Shown here: piece by piece, positions 1 through 24,730 of the stretch | Numbering within the stretch: the first letter of the stretch is position 1 | Layout of the letters: each line of letters opens with the position of its first letter | Origin: an uncultured Thermoplasmata archaeon | GTDB lineage: Archaea; Thermoplasmatota; Thermoplasmata; RBG-16-68-12 | Reading direction: 5' to 3' | NCBI GenBank assembly: GCA_963768855.1 | Contig: CAVYJM010000024.1 | Span: 1-24,730 of the forward strand | DNA: 24,730 bases | Translations under genes and position numbers: made by a program | The notes under the pieces: generated by a model | Told to the model about the DNA's origin: nothing | The model's database searches: none | What the model saw: the letters and a program-made list of their open reading frames with translations, nothing else

Positions 1-215
1 ACTTTGACGAGTTGACTACTTTACGGACTGAATCAAACAATGAGATCTCCATTCATTAGTGGATTCAAGTTAAACAAGAATGAGCAATGGATCCGGGCTG
101 CTTTGTGGGACCATCTTTATTGCTGGTTCTACCACAGATTTTCGCAGGCACAAAGATAGCTATTGAAGTTTGTTTTTTAGAAAATAAGAGTATATTATAG
201 GTGGAGAGGGAATCA

Positions 216-425
216 ATGACACTTATCTATGTTGCAATAACAGGTGCTTATAATGATCATATCGTTCTTGGTGCCTTTCTTAATAGTGATCAAGCTTTGA
301 AATGTCTGGAGACTGAGAGTTGGGATCCTTGGGGAGAAGACCGCATAATGGAGGCATATGATGGTGATACAGGAAAATGTGTGGAGACTGTCTATCTTCC
401 TCATAGTGAAGGGAAAAGTATATGA
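216..425 (+). CDS. Small hypothetical protein, phage-like (69 aa, MTLIYVAITGAYNDHIVLGAF...)
   Basis: The track ORF starts at GTG 201, but ATG 216 is preceded by GGAGAGG. Its TGA overlaps the next ATG (ATGA at 422-425). No family recognised. Confidence 0.5.
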   Translation: MTLIYVAITGAYNDHIVLGAFLNSDQALKCLETESWDPWGEDRIMEAYDGDTGKCVETVYLPHSEGKSI

Positions 426-625
426 TAGTAACTTTTATTATAGTAATGTTTGTTATTCTCTTTCTCGCTGAGAAACTTACTGTATTAACTTGTCTTGAGT
501 TAGGTGGGTTTGTAGGTAGCAAGGCAGACTTGTGTCGCAGCTTATTTATACCTTTTTATGTTATTTTGAAATTGCTCGTTCGTGTCGTCAAGAACTGTAT
601 TGAGGAATTTCAAGCATTGGAATGA
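422..625 (+). CDS. Small hypothetical membrane protein (67 aa)
   Basis: Hydrophobic N-terminus (MIVTFIIVMFVILFLA) and a second hydrophobic stretch (LFIPFYVILKLLV). ATGA overlap with the upstream ORF. Confidence 0.45.
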   Translation: MIVTFIIVMFVILFLAEKLTVLTCLELGGFVGSKADLCRSLFIPFYVILKLLVRVVKNCIEEFQALE

Positions 626-649
626 AACTTCTGATAAGGAGATAGTCAT

Positions 650-706
650 ATGATTACCGATGAGATCAAAAAGGCTGAGGCCGATAAAACAAAACCGCGA
701 CCGTGA
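650..706 (+). pseudogene. 5' fragment of a gene cut at the GC junction (MITDEIKKAEADKTK|PRP*)
   Basis: A strong RBS (TAAGGAG at about 635-641) precedes ATG 650. The frame crosses into GC-rich DNA after 15 codons and stops at 706. Confidence 0.45.
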
Positions 707-929
707 CCTCTGCCTCGCCCTCGAGGAGCTGCAGCAGGGCGTCGTAGGGAGCCGTGTGCTCGCTCAGCCCCTGGCCCGCGTCGAAGGCGAACAGGGTGAC
801 CGTGCCGGCCTTGTCCTCGAGGAGCGTGCGGCTCACCACCGAGCCCTCCTGGTACGAAACGAGGGAGGCGAGGTGCGCCTTCTGGCCCGGCGGCAGTCCC
901 CCTCCCGTGCCTTTCGAAGTTTCCTTCAC
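666..929 (-). pseudogene. Cupin-domain protein, C-terminally truncated at the junction
   Basis: GTG 929 with upstream GGAGAGG. The sequence SYQEGSVVSRTLL...VTLFAFDAGQGLSEHTAPYDALLQLLEGEAEVTV is cupin motif 1. Motif 2 is missing, and the frame runs into AT-rich DNA (VLFYRPQPF*). Confidence 0.8.
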
Positions 930-1080
930 CGTCCTCTCTCCCGTGAGGCGCTCCCGTTGGACCGCCTCTCCACCGCCGGAGAAGCGCTCAAAGACATAAA
1001 GCTGAAGCCACGATGGATTCGGGACGAACGCGAGATGCAGGCGCAAGGCGACCTGCGAGCCGGTCGGCGATCTCGTCCCG

Positions 1081-1347
1081 TCACGGGACGAACTTGACCT
1101 GGGTGCCCAACGCCTGGGACGGGAATCCGCGGTCCCACCGGACCCGGACCGCTCCTCTCCGGCCGTGGCGTGCGACGACGCGGCCCAGGATCTTGAGGCC
1201 GTCCGCGCGGGCCCAGACGACCCGGGCTCCGAGGAGCTTCTCCGCCTGATCCGGCTGGGCGAGGTCCACGACGGTCTGGTAGCTGTCCTGCTTGAATTTG
1301 CTCTGGCGGAACGCCACGACCGTTCCGGTTACCTCGGCCTTCGCCAT
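1081..1347 (-). CDS. rpl35ae: 50S ribosomal protein L35Ae (eL33), 88 aa
   Basis: The C-terminal 88 aa of track ORF 1081..2046 (MAKAEVTGTVVAFRQSKFKQ...AEKLLGARVVW...GRVVARHGRRGAVRVRWDRGFPSQALG) match the archaeal L35Ae pattern (G.V..YRRS..NQ...A.KLIG..V.W...GKI...HG..GAVRARF..GLPGQALG). A TATA box lies 26 nt upstream. Confidence 0.88.
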   Translation of the reverse strand: MAKAEVTGTVVAFRQSKFKQDSYQTVVDLAQPDQAEKLLGARVVWARADGLKILGRVVARHGRRGAVRVRWDRGFPSQALGTQVKFVP

Positions 1348-1372
1348 ACGCGCGGTGCCACGGTCCCCTGCG

Positions 1373-1387
1373 TTATAAGGGCTTCGC
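1373..1387 (-). promoter_or_regulatory. Archaeal TATA/BRE promoter of rpl35ae; leaderless transcript predicted
   Basis: The minus strand reads GCGAAGCC-CTTATAA. The TATA box ends 26 nt upstream of ATG 1347. Confidence 0.7.
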
Positions 1388-1435
1388 ATGCGAAGCAAGG
1401 GACGCCTTCCTGCATCCCCGCATCCGTAACATGGC

Positions 1436-1985
1436 TCAGTGCAGGAGCCCGTTGGCCCGGAACTCGGCCGTGACCTTCTCGACGGCCTCGTCCACATCGG
1501 AGGGCTTGCGGGCGCCCGTGCAGACGAGCTTCCCGCTGCCGAATAGGAGAAGGACGACCGCGGGCTTCTCGATGCGGTAGACGAGGCCGGGGAACTGCTC
1601 CGGGTTCGGACTCGACCTGACCGAGGCCCAGAGTGATCGCGACCGCGTTCAAGTCGATCTGCGCGCCGAGGTCCGACGTGGCGACGATGTTCTGGACCTC
1701 GATCTCCGGGTTCTTCTTCACGGTTATGCCCGCGGCCTGGATCTGCTTCGACACGAGGTCGATCGCGATCTTCACGTGCTCGAGGCTCTTCGCCCCGGTG
1801 CACACGACCTTGCCGCTGCGGAAGAGCAGGGTCGCGGTCTTCGGGTCCTTGATGCGGTAGATGAGGCCGGGGAACTGTTCCGGCTCGTACTCCGCCCCGC
1901 CAAGGACGTGAGCGATCGCCTTGAGGTCGAGCTCCTCCCCGAGGGAGGTCGATGCGACGACGTTCTCGATCCGGTATTTGGCCAA
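1436..1985 (-). CDS. tbp: TATA-box-binding protein, with a +1 frameshift near 1601-1604 in this sequence
   Basis: Repeat 1 is YRIENVVAS...YEPEQFPGLIYRIKDPKTATLLFRSGKVVCTGAKS. Repeat 2 resumes after skipping one base (GAA CCC G GAG CAG TTC) as EQFPGLVYRIEKPAVVLLLFGSGKLVCTGARKPSDVDEAVEKVTAEFRANGLLH*, with TGA at 1436-1438. The span is 550 nt, i.e. 183 codons plus 1. Confidence 0.95.
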
Positions 1986-2054
1986 GGAAGCACCGCCGAG
2001 GGTCGAAAGCGTCCGCGCCAGGGCGCTCGGCTGGGAGGGAAGCCAAATGGAGCC

Positions 2055-2062
2055 TTATATAG
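2055..2062 (-). promoter_or_regulatory. TATA box of tbp
   Basis: The minus strand reads CTATATAA, about 70 nt upstream of the TTG start. A GGTG RBS-like element lies just before the start. Confidence 0.55.
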
Positions 2063-2198
2063 TTGGGTCAGCCGCGCAACGGTCTTTCCGAGGCACCGAC
2101 CGCTCAGGTCGGTGCCGTCGCCGTCCCGCGCGGGTGGCCCTCGAAGGAGGAAGGCCGCCTGCATGATGAGGAGATGACGATGCGGCATTCCGCCTCGT

Positions 2199-3194
2199 TC
2201 ACAGGGAGAGAGGCGCCCACATGCGGGGGTTCGGCGCATGTCCGCTAGCCCCGGCGAACCGCTTCGTGGAGCCCCTCGCGATGGCCAAGCGACTCCGGAG
2301 CGTCACCTCCGTCACGCCGCTGACCTTGGCGATTTCGTTCTGGCGCCTGCGCTCGCCGCAGGACCCGGCCGCCAGGTAGATCGCCGTCGCGGCCGTCCCG
2401 ACGGGCGACAAGGACCTCGAGATCCCGGTCCGGTCCCAATCCTTGAGGATGCGCATGGTCTCGAGCTGCGTCCGACTACTCAGCTTGAGTTCGGCGCAGA
2501 AGCGGCCTACGTAGTCCTGAGGGCGCGGGAGCGGCACGGACCGGACGGCCCGGGCCCGGACGAGGTCCCGATAGTGCCGGGCGATCGTCTTCCTCTCGAT
2601 CCCCGTCACGCGCTCGATCTCGCCCAAGGTGCGCGGGACACCGTCGACACGGCAGGCCGCGTACACGGCAGCGGCAACCACGGCCGACATGGAGCGACCC
2701 CGCATGACCCCGCTCTCAATCGCCCTCCGGCAGATGAGGCCCGCCTCATCCTTCACGGAATCCGGGAGGCCCAGTTGGGAGACGATCCGGTCCAGCGCGC
2801 GTGCCATCGCCGCAGAGCTCCGTTCCCCGCGCGCATACTGTGCGGAGGTCACTTGGAGCCTCCGCAGGCGGTAGAACATCTTCCGGGCCTGCTCCGGGAT
2901 CTGGTGGCCCCGGATGTCCCGGGTCGGGTACGGGACGATGGTCGTCAGGCCCGATGCCCCCGTCAGGGCTTTCCGCGGCGGTCCCGTGCGCGCGAGCCGC
3001 TCCGCCTCTTCCATGGAGTAAGCGACCCATTCAGGACCCTGGTCGATCGCGCGATCGGTGAGGACGAGGCCGCAGGCAACGCAGACCACTTCACCGCGGT
3101 CGTAGTCCCGGACGAGGTGAGAGCTGCCGCACTCCGGGCAGACGCGTTCCTCCTCGGCCGTGGACCGAGAGTCCGTTGCGCCAGGCATCCCCAT
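2199..3194 (-). CDS. tfb: Transcription initiation factor IIB, divergent paralogue
   Basis: Zn ribbon CPECG...CVACG, B-reader DQGPEW, cyclin repeats (RGRS...VAAAVYAACR..GVPRTLGEI) and C-terminal HTH QNEIAKVSGVTEVTLRSR. Confidence 0.93.
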   Translation of the reverse strand: MGMPGATDSRSTAEEERVCPECGSSHLVRDYDRGEVVCVACGLVLTDRAIDQGPEWVAYSMEEAERLARTGPPRKALTGASGLTTIVPYPTRDIRGHQIPEQARKMFYRLRRLQVTSAQYARGERSSAAMARALDRIVSQLGLPDSVKDEAGLICRRAIESGVMRGRSMSAVVAAAVYAACRVDGVPRTLGEIERVTGIERKTIARHYRDLVRARAVRSVPLPRPQDYVGRFCAELKLSSRTQLETMRILKDWDRTGISRSLSPVGTAATAIYLAAGSCGERRRQNEIAKVSGVTEVTLRSRLAIARGSTKRFAGASGHAPNPRMWAPLSL

Positions 3195-3336
3195 GCTCCA
3201 TGGACCGCCTGAGATCCTCTCCGGGTCTACCTAGCGAGTCGCCGCACTTAATACCCGCGGTAGGGCGAGTGCGCGGAGCCCCCGTCCCCGTGCGGCCTCC
3301 GCACCCTTATCCGCTCGGCACGATTCGGGGCGCCGA

Positions 3337-4230
3337 ATGCCCGCGGCGCCCAGGCAGGCAGCCCAACGGTGGGAGATCCCGCTCGCGATCGCGTTCATCA
3401 TGCTCTGCTTCGCGGGGAACAGCGTGATCACCCGCCACCTGATCGTTGGAGGCCTCGCGACGCCCTACCTCCTGACCACGGTGCGCTTCGCGAGCGGGTT
3501 CGCAATGCTCCTCCTCGTGAGGGCGGCCGTGCCGGGCGGGAGAGCGCTCCGGGTCGGCTCCCGCCGCGACCTCCTCGGAGGCGTCTACCTCGGCGCCTAT
3601 GCGTTCGCGATCTCCTTCGGCTACGCCTTCATCCCCGCCGCGGCGGGCACCCTCGTGTTCTACGCGTTCGTCGTGTTGACGATGGCCCTCTTTGGCGTTG
3701 CGCACGATGGAGACCGGCCGACGCCGCGGGCCGTTGCGGGACCCGCCCTCGCCGTCCTCGGGGTCGGGATCATCACCTTCGGCGGGATCCGGGATGTGAC
3801 CCTTCCCGGGGTGGCCCTGATGGCCGCCACGGGGACCTCATGGGGCCTCTACTCCGTCCACGGCCGAGGCGCGCCCGATTCCCAGGGATACACGTTCTCC
3901 ACGTTCCTCGTCGTCGGCGCGTTCTCCCTGGCCGTGGCTCCGATCCTCTGGGTCACGGCCCCGGACGCCCTCTCGATCGCGTTCACATGGGACGGGCTGG
4001 GGCTCGCCCTGTTCATGGGCATGATCAGCACGGCCCTGAGCTACATCCTGTGGAACGCGACCCTGCGGCGGATCCGCGCGTCCCAGGGAGGGGTCGTCCA
4101 GCTCACGGTTCCGGTCCTGGCGTCCGGGATGGGCATCCTGCTGCTCGGGGAGCACCTGACGGTGACCTTGGTCCTCGGGGCGGCCGCGGTCCTCGCGGGG
4201 ATCTACCTGAACCGCGTGAAGCCGAAGTAG
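3337..4230 (+). CDS. DMT-superfamily (EamA-type) transporter
   Basis: About 10 hydrophobic helices in two EamA-like repeats (TTVRFASG; STALSYILWNATLRRI; VPVLASGMGILLLGEHLT). CCTTATCC lies about 27 nt upstream, suggesting a leaderless mRNA. Confidence 0.88.
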   Translation: MPAAPRQAAQRWEIPLAIAFIMLCFAGNSVITRHLIVGGLATPYLLTTVRFASGFAMLLLVRAAVPGGRALRVGSRRDLLGGVYLGAYAFAISFGYAFIPAAAGTLVFYAFVVLTMALFGVAHDGDRPTPRAVAGPALAVLGVGIITFGGIRDVTLPGVALMAATGTSWGLYSVHGRGAPDSQGYTFSTFLVVGAFSLAVAPILWVTAPDALSIAFTWDGLGLALFMGMISTALSYILWNATLRRIRASQGGVVQLTVPVLASGMGILLLGEHLTVTLVLGAAAVLAGIYLNRVKPK

Positions 4231-4232
4231 CC

Positions 4233-5609
4233 TCACGCCGCCGGAGGGACGTTCTGGTTGAACCGGAAGACGTTGCCCTTGTCGTACTTCGCCTTGATCT
4301 TCCGGAGGCGCGGGTAGCTGCGGCCGAAGTTGACCGACGCCTTGTCCTTGTCGTCCTCCGACGCGAAGTTGATGTAGCCTCCCTTCTCCGAGTAGGGCTC
4401 GATCGCCTTGTAATAGTCCCGCACCCAGCGGATGTTCGCCTCGTTCTGGGCGGGGTCGGGCCACATGCCTGCGATGACCGTGGCGTACTTCGCGTCCCGA
4501 TGGCCGAAGGCGGTCGCATCCGGCTTCACGTCGTGCACGGCGCCGTTGATCGGGTAGATGTGCACCGTCGAGTTGACCGCGGGCAGCTTGGGACCATGGG
4601 CCATGTGGGCGGCGATCGCCCCGTCCGGGAGTTCCTTCACGAAGGCGGTCTTCCAGTAGTGCTGCAGGCCCGGCGGCACGAGCCCGTCGAAGGCGCCGTT
4701 CAGCGCGGGGTAAGGCATCGGCCCGAGCATCTGCGCGACGATCTTGGCCGAGTCGAGCAGCGGGGCGAGAGCCTTCTTCGCCTTGTCCGCGGGCCCGGTC
4801 CAGCATGCGACGATCGCGCACAGCGGGTCGCCGTGTCGGTCCGCGGGGATGAAGGGCAGGGGCGGCGCGATCTGCCACGCGAAGAACGCACCGAGCTGCC
4901 GTGGCGCCTTCGTGATGTACGCGTCGTACGCCCGGATCACGTCCGGCGCGTCCTCCTTCTCGAAGAACGTGACCCCGCCGACGATCATGTCGACCGGGTG
5001 CAGACGGAACTGGAAGTTCGTCACGACGCCGAAGTTCCCGCCCCCGCCCCGGAGAGCCCAGAACAGGTCCGGGTGGGAGTGCGGGCTCGCCGTGACGAAG
5101 GAGCCGTCCGCGAGGACGACATCCGCGGCGATTAGATTGTCGAGGGACAGGCCGAAGCCCCGGGTGAGGTAGCCGATGCCGCCGCCCAGGGTGAGCCCGG
5201 CGATGCCCGTGGTGGAGATGATCCCGCCCGTCGTCGCGAGGCCGAACGCATGGGTCGCGTGGTTGAAGTCGCCCCACGTGCAGCCGCCCTCGGCCCACGC
5301 GGTCTTCGACTTGGGGTCCACGCGGACGCCCTTCATCCGTCCGAGGTCGAGGACCATCGCGCCGTCCGCGGTCCCGAAGCCGGGCACGCTGTGGCTGCCA
5401 CCTCGAACCGAGATGTTCAGGTGGGCCGCATGGGCCGCCTTGACGGCCGCAATCACGTCGGCGACGCCCGTGCAACGCACGATGACCGCCGGCCGCCGGT
5501 CGATCATCGCGTTGTACACCTTGCGCGCCTCATCGTAGCGCTTGTCGCTCCCGATGATGACTTCTCCCCGAACCTGGCCCTGGAGTTCTCCCGCTAGCTT
5601 CTCGTCCAC
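4233..5609 (-). CDS. FAD-binding oxidoreductase, berberine-bridge-enzyme-like (FAD_binding_4 + BBE)
   Basis: RPAVIVRC, VRGGSHS (His site for covalent FAD), TGIAGLTLGGGIG, DLFWALRGGGGNFGVVT and C-terminal YINF...RLRKIKAKYDKGNVF. GTG start with GGAGG. Confidence 0.92.
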   Translation of the reverse strand: MDEKLAGELQGQVRGEVIIGSDKRYDEARKVYNAMIDRRPAVIVRCTGVADVIAAVKAAHAAHLNISVRGGSHSVPGFGTADGAMVLDLGRMKGVRVDPKSKTAWAEGGCTWGDFNHATHAFGLATTGGIISTTGIAGLTLGGGIGYLTRGFGLSLDNLIAADVVLADGSFVTASPHSHPDLFWALRGGGGNFGVVTNFQFRLHPVDMIVGGVTFFEKEDAPDVIRAYDAYITKAPRQLGAFFAWQIAPPLPFIPADRHGDPLCAIVACWTGPADKAKKALAPLLDSAKIVAQMLGPMPYPALNGAFDGLVPPGLQHYWKTAFVKELPDGAIAAHMAHGPKLPAVNSTVHIYPINGAVHDVKPDATAFGHRDAKYATVIAGMWPDPAQNEANIRWVRDYYKAIEPYSEKGGYINFASEDDKDKASVNFGRSYPRLRKIKAKYDKGNVFRFNQNVPPAA

Positions 5610-5691
5610 CCGACCTACGCCTCCCCTTGATGCAGCTTAGGGTATCCGAAAACACCAGATAAAGACCGCACCTCAGGGAGGTCCGGTCGGT

Positions 5692-5781
5692 TCAGACCGC
5701 GTCCAGGAACTCCGCGAGGAGTCCGTGGGCCCCCTTCGTCAATACTTCGACCTTGTTGTGCGTGTCCATGGCGAGCGGCAT
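5692..5781 (-). CDS. Possible 29-aa small protein or gene remnant (MPLAMDTHNKVEVLTKGAHGLLAEFLDAV)
   Basis: Third codon positions are almost all G/C, and GGGGAGAG precedes the ATG. It is below the track length cutoff and no family is recognised. Confidence 0.25.
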   Translation of the reverse strand: MPLAMDTHNKVEVLTKGAHGLLAEFLDAV

Positions 5782-5963
5782 GCTGACTCTCCCCGCCCTG
5801 GGCGATGGACGATCTCCCGCGTCCCTCGTAGTCCCATCGAGGGACGGACTCCGATTTCGGCGGTCCGAATTCTCGGAGCCTCATCTGACGAGCGGACGGA
5901 TTGCGCCAAAGCTTATGGCGCCCTGAGGATTCCCGGAACCAGCAGGAATCGAGGGGTTTGTCC

Positions 5964-6431
5964 ATGACGGGCGGGGGATCAGGGCGGGGGAAGGGAGACG
6001 AAGCACGGGTCCAAGTTGCATTCCATGTGCCGCTGGAATTCGCATTCCGTTGGTGCACGGACTACACCCCGGAGGACGCGGCCCTGGAGGGGGAATCGTA
6101 CTCGCGGAAGATCGTCGAGCGCTCCGGCCGCCGCGTGGTCTTCGAGGACCTCGAGGAGACCCCGTCGGGCTGGGTCTGGGCCCGCGACGTCGTAACCCTG
6201 CGCCCGCCCCGGCGGTGGCACATGGAGAGCGTCGGCAGCCACCGCGACGTGACCGCGGAGTACGTCCTGTCCGAGCTTCCGGACGGCCGCACGCAGCTCG
6301 AGCTCCGATGGTGGCGGCGGCCTAAAGCATTGGGGAAGAAGATCCCGCGCGCTACGCGGGAGAAGGAGACGACCCGCGCGTGGAAGCGGTTCGCCGCGGC
6401 GATGGAACGGGATTACCGGCAAGGACGATGA
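5964..6431 (+). CDS. Hypothetical protein, probable SRPBCC/START-like fold
   Basis: ATG 5964 with GAGGGG RBS. The sequence runs VPLEFAFRWCTDY, then beta-rich segments, then a C-terminal helix (AWKRFAAAMERDY), which is the usual SRPBCC layout. Confidence 0.6.
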   Translation: MTGGGSGRGKGDEARVQVAFHVPLEFAFRWCTDYTPEDAALEGESYSRKIVERSGRRVVFEDLEETPSGWVWARDVVTLRPPRRWHMESVGSHRDVTAEYVLSELPDGRTQLELRWWRRPKALGKKIPRATREKETTRAWKRFAAAMERDYRQGR

Positions 6432-6539
6432 CCACCGGACCGACCCCCGCGTCGCCCTGATGCAGGCCCTCGCGCGGTTGACACGGATAGCCGCAACCTA
6501 AGCCCGCGGGGACCGAGTCTCGGGCACGGACAAGTTGAC

Positions 6540-9248
6540 CTAGCTTCGCCCCATGACCCGAGGTTGGAAAGACGTGGGCGGCCGCGGACGCAGCTCCCGT
6601 ACTGCCTCCGCATCGCTCGCTCCCGACACGGCAACGCGTCGCTCGATGCTCGTTCCCGAGTCGAGCTTCACGTGCTGCTGGTCGCGATAGGGGCGGTCCT
6701 TGAGGATGCCACCGAGCCAGTAAGTGCCTCCTTCCTCGAGATCCGAGGAGGCCCAGGAAGTGAACGCGAACCGGCCGCTGCTCGTGGAAAGGACGCCCGA
6801 CTGTCGAATCTTGGAGGCCACCTGTCGCTCCGTTAGAGGGCGGATCCGTTCGACGTAGAACGACCCGCTGAACCGGCCCCCGGGTCGGACGCGATTCGGG
6901 TCGACCATGGGGACCCCGGAGGAGTTCCCCTCAATCTCGGCCAGATAGGGAGAAGGGAGCCCTTTCCGAGCGACCAGGTGGACCCGCCTCATGGCCCGCG
7001 TGAGGGCGACGTAGAACAGCCGCCGCTCCTCGGCCGCGTCGTTCCCCGTGCTCATCCGGACCGGCTCGAGGACGTCGGGGTTCTCGACCTTGGAAGGAAA
7101 GCCGAGAAGGTGGTCGCTCGCGTTCGCCACGATGACGACGTTGGCCTCGAGCCCCTTGGCTCTGTGGGCGGACAGGAGACGCACTCCCGCGACGTTGCGC
7201 TGGGGGTCGGCAACCGGGATCCGGTTCCGCCGGCAGGCTTCGCCCAAAGGTTCGAGGAGATGGTTCGTCCGGCTGAGGACTAGGATGTCCTCGGGTCGCC
7301 CTTGCTGGCGTTCCTCCTGGATCAGACGGATCGTCGCACTCACGATAGCGGCATCGTCGTCGGGCACCTCATGCACGAAGACCTGACCCCGTTCCGGGCT
7401 GGCGACCACGACCTGCTTGGGTATCTGCTTCGGATTGCGGGCGATGAGTGCCGCACCCGCCTCGACGATGATGGCGGGGGACCGGTAGTTGATGCTCAGC
7501 ATCGTCGTAGACGGGGGGCCGAAGTGGGATTCGAAATTGACGATGTAGTCTAGATCGCCGCCAGCGAAGCCGTAGATGGCCTGCCAATCGTCGCCCACGG
7601 CGAAGAGGTGGGCTCCCGTGGCGGCCAAGAGACCCTTGAGGAACCGCGCCATGGCCGGCGAGGTGTCCTGGAACTCGTCGACGAGGACATGCTGGAACTT
7701 CGGGAGCGGATTCGTCCCTCCCTCCAGTGCGTCGGCCGCGCGGTGGAGCATATCGGAGAAGTCGATGCGCCCTTCAGCAGCGAGCCGCGCTTCGTAGCGC
7801 TGGAGGATCGCGATGCCCAGGAGGCCGAAGTGATGAACGCGGGGGGTCGCCTTGTCGAGCCGCTGGCGGATCTCATCCGGGGTGCGCCGCAGGGCGCGGG
7901 CGTTGGCCAAGAAGTTGACGAGCAGCTGCTCGATCGCGCTTCCGATGTACTTCATGTCTCCGAGGGCCTTCGTGAACTCCGCGTAGGTCATGGGCCGGAG
8001 GGCGAGCCCCGCCGCGGCCACCCGATCTTGAAGCGCCGCTTCGAGTGACCCCTCCGTGCGCTCGTAATCGTAAAACTCAAGGAGCTTCTTGCCCGCGCGG
8101 CGGAACTCCTCCCGCTTCCACGCCATGCCCTCCGTATACCGGACCGACGAAGTGGCCCACCCTGGTGCGACGTCGCCCGCCCGGTTGACGCCCCAGTACT
8201 CGATGTACGCGTCGTCGTTGGCAAGCCGGAAGTCCGGATGATAGGCGTCGCGGCCTGCGCCGACCTGGGCCCACGACGCCTTCGCCTCGTACTGGTACGG
8301 GACGTTATTCAGGAAAAGGAAGTCCGCGATGATCCGCTCGCCGATGGACCGGACGTGCTCTCCGCGAAGCGCGCGATACGCCTGGTCCCCGCCCACGGCG
8401 GGAGCACGCTCGTCCTCGTTCCGGTGGAAGTGGAGGAGGGCGTCGATGTAGAGTTTGGCGAGCTGCGGGTCGCGGCCTTCGCGCGCGTCGCTCAGGGCCG
8501 CCGCAACGAGCGAATCGGTCCATCGGTCGTCTCCGACACTGATCGGGCCAGGGAAGGAAGCCTGGACGACTCGCTTGCCGAGCGCGTGGAGGGTCGAGAC
8601 CGTGACGCCTTCGGTCCCGTGGCCGGCGAGGGGCACGGCCATCTGCTTGAGACGCGCCTGCATCTCCTCCGTGGCCTTGTTCGTGAACGTGACCGCCAGG
8701 ATCGCGCTCGGAGGGACGCCCCGCTCGAGCAGGAAGCGGATCCGTCCGACAATGGTACGGGTCTTGCCAGAGCCCGCACCTGCGATCACCAGGTTGCGTT
8801 CGTCGTCCCGGACGATCGCCCTCTGCTGAGCATCGTCGGCCTTGAGCTGGTCGACTAGCAAGGTCGAGTACTCCGTCCTCTTTCGATGGACGTATGCCTC
8901 GTTGTGCTCGGTGAGGACTCCTCGCATCTCCTCGGTGCGACGGAGAACGTCCTGCAGCCGGTCCCGCATCGCACGGTCGCGGGTACGGCGAACGACCGTG
9001 GCGATTGGCGGCAAGATCCGCTCGGCCAGTTCGGCGGTCTTGGTCTCGAGCGGTCTTCGGATCCGTTCGGGAATGTAGTCACCGGCGCGGGCGAACGTCC
9101 GAAGGGTTCCTTCGATCCCACCGAGATCGCCGCCGGCCTGACCAAGACGGATGCCAGCCTGTTGCACCTGCCGTTTCCGGGACCAGAGGAATCCGGCGAC
9201 GCCCACAGCGGCGCCCGCCAATACTGGAACGAGCAGTAGCGGGTCCAC
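6540..9248 (-). CDS. UvrD/Rep-family SF1A helicase, helicase IV (HelD)-like, with an N-terminal TM anchor, an inserted nuclease-like domain and a probable C-terminal OB fold
   Basis: Motifs AGAGSGKT, TFTNKA, VDEFQDTS, VGDDWQAIYGF, NYRS, SAHRAKGLE and EERRLFYVALTRA. GTG start with GGAGG. Confidence 0.92.
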   Translation of the reverse strand: MDPLLLVPVLAGAAVGVAGFLWSRKRQVQQAGIRLGQAGGDLGGIEGTLRTFARAGDYIPERIRRPLETKTAELAERILPPIATVVRRTRDRAMRDRLQDVLRRTEEMRGVLTEHNEAYVHRKRTEYSTLLVDQLKADDAQQRAIVRDDERNLVIAGAGSGKTRTIVGRIRFLLERGVPPSAILAVTFTNKATEEMQARLKQMAVPLAGHGTEGVTVSTLHALGKRVVQASFPGPISVGDDRWTDSLVAAALSDAREGRDPQLAKLYIDALLHFHRNEDERAPAVGGDQAYRALRGEHVRSIGERIIADFLFLNNVPYQYEAKASWAQVGAGRDAYHPDFRLANDDAYIEYWGVNRAGDVAPGWATSSVRYTEGMAWKREEFRRAGKKLLEFYDYERTEGSLEAALQDRVAAAGLALRPMTYAEFTKALGDMKYIGSAIEQLLVNFLANARALRRTPDEIRQRLDKATPRVHHFGLLGIAILQRYEARLAAEGRIDFSDMLHRAADALEGGTNPLPKFQHVLVDEFQDTSPAMARFLKGLLAATGAHLFAVGDDWQAIYGFAGGDLDYIVNFESHFGPPSTTMLSINYRSPAIIVEAGAALIARNPKQIPKQVVVASPERGQVFVHEVPDDDAAIVSATIRLIQEERQQGRPEDILVLSRTNHLLEPLGEACRRNRIPVADPQRNVAGVRLLSAHRAKGLEANVVIVANASDHLLGFPSKVENPDVLEPVRMSTGNDAAEERRLFYVALTRAMRRVHLVARKGLPSPYLAEIEGNSSGVPMVDPNRVRPGGRFSGSFYVERIRPLTERQVASKIRQSGVLSTSSGRFAFTSWASSDLEEGGTYWLGGILKDRPYRDQQHVKLDSGTSIERRVAVSGASDAEAVRELRPRPPTSFQPRVMGRS

Positions 9249-9461
9249 ACCCTCCCCCGGTTCGAAGGAGGGTAACCGACGAAAGCCCTAAAAGGAACGC
9301 CCAAGACTCTGCACGCTATCGTGGGATCCTGAAGGCCGTGAATGCTTTCGCGTTTCGATCCGTTCCACGCAGCCGTTCGCCTCGGCCCAGCGCAGGGGGA
9401 GCGGTGGCCCCGTCGAGAGCCTGCACCCCGATGGGAAGATTTTCGGCGTCGGGATCCCGGG

Positions 9462-9908
9462 TCAGGACGCTCGGGTTCCGCTCCCTTCGACGGTGACCGC
9501 ACGCGCATGGCGGTGGAACGAATGGTGCACCGCGATCAGGTAGACCGCGACCAGCACCGTGAAGACGAGGCCCACCCAGGACGTCCACGGAACCGTTGCC
9601 GCGGGGACTGCGGTCAACGCGTTGTAGATTCCGTACGCCTGCCATGCGGCGGCGACGATGGCCGTGACCGTCGCGACCCACCACGCCCAGATGCGCAGCC
9701 CGAGGAGACCGACGCCGGCGACGAGTAGGATGAACGCCAGGATGAGGTACAGGATGCCCCCCACGATCAGGGCGCTCCCCGGGAGGTTGACTCCAGGGAG
9801 CAGGCTCGCGAAGCTCAGGAAGACGCCTGCCATCCCTGCAAGTCCGATGACGATTGCCGCCAGGACGACCAGCACACCCAGTATCGTGACTCCTCTCGGA
9901 CGGGCCAT
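9462..9908 (-). CDS. Four-TM hypothetical membrane protein
   Basis: Starts MARPRGVTILGVL and has four hydrophobic helices. GAGGTG RBS upstream. Confidence 0.75.
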   Translation of the reverse strand: MARPRGVTILGVLVVLAAIVIGLAGMAGVFLSFASLLPGVNLPGSALIVGGILYLILAFILLVAGVGLLGLRIWAWWVATVTAIVAAAWQAYGIYNALTAVPAATVPWTSWVGLVFTVLVAVYLIAVHHSFHRHARAVTVEGSGTRAS

Positions 9909-10139
9909 TCGCCTACCACCTCACGGACATCGGCCGGAAACGACGAGCGGGCGCGGAGTTGGGGGAGGTCCGTCCACACTTAGCCGCTCGGGCTCCGCCT
10001 CGCAGCGCCACGCCTCCCCGGCACGGTATCGGTCTGGGTTCATAAAGCCATGCCGCGGGAGGAGGCCGTGTCATGCGCCGTCCGCCTCCGCCGTCGCCCG
10101 GGTCCACGCACGCAGTTTCGAGCATCCCGGTCCGGGGAA

Positions 10140-10691
10140 TCACCTCAACCGCGATGGCCTCCGCTTCTCGTACGTGAGCTGGACGACACCGGTCTTGTAG
10201 ATTCGATGTCGGGTCAGCTGGAGGGGAAGCTTACGGTCCGTGTTCAGGAAGAGGGGAATGCCCGAGCCGAGGAACACCGGACAGATCGAGATGATGTACT
10301 CGTCGACGAGGCCGGCCTCCCGGAGAGGCTGGATGAGACGGGCACCGCCCACCAACCAGATCGCGGAGCCTTTCTGCCTGCGCAAGCGCCTGACGAAGGC
10401 CACAGGATCGCTGCGCACGAATCGAACGGAAGGTGGTTTCTTCGTCGCGTCCTTCCGGCTCGTTCTCCTGCGACTGAACACGTAGCATCTCTTGTCCGGA
10501 TAGGGGAAAGGGCCAAACGTGAGCACCTGCTCGTAAGTCTTCCGACCCATCAAGATGGTGTCGACGGTCTTGATGAAGGCGTTGTATCCGTAGTCGTTGT
10601 CGTCGCCGGCCGGCAACCAGTCGATGGCCCCGTCCGGCCGCGCGATGAAACCATCCGCGCTGGTCGCGATGAACAACACGACACGACGCAT
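10140..10691 (-). CDS. Dihydrofolate-reductase-family protein (RibD C-terminal-like)
   Basis: MRRVVLFIATSADGFIARPDGAIDWL, ILMGRKTYEQV, IWLVGGARL, GLVDEYIISICPVFLGSGIPLF. The TATA-like TTATTTG 24-30 nt upstream supports ATG 10691 rather than 10874. Confidence 0.9.
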   Translation of the reverse strand: MRRVVLFIATSADGFIARPDGAIDWLPAGDDNDYGYNAFIKTVDTILMGRKTYEQVLTFGPFPYPDKRCYVFSRRRTSRKDATKKPPSVRFVRSDPVAFVRRLRRQKGSAIWLVGGARLIQPLREAGLVDEYIISICPVFLGSGIPLFLNTDRKLPLQLTRHRIYKTGVVQLTYEKRRPSRLR

Positions 10692-10950
10692 GGGTGGAAA
10701 GAGAGGTGGCGCCACAAATAACTCACGCCCTCTCAGCACCCTCGTGCTTCGACTCGCTCGAGGCGGCCGTTCGCATCTGCCCGGCGAAGGAGGCACAGGA
10801 GGGCCTAGATCTCTACGCCCCCGAGCACGATCACATCTCCATATCGCATCCCTTCCGACCGGGGGAGGTGACAAAGACGGGAAGGATTCTTCTTGACGAA
10901 GATCGCTTACCCCCGTCGGGGAGGAAATGGGTCCATCCCTTGGACGGCAG

Positions 10951-11820
10951 GTGAGTCACGTCATCACGAGGGACTACGATCGCGTCTCGCGGGTCTGGGA
11001 CCGAACGTTCGTGCCCGCGACGAACGAAATCCGCCGCCACATACTCGACACAGCCGAGCTCCGGCCCGGAGAACGTGTCCTCGATGTAGGGACGGGCACG
11101 GGTGCGGCGGCCTTGCTCGCCGCAAGGCGCGTCGGAGAGGCCGGACGCGTCCTCGGGATCGACAGGTCCCCCGCCATGCTCGCGAAGGCGCGCGCGAAAG
11201 CCTCGCGTAGCGGTTTGGCGAACGTGACGTTTCGGCAGATGGACGGGAGCGTGCTCCGGTTGCCCCGCGCATCGTTGGACGTGATCATCTCGAGCTTCGG
11301 GACGCCGGAAGGGCTGTACGATGGGGAAGCCGTGTTCCGTGACTGGCTCCGGGTCCTCCGACCCGGCGGCCGACTGTGCTTCGCGGAGAGCCCGGGCATC
11401 ACCTCCTTCACCAAGACCCTGGCCCGAGTCGTGGAAAAACACAAAGTGAGGGATCCGCGGGCCGCCCTGGCGGCGAGGCGGCGTCTCTGGGAGGAAGCCC
11501 GCGAACGGCGTCGCCGTGCCCCAGAGATCAACGGCGACGAACCGAGGACGGTCGTGCGGCTCATGAGGGCGGCCGGCTTCCGCGACGTGCGGGTCACGCA
11601 TCGGCGGTCCAGCGTACTCTTGCCCAGCCCTCAGACGGTCTTGAGGCTGTTCATCCACTGGTACATTGCGGACGAGTACGCAGAGATGCGGCCCGAGATC
11701 CGCGCCGCGTTTCGGCGCGAGCTCCTGCGGGCGCTCCGCCGCTACGAGACTCCGGAAGGGGTTCGCCTGCCGACTCAGACGAACTTCTTCTTCGGCCGAA
11801 AGGGTGCACGCCCGACGTGA
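10951..11820 (+). CDS. Class I SAM-dependent methyltransferase (UbiE-like)
   Basis: Motif I VLDVGTGTG, GIDRSPAMLAKAR, QMDGSVLRLP, LDVIISSFG and LRVLRPGGRL. The start is uncertain (GTG 10951 or ATG 10927). Confidence 0.88.
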   Translation: MSHVITRDYDRVSRVWDRTFVPATNEIRRHILDTAELRPGERVLDVGTGTGAAALLAARRVGEAGRVLGIDRSPAMLAKARAKASRSGLANVTFRQMDGSVLRLPRASLDVIISSFGTPEGLYDGEAVFRDWLRVLRPGGRLCFAESPGITSFTKTLARVVEKHKVRDPRAALAARRRLWEEARERRRRAPEINGDEPRTVVRLMRAAGFRDVRVTHRRSSVLLPSPQTVLRLFIHWYIADEYAEMRPEIRAAFRRELLRALRRYETPEGVRLPTQTNFFFGRKGARPT

Positions 11821-11842
11821 CGCTCCGAGAGCTTGCCGCGCA

Positions 11843-11928
11843 GCCTTCACCCTCGGGACTCGGCATGGGGACCTGGTCTGGGGTGAAGGCAGCGAGATCG
11901 ACGGTTCCCTCCGGTGGGATGGGAACCG
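11843..11928. terminator. Two GC-rich stem-loops between convergent genes
   Basis: GCCTTCACCC (11843-11852) pairs with GGGTGAAGGC (11881-11890). CGGTTCCC (11902-11909) pairs with GGGAACCG (11921-11928). There is no U-tract, so function is unproven. Confidence 0.35.
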
Positions 11929-12738
11929 CTACGCGGACAGGAACCCCCCGTCCACGGGGATCAGGGCGCCCTGGACGTAGCTCGCGAGGTCGCTGGCCAG
12001 CACCAAGGCCATGAGGGCCACCTCGTCCGGGTGGCCGAATCGGCCGATGGGCAACCGCGTGCGGAACTCGACGCCCGCCTTCACGATGCCCAGGTTCAGC
12101 TTGAGCACGTCCAACGCCACGTGTCGCGTCCCCTCGGTCAGGATCCCGCCGGGGACGAGGGCATTCACCCGGAAGTCCTTCCCGTAGTCCTTCGCCAGGG
12201 CGCGTGTCAGAGCGAGGACGCCCGCCTTGCTCATGCTGTAGTGCGCGAGATCATCCTTGAACGGGAGGAGCGCCTCGATCGAACCCACGTTGATGATCAC
12301 GCCGCCCTTCGCGCCCCGCAAGCGGATCATCTCCTGGCACATCCAGAACACGGCGTTCAGGTTGATGTCGGAGACCTTCTGCAGGAAGGCGGGATCCACC
12401 TCGAGGAAGTCCTTCATCGGATAGACGCCGGCGTTGTTCACGAGGATGTCGGGCTCCCGACCGCGGAGGGACTCCCAGAGGCGCCGGATCTCCTCCCGGC
12501 GCGAGAGATCGACCTGGTGCGTCGCCAGCTTCACGTGGAACGTGCCGAGCTCGCCCTGGACCTCTCGGAGCCCGTCCTCGTCGATGTCCACGAGCTCGAG
12601 ATCGGCTCCCGCCTGGGCGAACCGCCGCGCCATGGCCGCTCCGATCCCCGAGGCGGAACCCGTGATCAGGGCCCGCTTGCCTCGCAGGGACAGGAGGTCC
12701 GCAAGGGGCGTCGGGTCCCCGCGCTCGTCCCGTGCCAT
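11929..12738 (-). CDS. Classical short-chain dehydrogenase/reductase (SDR)
   Basis: TGSASGIG, NNAG, NVGS, catalytic YSMSK, VNALVPG, and PIGRFGHPDEVA. ATG 12738 is the likely start. Confidence 0.92.
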   Translation of the reverse strand: MARDERGDPTPLADLLSLRGKRALITGSASGIGAAMARRFAQAGADLELVDIDEDGLREVQGELGTFHVKLATHQVDLSRREEIRRLWESLRGREPDILVNNAGVYPMKDFLEVDPAFLQKVSDINLNAVFWMCQEMIRLRGAKGGVIINVGSIEALLPFKDDLAHYSMSKAGVLALTRALAKDYGKDFRVNALVPGGILTEGTRHVALDVLKLNLGIVKAGVEFRTRLPIGRFGHPDEVALMALVLASDLASYVQGALIPVDGGFLSA

Positions 12739-12815
12739 GCTTGCCACCGCGATGCGCAGCACCCGAGGTGGCGCATAACCTTTCTGGAAGAGCCCCAGGC
12801 GTCAAATCCGCCTGG

Positions 12816-12860
12816 TTTGCGACGGCGGAGCCCCCGCCCCTCGTCGCGGGCCGTCGCAAA
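12816..12860. repeat. Perfect 10-bp inverted repeat between divergent promoters
   Basis: TTTGCGACGG (12816-12825), a 25-nt spacer, then CCGTCGCAAA (12851-12860). Confidence 0.6.
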
Positions 12861-12941
12861 TCACTCGTGAGAATGCCAGTGCGGCCTTTATGGCGTAGGG
12901 ACCTGTACGGGTTCCTTGGAGGGACCAAACGGCTGAGCCGA

Positions 12942-13507
12942 GTGGGGGGGAGCTCCGCGCCAAGGTAAAGGTCTGCCTCGTCGGCGCGAATACGGGCTGT
13001 AAGACGAGCCTCGTCCGGAGGCACGTTCTGGAGCAGTTCGACGACCGCTACATCCTGACACTCGGGACCAAGGTGTCCAAAAAGGAGATGGGGCTGAGGA
13101 CCACGTCCGGGGGCACCCCCGTCAACGTCGATCTTCTCGTTTGGGACATCATGGGCCACCGCGGCTTCCGCGAGTTGCTCAAGGAATCGTACTTCGAGGG
13201 CACCAGGGGAATCCTCGCGGTCGCCGACATGACCCGCAGGAGCACCCTGAAGGACCTCGACGCCTGGATCACGGACGTCCAGAGCGTCTCGGGGCGCGTT
13301 CCCGTCGTGATCATCGGCGCCAACCACGACAAGAAGAATCGGCTAGAGGTCTCCGAGGAAGAAGTGACGCGCGTGGCGAAGGCTCATGATGCTCCCTGCT
13401 TCTTCGCATCCGAAACCTCGGGGGAGGAAGTTGAAGCGGCTTTCCGAAACCTTGCAGACGCCGTCGTTCGGTCCATGTCTGGATCCCCGCCCAACTGGGT
13501 GCGGTAG
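12942..13507 (+). CDS. Rab/Ras-like small GTPase with degenerate G1/G4/G5 motifs; its start codon is out of frame across a G7 run
   Basis: The frame of track ORF 13073 extends upstream to GGELRAKVKVCLVGANTGCKTSLVRRHVLEQFDDRYILTLGTKVSKK...WDIMG. There is no in-frame start between TAG 12896-12898 and G1. GTG 12942 becomes in frame if the G run at 12944-12950 has 8 (or 5) G. Confidence 0.85.
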
Positions 13508-13535
13508 GGCGGGCTGTCGGGCTCCCCAGGGGTCC

Positions 13536-15338
13536 TCACGTCTCGATGCGCTCGATCCGCCCGTTCGCCTCCGCCCAGCGTAGCAGGCGCAGGAAGGCCT
13601 GGGTCTCCGCGCCTCCGAGGGCGATCACATCGCCGCTACGGTACACGTTGCCCGTTTCCCAGTCCTTGACCACGCGCAGGACGCGGTAGCGGGGCTTCGC
13701 CTTCACCGCCATGAACTCGGCCATCTTCGCCGCGGCCCAGGAGTCCTTGAACGTCCCCTGAAACACGGCCAAGCGCTGGTGCGCGATGATCGCAATCTCA
13801 CTGCACACGTCGTTCAGGAAGCTGCGGTCGTGGCTCACGACGAGGACCATGCCCCCGTAGCCCTTCAGGGCCGCGGCCACGATCTCCTGGCTCTCGATGT
13901 CGAGGTGGTTCGTCGGCTCGTCGAGGACGAGGAGGTCGTAGTCCTGCGCGATGAACTTCGCGAGGGCGAGGCGCGCGCGCTCCCCGCCGCTCAGGGTGCC
14001 CACCTTGCTGTTCACCGCATCTCCGCTGAACCAGAAACGCCCGAGCAGGCCGCGAGCCCACCCTTCCGGGGGCGGCGGATTCCGGACGCTCCGAATCTCC
14101 TCGAGGAGGGTGTGATCGAAGTCGAGCTCCTCGGCCTCCTGCGCGAAGTAGCCGATGTTCAGGTTCTTGCCGCGGAACACGGACCCGGCGTCGGGTCTCA
14201 ACCGCCCGATGAGGATCTCGAGGAGCGTGGTCTTCCCCGACCCGTTGGGCCCCACGAGCCCGACCTTGTCGCCCTTGCCCAGTTCGAGGTCCACGTCGGA
14301 GAAGAGGAGACGGCTACCGTAGGACTTCGAGACCCCCTCCAGGCGAACGATGCCGGTTCCCGTGCCCGTGCGGAAGGAGAGTCGGAACGCCTTCGGGGCG
14401 GTTGGGCCCGCCTCGGGCGTCTCCCGCTTCATCTTCTCCACGCGGAGCTTGCGCGAGAGGACCTGCTCGTACACCTTGCGGGACTTGAACTGCTCGATGA
14501 TCGCGAGCTGCCGCTTGAGCTCCTCGCGGTGCCGATGGATCTGGGCTTGACGGGCACGGGCGATCGCATCGCGCTGCACGCGGTAGTCCGAGTAGTTGCC
14601 GATGTATTCCCACGTGCGGAAGCGGTCGATCTCGATGACCTTGTCCGCGATCGCGTCGAGGAGGAACTTGTCGTGGCTGGCGAGCAGGACGGCGGCGTCG
14701 ATCTCGAGGAGGAACTCCTCGATCGTCTCGATCGTGTCGATGTCCATGTGGTTCGTCGGCTCGTCGAGGAGGAGGATGTCCTTCGCCTGGGCGTTGGCCA
14801 GGGCCCGGGCCGTCAAGACCTTGGACTTCTCCCCGCCGGAGAGGGTCCCGAAGGTCTGGTCCAGCAGCTCTTCTTCGACGCCCAGGTCGTTGAGGATCGG
14901 GTCGTTGACGATGACCGACCGGCTGCGGGCGCCGCCCAGAGCCACATGGAGCGATTCATAGCGGGCCATGCGGGCGTTCGCGTCGGGCGCGTCCCACGCG
15001 TCGGGACGAGCCATCCAGGCCTCCAGTTCGGCCAGCTCGGCTTCGATTCGCTGGGCCTCCGGCGTGGGAGCGCTCAGGACGTCGCGGACAATCGTCCCGT
15101 CCGGGATGTTGGGGATCTGGGGGAGATACCCGAAGCGCAGCTCAGGCTTGGAGACGAGGTCGCCCACGTCCGGCTTCGTCTCCCCCGCGAGGAGCTTGAA
15201 CAGCGTGCTCTTGCCCGCACCGTTCGGGCCGACCAGGGCGACCTTCTCGCCGGTCTGGATGACGAAGTCCGCGTGCTCGAGGACGAGCGTCCCGCCCCAG
15301 GATTTCCGGAGGTCGCGGCCCGCGACGATCGGGGACAT
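13536..15338 (-). CDS. ABC-F family ATPase (ribosome-associated type)
   Basis: Two NBDs (GPNGAGKS/LSGGEKSK/LLDEPTNHMD and GPNGSGKT/LSGGERAR/LVLDEPTNHLD), a helical arm insert in NBD1, a helical inter-ABC linker and no TM segments. The start is ATG 15338 or 15353. Confidence 0.92.
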   Translation of the reverse strand: MSPIVAGRDLRKSWGGTLVLEHADFVIQTGEKVALVGPNGAGKSTLFKLLAGETKPDVGDLVSKPELRFGYLPQIPNIPDGTIVRDVLSAPTPEAQRIEAELAELEAWMARPDAWDAPDANARMARYESLHVALGGARSRSVIVNDPILNDLGVEEELLDQTFGTLSGGEKSKVLTARALANAQAKDILLLDEPTNHMDIDTIETIEEFLLEIDAAVLLASHDKFLLDAIADKVIEIDRFRTWEYIGNYSDYRVQRDAIARARQAQIHRHREELKRQLAIIEQFKSRKVYEQVLSRKLRVEKMKRETPEAGPTAPKAFRLSFRTGTGTGIVRLEGVSKSYGSRLLFSDVDLELGKGDKVGLVGPNGSGKTTLLEILIGRLRPDAGSVFRGKNLNIGYFAQEAEELDFDHTLLEEIRSVRNPPPPEGWARGLLGRFWFSGDAVNSKVGTLSGGERARLALAKFIAQDYDLLVLDEPTNHLDIESQEIVAAALKGYGGMVLVVSHDRSFLNDVCSEIAIIAHQRLAVFQGTFKDSWAAAKMAEFMAVKAKPRYRVLRVVKDWETGNVYRSGDVIALGGAETQAFLRLLRWAEANGRIERIET

Positions 15339-15466
15339 GTGCCAGGGAGCCATTCCGTCGTCATCGATTAGACTTCGCCCCGTCCTGGACACCCGTCACG
15401 GGGCTCCGTTCGGCGGAGCCGCACTTGCTCCGAACGAACCGAGTGCTTACCCCCCGACAGTGGTCG

Positions 15467-15473
15467 TTAAGTA
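15467..15473 (+). promoter_or_regulatory. TATA box of the solute-binding protein gene
   Basis: TTAAGTA lies about 40 nt upstream of GTG 15512, with a GGAGG RBS at 15498-15502. Confidence 0.55.
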
Positions 15474-15511
15474 CGTGCTGGGCTACTGTCGCACACGGGA
15501 GGGTGTGGGGA

Positions 15512-18418
15512 GTGTCGACACCAGAGTCTGGGTCGGCCGGCGAGGGTTCTCAAGCTCCCAAGTTGGAGATTCCCGCCGCCGGCAAACCGAAGCGCCGTAA
15601 GATCTTGATTGTGAGCATCGTGGTGGCCGTCATCGTCATCGCGGCGATTTCGGTGTGGGCTATCATCTACCTGGGGACGGGGTCGCTCAGCGTCAGCTCG
15701 ACGAGCCCCTTCGTAGCCGCGAAGAGCGCAGCGAGCTTCCAGGCCGTCATCACAACGCCGGCCCTGGTGAGCGCGGGGGCTGTCGGTTGGCAATTCGGCG
15801 ACGCGACCAACACGAGCGGCGCCGCGACGAACGTGAGCCATACCTATGCGTACCCCGGGAACTTCTTCATCTTCGCGTCGTCTTCCCTGAGCAACGGCAA
15901 AGCGGTGGACAACTCCATGTCGCTCTTCCCGCTGCAGGTGGGCCCGGCTCCTGTCACGGATCCCAATCCCTTGGGTGAGGCATCGGCCCTGGGCACCTTG
16001 ACAGTAAACAAGACGGCCTCGTCAGCCGGCGCTCCTTTGATCGCGGTGGGGGGTTCCATCCTCTTCCACGCTTCCATCCATGTCGCGCCAGACTTCGCTT
16101 GGTCGGACGAAGTGAACGCCATCACGAACGAATGGAACAACTACTCGTGGACCGTCACGAAGCTGACGATCGACTTCGGGGATGGCTCGGCGCCCTCCAC
16201 GAACACATCCACGCCGTTCGACGACACGGCAGCGGGATACCCGTACGAAGTGAGCCACCAGTACAGCACCGCTGGCCTCTATGCGGTCACCCTGTCCGTC
16301 ACGACCCAGAACTACTCCTTCCACCAGGTTGACGGGGTTCCCGCCGAACCCACGGCCACCCCGGTCTCGCCCGCGCAGACCCTGGCCACGATTGTTGGCC
16401 AGTCCGTGGCGGTAGGCAACTACCAGCTCGTGAGCTACACGCAAAACATCGTCAACCCTGGCACGATCGTGAACATGGAGTCCACAACGGGAGGGACGTG
16501 GACCCTCGATCCTTCGATCAACTACGTGGGATCGGAGCCGATCATTAACATCTACCAGACTCTCCTGGCGTACAACTACACGTCGACGACCGAGTTCGTG
16601 CCGATCATCGCGGATTCGATCCCCACGGTCGCGAACGGCGGCATCAGTGCCGACTTCATGAACTACACCTTCCACATCCGACAGGGCATCAAGTTCTCCG
16701 ATGGGACGCCCGTCACTCCGTGGGATGTGAAGTACTCCTTCACGCGCACGATGCTGTTCGTCGCCGGGTCGCCGCCGACCCCGGGATGGCTCATCTCGCA
16801 GTTCCTCGTCCCGACGGACGTGGATGGCAACTGGCTCTTGAGCTACGCCAACGTGAACGGCGCCGTCTCCATCGACAACTCGAGCCAGACGGTCACCTTC
16901 CATCTCGTGCTCCCTGCTCCGCCCGTGGTGTTCTACGAGATCATCACCAGCACCCTCGGGTGCGGAATCGCGAGCCACACGTGGCTGGAGAACGTGGGAC
17001 CGAAGCTCGTGTGGTCCGACGCCGGCTTCACGAACTATACGAAATACGGCGAACTCCAGAACTGGGTGAGCGCCTGGCGCAATGGCGCGGTCGGATCGGG
17101 GCCGTACATGATCGACTACGTCGCGAACCCCGACGCCATCGTGCTGAAGGTGAACCCGAACTTCAAGCCGGTCCTCGGCGATCCCCAGCCCACGGTCGCC
17201 AAGATCGTGATCCAGTACGTCGCGGACGACTCCACGCGGGAGCTCTCCCTGCAGACGGGCAAGGCGGACATCGCTACGATTTCGTCAAGCCGATACGCGG
17301 TGGCGTCGAACATGGCCCGGCAGGGCTTGATCTACATCCTCCCCATCCCATCGATGACCTTGTACTGGTGGAACTTCAACATGGAGATCTACCAGAGCGG
17401 CACGCCCCAGAACCCGTACGGGAACAGCGTGCCGCCGAACTTCTTCGTCGATCTCAACATGCGCAAGGCGTTCTTCTACGCCTACAACTTCCAACAGTAC
17501 ATCAACCAGATCTTGGGCAACGGGGTGTACAACACGAAGTTCGGGGAGCTGTACAACGGGATCATCCCGAACGGCATGCCCGGCTACGTGAACTACTCCT
17601 CCATGGACACGTACAGCATGACCCTGGCCCACCAGTACTACAACCAGACCCAGTGGGTCAAGGACCGCGGCTGGGCCACGTCCGGGTTCACGCTCGCGCT
17701 CAACGTGGGTCAAGAGGACCCGATCGCCTCGGCCGCTGCGACGATGTGGGCCCAGAGCCTAGAGCAGCTCGCGCCGGCGGGCCAGATCCACATCACGACC
17801 AACCCGATCACGGATGCGGAGGTCACGGCGGACGCCGTGCCGCATGCGAATCCGATGGCCATCTACTCCGTGGGCTTCGGATGGGCCCCCGACTACCCCT
17901 GGCCCACGGACTACACGGTGCCCATGCTTCTGCCCGGAATAACGTACGACACCCCCTACGGCGGATACTACACCGCAACGAACGGGTTCAACATCGAGTA
18001 CTTCCAGGGCGACGCGAACGGGACGGGCCAAGTCGCGAACATGACGAAGATGCTGAACTGGATCGACGACAGCACGGGTGTGAATGCGACGGACCTCGAC
18101 CAGGCGCTGTGGGATTCCCAGCAGGCGAACCTGATGGGGATGAACGAGACGTTGTACGTGCCCGAGTTCCAGCTGTTCAACCATGTCTACTACCGCACCT
18201 GGATCAACGGGATGGAGAAGGAGGCGAACCCGCTGCTCGGCGGCCAGTGGCTGCTGTACGCCTACCTCTCCAAGCCGTCGGGCGTCGCGACGTCCTCCGT
18301 CCCCTCGGGCACGTCCATCCTTGGATACCTCATCGCGTCGGGGCTCGCTGGCCCGCCCCTGATCGCCCTCCAGGGCACCCGGCGGTCCCGGACGGATTTG
18401 AAATGGAAGGAGGACTAG
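15512..18418 (+). CDS. Family-5 (DppA/OppA-like) ABC solute-binding protein with an N-terminal TM, two PKD-like domains and a hydrophobic C-terminal tail (968 aa)
   Basis: N-terminal RRKILIVSIVVAVIVIAAISVWAIIYL. PKD signatures WQFGDAT...SHTYAYPGNF and IDFGDGS...SHQYSTAGLYAVTL. SBP5 motifs TLDP, IYQTLL, YTFHIRQGIKFSDGTPVTPWDVKYSF, VGSGPYMI and NMRKAFFYAYN. Confidence 0.9.
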   Translation: MSTPESGSAGEGSQAPKLEIPAAGKPKRRKILIVSIVVAVIVIAAISVWAIIYLGTGSLSVSSTSPFVAAKSAASFQAVITTPALVSAGAVGWQFGDATNTSGAATNVSHTYAYPGNFFIFASSSLSNGKAVDNSMSLFPLQVGPAPVTDPNPLGEASALGTLTVNKTASSAGAPLIAVGGSILFHASIHVAPDFAWSDEVNAITNEWNNYSWTVTKLTIDFGDGSAPSTNTSTPFDDTAAGYPYEVSHQYSTAGLYAVTLSVTTQNYSFHQVDGVPAEPTATPVSPAQTLATIVGQSVAVGNYQLVSYTQNIVNPGTIVNMESTTGGTWTLDPSINYVGSEPIINIYQTLLAYNYTSTTEFVPIIADSIPTVANGGISADFMNYTFHIRQGIKFSDGTPVTPWDVKYSFTRTMLFVAGSPPTPGWLISQFLVPTDVDGNWLLSYANVNGAVSIDNSSQTVTFHLVLPAPPVVFYEIITSTLGCGIASHTWLENVGPKLVWSDAGFTNYTKYGELQNWVSAWRNGAVGSGPYMIDYVANPDAIVLKVNPNFKPVLGDPQPTVAKIVIQYVADDSTRELSLQTGKADIATISSSRYAVASNMARQGLIYILPIPSMTLYWWNFNMEIYQSGTPQNPYGNSVPPNFFVDLNMRKAFFYAYNFQQYINQILGNGVYNTKFGELYNGIIPNGMPGYVNYSSMDTYSMTLAHQYYNQTQWVKDRGWATSGFTLALNVGQEDPIASAAATMWAQSLEQLAPAGQIHITTNPITDAEVTADAVPHANPMAIYSVGFGWAPDYPWPTDYTVPMLLPGITYDTPYGGYYTATNGFNIEYFQGDANGTGQVANMTKMLNWIDDSTGVNATDLDQALWDSQQANLMGMNETLYVPEFQLFNHVYYRTWINGMEKEANPLLGGQWLLYAYLSKPSGVATSSVPSGTSILGYLIASGLAGPPLIALQGTRRSRTDLKWKED

Positions 18419-18423
18419 GGACC

Positions 18424-18720
18424 TCACTCCTCAACGATTTGCCGCTTGGTGCGAGGGGGCCAGAGGCGACGGTAGAGGCGGTGCTCCAGGAACGCCAGGA
18501 AGCCGAAGACGACGACGAGAGGGGGAACCGCCCAGAGCGGCTGCGCGGGCAGGAGGTCCAGGACCTGAAGCGGGGTGAACACATCGAGCGCCACGCAACC
18601 GACGACGTAGAAGCCTCGGATTGCATCCCCGAAGACGTAGACCAGTTCGGGATGGCGGCCGGCGAATCCCTGATCGTCCTCGGGTTCGTCCGGCTCCTCG
18701 GTGATGACCACCCGCGTCAT
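18424..18720 (-). CDS. Small membrane protein (98 aa), antisense to the transporter operon
   Basis: ATG 18720 with GGAGG. TTTATG at 18783-18788 on the minus strand. Acidic N-terminus, 2-3 hydrophobic segments and a basic C-terminus. It fills the SBP-permease gap without overlap. Confidence 0.7.
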   Translation of the reverse strand: MTRVVITEEPDEPEDDQGFAGRHPELVYVFGDAIRGFYVVGCVALDVFTPLQVLDLLPAQPLWAVPPLVVVFGFLAFLEHRLYRRLWPPRTKRQIVEE

Positions 18721-18890
18721 GCAGTCCTCCCGGCTCGTCGGGGAACGTTCCGGTCGCTTCCGCGCCCATCTCCCACCGACCTCATAAACATAGGGAGACG
18801 GCCGCATGAACCGCACGCGCGCTGCGGCATCAACGGGGAGGAGGGAGGATCCGGCCGCGACGCGACGGACCTGCCGTGGGTGGTGAGTAG

Positions 18891-19970
18891 GTGCGCCTGA
18901 GCCTCTACATCGCACGCAGGCTCGTCCTCCTGATCCCCACCCTCATCGGGGTCACGATCATCACGTTTGCCCTGAGCCACGCAGCCGGGCCGCTTTACTC
19001 GGCCGCGATGTACTGCAACCCCCACCTCCCCATTTCTTGCCCGGAACAGGTGAAGCCGATCATCGAGCATTACCATCTCAACGACCCCATCCCGGTGCAG
19101 TATGTCTACTACCTGAACGCCCTCGTCCGCGGGGACTGGGGCTTCACCTCTACGAGTCTCTTCCAGGGCACAGTCGTCGACGCGATCATCCTCTTCTTCC
19201 CGCCGACGATCGAGCTCGCCGTCGGAGCCACACTCCTCGCGACCCTGCTCGGGATCCCCACGGGCTCCATCTCGGCCGTGAAGAAGGACAAGGTCCCGGA
19301 CCACGTCACGCGCGTCGTGGCCCTCGCGGGCTACGCCGTGCCGTACTTTGTGCTCGCCATCTTTCTGCAAATCCTCGTTTCGGTTCTCTTGCCCACCTGG
19401 CCCATTTACGGAATCTACGACGCGAACGTGCTCAGTCCGAGCACAAGTCCCTGGGCGTTCTCAATCTTCGAGGGGGGATCGCAACTCTATCCGCAGCCCA
19501 CCCACATGCTCGTCATCGACGCCGCCATCCATGGCGACTGGCGGATCTTCTGGGATGCGCTGGCCCATCTCATCCTCCCGATTGTCACCTTGGCCTTTGG
19601 AGTCCTGGGGGTCATCCTCAGGATGATCCGGTCTGGCATGGTGGATTCCATGAACCAAGACTACGTGCGGACGGCCTGGGCGAAGGGGTTGCCCAAACGC
19701 GTCGTCATCGCGAGGCACGTCCGACGAAACGCGCTCCTTCCTGCGACGACCGTCATCGGTCTGCTGTTTGCGTACCTCCTCGGCGGCGTCGTGCTCGTCG
19801 AGGACGTCTTCGCGTGGAGCGGCCTGGGACGCTGGGCGACAGCGGCCATGCTTCGTTCCGACAGCGGGGGCGTCATGGGCTCCACTCTCATCTTCGCGCT
19901 CGCCCTCGTCTTCACAAACCTAGTGGTCGACATCATCTATGCGCGGCTGGACCCGCGCATTACACTGTGA
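18891..19970 (+). CDS. dppB: DppB/OppB-family ABC permease
   Basis: YIARRLVLLIPTL, LNDPIPVQYVYYL...GDWG, FPPTIELA, and EAA loop MNQDYVRTAWAKGL...RHVRRNALLP. Confidence 0.92.
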   Translation: MRLSLYIARRLVLLIPTLIGVTIITFALSHAAGPLYSAAMYCNPHLPISCPEQVKPIIEHYHLNDPIPVQYVYYLNALVRGDWGFTSTSLFQGTVVDAIILFFPPTIELAVGATLLATLLGIPTGSISAVKKDKVPDHVTRVVALAGYAVPYFVLAIFLQILVSVLLPTWPIYGIYDANVLSPSTSPWAFSIFEGGSQLYPQPTHMLVIDAAIHGDWRIFWDALAHLILPIVTLAFGVLGVILRMIRSGMVDSMNQDYVRTAWAKGLPKRVVIARHVRRNALLPATTVIGLLFAYLLGGVVLVEDVFAWSGLGRWATAAMLRSDSGGVMGSTLIFALALVFTNLVVDIIYARLDPRITL

Positions 19971-19978
19971 GGGTGGGA

Positions 19979-20920
19979 ATGGCGGCCGTGGATCTGGGCA
20001 GCTTGCGGGAGGCGCGACGGGAGACGGGTTCCCTCCGTCGCAGAGTCAGCGAGTACGCCCTCACGTTCCGCCTGTTCCTCCGGAGCCCGCTGGCAGCCAC
20101 CGGACTTGTGATCCTCCTGGTGTACGTCGCCGACGTAGTGTACGTTCAGTTCTTCATGGCCAACCCGGACCTGTTGTCGACGAACCTCAACGCGACCATC
20201 CCGTTGGCCCCTTTCTGGTGGCCCGGCGGCACCTCTGCAGGTGGCTGGATGGGCACGAGCTATCCGGGAATCGACCTGACATCCGGGATCCTGAAAGCCA
20301 TCCGGACGGACCTGATCTACTCGACTCTCGTCGTGATTGTCGGAGCCCTGATCGGGAGCCTGATCGGCCTCTATGCGGGGTATCGAGGGGGCCTGTTTGA
20401 CGAGGCCCTCATGCGTGCGACCGACGTCACCTACTCCATCCCCTTCCTCATCTTCGCCATGGCGGTGGGTTTTGCTTTTTACCAGCGGACCTTCCTAACC
20501 GTCAACATCGTCCTCCTGATCCTCTGGTGGCCGCCCTACGCGCGCCTCGTGCGAGCGCAGACCCTTTCCGTGAAGGAAATGAAATTCGTGGAGGCGGCCA
20601 AGATCGCCGGGGCATCGGACGCGCGCATCATGATGCGGCACGTCCTCCCGAACACCCTGGCGCCCGTCTTTGTCCAGGTCTCACTCGATCTGGGCGTCGT
20701 CGCGCAGGTTTTCGCGGCTTTGAATTTCATCGGATTCAATTCCGGGAATCCCTTGCTTCCTGAGCTGGGCAATCTCATCCAGAAGGGGTGGAGCGGTGGC
20801 TTTCTCAGCTATCCGTGGACCGTTGTCCTCCCCAGTCTTGCGCTCTTGATCTTCACCATTGCCGTCAACCTCGTGGGTGACGGCCTCCGCGATGTGATGG
20901 ACCCGCGGCTCCGAAGGTAA
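19979..20920 (+). CDS. dppC: DppC/OppC-family ABC permease
   Basis: This is the 3' 313 codons of track ORF 19037..20920. ATG 19979 has a GAGGGTG RBS. Motifs WMGTSYPGIDL, YARLVRAQTLSVKEMKFVEAAKIAGAS...RHVLPN and NLVGDGLRDVMDPR. Confidence 0.92.
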   Translation: MAAVDLGSLREARRETGSLRRRVSEYALTFRLFLRSPLAATGLVILLVYVADVVYVQFFMANPDLLSTNLNATIPLAPFWWPGGTSAGGWMGTSYPGIDLTSGILKAIRTDLIYSTLVVIVGALIGSLIGLYAGYRGGLFDEALMRATDVTYSIPFLIFAMAVGFAFYQRTFLTVNIVLLILWWPPYARLVRAQTLSVKEMKFVEAAKIAGASDARIMMRHVLPNTLAPVFVQVSLDLGVVAQVFAALNFIGFNSGNPLLPELGNLIQKGWSGGFLSYPWTVVLPSLALLIFTIAVNLVGDGLRDVMDPRLRR

Positions 20921-20924
20921 TCTC

Positions 20925-22688
20925 ATGAAACCGCTCCTCGCCGTCCGCGGACTGAAGACCGAGTTCGCGACCACGCACGGCACCGTCCGCGCGGTCGACG
21001 GCGTGGACCTGGAAATCGGGGAAGGCGAGGTGGTCGGACTCGTGGGGGAAAGCGGATGCGGGAAGTCCGTCACGGCGCTGTCCGTCATGTACCTCATCCC
21101 CCAGCCGCCGGGCCGGATCGCGGACGGCGAGATCTGGTTCAAGGACTTGGACCTCCTCGCGGGGGGGACCGACGAGGTCGTGGTCAAGAAGAGGCGTAAG
21201 GGTCGCCTGAAGCTCGTTCGTCGCGATGCCCTCATCGACCGACACCAGGCCCGGATGAGCAAGATCCGAGGCCGGGAAATCTCCATGATCTTCCAGGAAC
21301 CCATGTCGTCCTTGAACCCCGTCCTCCCTGTGGGCTATCAGGTTGCGGAGGTTCTCCTCTACCAGCGGCGGAGGCAGATCTGCGACGGCATCCTTTCACG
21401 CAAGGAGCTGGGGCCTGAGAATCTCAAGCGGTTCGAACAAATGGTGGCCACGGTGGATCCCACGGACCGCGAGCACCGCCTGGCGGAGTTCTGCGTGGAG
21501 AGCGGCTTGTCCGCGGACAAGGTCTCCGCGATCGCCAACGATTCGAAGCGCTCGATGAAGGAGAAACTCGAGGCGATCCGAACGCTCGGGGAACGCCGGC
21601 GCGTGGGGAGCCGGTGGTTCATCAACCTGATGAAGCGGCTCGACATCCTCGAGACGGAGCGCGCGACTCGCGAATGGCAAGCGCTCTCCCACACGACCCT
21701 CGCGAAGAACGCGATGCAGGCGTTCGACCCGTCCCGCAACCCGAAGGCCTCGGGCCTACCACCCCTCGCCAAAGTGTCCTTGCAGGCGGACGCCGTCCGC
21801 TTGGCGTTCCGGGTGCCGCCCACGGAGGAGCACCGGTCGCTCGTGGACGAAATCGTGAGGGACGTGGCCCAGGAGCCGGAGGGGGCGGCCTTCCGACTCG
21901 TGCGGAAGGTGTCCCTCGCCGCAGAGGGCATCGACCTGACCTTCGCCGAGGGAGAGGCCACGAGCTTCATGCATGAAACGGAGTACCGATCCCGGAGCCT
22001 CCTGTACCGTCTCCTCATGTTCATTCCCCTCCTGCGAGCCCGACTCATGAAGCCCTTGGAAGAGGAGGCCCGGCGGCAGGTTCTGGACCTGCTCAAGCTC
22101 GTGCGCATCCCGGAGCCCAGCAAGATGTACCGCGAGTACCCCCACGAACTGAGTGGCGGGATGCAGCAACGGGTGATGATCGCCATGGCCCTGGCTTGCG
22201 ACCCCGCCCTCATGATCGCGGACGAGCCGACGACGTCCCTGGACGTGACGACCCAGGTGCAGATCCTGAAGCTCATCCGAGACCTCCGCGCGAGGGTCAA
22301 CTCCGCCATCCTGTACATCACTCACGACCTCGCCGTGATCGCGGAACTGTGCGATCGCGTGGCCGTGATGTATGCGGGCAAGATCGTCGAGGACGCGCCG
22401 GTGAACGAGCTGTTCGCGCACCCTCTTCACCCGTACACCCAGGGTCTCCTCGAATCCATCGTCTCCATGGACTCGTTGAAGGTCGAGGTGGGCGCCCACC
22501 TCCCGACGATCCCGGGGACCGTGCCCGACCTGATCGACCCGCCGAAGGGCTGCCGCTTCCATCCCCGCTGCAAGTACGCGTTCGAACGATGCAAAATCGA
22601 GGATCCCCAGCTCCTCGGCCGGGGCAGCGTCCACAAGGTGGCGTGTCATCTCTACGATGAAGGAGGGTCTCGTGGTCCTGATGCGTGA
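20925..22688 (+). CDS. dppD: DppD/OppD-family ABC ATPase with a ~230-aa insertion (587 aa)
   Basis: GESGCGKS, MIFQEPMSSLNP, YPHELSGGMQQR, MIADEPTTSLDVT, YITHDL and C-terminal GCRFHPRC...C...ACHLY. Confidence 0.92.
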   Translation: MKPLLAVRGLKTEFATTHGTVRAVDGVDLEIGEGEVVGLVGESGCGKSVTALSVMYLIPQPPGRIADGEIWFKDLDLLAGGTDEVVVKKRRKGRLKLVRRDALIDRHQARMSKIRGREISMIFQEPMSSLNPVLPVGYQVAEVLLYQRRRQICDGILSRKELGPENLKRFEQMVATVDPTDREHRLAEFCVESGLSADKVSAIANDSKRSMKEKLEAIRTLGERRRVGSRWFINLMKRLDILETERATREWQALSHTTLAKNAMQAFDPSRNPKASGLPPLAKVSLQADAVRLAFRVPPTEEHRSLVDEIVRDVAQEPEGAAFRLVRKVSLAAEGIDLTFAEGEATSFMHETEYRSRSLLYRLLMFIPLLRARLMKPLEEEARRQVLDLLKLVRIPEPSKMYREYPHELSGGMQQRVMIAMALACDPALMIADEPTTSLDVTTQVQILKLIRDLRARVNSAILYITHDLAVIAELCDRVAVMYAGKIVEDAPVNELFAHPLHPYTQGLLESIVSMDSLKVEVGAHLPTIPGTVPDLIDPPKGCRFHPRCKYAFERCKIEDPQLLGRGSVHKVACHLYDEGGSRGPDA

Positions 22689-24567
22689 GGTCCAGGGAGA
22701 GGTGCTGATCGCTGCCGAAGGGCTGCGAAAACACTTCCCCGTCCGGGGAGGCTTCCTCCAGCGGGAGACGGCTCGCGTCCGGGCGGTGGATGGCGTCAAC
22801 CTGGCGATCCACCAAGGCGAGACCTTGGCCCTCGTCGGGGAGAGCGGTTGCGGCAAGACGACGCTTGGCCGGCTCCTCCTCCGGGTGATCGAGCCCACCG
22901 AGGGGGATGTGTTCTATGACGTTCCGGGGGACGAGTACCTCCGGTACAGAGACGGTCGAAGACGATCCAGGGAAACGGGGTCCGGCCCGCAGTCCGAGGA
23001 CTTCGAACAAAAGTATGCCATTACGAGGAGGGACCGCCTCACGGAGGCCGGGCATCTTCGACGGTCGCTTCTGCTCGCGCTGGCCGCGGCGACACTCGCC
23101 TCCCTCGTTGTCCCTTCCCTTCTCATGGTCGTCGCGGGATTGCCCTTCGACAATCTCTGGGCGGTCATCGGTTTCGGGATCCTCGTAGGAGTCCTCGCGG
23201 GGATCGTAGGTTCATTCCTCCTGACCGCGAGCATGGCGCGCTTTCCCGCCATCCTCGCAGGGATTGCTCTCGTGATGGTGAATGTGGACACGGTCCTCGC
23301 GCAGTGGATCGGTTCCGGTCTCGTTGGAGGAGGCCCGTTCGATGCGGGGACCGCCTATGTAGCCGCGTGGGAGGCGGGGAGCGTCGGAATGATCCTCGCC
23401 ATCCTCCTGGCTCCCATCGCTGCGGACGCGTGCGCCCGGGTCTTCCTCAGGTACGTGCGACGCGCGGCGCGATCCACCCATCACCGGCTCCGGACCATCC
23501 GCCGAGACATGCAGTCCGTCTTCCAAGATCCGTTCACCTCCCTGGACCCGCGGATGCTCGTGAAGGACATCGTCATGGAACCCATCCTGGTCAACCGGCT
23601 CATGGCACGAGCGGAGGCCGAAGAACGGGCGGCGGCCCTCCTTCAGGAAGTCGGGCTCCGGCCGGATTACCTGTATCGCTTTCCCCACGAATTCTCGGGA
23701 GGGCAGAGACAGCGAATCGCGGTGGCCCGGGCCTTGGCGCCCAGCCCCAAGTTCCTCCTCCTGGACGAGCCCACGTCGGCCCTGGACGTGTCCGTCCAGG
23801 CTCAGATCCTCAACCTGCTGAAGGACATCCAGCAGCAACAGGGGTTGACGTATCTGCTGATCACCCACAACCTCAGCGTCGTCAAGCAGATGGCGGACCG
23901 CGTCGCCGTCATGTACCTGGGGAAGATCGCCGAGCAGGCGGCGACGGCCGAGCTCTTCGAATCGCCCCTCCATCCCTATACGAGAGCCTTGCTCTCGGCG
24001 GTGCCCGTTCCCGACCCGAGACGGACGGCGGGACCGGATCATCCTCCCGGGAGATGTCCCGAGCCCCATGGACCCGCCGTCGGGATGCCGCTTCCACACC
24101 CGATGCCCCGCGGTGCTCCCCGTGTGCGGCTGGGGTCCGAAGGACATGGCTCCCCTGGCGAGGCATCTCTTCGACGCCTCGAGCAACCCGAAGGCCGTGG
24201 GGCTGCCGCCGCTGGAGGAGGTGTCCATCAAAGGACAGAGGCTCCGCCTCCTCTTCGGGAAGGCGCAGCCGACGGACGGCGAGCGGAAGCTGGTGGAGGC
24301 CCTCGTGAACGAGCAGCAGGGAGACGGCCCCTACAAGATCATGTTCCAAGCGGTGCGCCGAGTGTCCCTCCACGATTCCTCGATCGACCTGGAGTTCCTT
24401 CCCCGCGCGAACCGGAGATGATCGAGGTGACCCCACGACACGAATGCGCCTGTTTCCTGTTCCCGACGGGCGTGAAGGGCGAGTCCGTCTGGGGGCCTGA
24501 AGGTCCACCTGGAGACGTGGAGGTGGGCGGCACCCCGCTTCCGTCGGTGGACGTGGCGGGAGGATAG
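22672..24567 (+). CDS. dppF: DppF/OppF-family ABC ATPase with an inserted 4-TM domain and an inserted C-terminal domain; two compensating frameshifts (about 24025 and 24405)
   Basis: [49 protein letters not shown] and [14 protein letters not shown]. The C-terminal motif continues in the +1 frame ([24 protein letters not shown]) and returns to the original frame for [16 protein letters not shown] 22672 follows GGAGG; ATG 22681 is an alternative start. Confidence 0.9.
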
Positions 24568-24571
24568 GGGC

Positions 24572-24730
24572 TCAGACGATCCGACGATGGTGGCGGAGAA
24601 TCTCGACCACCTCGGGGACCGGGAGCTCCGGCGACGTGTTCCCATCCCGGCCGACGACGGTCTCCGCGGTGAACAGGGAGTCCACGATGGCCTCTTCGGT
24701 CGCTTCGACGGCGGCCAGGAAGAGCGAATC
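24572..24730 (-). CDS. C-terminal end of a P1/S58 (DmpA-like) aminopeptidase; the gene runs off the window
   Basis: The minus-strand frame reads DSLFLAAVEATEEAIVDSLFTAETVVGRDGNTSPELPVPEVVEILRHHRRIV*. This matches the DmpA-family C-terminal pattern LF.AA.EATEEAI.NAL..AET..GRDG. Confidence 0.75.
   Translation of the reverse strand, partial: DSLFLAAVEATEEAIVDSLFTAETVVGRDGNTSPELPVPEVVEILRHHRRIV

What the first reader, a model, noticed from the sequence alone, without database searches (positions are those of the whole stretch)
15512..24730. Remodelled archaeal peptide-type ABC importer: candidate undescribed transport/sensing system
Seen: several parts of this Dpp/Opp locus depart from the canonical layout. 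The SBP is 968 aa with PKD-like domains. An antisense membrane gene sits inside the locus. DppD carries about 260 extra aa in two inserts. DppF has a 4-TM domain inside its NBD. Both ATPases share a new domain. A DmpA-family peptidase converges on the operon. Established: canonical DppD/F are soluble ATPases of about 330 aa. Inference: the extra modules give the importer an added function, such as regulation, a membrane scaffold or coupling to peptide processing.
Basis: partly seen in the sequence, partly recalled or inferred. Interest (0 to 1): 0.8.

Follow-up and report, generated by a model that had tools for sequence, protein, structure and literature searches.

The report
Decorated archaeal peptide importer locus
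A peptide-uptake ABC transporter of an uncultured soil Thermoplasmata archaeon has motor subunits carrying conserved extra modules (four membrane helices, a helical stalk, a small unannotated domain present in both), plus a small membrane protein that travels with this operon across the whole class, none of which I found described; two frame breaks in this copy look like assembly errors.

Summary
All six observations are real. The locus is a Dpp/Opp (PepT-family) importer of a soil Thermoplasmata genus, with the same gene order in relatives.

- **Frame breaks:** the window's DppF has a +1 base near 24025 and a -1 base near 24401. Its copy of the shared domain is therefore out of frame. The window is a haplotig-like contig of a noisy assembly, and a sister contig carries an intact DppF. 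I read the breaks as probable assembly errors.
- **Modules are independent.** They were added at different depths and do not form one co-inherited system:
  - The 98-aa two-helix membrane protein and the DppF Cys-loop domain are class-wide. In Thermoplasma volcanium the small gene overlaps the dppF stop.
  - The long DppD stalk was found only in the window's genus. It carries 0, 1 or 2 copies of the domain.
  - The DppF 4-TM bundle was found only in the same genus, including in paralogous transporters that have a plain DppD.
- **No known family:** no Pfam or NCBIfam model covers the domain, the stalk or the small protein, and no clear fold match was found. I found no paper describing them.
- **Function:** regulation, membrane anchoring or an accessory subunit are inferences only.
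- **Earlier scan notes:** this scan already recorded TM inserts in peptide-importer ATPases of Marine Group II and Asgard archaea, and decorated ATPases in another Thermoplasmatota genome.

The parts
15512..18418 (+). Substrate-binding protein, 968 aa. N-terminal membrane anchor at about 15587-15694, PKD-like domains at about 15713-15871 and 16139-16303, SBP_bac_5 at about 16595-17935, then a Ser-rich linker and a weak C-terminal hydrophobic tail.
   Evidence: Pfam hits, translation, alignment with the L001 and L002 orthologues at 95% and 78% identity with no frame break, hydropathy.
18424..18720 (-). p98: a 98-aa protein with an acidic N-terminus, the conserved motif Y-x-F-G-D-x-x-R-G-x-Y-x-x-G-C and two hydrophobic helices. 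It converges on the SBP gene and diverges from dppB.
   Evidence: Homologues sit next to dpp operons in three Thermoplasmata families. In four genomes of two other families (among them T. volcanium TVG1395987) the homologue's start overlaps the dppF stop.
18891..19970 (+). DppB permease, 359 aa.
   Evidence: BPD_transp_1_N and BPD_transp_1, six hydrophobic stretches.
19979..20920 (+). DppC permease, 313 aa.
   Evidence: BPD_transp_1, translation, the same length in relatives.
20925..22688 (+). DppD ATPase, 587 aa. All ABC motifs are present, with a canonical C-x5-C-x6-C-x17-C tail.
21156..21233 (+). DppD basic insert of about 25 aa before the Q-loop. This is the same site as the DppF TM insert.
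   Evidence: Alignment A1. T. volcanium-type DppD has a similar insert.
21360..22058 (+). DppD insert of about 233 aa between the Q-loop helix and the signature helix. It is a helical bundle followed by two long antiparallel helices.
   Evidence: Alignments A1 and A2. The AF2 model has mean pLDDT 83. No Pfam hit.
21720..21953 (+). Copy of the shared alpha/beta domain (two strands, two helices, two strands), lying between the two long helices of the DppD insert in the sequence.
22681..24567 (+). DppF ATPase. The probable start is the ATG at 22681, because the ATG at 22657 is absent from the sister copy. The frame is broken twice in this window, and the intact sister copy codes 628 aa.
22927..23490 (+). 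DppF insert between Walker A and the Q-loop: a charged linker and then four hydrophobic helices at about 23056-23448. The flanks are rich in Arg. The loop between helices 3 and 4 holds conserved D, G, A-Y and W residues.
24021..24028 (+). One extra base relative to C21, C23 and L003. The homologous reading shifts to the next frame from 24029.
24167..24397 (+). DppF copy of the shared domain, nested between Cys3 and Cys4 of the [4Fe-4S]-type motif. In this window it is readable only in the shifted frame.
24398..24403 (+). One base missing from a C run relative to C21, C23 and L003. The original frame resumes at 24406.
24572..24730 (-). C-terminal 52 aa of a convergent DmpA-family (Peptidase_S58) aminopeptidase, cut by the contig end.
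   Evidence: The best solved relative of the full-length orthologue is 2DRH at E 2.7e-109; DmpA 1B65 and BapA 3N2W also match.

Best explanation
This is a working-type PepT-family (Dpp/Opp) peptide ABC importer of a soil Thermoplasmata genus. Its subunits carry lineage-specific modules that were added one at a time at three recurrent insertion sites of the ATPases.

**Shown**
- A small two-helix membrane protein (p98 family) is encoded in or beside this operon across the class.
- DppF carries an alpha/beta domain of about 78 aa inside the Cys3-Cys4 loop of its iron-sulfur-type tail.
- Thermoplasmata DppD proteins carry a helical insert after the Q-loop. In the window's genus it is long and bears 0, 1 or 2 copies of the DppF loop domain.
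- In the same genus, DppF-type ATPases of this locus and of paralogous loci carry four hydrophobic helices inside an older charged insert before the Q-loop.

**Inferred, with my odds**
- p98 is an accessory membrane subunit of the transporter (about 0.5).
- The four helices span the membrane with both ends in the cytoplasm, which would make DppF an integral membrane protein beside DppC (about 0.7).
- The two alpha/beta domains are cytoplasmic regulatory or docking modules that modulate closure of the ATPase dimer, as the C-terminal domains of MetN, ModC and MalK do (about 0.3).
- The two frame breaks in the window's DppF are consensus errors of a noisy haplotig, not biology (about 0.75).
For: **Core importer.** Pfam hits cover all five subunits. 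The ABC motifs and Cys motifs are read from the sequence. The Cys spacing matches E. coli DppD and DppF, which bind [4Fe-4S] clusters (PMC12136057).

**Synteny.** L001, L002 and L009 keep the same gene order and gene lengths.

**Stepwise modules.** Shown by tblastn maps of 20 loci and ORF read-outs, three searches of 300 class genomes each, and a paralogous locus in the same genome with a TM-bearing DppF and a plain DppD.

**p98.** The motif is conserved across three families. In four genomes of two other families its start overlaps the dppF stop by 11-23 nt. dN/dS is 0.21-0.29 in its frame only. There are 43 clusters, all unnamed or 'hypothetical', including T. volcanium TVG1395987.

**TM insert.** Hydropathy equals that of the permease helices. 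The flanks are Arg-rich. The helices are modelled at pLDDT 75-87. The insert persists at 23-35% identity in paralogues.

**Shared domain.** The AF2 segments have pLDDT of about 84-95 in both proteins. The domain profile finds only 17 proteins among 1.84 billion; 15 are DppD/DppF-type proteins or short unannotated pieces, and 2 are repeat proteins.

**Assembly errors.** The window overlaps five other contigs of the same assembly at 89-99% identity. Each copy has its own private indels, and the C21 copy shows 54 gap openings over 4.4 kb. The DppF on C21 is intact.
Against: - There is no expression or protein data.
- No structural match gives any module a function; the best was VIA-align Z 7.7, within the noise range.
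- The DppF full-length model is poor overall, with mean pLDDT 58, so how the inserts pack is unknown.
- p98 was not detected next to the paralogous TM-bearing loci, nor in L013, L015 and L016, so it may not be obligatory.
- The two indels compensate each other.
- Most relatives come from one genus, so conservation counts are not independent.
Confidence: 0.6

Rival explanations
1. The inserts are tolerated decorations or purely structural braces. They accumulated at permissive surface loops of the ATPases and add no regulatory or sensing function, and p98 is merely a neighbour.
For: - The modules vary freely between lineages: 0, 1 or 2 domain copies; a zinc ribbon in another family; soluble or TM inserts at the same site.
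- They do not co-occur.
- No ligand-binding fold was recognised.
Against: - The modules stay in frame and conserved down to 23-45% identity, with invariant residues, including in the outer loop of the TM insert.
- p98 shows purifying selection and keeps a start that overlaps the dppF stop in other families.
Confidence: 0.25
2. The window carries a truly inactivated DppF allele, in a decaying duplicate or a strain variant, so this copy of the importer is a pseudogene locus.
For: - There are two frame breaks within 380 nt.
- The genome bin has 7.7% contamination and several near-identical contigs.
Against: - The out-of-frame stretch is still 96-97% identical in DNA to the intact copies.
- The second indel lies in a homopolymer run.
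- Sister contigs carry different private indels, many of them in the C21 DppD, which is the pattern of consensus error.
- All other genes of the locus are intact.
Confidence: 0.15
3. The locus is not primarily an importer. It is a membrane sensing or signalling device built on an ABC scaffold.
For: The extra cytoplasmic domains, the extra membrane helices and the PKD-bearing extracellular protein could in principle serve signalling.
Against: - All catalytic and coupling elements of a PepT importer are intact.
- No kinase, transcription factor or other output module is present in the locus or in syntenic loci.
- Peptidase and amidohydrolase neighbours fit nutrient use.
Confidence: 0.05

Closest known systems
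E. coli DppBCDF/OppBCDF and M. tuberculosis OppABCD/DppABCD (solved PepT-family importers; PMC12136057; chains 8z1v_C, 8z21_D and 8wd9_D appear)
   Same: - A family-5 SBP, two BPD_transp_1 permeases and two ATPases with an oligo_HPY tail.
- The C-x5-C-x6-C-x16/17-C motif that binds [4Fe-4S] in E. coli is intact in DppD here.
   Different: - The solved ATPases are soluble proteins of 320-335 aa.
- Here DppD has about 260 extra residues and DppF about 290.
- DppF's fourth Cys lies 108 residues after the third.
- A sixth small membrane protein is linked to the operon.
- The SBP is membrane-anchored and carries PKD-like domains.
C-terminal regulatory domains of MetN (C2), ModC (TOBE) and MalK (from my own knowledge of trans-inhibition in type I importers)
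   Same: Extra cytoplasmic domains on both ATPase subunits of a type I importer. This is the working analogy for the alpha/beta domain pair.
   Different: - No sequence or fold relationship was found.
- The positions differ: one copy is nested in the Cys loop, the other sits on a stalk in the helical subdomain.
- No ligand is known.
TM inserts in PepT-family ATPases noted earlier by this scan: Marine Group II/Poseidoniales OppD, Asgard DppF, and another OppF-like gene of this same genome
   Same: Hydrophobic helices lie inside the nucleotide-binding domain of a peptide-importer ATPase in archaea. An even helix count returns both halves to the cytoplasm.
   Different: - The lineages, subunits and helix numbers differ.
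- Homology with the insert here was not tested.
- These are unpublished AI notes, not literature.
Helical arms inserted between the Q-loop and the signature motif in other ABC ATPases: Rad50/SMC coiled coils, the ABC-F arm, UvrA insertion domains (from my own knowledge)
   Same: The same topological insertion site as the DppD stalk, with long antiparallel helices carrying a distal module.
   Different: Those proteins are not transporters. No sequence similarity exists, and the weak MutS rows reflect long helices only.
Long Mollicutes OppD/OppF (NCBIfam NF043079 with 561 positions, NF043078 with 649 positions)
   Same: These are PepT ATPase models far longer than the canonical 318-334 positions. 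The signature region aligns at profile positions 341-537 and 475-609, so the extra length lies upstream of it.
   Different: Only the canonical parts match, with scores far below the cut-offs. Whether those inserts lie at the same sites or hold membrane helices was not examined.
Small accessory membrane proteins of transport complexes, such as KdpF, AcrZ and CydX (from my own knowledge)
   Same: A protein of at most about 110 aa with one or two TM helices, encoded in the operon of a large transporter.
   Different: No homology. Binding of p98 to the transporter has not been shown.

Membership tests
PepT-family (Dpp/Opp, TC 3.A.1.5) type I ABC importer | Family-5 extracellular solute-binding protein | tested here: met
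   SBP_bac_5 at E 1.4e-43, 149.9 bits against a cut-off of 32.4.
PepT-family (Dpp/Opp, TC 3.A.1.5) type I ABC importer | Two BPD_transp_1 permeases, the first with the N-terminal extension | tested here: met
   DppB has BPD_transp_1_N and BPD_transp_1. DppC has BPD_transp_1.
PepT-family (Dpp/Opp, TC 3.A.1.5) type I ABC importer | Two ATPases with ABC_tran and the oligo_HPY C-terminal region, and intact Walker A, Q-loop, signature, Walker B and H-loop | tested here: met
   Pfam hits. The motifs were read in DppD and in the intact DppF copy. The best NCBIfam matches are OppD, DppD and DppF models, all below their equivalog cut-offs.
PepT-family (Dpp/Opp, TC 3.A.1.5) type I ABC importer | Four-Cys [4Fe-4S] motif in each ATPase tail (C-x5-C-x6-C-x16/17-C in E. 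coli) | tested here: inconclusive
   DppD meets it (C543, C549, C556, C574). DppF has Cys1-3 with canonical spacing, but the next conserved Cys follows 108 residues later. Cluster binding was not tested.
PKD domain | Match to the Pfam PKD models above the gathering score | tested here: met
   PKD_4 scores 39.0 bits (cut-off 27) and PKD 36.3 bits (cut-off 23.5), with two stretches.
Peptidase S58 (DmpA/BapA aminopeptidases) | Match to Peptidase_S58 and to solved DmpA-family enzymes | tested here: met
   The window holds only 52 C-terminal residues. They are 82% identical to the syntenic 363-aa gene, which carries PF03576 and matches 2DRH at E 2.7e-109, 1B65 and 3N2W.
Known regulatory domains of importer ATPases (NIL/C2, TOBE, MalK-type) | Sequence or fold match of the shared alpha/beta domain | tested here: inconclusive
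   No Pfam hit at E up to 1. The best Foldseek E-value was 0.04. VIA-align gave Z of at most 7.7 to unrelated alpha/beta folds. Weak ArgR C-terminal rows appeared.
Claudin-like four-helix membrane domain (lead from an earlier scan note) | Fold match of the DppF four-helix insert | not tested
The whole-protein search was filled by ABC ATPases. The atlas feature search gave no usable hit.

The most novel reading that the evidence does not exclude
Thermoplasmata peptide importers are six-subunit machines. The p98-family protein would be an obligatory membrane subunit. In this genus DppF has itself become an integral membrane protein through a nested four-helix bundle. The paired alpha/beta domains, one in the DppF iron-sulfur loop and one on the DppD stalk, would form a ligand- or redox-responsive latch that gates ATPase dimer closure.
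Probability: 0.2. Interest if true: 0.75.

Novelty: new variant of a known kind. Interest (0 to 1): 0.6.

Why it matters
Importer ATPases are usually taken to be soluble and peripheral, with regulation confined to C-terminal domains.

- A conserved membrane bundle threaded through the catalytic domain would extend what an ABC motor subunit can be. So would a domain nested in the iron-sulfur loop and copied onto a stalk in the partner subunit.
- A class-wide small membrane protein tied to the operon would add a possible new subunit.
- Two of these features, p98 and the DppF loop domain, occur in cultured Thermoplasma volcanium, so the questions can be taken to the bench.
- Peptide uptake is central to the heterotrophic life of these archaea in soil.

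Tried and rejected
- **Complex prediction** of DppB + DppC + p98 gave no verdict: ipSAE 0.26 and 0.22 against a mark of 0.32, and the controls were not run. It counts neither for nor against binding.
- **Fold searches of the DppD insert** found nothing clear in PDB (Foldseek), in 48,161 PDB representatives (VIA-align) or in the ESM Atlas.
- **Fold search of the whole DppF model** returned only ABC ATPases.
- **Atlas feature searches** of the TM insert and of p98 gave no usable hits.
- **Family scans** of the inserts and p98 found nothing: Pfam and NCBIfam.
- **Two repeat proteins** among the domain-profile hits (P0160, P0162) were rejected as repeat or LRR artefacts.
- **The ORF 18330-18626 (-)** was rejected as the antisense gene, because its translation is unlike the conserved protein.
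- **NF043078 control search:** I hoped to inspect a Mollicutes OppF, but no Mollicute is among the control genomes.
- **Six literature searches** found no description of these modules. The library lacks most subscription journals, so this is weak evidence of absence.
Full report
**What is in the window**

The region 15512-24730 has about 65% G+C. On the plus strand it encodes:
- a 968-aa binding protein with an N-terminal anchor, two PKD-like domains and SBP_bac_5;
- DppB, 359 aa;
- DppC, 313 aa;
- DppD, 587 aa;
- DppF.

On the minus strand it encodes a 98-aa protein between the SBP gene and dppB, and the last 52 codons of a convergent gene. That 52-aa fragment is 82% identical to the end of a 363-aa Peptidase_S58 gene in a syntenic metagenome locus. 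The closest solved relatives of the full-length gene are DmpA-family aminopeptidases.

**Organism and assembly**

Related genome records are titled Thermoplasmata, Thermoplasmatota or Methanobacteriota archaeon MAGs. The window is a whole 24.7-kb contig of a 2.87-Mb, 24-contig bin that is 93.6% complete with 7.7% contamination. Most of the window is duplicated at 89-99% identity on five other contigs of the same bin, so it behaves as a haplotig or strain variant.

**The frame breaks in DppF**

The DppF ORF as read from the window turns into a Pro/Arg/Gly-rich stretch after about residue 465. The homologous sequence continues in the next frame from 24029 and returns to the first frame at 24406. 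Alignment with contigs C21 and C23 of the same bin and with locus L003 shows one extra base at about 24021-24028 and one base missing from a C run at about 24398-24403.

C23 has a different private indel in the same gene. The DppD on C21 is riddled with frame breaks, with 54 gap openings over 4.4 kb. The DppF on C21 is intact at 628 aa. I therefore read the window's breaks as consensus errors, at about 0.75.

**The inserts are real and conserved**

- *DppD.* Relatives of 580-615 aa, at 57-96% identity and 98-100% coverage, form about 45 clusters. Alignment shows a basic insert of about 25 aa before the Q-loop and an insert of about 233 aa after the Q-loop helix.
- *DppD model.* An AF2 model of residues 128-405 has mean pLDDT 83. 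It shows a helical bundle, then two long helices of 37 and 44 residues. Between them lies a small domain of two strands, two helices and two strands.
- *DppF.* About 188 extra residues lie between Walker A and the Q-loop. Four stretches are as hydrophobic as the DppB/DppC helices. The flanks are Arg-rich, and the loop between helices 3 and 4 has invariant residues. About 20 clusters share this insert.
- *DppF model.* The full-length model is poor, with mean pLDDT 58. The four helices score 75-87 and the C-terminal domain 84-92.

**The shared domain**

DppD residues 266-343 and the stretch between the third and fourth Cys of the DppF tail align at 44% identity. In E. coli DppD and DppF the corresponding four Cys bind a [4Fe-4S] cluster that the complex needs for stability (PMC12136057). 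Here DppD keeps the canonical spacing, while in DppF the domain splits the motif.

A profile of 36 domain copies found only 17 proteins among 1.84 billion representatives. Fifteen are DppD/DppF-type ATPases or short unannotated pieces, and two are repeat-protein artefacts. Pfam has no model for it, and the fold searches gave only noise-level matches.

**Co-occurrence test**

I mapped all components onto 20 loci, read out individual ORFs and ran three searches over 300 genomes of the class.

| Loci | p98 | DppD | DppF |
|---|---|---|---|
| Closest relatives (L001, L002, L009) | yes, antisense | stalk + domain | TM bundle + loop domain |
| Same genus, about 58% DppD identity (L010, L027, L028) | yes, now upstream of the SBP gene | stalk + domain | loop domain, no TM bundle |
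| L011, L012 | yes | stalk, no domain | loop domain, no TM bundle |
| Metagenome forms P0024, P0026 | not examined | two tandem domain copies on the stalk | not examined |
| Paralogous loci of the genus, including own contig C11 | not detected | plain | TM-bearing at 23-35% identity, with a divergent loop domain in the C11 copy |
| Other families, T. volcanium type (L024-L026) | yes, after dppF | shorter helical insert | charged soluble insert at the TM site + loop domain |
| Another family (L022) | yes, after dppF | Cys4 zinc-ribbon insert | no loop domain |

L001 ends inside DppF at residue 124, so its TM bundle and loop domain could not be seen. Full S58 genes are adjacent in L002 and L009, and the C11 paralogue has a 30-residue S58 match about 1.4 kb downstream. 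L002 and L003 also carry an amidohydrolase next to the peptidase.

So three surface sites of these ATPases have repeatedly accepted different modules. The modules seen here did not arrive together.

**The small protein**

The real antisense gene is 18424-18720. The ORF 18330-18626, equally long, is not the gene.
- It has an acidic N-terminus, a conserved Y-x-F-G-D-x-x-R-G-x-Y-x-x-G-C motif and two hydrophobic helices.
- Between close relatives, dN/dS is 0.21-0.29 in its frame and 0.3-2.6 in the other five frames.
- Weak homologues in other Thermoplasmata families all lie directly after dppF on the same strand. Their start overlaps the dppF stop by 23 nt in three genomes and by 11 nt in one.
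- One of them is TVG1395987 of Thermoplasma volcanium GSS1. All 43 clusters are unnamed or labelled 'hypothetical'.

This conserved linkage, despite changes in position and orientation, is the strongest new result. It makes an accessory membrane subunit the most likely role, at about 0.5. Physical association has not been shown, and the one complex prediction gave no verdict (see Tried and rejected).

**Mechanism**

- *Shown.* The core is a complete PepT importer.
- *Inferred from topology.* The even helix count, the positively charged flanks and the short conserved outer loop suggest that the DppF insert spans the membrane four times. This would tether DppF beside its permease partner; in E. 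coli DppF pairs with DppC (PMC12136057).
- *Inferred by analogy.* MetN, ModC and MalK use extra domains on both ATPases to control dimer closure. The two alpha/beta domains may act likewise, one of them wired to the iron-sulfur site. I give this about 0.3.
- *Neighbours.* The DmpA-family peptidase and amidohydrolase fit use of the imported peptides, but their linkage is shallow.

**Known or new**

I found no paper describing these modules, and no Pfam or NCBIfam model covers them. NCBIfam does hold unusually long Mollicutes OppD and OppF models, so long inserts in PepT ATPases are not unprecedented as sequences.

Earlier notes of this scan record related cases:
- TM inserts in OppD of Marine Group II archaea;
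- TM inserts in DppF of Asgard archaea;
- a decorated Thermoplasmatota importer with a PKD-bearing SBP and a zinc-ribbon insert;
- another TM-bearing OppF-like gene in this same genome.

This locus is therefore one more instance of a recurring, apparently undescribed archaeal theme. What it adds is the duplicated domain and the class-wide small protein. I class it as a new variant of a known kind, with interest 0.6.

Noticed in passing
window 1-24730 (contig C24) against C6, C19, C20, C21 and C23 of the same genome: Most of the window is duplicated at 89-99% identity on other contigs of the same bin, and each copy has private indels. The bin looks like a long-read assembly with unmerged strain variants, so any frameshift in it needs read support.
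   Followed up: partly
G000:C11:275869-280671 (L008): A paralogous dpp-like ATPase pair lies in the same genome. Its 615-aa DppF-type protein has a collinear four-helix insert and a divergent Cys-loop domain. Its DppD is plain. A 30-residue S58 peptidase match lies about 1.4 kb downstream.
   Followed up: partly
L029 (G226:C9:62000-81900): Two dppD/dppF-like ATPase pairs lie about 4 kb apart on the same strand in a congeneric genome. Each has a DppF-type ATPase with a TM insert at 26-28% identity to the window's.
   Followed up: no
L022:6645-8483 (+): In another Thermoplasmata family, DppD is about 600 aa and carries a Cys4 zinc-ribbon-like motif (C-x2-C ... C-x2-C) in its post-Q-loop insert. 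Its DppF has a soluble pre-Q-loop insert of about 140 aa and no loop domain.
   Followed up: no
P0024 and P0026 (metagenome DppD, 654-678 aa): Two tandem copies of the shared alpha/beta domain sit on the DppD stalk. The 503-512-aa forms have none.
   Followed up: partly
L002:13579-16354: In syntenic loci the convergent S58 peptidase is followed by a divergent 522-aa Amidohydro_3/Amidohydro_1 gene. This suggests a small peptide-catabolism cluster next to the importer.
   Followed up: no
window 13536-15392 (-): A 618-aa ABC-F-type protein lies just upstream of the SBP gene, with two ABC_tran domains and the ABC_tran_Xtn linker.
   Followed up: no
window 22657-22688: The ATG at 22657 is absent from the sister copy on C21. 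The more likely DppF start is therefore the ATG at 22681, which overlaps the DppD stop by 8 nt.
   Followed up: partly

Follow-up and report, generated by a model that had tools for sequence, protein, structure and literature searches.

A domain of about 90 residues that matches no named family is carried by both ATPase subunits of an Opp/Dpp-type ABC transporter encoded in the window, the stretch of 24,730 nucleotides of an uncultured Thermoplasmata archaeon analysed here. In DppF, this module lies in the C-terminal Fe-S domain, between the third and fourth Cys, which is its usual and ancestral site, whereas the copy in DppD results from a single later F-to-D duplication, within the window's genus only, onto the tip of a pre-existing helical arm. 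Accessory domains on importer ATPases, such as those of MalK, MetN, ModC, and OpuA, throttle nutrient uptake. In the large Opp/Dpp class of peptide transporters, the Fe-S C-terminal domain is the sole accessory element described, and apart from assembly no role of it has been settled (PMC12136057). What is new here is a nameless domain family, confidently folding in prediction, nested inside the Opp/Dpp Fe-S site itself. The features on which the following account is based are collected in Table 1.

Table 1. Features of the dppD and dppF genes in the window (positions are those of the whole window).
Feature	Position	Strand	Basis
dppD (587 aa), Opp/Dpp-type ABC ATPase	20925..22688	+	ORF; ABC_tran, oligo_HPY; NCBIfam best OppD/DppD
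Insertion of ~255 aa in the DppD helical subdomain (residues ~140-395)	21342..22109	+	AF2 pLDDT 72-94
DppD module copy at the arm tip, residues 255-344 (first-pass core 21723-21944)	21687..21956	+	BLASTP, HMM, AF2
dppF, interrupted in this assembly, frames 1 -> 2 -> 1; intact form 631 aa	22657..24567	+	ABC_tran, oligo_HPY
First dppF frameshift, one extra base	24021..24026	+	alignment of three assembly copies
Cys1-Cys3 of the putative [4Fe-4S] site of DppF (stretch of 15 protein letters), frame 2	24086..24127	+	direct reading
DppF module copy (first-pass core 24170-24397), nested between Cys3 and Cys4	24134..24403	+	BLASTP, HMM
Second dppF frameshift, 4-C run vs 5 bases elsewhere (CCCCC/CCTCC), frame 1 restored	24401..24404	+	alignment of assembly copies
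CAC of HECAC; last Cys (24451-24453) presumed fourth ligand	24445..24453	+	direct reading, frame 1

Both host ATPases are of the Opp/Dpp type, as each combines ABC_tran with oligo_HPY (PF00005 at 1e-22 and PF08352 at 2e-18 in DppD; 6e-29 and 3e-19 in intact DppF) in an operon with a family-5 binding protein, here an SBP_bac_5 plus PKD protein, and two BPD_transp_1 permeases, all encoded upstream. An S58 aminopeptidase gene adjoins the operon. The C-terminal domain of DppD has the normal four-Cys arrangement C-x5-C-x6-C-x17-C along with the HPYT motif, with the same spacing as C284, C290, C297, and C315 of E. coli DppD (PMC12136057). DppF also has the HPYT motif, and its C-x5-C-x6-C spacing equals that of C293, C299, and C306 of E. 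coli DppF (PMC12136057). The module of DppF comes after a stretch of 15 residues and before HECAC, directly downstream of the third Cys (in CGW) and ahead of the fourth (in HxVAC); the latter is found about 108 residues beyond the third, at the place where the alignment shows H-x-V-A-C in all relatives. Both C-terminal domains carry the four Cys of [4Fe-4S] domains (reference spacing C-x5-C-x6-C-x16/17-C), with the fourth set far apart in DppF, and are putative cluster sites.

In DppD, the large insertion comprises helices at its base and a coiled-coil projection of two antiparallel helices, referred to here as the arm, with one helix (residues 230-266) running up and the other (347-392) running down in the AF2 model. 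The arm helices show no indels across 20 aligned relatives, and the arm occurs without the module in the relatives P0163, L103, and L104, which are partners of module-bearing DppF proteins. The module core (residues 267-340) has the Q-loop (FQEP, 123-126) on its N-terminal side and the signature motif (LSGGM, 409-413) on its C-terminal side. The first-pass annotation, which put the other copy in the C-terminal Cys domain of DppF, was right on both placements. In the full-length DppD model, the NBD core of which is poor (mean pLDDT 68), the module occupies the tip of the hairpin with pLDDT 84-94. In relatives, the arm is tipped by a simple loop, an extended coiled coil, or a CxxC...CxxC element resembling a Zn ribbon. 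A module-like third segment in the arm of P0175 reaches an i-E of only 0.058 and is not claimed.

The homology of the two copies is firmly established. The proposal that one domain of some 34 identities in 76 is shared by both ATPases was borne out by BLASTP between the two core segments (34/76 identities, 46/76 positives, two gaps, E=3e-18), and the translations quoted for them agree letter for letter with the DNA. A module HMM matches the DppD copy at 21687-21953 (E=3e-36) and the DppF copy at 24137-24406 (E=9e-34). The size of about 75 residues originally given holds for the core, while the full unit is nearer 90, since both copies have a conserved helix ahead of the FDxSxNP motif. The motif [KER]VS[LI]xxxx[VLI][RD]LxF, reported twice per copy, is indeed read twice in each, and both stretches correspond to beta-hairpins of the AF2 model. 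The internal pseudo-repeat suggested on this basis received moderate support from a comparison of the N-terminal-half and C-terminal-half profiles (hhalign E=2.9e-5, probability 74%), and the module appears to be a helix-hairpin unit that was duplicated internally.

Between the DNA sequences of the two copies, a match (74% identity) persists only over the 57 nucleotides that encode the conserved FDxSxNPKAxGLPPL motif; identity is 54% over the codon alignment and 44% at third codon positions. This makes the duplication an old one rather than a recent repeat or gene conversion. The D and F copies share the conserved loop FDxSRNPxAxxLPxL even though their hosts differ. Mean pairwise identity is 48% for the module, 26% for the C-terminal tail, and 74-89% for the NBD core; the module has evolved much faster than the catalytic core.

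The reading frame of the DppF copy deserves separate consideration. The open reading frame that holds this copy (24068-24421) does not share the frame of the long dppF ORF, and the genome has a GC3 of about 0.9, at which long spurious ORFs arise often; such a setting might be taken to indicate a chance or low-complexity likeness of out-of-frame GC-rich ORFs, or else a recent DNA repeat or mobile element. This reading has practically no probability left, being refuted by the E-value between the copies, by an intact gene, by conserved relatives, and by metagenome contigs. An uninterrupted dppF copy (P0028, 631 aa) on contig C21 of the same assembly reads straight through, frame 2 being the uninterrupted frame both in this copy and in related metagenome contigs; frame 2 also restores a canonical motif of 12 residues. 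The module is kept in the DppF relatives that cover at least 82% of the query region (24 aligned), and the low DNA identity of the copies likewise speaks against a recent repeat. The track ORF at 24068 is not a gene but the middle of dppF, shifted to another frame by two indels. Every covering contig in runs X2 and X3 is one base shorter at the first site; at the second, a base is inserted in most or all of the covering contigs, in about 15 of a depth of 22-28 in X1 and in all depth in X2 and X3. Because related metagenome contigs have neither indel, the two compensating one-base changes are probably assembly errors.

The absence of a recognizable family name, which had been noted from the sequence, was upheld by all sequence searches. 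Both modules and their wider contexts gave no match in Pfam at E<=10, including ACT, NIL, TOBE, and Arg_repressor_C, neither module had a match in NCBIfam, and a profile search of PDB sequences with the module returned chance rows only (E>=0.7). An account of this insert in Opp/Dpp ATPases was not found in the literature, nor was one of DUF8228. The suggested profile and fold comparisons likewise gave no confident match to a well-characterized domain: the module model had no Foldseek match against the PDB at E<=0.001, the best being at E>=0.1. The segments are nevertheless not unfolded in the models, as the module alone is predicted with an AF2 pLDDT of 84.8 and a pTM of 0.74, in the order helix, beta-hairpin, helix, beta-hairpin (DSSP on the AF2 model: H, (h), E, E, H, (h), E, E).

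Several candidate relatives were considered. In ESM Atlas language-model and fold look-ups, clusters labelled DUF8228 were nearest (scores 0.80-0.85, TM 0.55), which serves as a lead only; kinship to DUF8228 (PF26679) was rejected after comparison of the module profile with the haloarchaeal insert alignment (hhalign E=0.83), and in precomputed annotations PF26679 is assigned to haloarchaeal proteins and to none of the module-bearing proteins. Identity with the ACT/NIL domain (MetN C2) was also rejected, since the ferredoxin-like beta-alpha-beta-beta-alpha-beta topology is absent from the predicted AF2 model. By shape and features, the nearest named ESM Atlas entries were DUF8228, the first periplasmic domain of SecD, PTS EIIB, and ArgR, all sub-threshold. 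A wide VIA search yielded structural neighbours from Z 7.2 to 5.2 (AlaX-M 7.2, AlaRS 5.8, ThrRS and RRF 5.3), in a range where unrelated small domains typically reach a best Z of 7-8. The alpha-beta(2)-alpha-beta(2) two-layer folds, comprising the second domain of AlaX/AlaRS/ThrRS editing domains, RRF domain II, HAD C2 caps, and the ArgR C-terminal domain, share the order of elements with the predicted module, but their sequence identity is 8-14% and functional residues are not in common. With scores inside the background, this is a resemblance of the predicted fold only.

The same fold comparisons bear on the possibility that the module is a ligand sensor, binding a small cytoplasmic molecule, for example an amino acid or peptide, and locking the ATPases inactive in a form of trans-inhibition comparable to that of MetN C2 or the TOBE domain of ModC. 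Small alpha/beta two-layer domains on importer ATPases often act in this manner, as in MetNI, ModBC, and MalK. The best Foldseek PDB matches are the arginine-binding C-terminal domains of ArgR/AhrC (probability 0.96, E 0.1-0.5, TM 0.44-0.53, 9-14% identity), the polar D-x-S-R-N-P loop is conserved in D and F copies, and the neighbouring S58 aminopeptidase gene would make peptide breakdown products plausible effectors. The ArgR match is weak, however (E about 0.1, TM 0.46-0.53), and was not top in the independent VIA search, while the arginine repressor C-terminal domain (PF02863) appears in a single ESM Atlas row at TM 0.50 with no Pfam match; nor does any of the ACT, NIL, TOBE, or Arg_repressor_C families provide a match in sequence. 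Moreover, known sensors act as dimers formed between identical subunits, whereas in most of the present lineages each transporter has a single module, and the polar loop is absent from the diverged type-B modules described below. Ligand sensing is accordingly considered unlikely.

The distribution of the module is narrow. When 1.84 billion representative proteins were searched exhaustively with the profile, 16 clusters were obtained, 15 of which are Opp/Dpp ATPases or fragments of them; the remaining protein, P0159 (1123 aa, highly repetitive), has six weak matches with a summed E of 1.7e-5 that are probably spurious. Within the class, the module was detected in 35 of 301 genomes, belonging to three families, and in a phylum sample of 401 genomes matches occurred only in one family (f24) of the same class and in the window's own genome. 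The module is thus lineage-restricted, being confined to one archaeal class of those sampled (the named matches are Thermoplasmata) and, apart from P0159, to Opp/Dpp ATPases. A search for related loci in genome contigs, which used generic ABC motifs only, recovered ordinary Opp/Dpp loci tree-wide and was uninformative for the module. A natural D-F fusion carrying it was not present among matches of up to 1105 aa.

Relatives differ in where they carry the module: some have it in DppF alone, some in the C-terminal domains of the two subunits, and some in the arm of DppD together with the C-terminal domain of DppF. Among the class genomes, two matches per operon occur only in the window's genus, where the DppD copy persists in 25 clusters, with identities over the insertion as low as 42%. 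In the module tree, the DppD copies group in a single clade, supported at 95/96, which falls within the DppF modules, and the domain was therefore copied once, from F to D. The description of a mobile module retained in both subunits was correct in that the module behaves as a movable unit in evolution. The copies are not equal partners: the DppF copy is ancestral and widespread, and the DppD copy came later. A larger module tree including copies from DppD C-terminal domains had too poor a resolution to place those copies.

More diverged forms of the module extend this picture. In the sister genus g2 and in metagenomic operons, D and F both carry a diverged type-B module at the same C-terminal site; type B and the window type are related at an hhalign probability of 94% (E=9e-8), and an HMM built from type B only finds window-type DppF modules at E about 1e-6. 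Type-B modules are without the RNP loop motif, which is therefore not needed for the fold. Paralogues in the window's own genome, on contigs C6 and C11, combine a diverged DppF module with a plain 322-aa DppD that has no arm, and the locus L110 likewise pairs a DppF module with a plain armless DppD; the inserts of the C6 and C11 paralogues escape the module HMM even at E<=10 and were found by profile-profile comparison only. The relative P0021 has two modules in tandem. Presence of the module in both subunits has arisen by at least two routes.

This history can be set against a purely passive role, in which the insert would stabilize or shield the Fe-S loop of DppF, for instance against oxidation, and the DppD copy would be a tolerated by-product, without a role in interaction, of a duplication inside the operon that landed in an insertion-prone arm tip. 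The Cys3-Cys4 loop and the arm tip are insertion hot spots, as illustrated by the varied arm tips of relatives and by an unrelated helical insert between Cys2 and Cys3 in haloarchaeal ATPases, and both the tolerance of tandem modules in P0021 and the fast evolution of the module accord with decoration. Such a role nonetheless appears improbable, given that the module is kept in three families and the DppD copy in many clusters despite divergence, that the loop motif is common to D and F copies in different host contexts, and that presence in both subunits did not arise by one route alone.

On balance, the explanation taken as marginally probable is that the module is a docking and coupling element on the Fe-S assembly domain, paired where both subunits carry copies. 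The Fe-S domain is needed to assemble and stabilize the translocator in E. coli and M. tuberculosis (PMC12136057), and the module would enlarge this domain by a surface for protein-protein docking. Where both subunits have modules, the two copies may form a pseudo-symmetric pair on the cytoplasmic side, which could tether or couple the two nucleotide-binding domains through the ATP cycle in the manner of the C-terminal domains of MalK or MetN; the FDxSRNPxAxxLPxL loop might be the contact or effector site, although this role is a guess. Since a single copy is the rule among transporters with the module, pairing cannot have been its original role and is not the general one; the acquisition of copies in both subunits by two different routes is circumstantial evidence that they act as a pair in the lineages concerned. 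A more specific and rather doubtful proposal is an inter-subunit clamp, in which the domain of the Fe-S loop docks onto its own copy on the partner's arm or, in the sister genus, on the partner's Fe-S domain. Such a clamp, if real, would couple closure of the nucleotide-binding domains to the state of the cluster or to a signal from the cytoplasm, and might then, with the same reservation as to its existence, be of a kind previously undescribed in type I ABC importers.

With few members, all from archaea that are uncultured or little studied, the family has a modest immediate impact. It shows clearly how a domain of one subunit can be copied into a partner subunit of the same complex at a non-equivalent position. 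The architectures that occur in nature (module in DppF alone, in the C-terminal domains of both subunits, in the DppF C-terminal domain and at the DppD arm tip, or in tandem) provide concrete constructs for probing the role of the Fe-S region.

Compared with known systems, the module shares its host domain, HPYT motif, and Cys pattern with the C-terminal [4Fe-4S] domain (oligo_HPY) of E. coli DppD/DppF and M. tuberculosis OppD; in solved Opp/Dpp structures, however, Cys3 and Cys4 are 16-17 residues apart, in contrast to the wide spacing in the window's DppF with its nested domain. Haloarchaeal ATPases annotated with DUF8228 are similar in being archaeal Opp/Dpp proteins with an extra 80-100 aa or so inside the Cys motif, but in them the extra segment, apparently helical, is placed between Cys2 and Cys3. 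The closest functional analogy is provided by MetN C2/NIL and the TOBE-type domains of ModC and MalK, which are also small cytoplasmic accessory domains of type I importer ATPases. These domains pair across subunits and hold or lock the nucleotide-binding domains. They differ from the module in topology, MetN C2 being beta-alpha-beta-beta-alpha-beta and TOBE a beta-barrel against the predicted helix-hairpin-helix-hairpin, and show no sequence relationship to it (Pfam E<=10); they are, furthermore, appended, whereas the module is nested or placed on an arm, with two copies at non-equivalent sites. The coiled coils of SMC/Rad50, with their hinge or zinc hook, and the arm of ABC-F proteins such as EttA are inserted between the Q-loop and the signature motif. 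As a general parallel that implies no claim on sequence or fold, the DppD arm resembles these in this position and in its design, two antiparallel helices that bear a functional element at their end, but it is much shorter (about 37-45 residues per helix), belongs to a transport ATPase, and bears at its tip a copy of a domain of the partner subunit.

The module copies in DppD (core 21723-21944) and DppF (core 24170-24397), the two ATPases of an Opp/Dpp peptide transporter, agree with their description in the first-pass annotation: both quoted peptides are present in the window, the hand count of about 34 identities in 76 positions is reproduced by a BLASTP-type alignment over the full length (34/76, E=3e-18), and the motif [KER]VS[LI]xxxx[VLI][RD]LxF occurs twice in each copy. 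The internal pseudo-repeat read from this motif gains plausibility from a profile-profile comparison of the first and second halves (hhalign E=2.9e-5), and a composition of two helix-plus-hairpin units is plausible. Since the DNA match between the copies is confined to 57 nt coding the most conserved motif (74% identity), with third codon positions of the modules 44% identical, the duplication is old.

The fold was modelled with AF2 on A3, an alignment of 45 DppD-type and DppF-type module sequences, and the model is confident (mean pLDDT 84.8, pTM 0.74), so that the possibility raised earlier of unfolded segments gives way to a prediction of well-folded ones. The top conserved positions over both paralogue sets are F13, P19, P25, L27, L39, and R50, the majority of which lie in the loop FDxSRNPxAxxLPxL just before strand 1. 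In the full-length DppD model the catalytic core is poor (mean pLDDT 68) because the alignment is shallow, and the insertion is well predicted: lying between the Q-loop and the signature motif, it forms an arm of antiparallel helices that carries the module at its tip. Within the C-terminal domain of DppF, the module follows the third Cys (CGW) and precedes the last one (HxxAC). The Cys spacing of the window DppD is canonical (C-x5-C-x6-C-x17-C), and that of DppF is C-x5-C-x6-C followed by about 108 residues to the fourth Cys; the cluster ligands of the Escherichia coli proteins are C284, C290, C297, and C315 in DppD and C293, C299, C306, and C323 in DppF (PMC12136057). A separate insertion, which includes four hydrophobic helices and measures about 170 aa (DppF residues ~120-275, window 22921-23487), extends the distance from Walker A to the Q-loop to 228 residues, compared with about 50 normally, and similarly long insertions occur in two further DppF-type paralogues of the same genome (C6:767024-769321 and C11:277393-279261; spacings 224 and 267).

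Coordinates and identity values of the features discussed
Feature	Position	Observation	Basis
dppF first indel	window 24021-24026	one extra base (+1)	alignment with contigs C21 and C23
dppF second indel	window 24401-24404	one C too few (-1)	alignment with contigs C21 and C23
Module helix	model residues 2-12		AF2 model
Module short helix	model residues 19-23		AF2 model
Module strands	model residues 27-32 and 36-41		AF2 model
Module helix	model residues 47-61		AF2 model
Module short helix	model residues 68-71		AF2 model
Module strands	model residues 72-77 and 81-86		AF2 model
DppD insertion, helical base	residues 164-223		full-length model
DppD arm, up helix (37 residues)	residues 230-266		full-length model
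DppD module	residues 273-339	pLDDT 84-94	full-length model
DppD arm, down helices	residues 347-366 and 368-392		full-length model
Operons with diverged module in C-terminal domains of both DppD and DppF	L105:1815-5451 (sister genus g2); L108:2846-6533; L109:3089-6728		
Module, DppD and DppF families alike		48% mean pairwise identity	
NBD core		74-89% mean pairwise identity	
Arm helices		52-63% mean pairwise identity	
DppF membrane insert		41% mean pairwise identity	
DppF C-terminal tail		26% mean pairwise identity	

The dppF ORF (22657-24567) is open end to end, and the meaningful frame over about 24025-24405 is that of 'ORF 24068', not that of the long ORF. The operon recurs in the assembly on contigs C21 and C23, and alignment of the window with these two copies revealed two compensating indels about 380 nt apart, which shift the frame of the Cys1-3 motif and of the module while the long ORF stays open. 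The C23 dppF carries a different 1-base insertion, and the C21 copy is uninterrupted, encoding an intact 631-aa protein (P0028) in the order ...[10 protein letters not shown], module, ...[14 protein letters not shown]. When contigs of the public wetland metagenome runs X1, X2, and X3 were aligned to the window, one base was absent at the first site in every covering contig of X2 and X3, one additional base was present at the second in most or all covering contigs of X1, X2, and X3, and one 785-nt contig spanning both sites showed exactly two gaps; related natural populations therefore carry an intact dppF. The simplest and probable explanation of the window's indels is a faulty consensus close to a repeated contig end, with a strain-specific pseudogene as the less likely alternative. 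The three operon copies (C24, which is the window, C23:82-5677, and C21:105000-113500) are about 92-96% identical, each has different indels, and the C21 dppD is broken across several frames; a pair of other, nearly identical Opp ATPase genes is also present on C21 and C22. The threefold operon and the 7.7% contamination of the assembly suggest strain-variant redundancy, or real paralogues with an error-prone consensus.

A profile search over 1.84 billion cluster representatives (E<=0.001) matched 16 proteins, 15 of them Opp/Dpp ATPases or fragments; the other, P0159, is a highly repetitive metagenomic protein of 1123 aa that matches the strand-helix part of the profile weakly, six times (summed E=1.7e-5), and may be either a genuine distant relative or an artefact of its repeats. 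Word-based searches recovered the whole DppD insertion in 25 DppD clusters, down to 42% identity, and the module in DppF relatives with at least 82% coverage of the query region, several of them named Thermoplasmata or Methanobacteriota archaeon and many only 450-480 aa long, because they lack the four-helix membrane insert while retaining the module. Within the class of the window, the module was found in 35 of 301 sampled genomes, in three families (11/16, 5/10, and 18/33 genomes), with both subunits matched in one operon only in the window's genus; in a sample of 401 genomes of the phylum, the only matches besides the window's own genome came from one family of the same class, f24. Among the approximately 13 Opp/Dpp operons of that genome, only the window-type operon carries the window-type module. 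Other Opp/Dpp ATPases on C6 and C8 have insertions of 159, 173, and 193 residues between the Q-loop and the signature motif (versus about 57) and no module, and an ORF on C4 that stops soon after the CGW motif and an acidic helix may be another truncated module-bearing gene. Judged by mean pairwise identity within families, the module behaves as a constrained yet fast-evolving accessory domain.

A diverged form, type B, was recognized in the C6 and C11 DppF-type paralogues, which carry a 75-95-aa insert at the same site, directly after CGW, that the module HMM does not detect. A profile built from these inserts and P0095, P0096, P0099, and P0161 aligned with the window-type profile over 86 columns (hhalign probability 94%, E=9e-8), and a type-B-only HMM picked up window-type DppF modules in relatives at E of about 1e-6 to 1e-5. 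Of the 301 genomes sampled in the class, 22 contain type B, among them every one of the 12 from the window's genus; some type-B DppF proteins (C6, C11, and L110) are partnered by a plain 322-aa DppD, and in sister genus g2 and two metagenomic operons the C-terminal domain of DppD likewise contains a type-B module, placed between CGW and HxVxC. Modules in both ATPases have therefore arisen in two architectures, one with both in C-terminal domains and the other combining arm tip and C-terminal domain. The helical-subdomain insertions of L105, L108, and L109 contain Zn-ribbon-like CxxC...CxxC or CxxH...CPVCG elements, and the arm of P0175 may hold a further module-like segment (i-E 0.058 only).

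Intermediate arrangements bear on how DppD acquired its copy. In operon L090 the module is in DppF, and the arm of DppD (P0163, 503 aa) is tipped by a short Gly/Pro loop only; L103 and L104, from the other two module-bearing families, are arranged likewise with longer coiled-coil arms. L089 combines a DppD with arm and module and a 453-aa DppF with module, to which the window operon adds the membrane insert in DppF. A maximum-likelihood tree of the 45 modules places the DppD modules in one clade (support 95/96), nested among DppF modules when the root is set at the most divergent of the latter, and the L090 DppF module falls outside the group holding all DppD modules (support 81/85). The tree is in agreement with the phyletic pattern: the DppF site is ancestral, and the DppD copy derives from one F-to-D duplication into a pre-existing arm. 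The earlier view of a mobile module in both subunits holds, refined in that DppD received its copy late and only once, as a lineage-specific duplicate of an older DppF domain. That the unit can duplicate as a cassette is shown by P0021, a metagenomic DppD relative with two tandem modules at the arm tip (residues 255-434; HMM E=6e-31 and 7e-27).

Alongside the anatomy, restriction, and history of the module, which are documented by these observations, we infer its function and favor a docking or coupling role. This is because the Fe-S domain that hosts the module serves assembly in solved systems, where Cys-to-Ser mutants or oxidation dissociate DppBCDF (PMC12136057); because the D and F copies keep the same loop motif despite unlike hosts, which points to a common partner or each other rather than host packing; because both subunits gained a copy by two independent routes; and because the arm helices have zero indels across the family, which is what a tip with a fixed target position would require. 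A general pairing role is disfavored, since most lineages have a single copy, some with a plain DppD. Among hits of up to 1105 aa, no natural D-F fusion carrying the module was seen. Ligand sensing remains a candidate by analogy with MetN C2 and through a weak ArgR-like fold match, as does a passive stabilizing element. A Peptidase_S58 (DmpA-type aminopeptidase) gene on the minus strand converges on dppF, with its 3' end at 24568-24730 (also L007:1-1245), and a homologue adjoins the C11 paralogue operon, a neighborhood that fits peptide uptake coupled to peptide breakdown. What is new is an accessory-domain family, a small one, and its architecture inside a well-known transporter class.

The shared domain is real and belongs to no named family: the module had no match in Pfam at E<=10 or in NCBIfam, nothing better than E=0.7 in a PDB sequence search, and no confident match to a characterized domain routine in Opp/Dpp ATPases. 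Foldseek of the module model against PDB gave nothing below E=0.1, the top rows being the ArgR/AhrC C-terminal domain (TM 0.46-0.53, all at E>=0.1). Exhaustive structural alignment against 48,161 chains ranked AlaX-M first (Z 7.2), with HAD C2 caps, AlaRS/ThrRS editing modules, and RRF next, such values being typical for unrelated small domains with this tool; these neighbors share the element order alpha-beta2-alpha-beta2 with the module, so the predicted fold type is ordinary and a specific relationship is not supported. In Atlas look-ups, the nearest clusters were partly labelled DUF8228 (PF26679) with sub-threshold scores, a family annotated on fused Dpp ATPases of haloarchaea. Insertions recur in the Cys loop of archaeal Opp/Dpp ATPases, and in the haloarchaeal DppD-DppF fusions P0108-P0139 the second C-terminal domain bears, between Cys2 and Cys3, an insert of about 80-110 aa that looks helical and is labelled PF26679/DUF8228 in the precomputed Pfam annotation. 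Its identity with the module was rejected, given E=0.83 in a profile-profile comparison and PF26679 on no module-bearing protein in precomputed annotation. The haloarchaeal insert lies between Cys2 and Cys3, whereas the module of the window DppF lies between the third and last Cys, and we conclude that the two are different elements at neighboring sites.

Follow-up and report, generated by a model that had tools for sequence, protein, structure and literature searches.

To our knowledge, the ATPase subunits of ABC importers are textbook peripheral proteins, and where a membrane domain is fused to an ATPase domain, the known cases join the two end to end. Large elements nested within the ABC fold, whose two halves then reunite, occur as the coiled coils of SMC and Rad50, the insertion domains of UvrA and the regulatory insertion in NBD1 of CFTR. 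As far as we know, these elements are soluble, sit at other positions of the fold and in no case span a membrane. ABC proteins of the MacB/FtsX type (type VII) carry an ATPase domain and a four-helix membrane domain fused end to end, the latter being the transporter's own permease. The OppF and DppF subunits of Escherichia coli (8z21 chain D and 8z1v chain D) are soluble, peripheral proteins of ~330 residues. In E. coli, DppF pairs with DppC, and its four cysteines bind a [4Fe-4S] cluster (PMC12136057).

The window studied here, a 24,730-nucleotide stretch from an uncultured Thermoplasmata archaeon (contig CAVYJM010000024.1), encodes an ATPase that shares with E. coli OppF/DppF the fold, the catalytic motifs, an oligo_HPY region (with four cysteines in intact copies) and the operon layout, but has ~190 residues with four hydrophobic helices nested before the Q-loop. 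Our preferred reading, to which we give a probability of about three in four, is that the gene specifies an intact OppF/DppF-type ATPase which, through a nested four-helix module, is an integral membrane protein tethered beside the permeases DppB and DppC. In contrast to the MacB/FtsX type, the bundle would be nested, and present on top of two complete permeases. The window also codes for TFIIB and ribosomal protein L35Ae.

The ATPase gene occupies 22657..24567 on the forward strand, as do all features described below, and corresponds to a 636-residue open reading frame beginning at the ATG at 22657 or, as in homologues, at a Met codon at 22681. Its type was assigned from Pfam, NCBIfam and superposition of a structure model. 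Pfam ABC_tran scored 101 bits, with the match split into two stretches, and the C-terminal oligo_HPY domain (PF08352) scored 36 bits against a cut-off of 27.1. Walker A (GESGCGKT, residues 61–68, 22837..22860) was read from the sequence and is nearly invariant in the alignment of homologues, where the Q, D and P of the Q-loop (MQSVFQDP, residues 285–292, 23509..23532) are invariant. Together with the stretch from the signature FSGGQ (residues 346–350) to Walker B LLLDE (ending at residue 371; 23692..23769) and the H-loop His404 (23866–23868), these motifs are all kept in that alignment. Since every catalytic motif is conserved, the ATPase is most likely a working motor.

An initial annotation of this DNA had called the gene DppF, a name that stands as to type (OppF/DppF, by Pfam, fold and operon) and falls short as to function. 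The best NCBIfam matches were indeed DppF and OppF models, yet all scored under their cut-offs: 332 bits against 660 and 330 against 540 for the DppF/OppF equivalogs NF043071 and NF011659, and 366 against 408 for the subfamily model NF008453. Given this shortfall we assign no substrate, and class the protein as an ATPase of the peptide/nickel (PepT) importer family (TC 3.A.1.5) for which DppF is a nominal name. Among solved chains, the best sequence match was OppD of Mycobacterium tuberculosis (Rv1281c, 8j5q chain D; E 4e-106), which consists of two fused ATPase domains and has no membrane helices.

The insert enters the fold after the strand that follows Walker A and ends before the Q-loop strand. 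It covers 22921..23487 (residues 89–277) in a single reading frame throughout, and only residues 20–85 and 278–456 can be aligned to solved OppD and OppF chains. The gap between these aligned blocks is 192 residues, compared with 14 in M. tuberculosis OppD, which bears out the initial annotation's estimate of about 190 residues where about 20 are normal. Counted from the end of Walker A to the Q-loop, the distance is 219–220 residues here versus 41–47 in canonical Opp ATPase paralogs of the same genome.

Comparison with relatives of intermediate length (67–69 residues from Walker A to the Q-loop) delimits the part of the insert that is peculiar to the carriers. One such protein, a DppF (P0264) from an operon (L020) whose DppC is 64% identical, has 69 residues between Walker A and the Q-loop and matches residues 13–124 at 51% identity and residues 277–356 at 74% identity; it has four residues in place of 125–276 and no hydrophobic helix. 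A paralog from the window's own genome (L032, C8:59500) has the same short form and is 64% identical in the core. Common to these module-free relatives are the linker motifs P-x-DE and KY[AG][IV] and the return segment RLR...R..Q.VFQDP. The charged helical linker extension (residues 88–124, 22918..23028), which ends in KYAIT, is therefore shared with close relatives, as is the return segment, and the nested membrane module as defined by this alignment is residues 125–276 (152 aa, 23029..23484), with four predicted membrane helices, an outer-loop helix and a basic stalk.

The initial annotation had proposed reads spanning both insert borders as a check against misassembly. We placed Logan contigs on positions 22600–24600 from four runs (X1, X3, X7 and X9), which belong to four studies of wetland and freshwater sediment metagenomes. 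Independent contigs cross both borders: one (X7, record 18) covers 22888–23549 without a gap, and further contigs cover 22867–23093, 23141–23768, 23209–23781 and 23079–23630. The sole indel inside the insert among these contigs is an in-frame CCG. In the four runs, no contig joint ends at the insert borders and none skips the insert; joints leading from ~22863 to ~23900 were set aside, as their sides are 20–29 letters long and they look like ABC genes of other organisms meeting at conserved motifs. The insert is no misassembly.

The initial annotation had also described the frame as continuous, which is correct through the insert and incorrect downstream, where two compensating frameshifts leave 24027–24400 of the window copy in the +1 frame. 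The first is one extra base near 24026 (24020..24030), absent from contigs of X3, X7 and X9 (X1 had no cover at this position) and at odds with homologues, which run in one frame. The second is one base missing at 24400–24402 (24398..24404); contigs of all four runs have the additional base, and in X1, X7 and X9 it is present in some contigs and absent from others. The same gene is intact on contig C21 of this genome, and the copy on contig C23 has another frameshift. The overlap of C21 with the window spans 4.36 kb, in which the two are 96% identical and their alignment contains 77 gap columns. The frameshifts count against our main reading insofar as the window allele may be a pseudogene or lie on a badly polished contig. 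They are likely due to faulty polishing or to strain variation among redundant contigs, though it is possible that the window allele alone is a pseudogene.

Selection on the insert was gauged by comparing the window with two homologues that share ~62–66% amino-acid identity with it in the insert. The dN/dS ratio was 0.33–0.35 for the module, 0.17–0.21 for the linker and 0.04 for the ATPase core downstream of the Q-loop. By these values the module is constrained coding sequence under purifying selection, though less so than the enzyme core. An artefact or a decaying element (misassembly, chimera, intein-like or mobile insertion, pseudogene) could be argued from the two frameshifts, the gap columns against the C21 copy and the 7.7% contamination of the metagenome-assembled genome. 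We consider this explanation highly improbable, given that contigs assembled independently in four studies bridge the borders, that the same genome has an intact copy on C21, and that the module is in frame across three subfamilies with a dN/dS of ~0.33. Searches with the insert returned no significant Pfam family (the single match was DUF3487, E 0.037) and no NCBIfam match, intein families included; an intein or mobile element was rejected on this ground and on that of selection at the protein level.

The four hydrophobic segments reported initially were recovered as predicted transmembrane helices TM1 (residues 138–162, 23068..23142, with basic residues ahead), TM2 (167–190, 23155..23226, Gly-rich), TM3 (196–219, 23242..23313) and TM4 (243–265, 23383..23451; hydrophobic segment at 242–264), with Kyte-Doolittle 19-residue means that peak at 2.0–2.4. 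Hydropathy and AlphaFold helices point to all four, and loop charges further mark TM1, TM2 and TM4. Between TM3 and TM4, loop charges and the model predict an outside loop with a short helix (residues 220–242, 23314..23382), acidic and containing PFD...AWE; after TM4 comes an Arg-rich stalk (residues 266–284, 23452..23508), modelled as a continuation of TM4 into the Q-loop strand. In all subfamilies the segments are 22–25 residues long and almost uncharged, with Kyte-Doolittle means of 1.7–2.2.

Charges flanking these segments were counted in an alignment of 19 sequences from three subfamilies. Mean Lys+Arg and Asp+Glu were, respectively, 4.95 and 1.89 in the 20 residues before TM1, 0 and 1.37 in loop 1–2, 2.05 and 0.05 in loop 2–3, 0.42 and 2.21 in loop 3–4, and 7.42 and 1.05 after TM4. 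By the positive-inside rule, the charges in every subfamily fit a bundle that passes the membrane four times and has both termini inside (N-in/C-in). Hydropathy, loop charges and AlphaFold thus agree with the earlier argument that an even number of helices would return both halves of the nucleotide-binding domain to the cytoplasm. The companion claim is likewise supported: with the module in the membrane, the ATPase would contribute four helices beyond the 6+6 of DppB and DppC.

AlphaFold2, likewise suggested at the outset as a check of topology, was given an alignment of 21 rows, the first being the intact C21 copy, whose numbering is that of the window protein minus 8. The full-length model (pLDDT 79.7, pTM 0.69) contains four long helices, at 125–151, 159–180, 188–215 and 234–276 in C21 numbering, along with a short one at 222–232. 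Blocks of the bundle have pLDDT values of mostly 82–93, with two at 71 and 76. TM4 and the stalk form a single 43-residue helix in the model (234–276), which leads into the strand of the Q-loop. Outside the bundle, the model matches the structure of E. coli OppF (8z21_D) with Z 35.4 and an rmsd of 2.7 Å over 308 of 328 residues (44% identity), and this superposition extends through residue 597. Given this superposition, the two ATPase halves are modelled as rejoining in a normal OppF fold.

The fold of the module resembled only generic helical bundles among 48,161 PDB chains (best Z 7.5, to designed proteins). Chains of MlaE, YrbE and FtsX gave Z 5.9–6.7, and we regard the FtsX and MlaE matches as too weak for kinship. 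Matches in the ESM Atlas were again generic helical bundles with TM-scores of at most 0.58, and a feature search of a protein atlas gave no usable match. Compared by hhalign for signs of an internal duplication, the TM1–2 and TM3–4 hairpins gave a probability of 4%, with only the PFD...W motif and one helix aligned. The fold matches, many of them to soluble designs, would suit a cytosolic or membrane-surface bundle, for instance a lipid-binding or oligomerization domain. This alternative appears improbable in view of four near-uncharged segments of membrane-spanning length and hydropathy in all subfamilies, strict alternation of loop charges according to the positive-inside rule, and helices rich in Gly and Ala, which is typical of membrane helix packing.

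The operon around the ATPase is complete, in the order SBP-DppB-DppC-DppD-DppF, and recurs on a 98-kb JGI contig (L005). It begins with a substrate-binding protein of ~970–997 aa (15425..18418) that has PKD repeats, an SBP_bac_5 domain and hydrophobic N- and C-terminal anchors. The permeases DppB (359 aa, 18891..19970) and DppC (313 aa, 19979..20920, its start being our choice) both match Pfam BPD_transp_1 and are of normal length, so the module would add helices rather than replace any that are missing. The partner ATPase DppD (587 aa, 20925..22688) has soluble inserts and no hydrophobic helices. In the two further subfamilies described below, the DppD partners are ordinary proteins of ~330 residues, and the module is carried by the F subunit only.

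From these data we infer membrane insertion, topology and a role for the module, and insertion beside DppB/DppC is the predicted outcome. According to the architecture we favor, the chain would leave a half-built ATPase domain on the cytoplasmic side, make four passes through the membrane that begin and end on the inside, and come back by way of a basic stalk helix that prolongs TM4, whereupon the ATPase fold would be completed. The ATPase would then be an integral membrane protein permanently tethered at DppB/DppC, with the tether setting it beside DppC and the TM4-stalk helix coupling the bundle mechanically to the Q-loop. Because only the F subunit carries the module, each transporter would gain one additional bundle and be asymmetric. 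A complex prediction for DppB, DppC and the module alone gave a score of 0.00 in a run without controls and speaks neither for nor against binding. In our view, the module most likely serves to tether the ATPase permanently and to aid assembly, with a mechanical link to the Q-loop.

Alternatively, the membrane module may be a sensor or coupling device that signals to the ATP site through the TM4-stalk helix, or may form part of the translocation path. Such a signal could come from the membrane anchor of the binding protein as it docks, from a lipid or an ion, or from the state of the membrane. Such a function would be consistent with the single 43-residue helix reaching the Q-loop strand, with binding proteins whose C-terminal end is a hydrophobic anchor followed by a basic tail, and with purifying selection across the whole module that goes beyond hydrophobicity. 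It would also suit subfamily 1, which keeps the outside-loop PFD...AWE and polar residues within the helices (N209 and D211, both invariant in TM3). These polar residues and the loop motif are, however, not kept in subfamilies 2 and 3, only ~10 module positions are near-invariant across subfamilies, and no partner was identified; we therefore judge this explanation rather unlikely compared with a tether.

In three paralogous OppF families of a single Thermoplasmata genus, the module is a genuine and conserved feature on which selection acts. With the insert as query, a word-indexed search retrieved 14 further proteins from JGI, ENA, NCBI and Logan assemblies (523–688 residues, most ~630), all aligning in register and 61–98% identical over the insert. 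Among 1.84 billion representative proteins, a profile spanning module and linker matched seven clusters. Every full-length cluster is an OppF-like ATPase that bears the module at the identical site, the short ones are fragments, and no stand-alone relative of the module turned up. These searches bear on two points raised by the initial annotation: the insert is shared by orthologues and by two additional paralog families, and the homologues retrieved from the representatives were all OppF-like ATPases or fragments of them.

A genome survey with a profile built from the three subfamilies found one to four module matches in 30 of 37 other genomes of the genus, which comprises uncultured wetland archaea. 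By contrast, none of six genomes of the sister genus had the module, and no true match was present in 300 sampled genomes of the class or 400 of the phylum. Two borderline matches were rejected, one (G512) being an FtsX/MacB-like permease and the other (G560) containing three stop codons.

All three subfamilies are present in the window's genome and have the module at the same site: subfamily 1 on near-identical redundant contigs (C21, C23 and C24), subfamily 2 on C11 and subfamily 3 on C6. The modules are homologous across subfamilies (E 3.5e-8 for the module alone). In a maximum-likelihood tree of the ATPase core (31 rows of own-genome paralogs and relatives, with insert columns removed), subfamily 1 stands separate from subfamilies 2 and 3, which cluster with a pair of paralogs lacking the module (support 100/100). 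Presence of the module requires at least two changes in every bootstrap tree, and an AU test, run after the tree was seen, rejected a single clade of carriers (p 0.0002). That the carriers do not form one clade counts against our main reading. Either the module predates the paralogs and has been lost repeatedly, or it has passed between paralogs within the lineage; the tree is compatible with both histories, and we choose neither. Tentatively, the bundle might be a functional accessory membrane domain that moved between paralogous OppF genes, with the Q-loop wired to it such that ATP turnover is coupled to a cue sensed or bound in the membrane. If true, this would represent an undescribed ABC importer architecture in which the motor subunit itself resides in the membrane as an integral protein.

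In our full-text literature searches, no paper described an ABC ATPase domain with membrane helices inside it. No such layout was found among solved structures, where the closest chains are all ordinary soluble OppF, DppF or OppD. An ATPase whose catalytic fold is interrupted by a membrane domain would be an exception to the rule that importer ATPases are peripheral and that fusions are end to end, and would raise the question of how the ATPase halves meet after four membrane passes. The protein may also offer a natural system for the effect of a membrane-to-Q-loop link on coupling, for which relatives with and without the module in one genome provide ready controls for biochemistry and cryo-EM.

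The C-terminal region contains a second insert which, in a further departure from E. coli OppF/DppF, splits the four-cysteine motif between Cys3 and Cys4. The first three cysteines (C-x5-C-x6-C, 24086..24127) fall in the +1 frame of the window copy, and the fourth lies in HECAC (24439–24453). Intact copies have all four cysteines, with Cys3 and Cys4 ~108 residues apart, whereas the motif of the window copy is broken by the frameshifts. The intervening domain of ~85 residues (24140..24400) has no Pfam family. It also occurs inside the partner ATPase, where it matches DppD residues 259–340 at 43% identity (E 2e-14).

The window's DppF gene (22657-24567, plus strand) contains two frameshifts in its 3' part, each compensating for the other: an extra base near 24026 (24020-24030) and a missing base near 24400-24402 (24398-24404). 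The extra base was absent from the contigs spanning 24026 in three of the four metagenome runs aligned to this region (X3, X7 and X9), the fourth (X1) having no coverage there, and contigs lacking the missing-base frameshift were found in all four runs (X1, X3, X7 and X9). The DppF copy on another contig of the same genome (C21) is intact.

This metagenome-assembled genome (MAG) carries three near-identical, redundant copies of the locus, each on its own contig (the window, G000:C21 and G000:C23). Window positions 20410-24730 aligned to G000:C21 (locus L019, 7393-11710) at 96% identity over 4.36 kb, with 77 gap columns. The redundancy is consistent with the MAG's contamination of 7.7%, and the near-identical copies suggest strain variants or unpolished contigs.

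A domain of ~85 residues is present twice, once in DppF and once in its partner ATPase DppD, with 43% identity between the copies (E 2e-14) and no family match. The DppF copy (24140-24400, read in the +1 frame) splits the Cys motif between Cys3 and Cys4 and appears as a small alpha/beta domain in the predicted model, while the DppD copy (21699-21944, DppD residues 259-340) lies inside the helical region of that protein.

Many further soluble insertions were found among the Opp ATPases of this genome. In DppD (20925-22688), the stretch leading up to the Q-loop is 73 residues long and that from the Q-loop to the signature 287. The pre-Q-loop stretch measures 165 and 117 residues, respectively, in two other paralogs, G000:C17:35587-36078 (locus L051) and G000:C6:1107688-1108098 (locus L053), and contains no hydrophobic helices there. 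In this lineage, the loop following Walker A is a hot spot for insertions.

In another genome of the genus, one contig (G226:C9; locus L027, 9400-16051) encodes two Opp-type ATPase pairs on one strand, ~4 kb apart, each consisting of an ordinary DppD followed by a DppF bearing the predicted membrane module; these DppFs belong to subfamilies 2 and 3 of the module-bearing paralogs. Two more genomes of this genus show the same ~4.2-kb spacing between two module matches, and in a third the two matches are ~2.7 kb apart.

The minus strand carries a 98-residue ORF (18424-18720) in the interval separating the binding-protein gene from dppB. Its product has an acidic N-terminal end and two hydrophobic segments, and matched no Pfam family. 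A called gene at the same position in locus L005 shares 73% gap-free identity with it, and locus L007 has an ORF at the equivalent position; the subfamily 2 locus has no counterpart. The adjacent binding protein (15425-18418) is very large (~970-997 residues, the start codon being uncertain), with PKD repeats preceding the SBP_bac_5 domain and a hydrophobic segment at each terminus, the C-terminal one leading into a basic tail.
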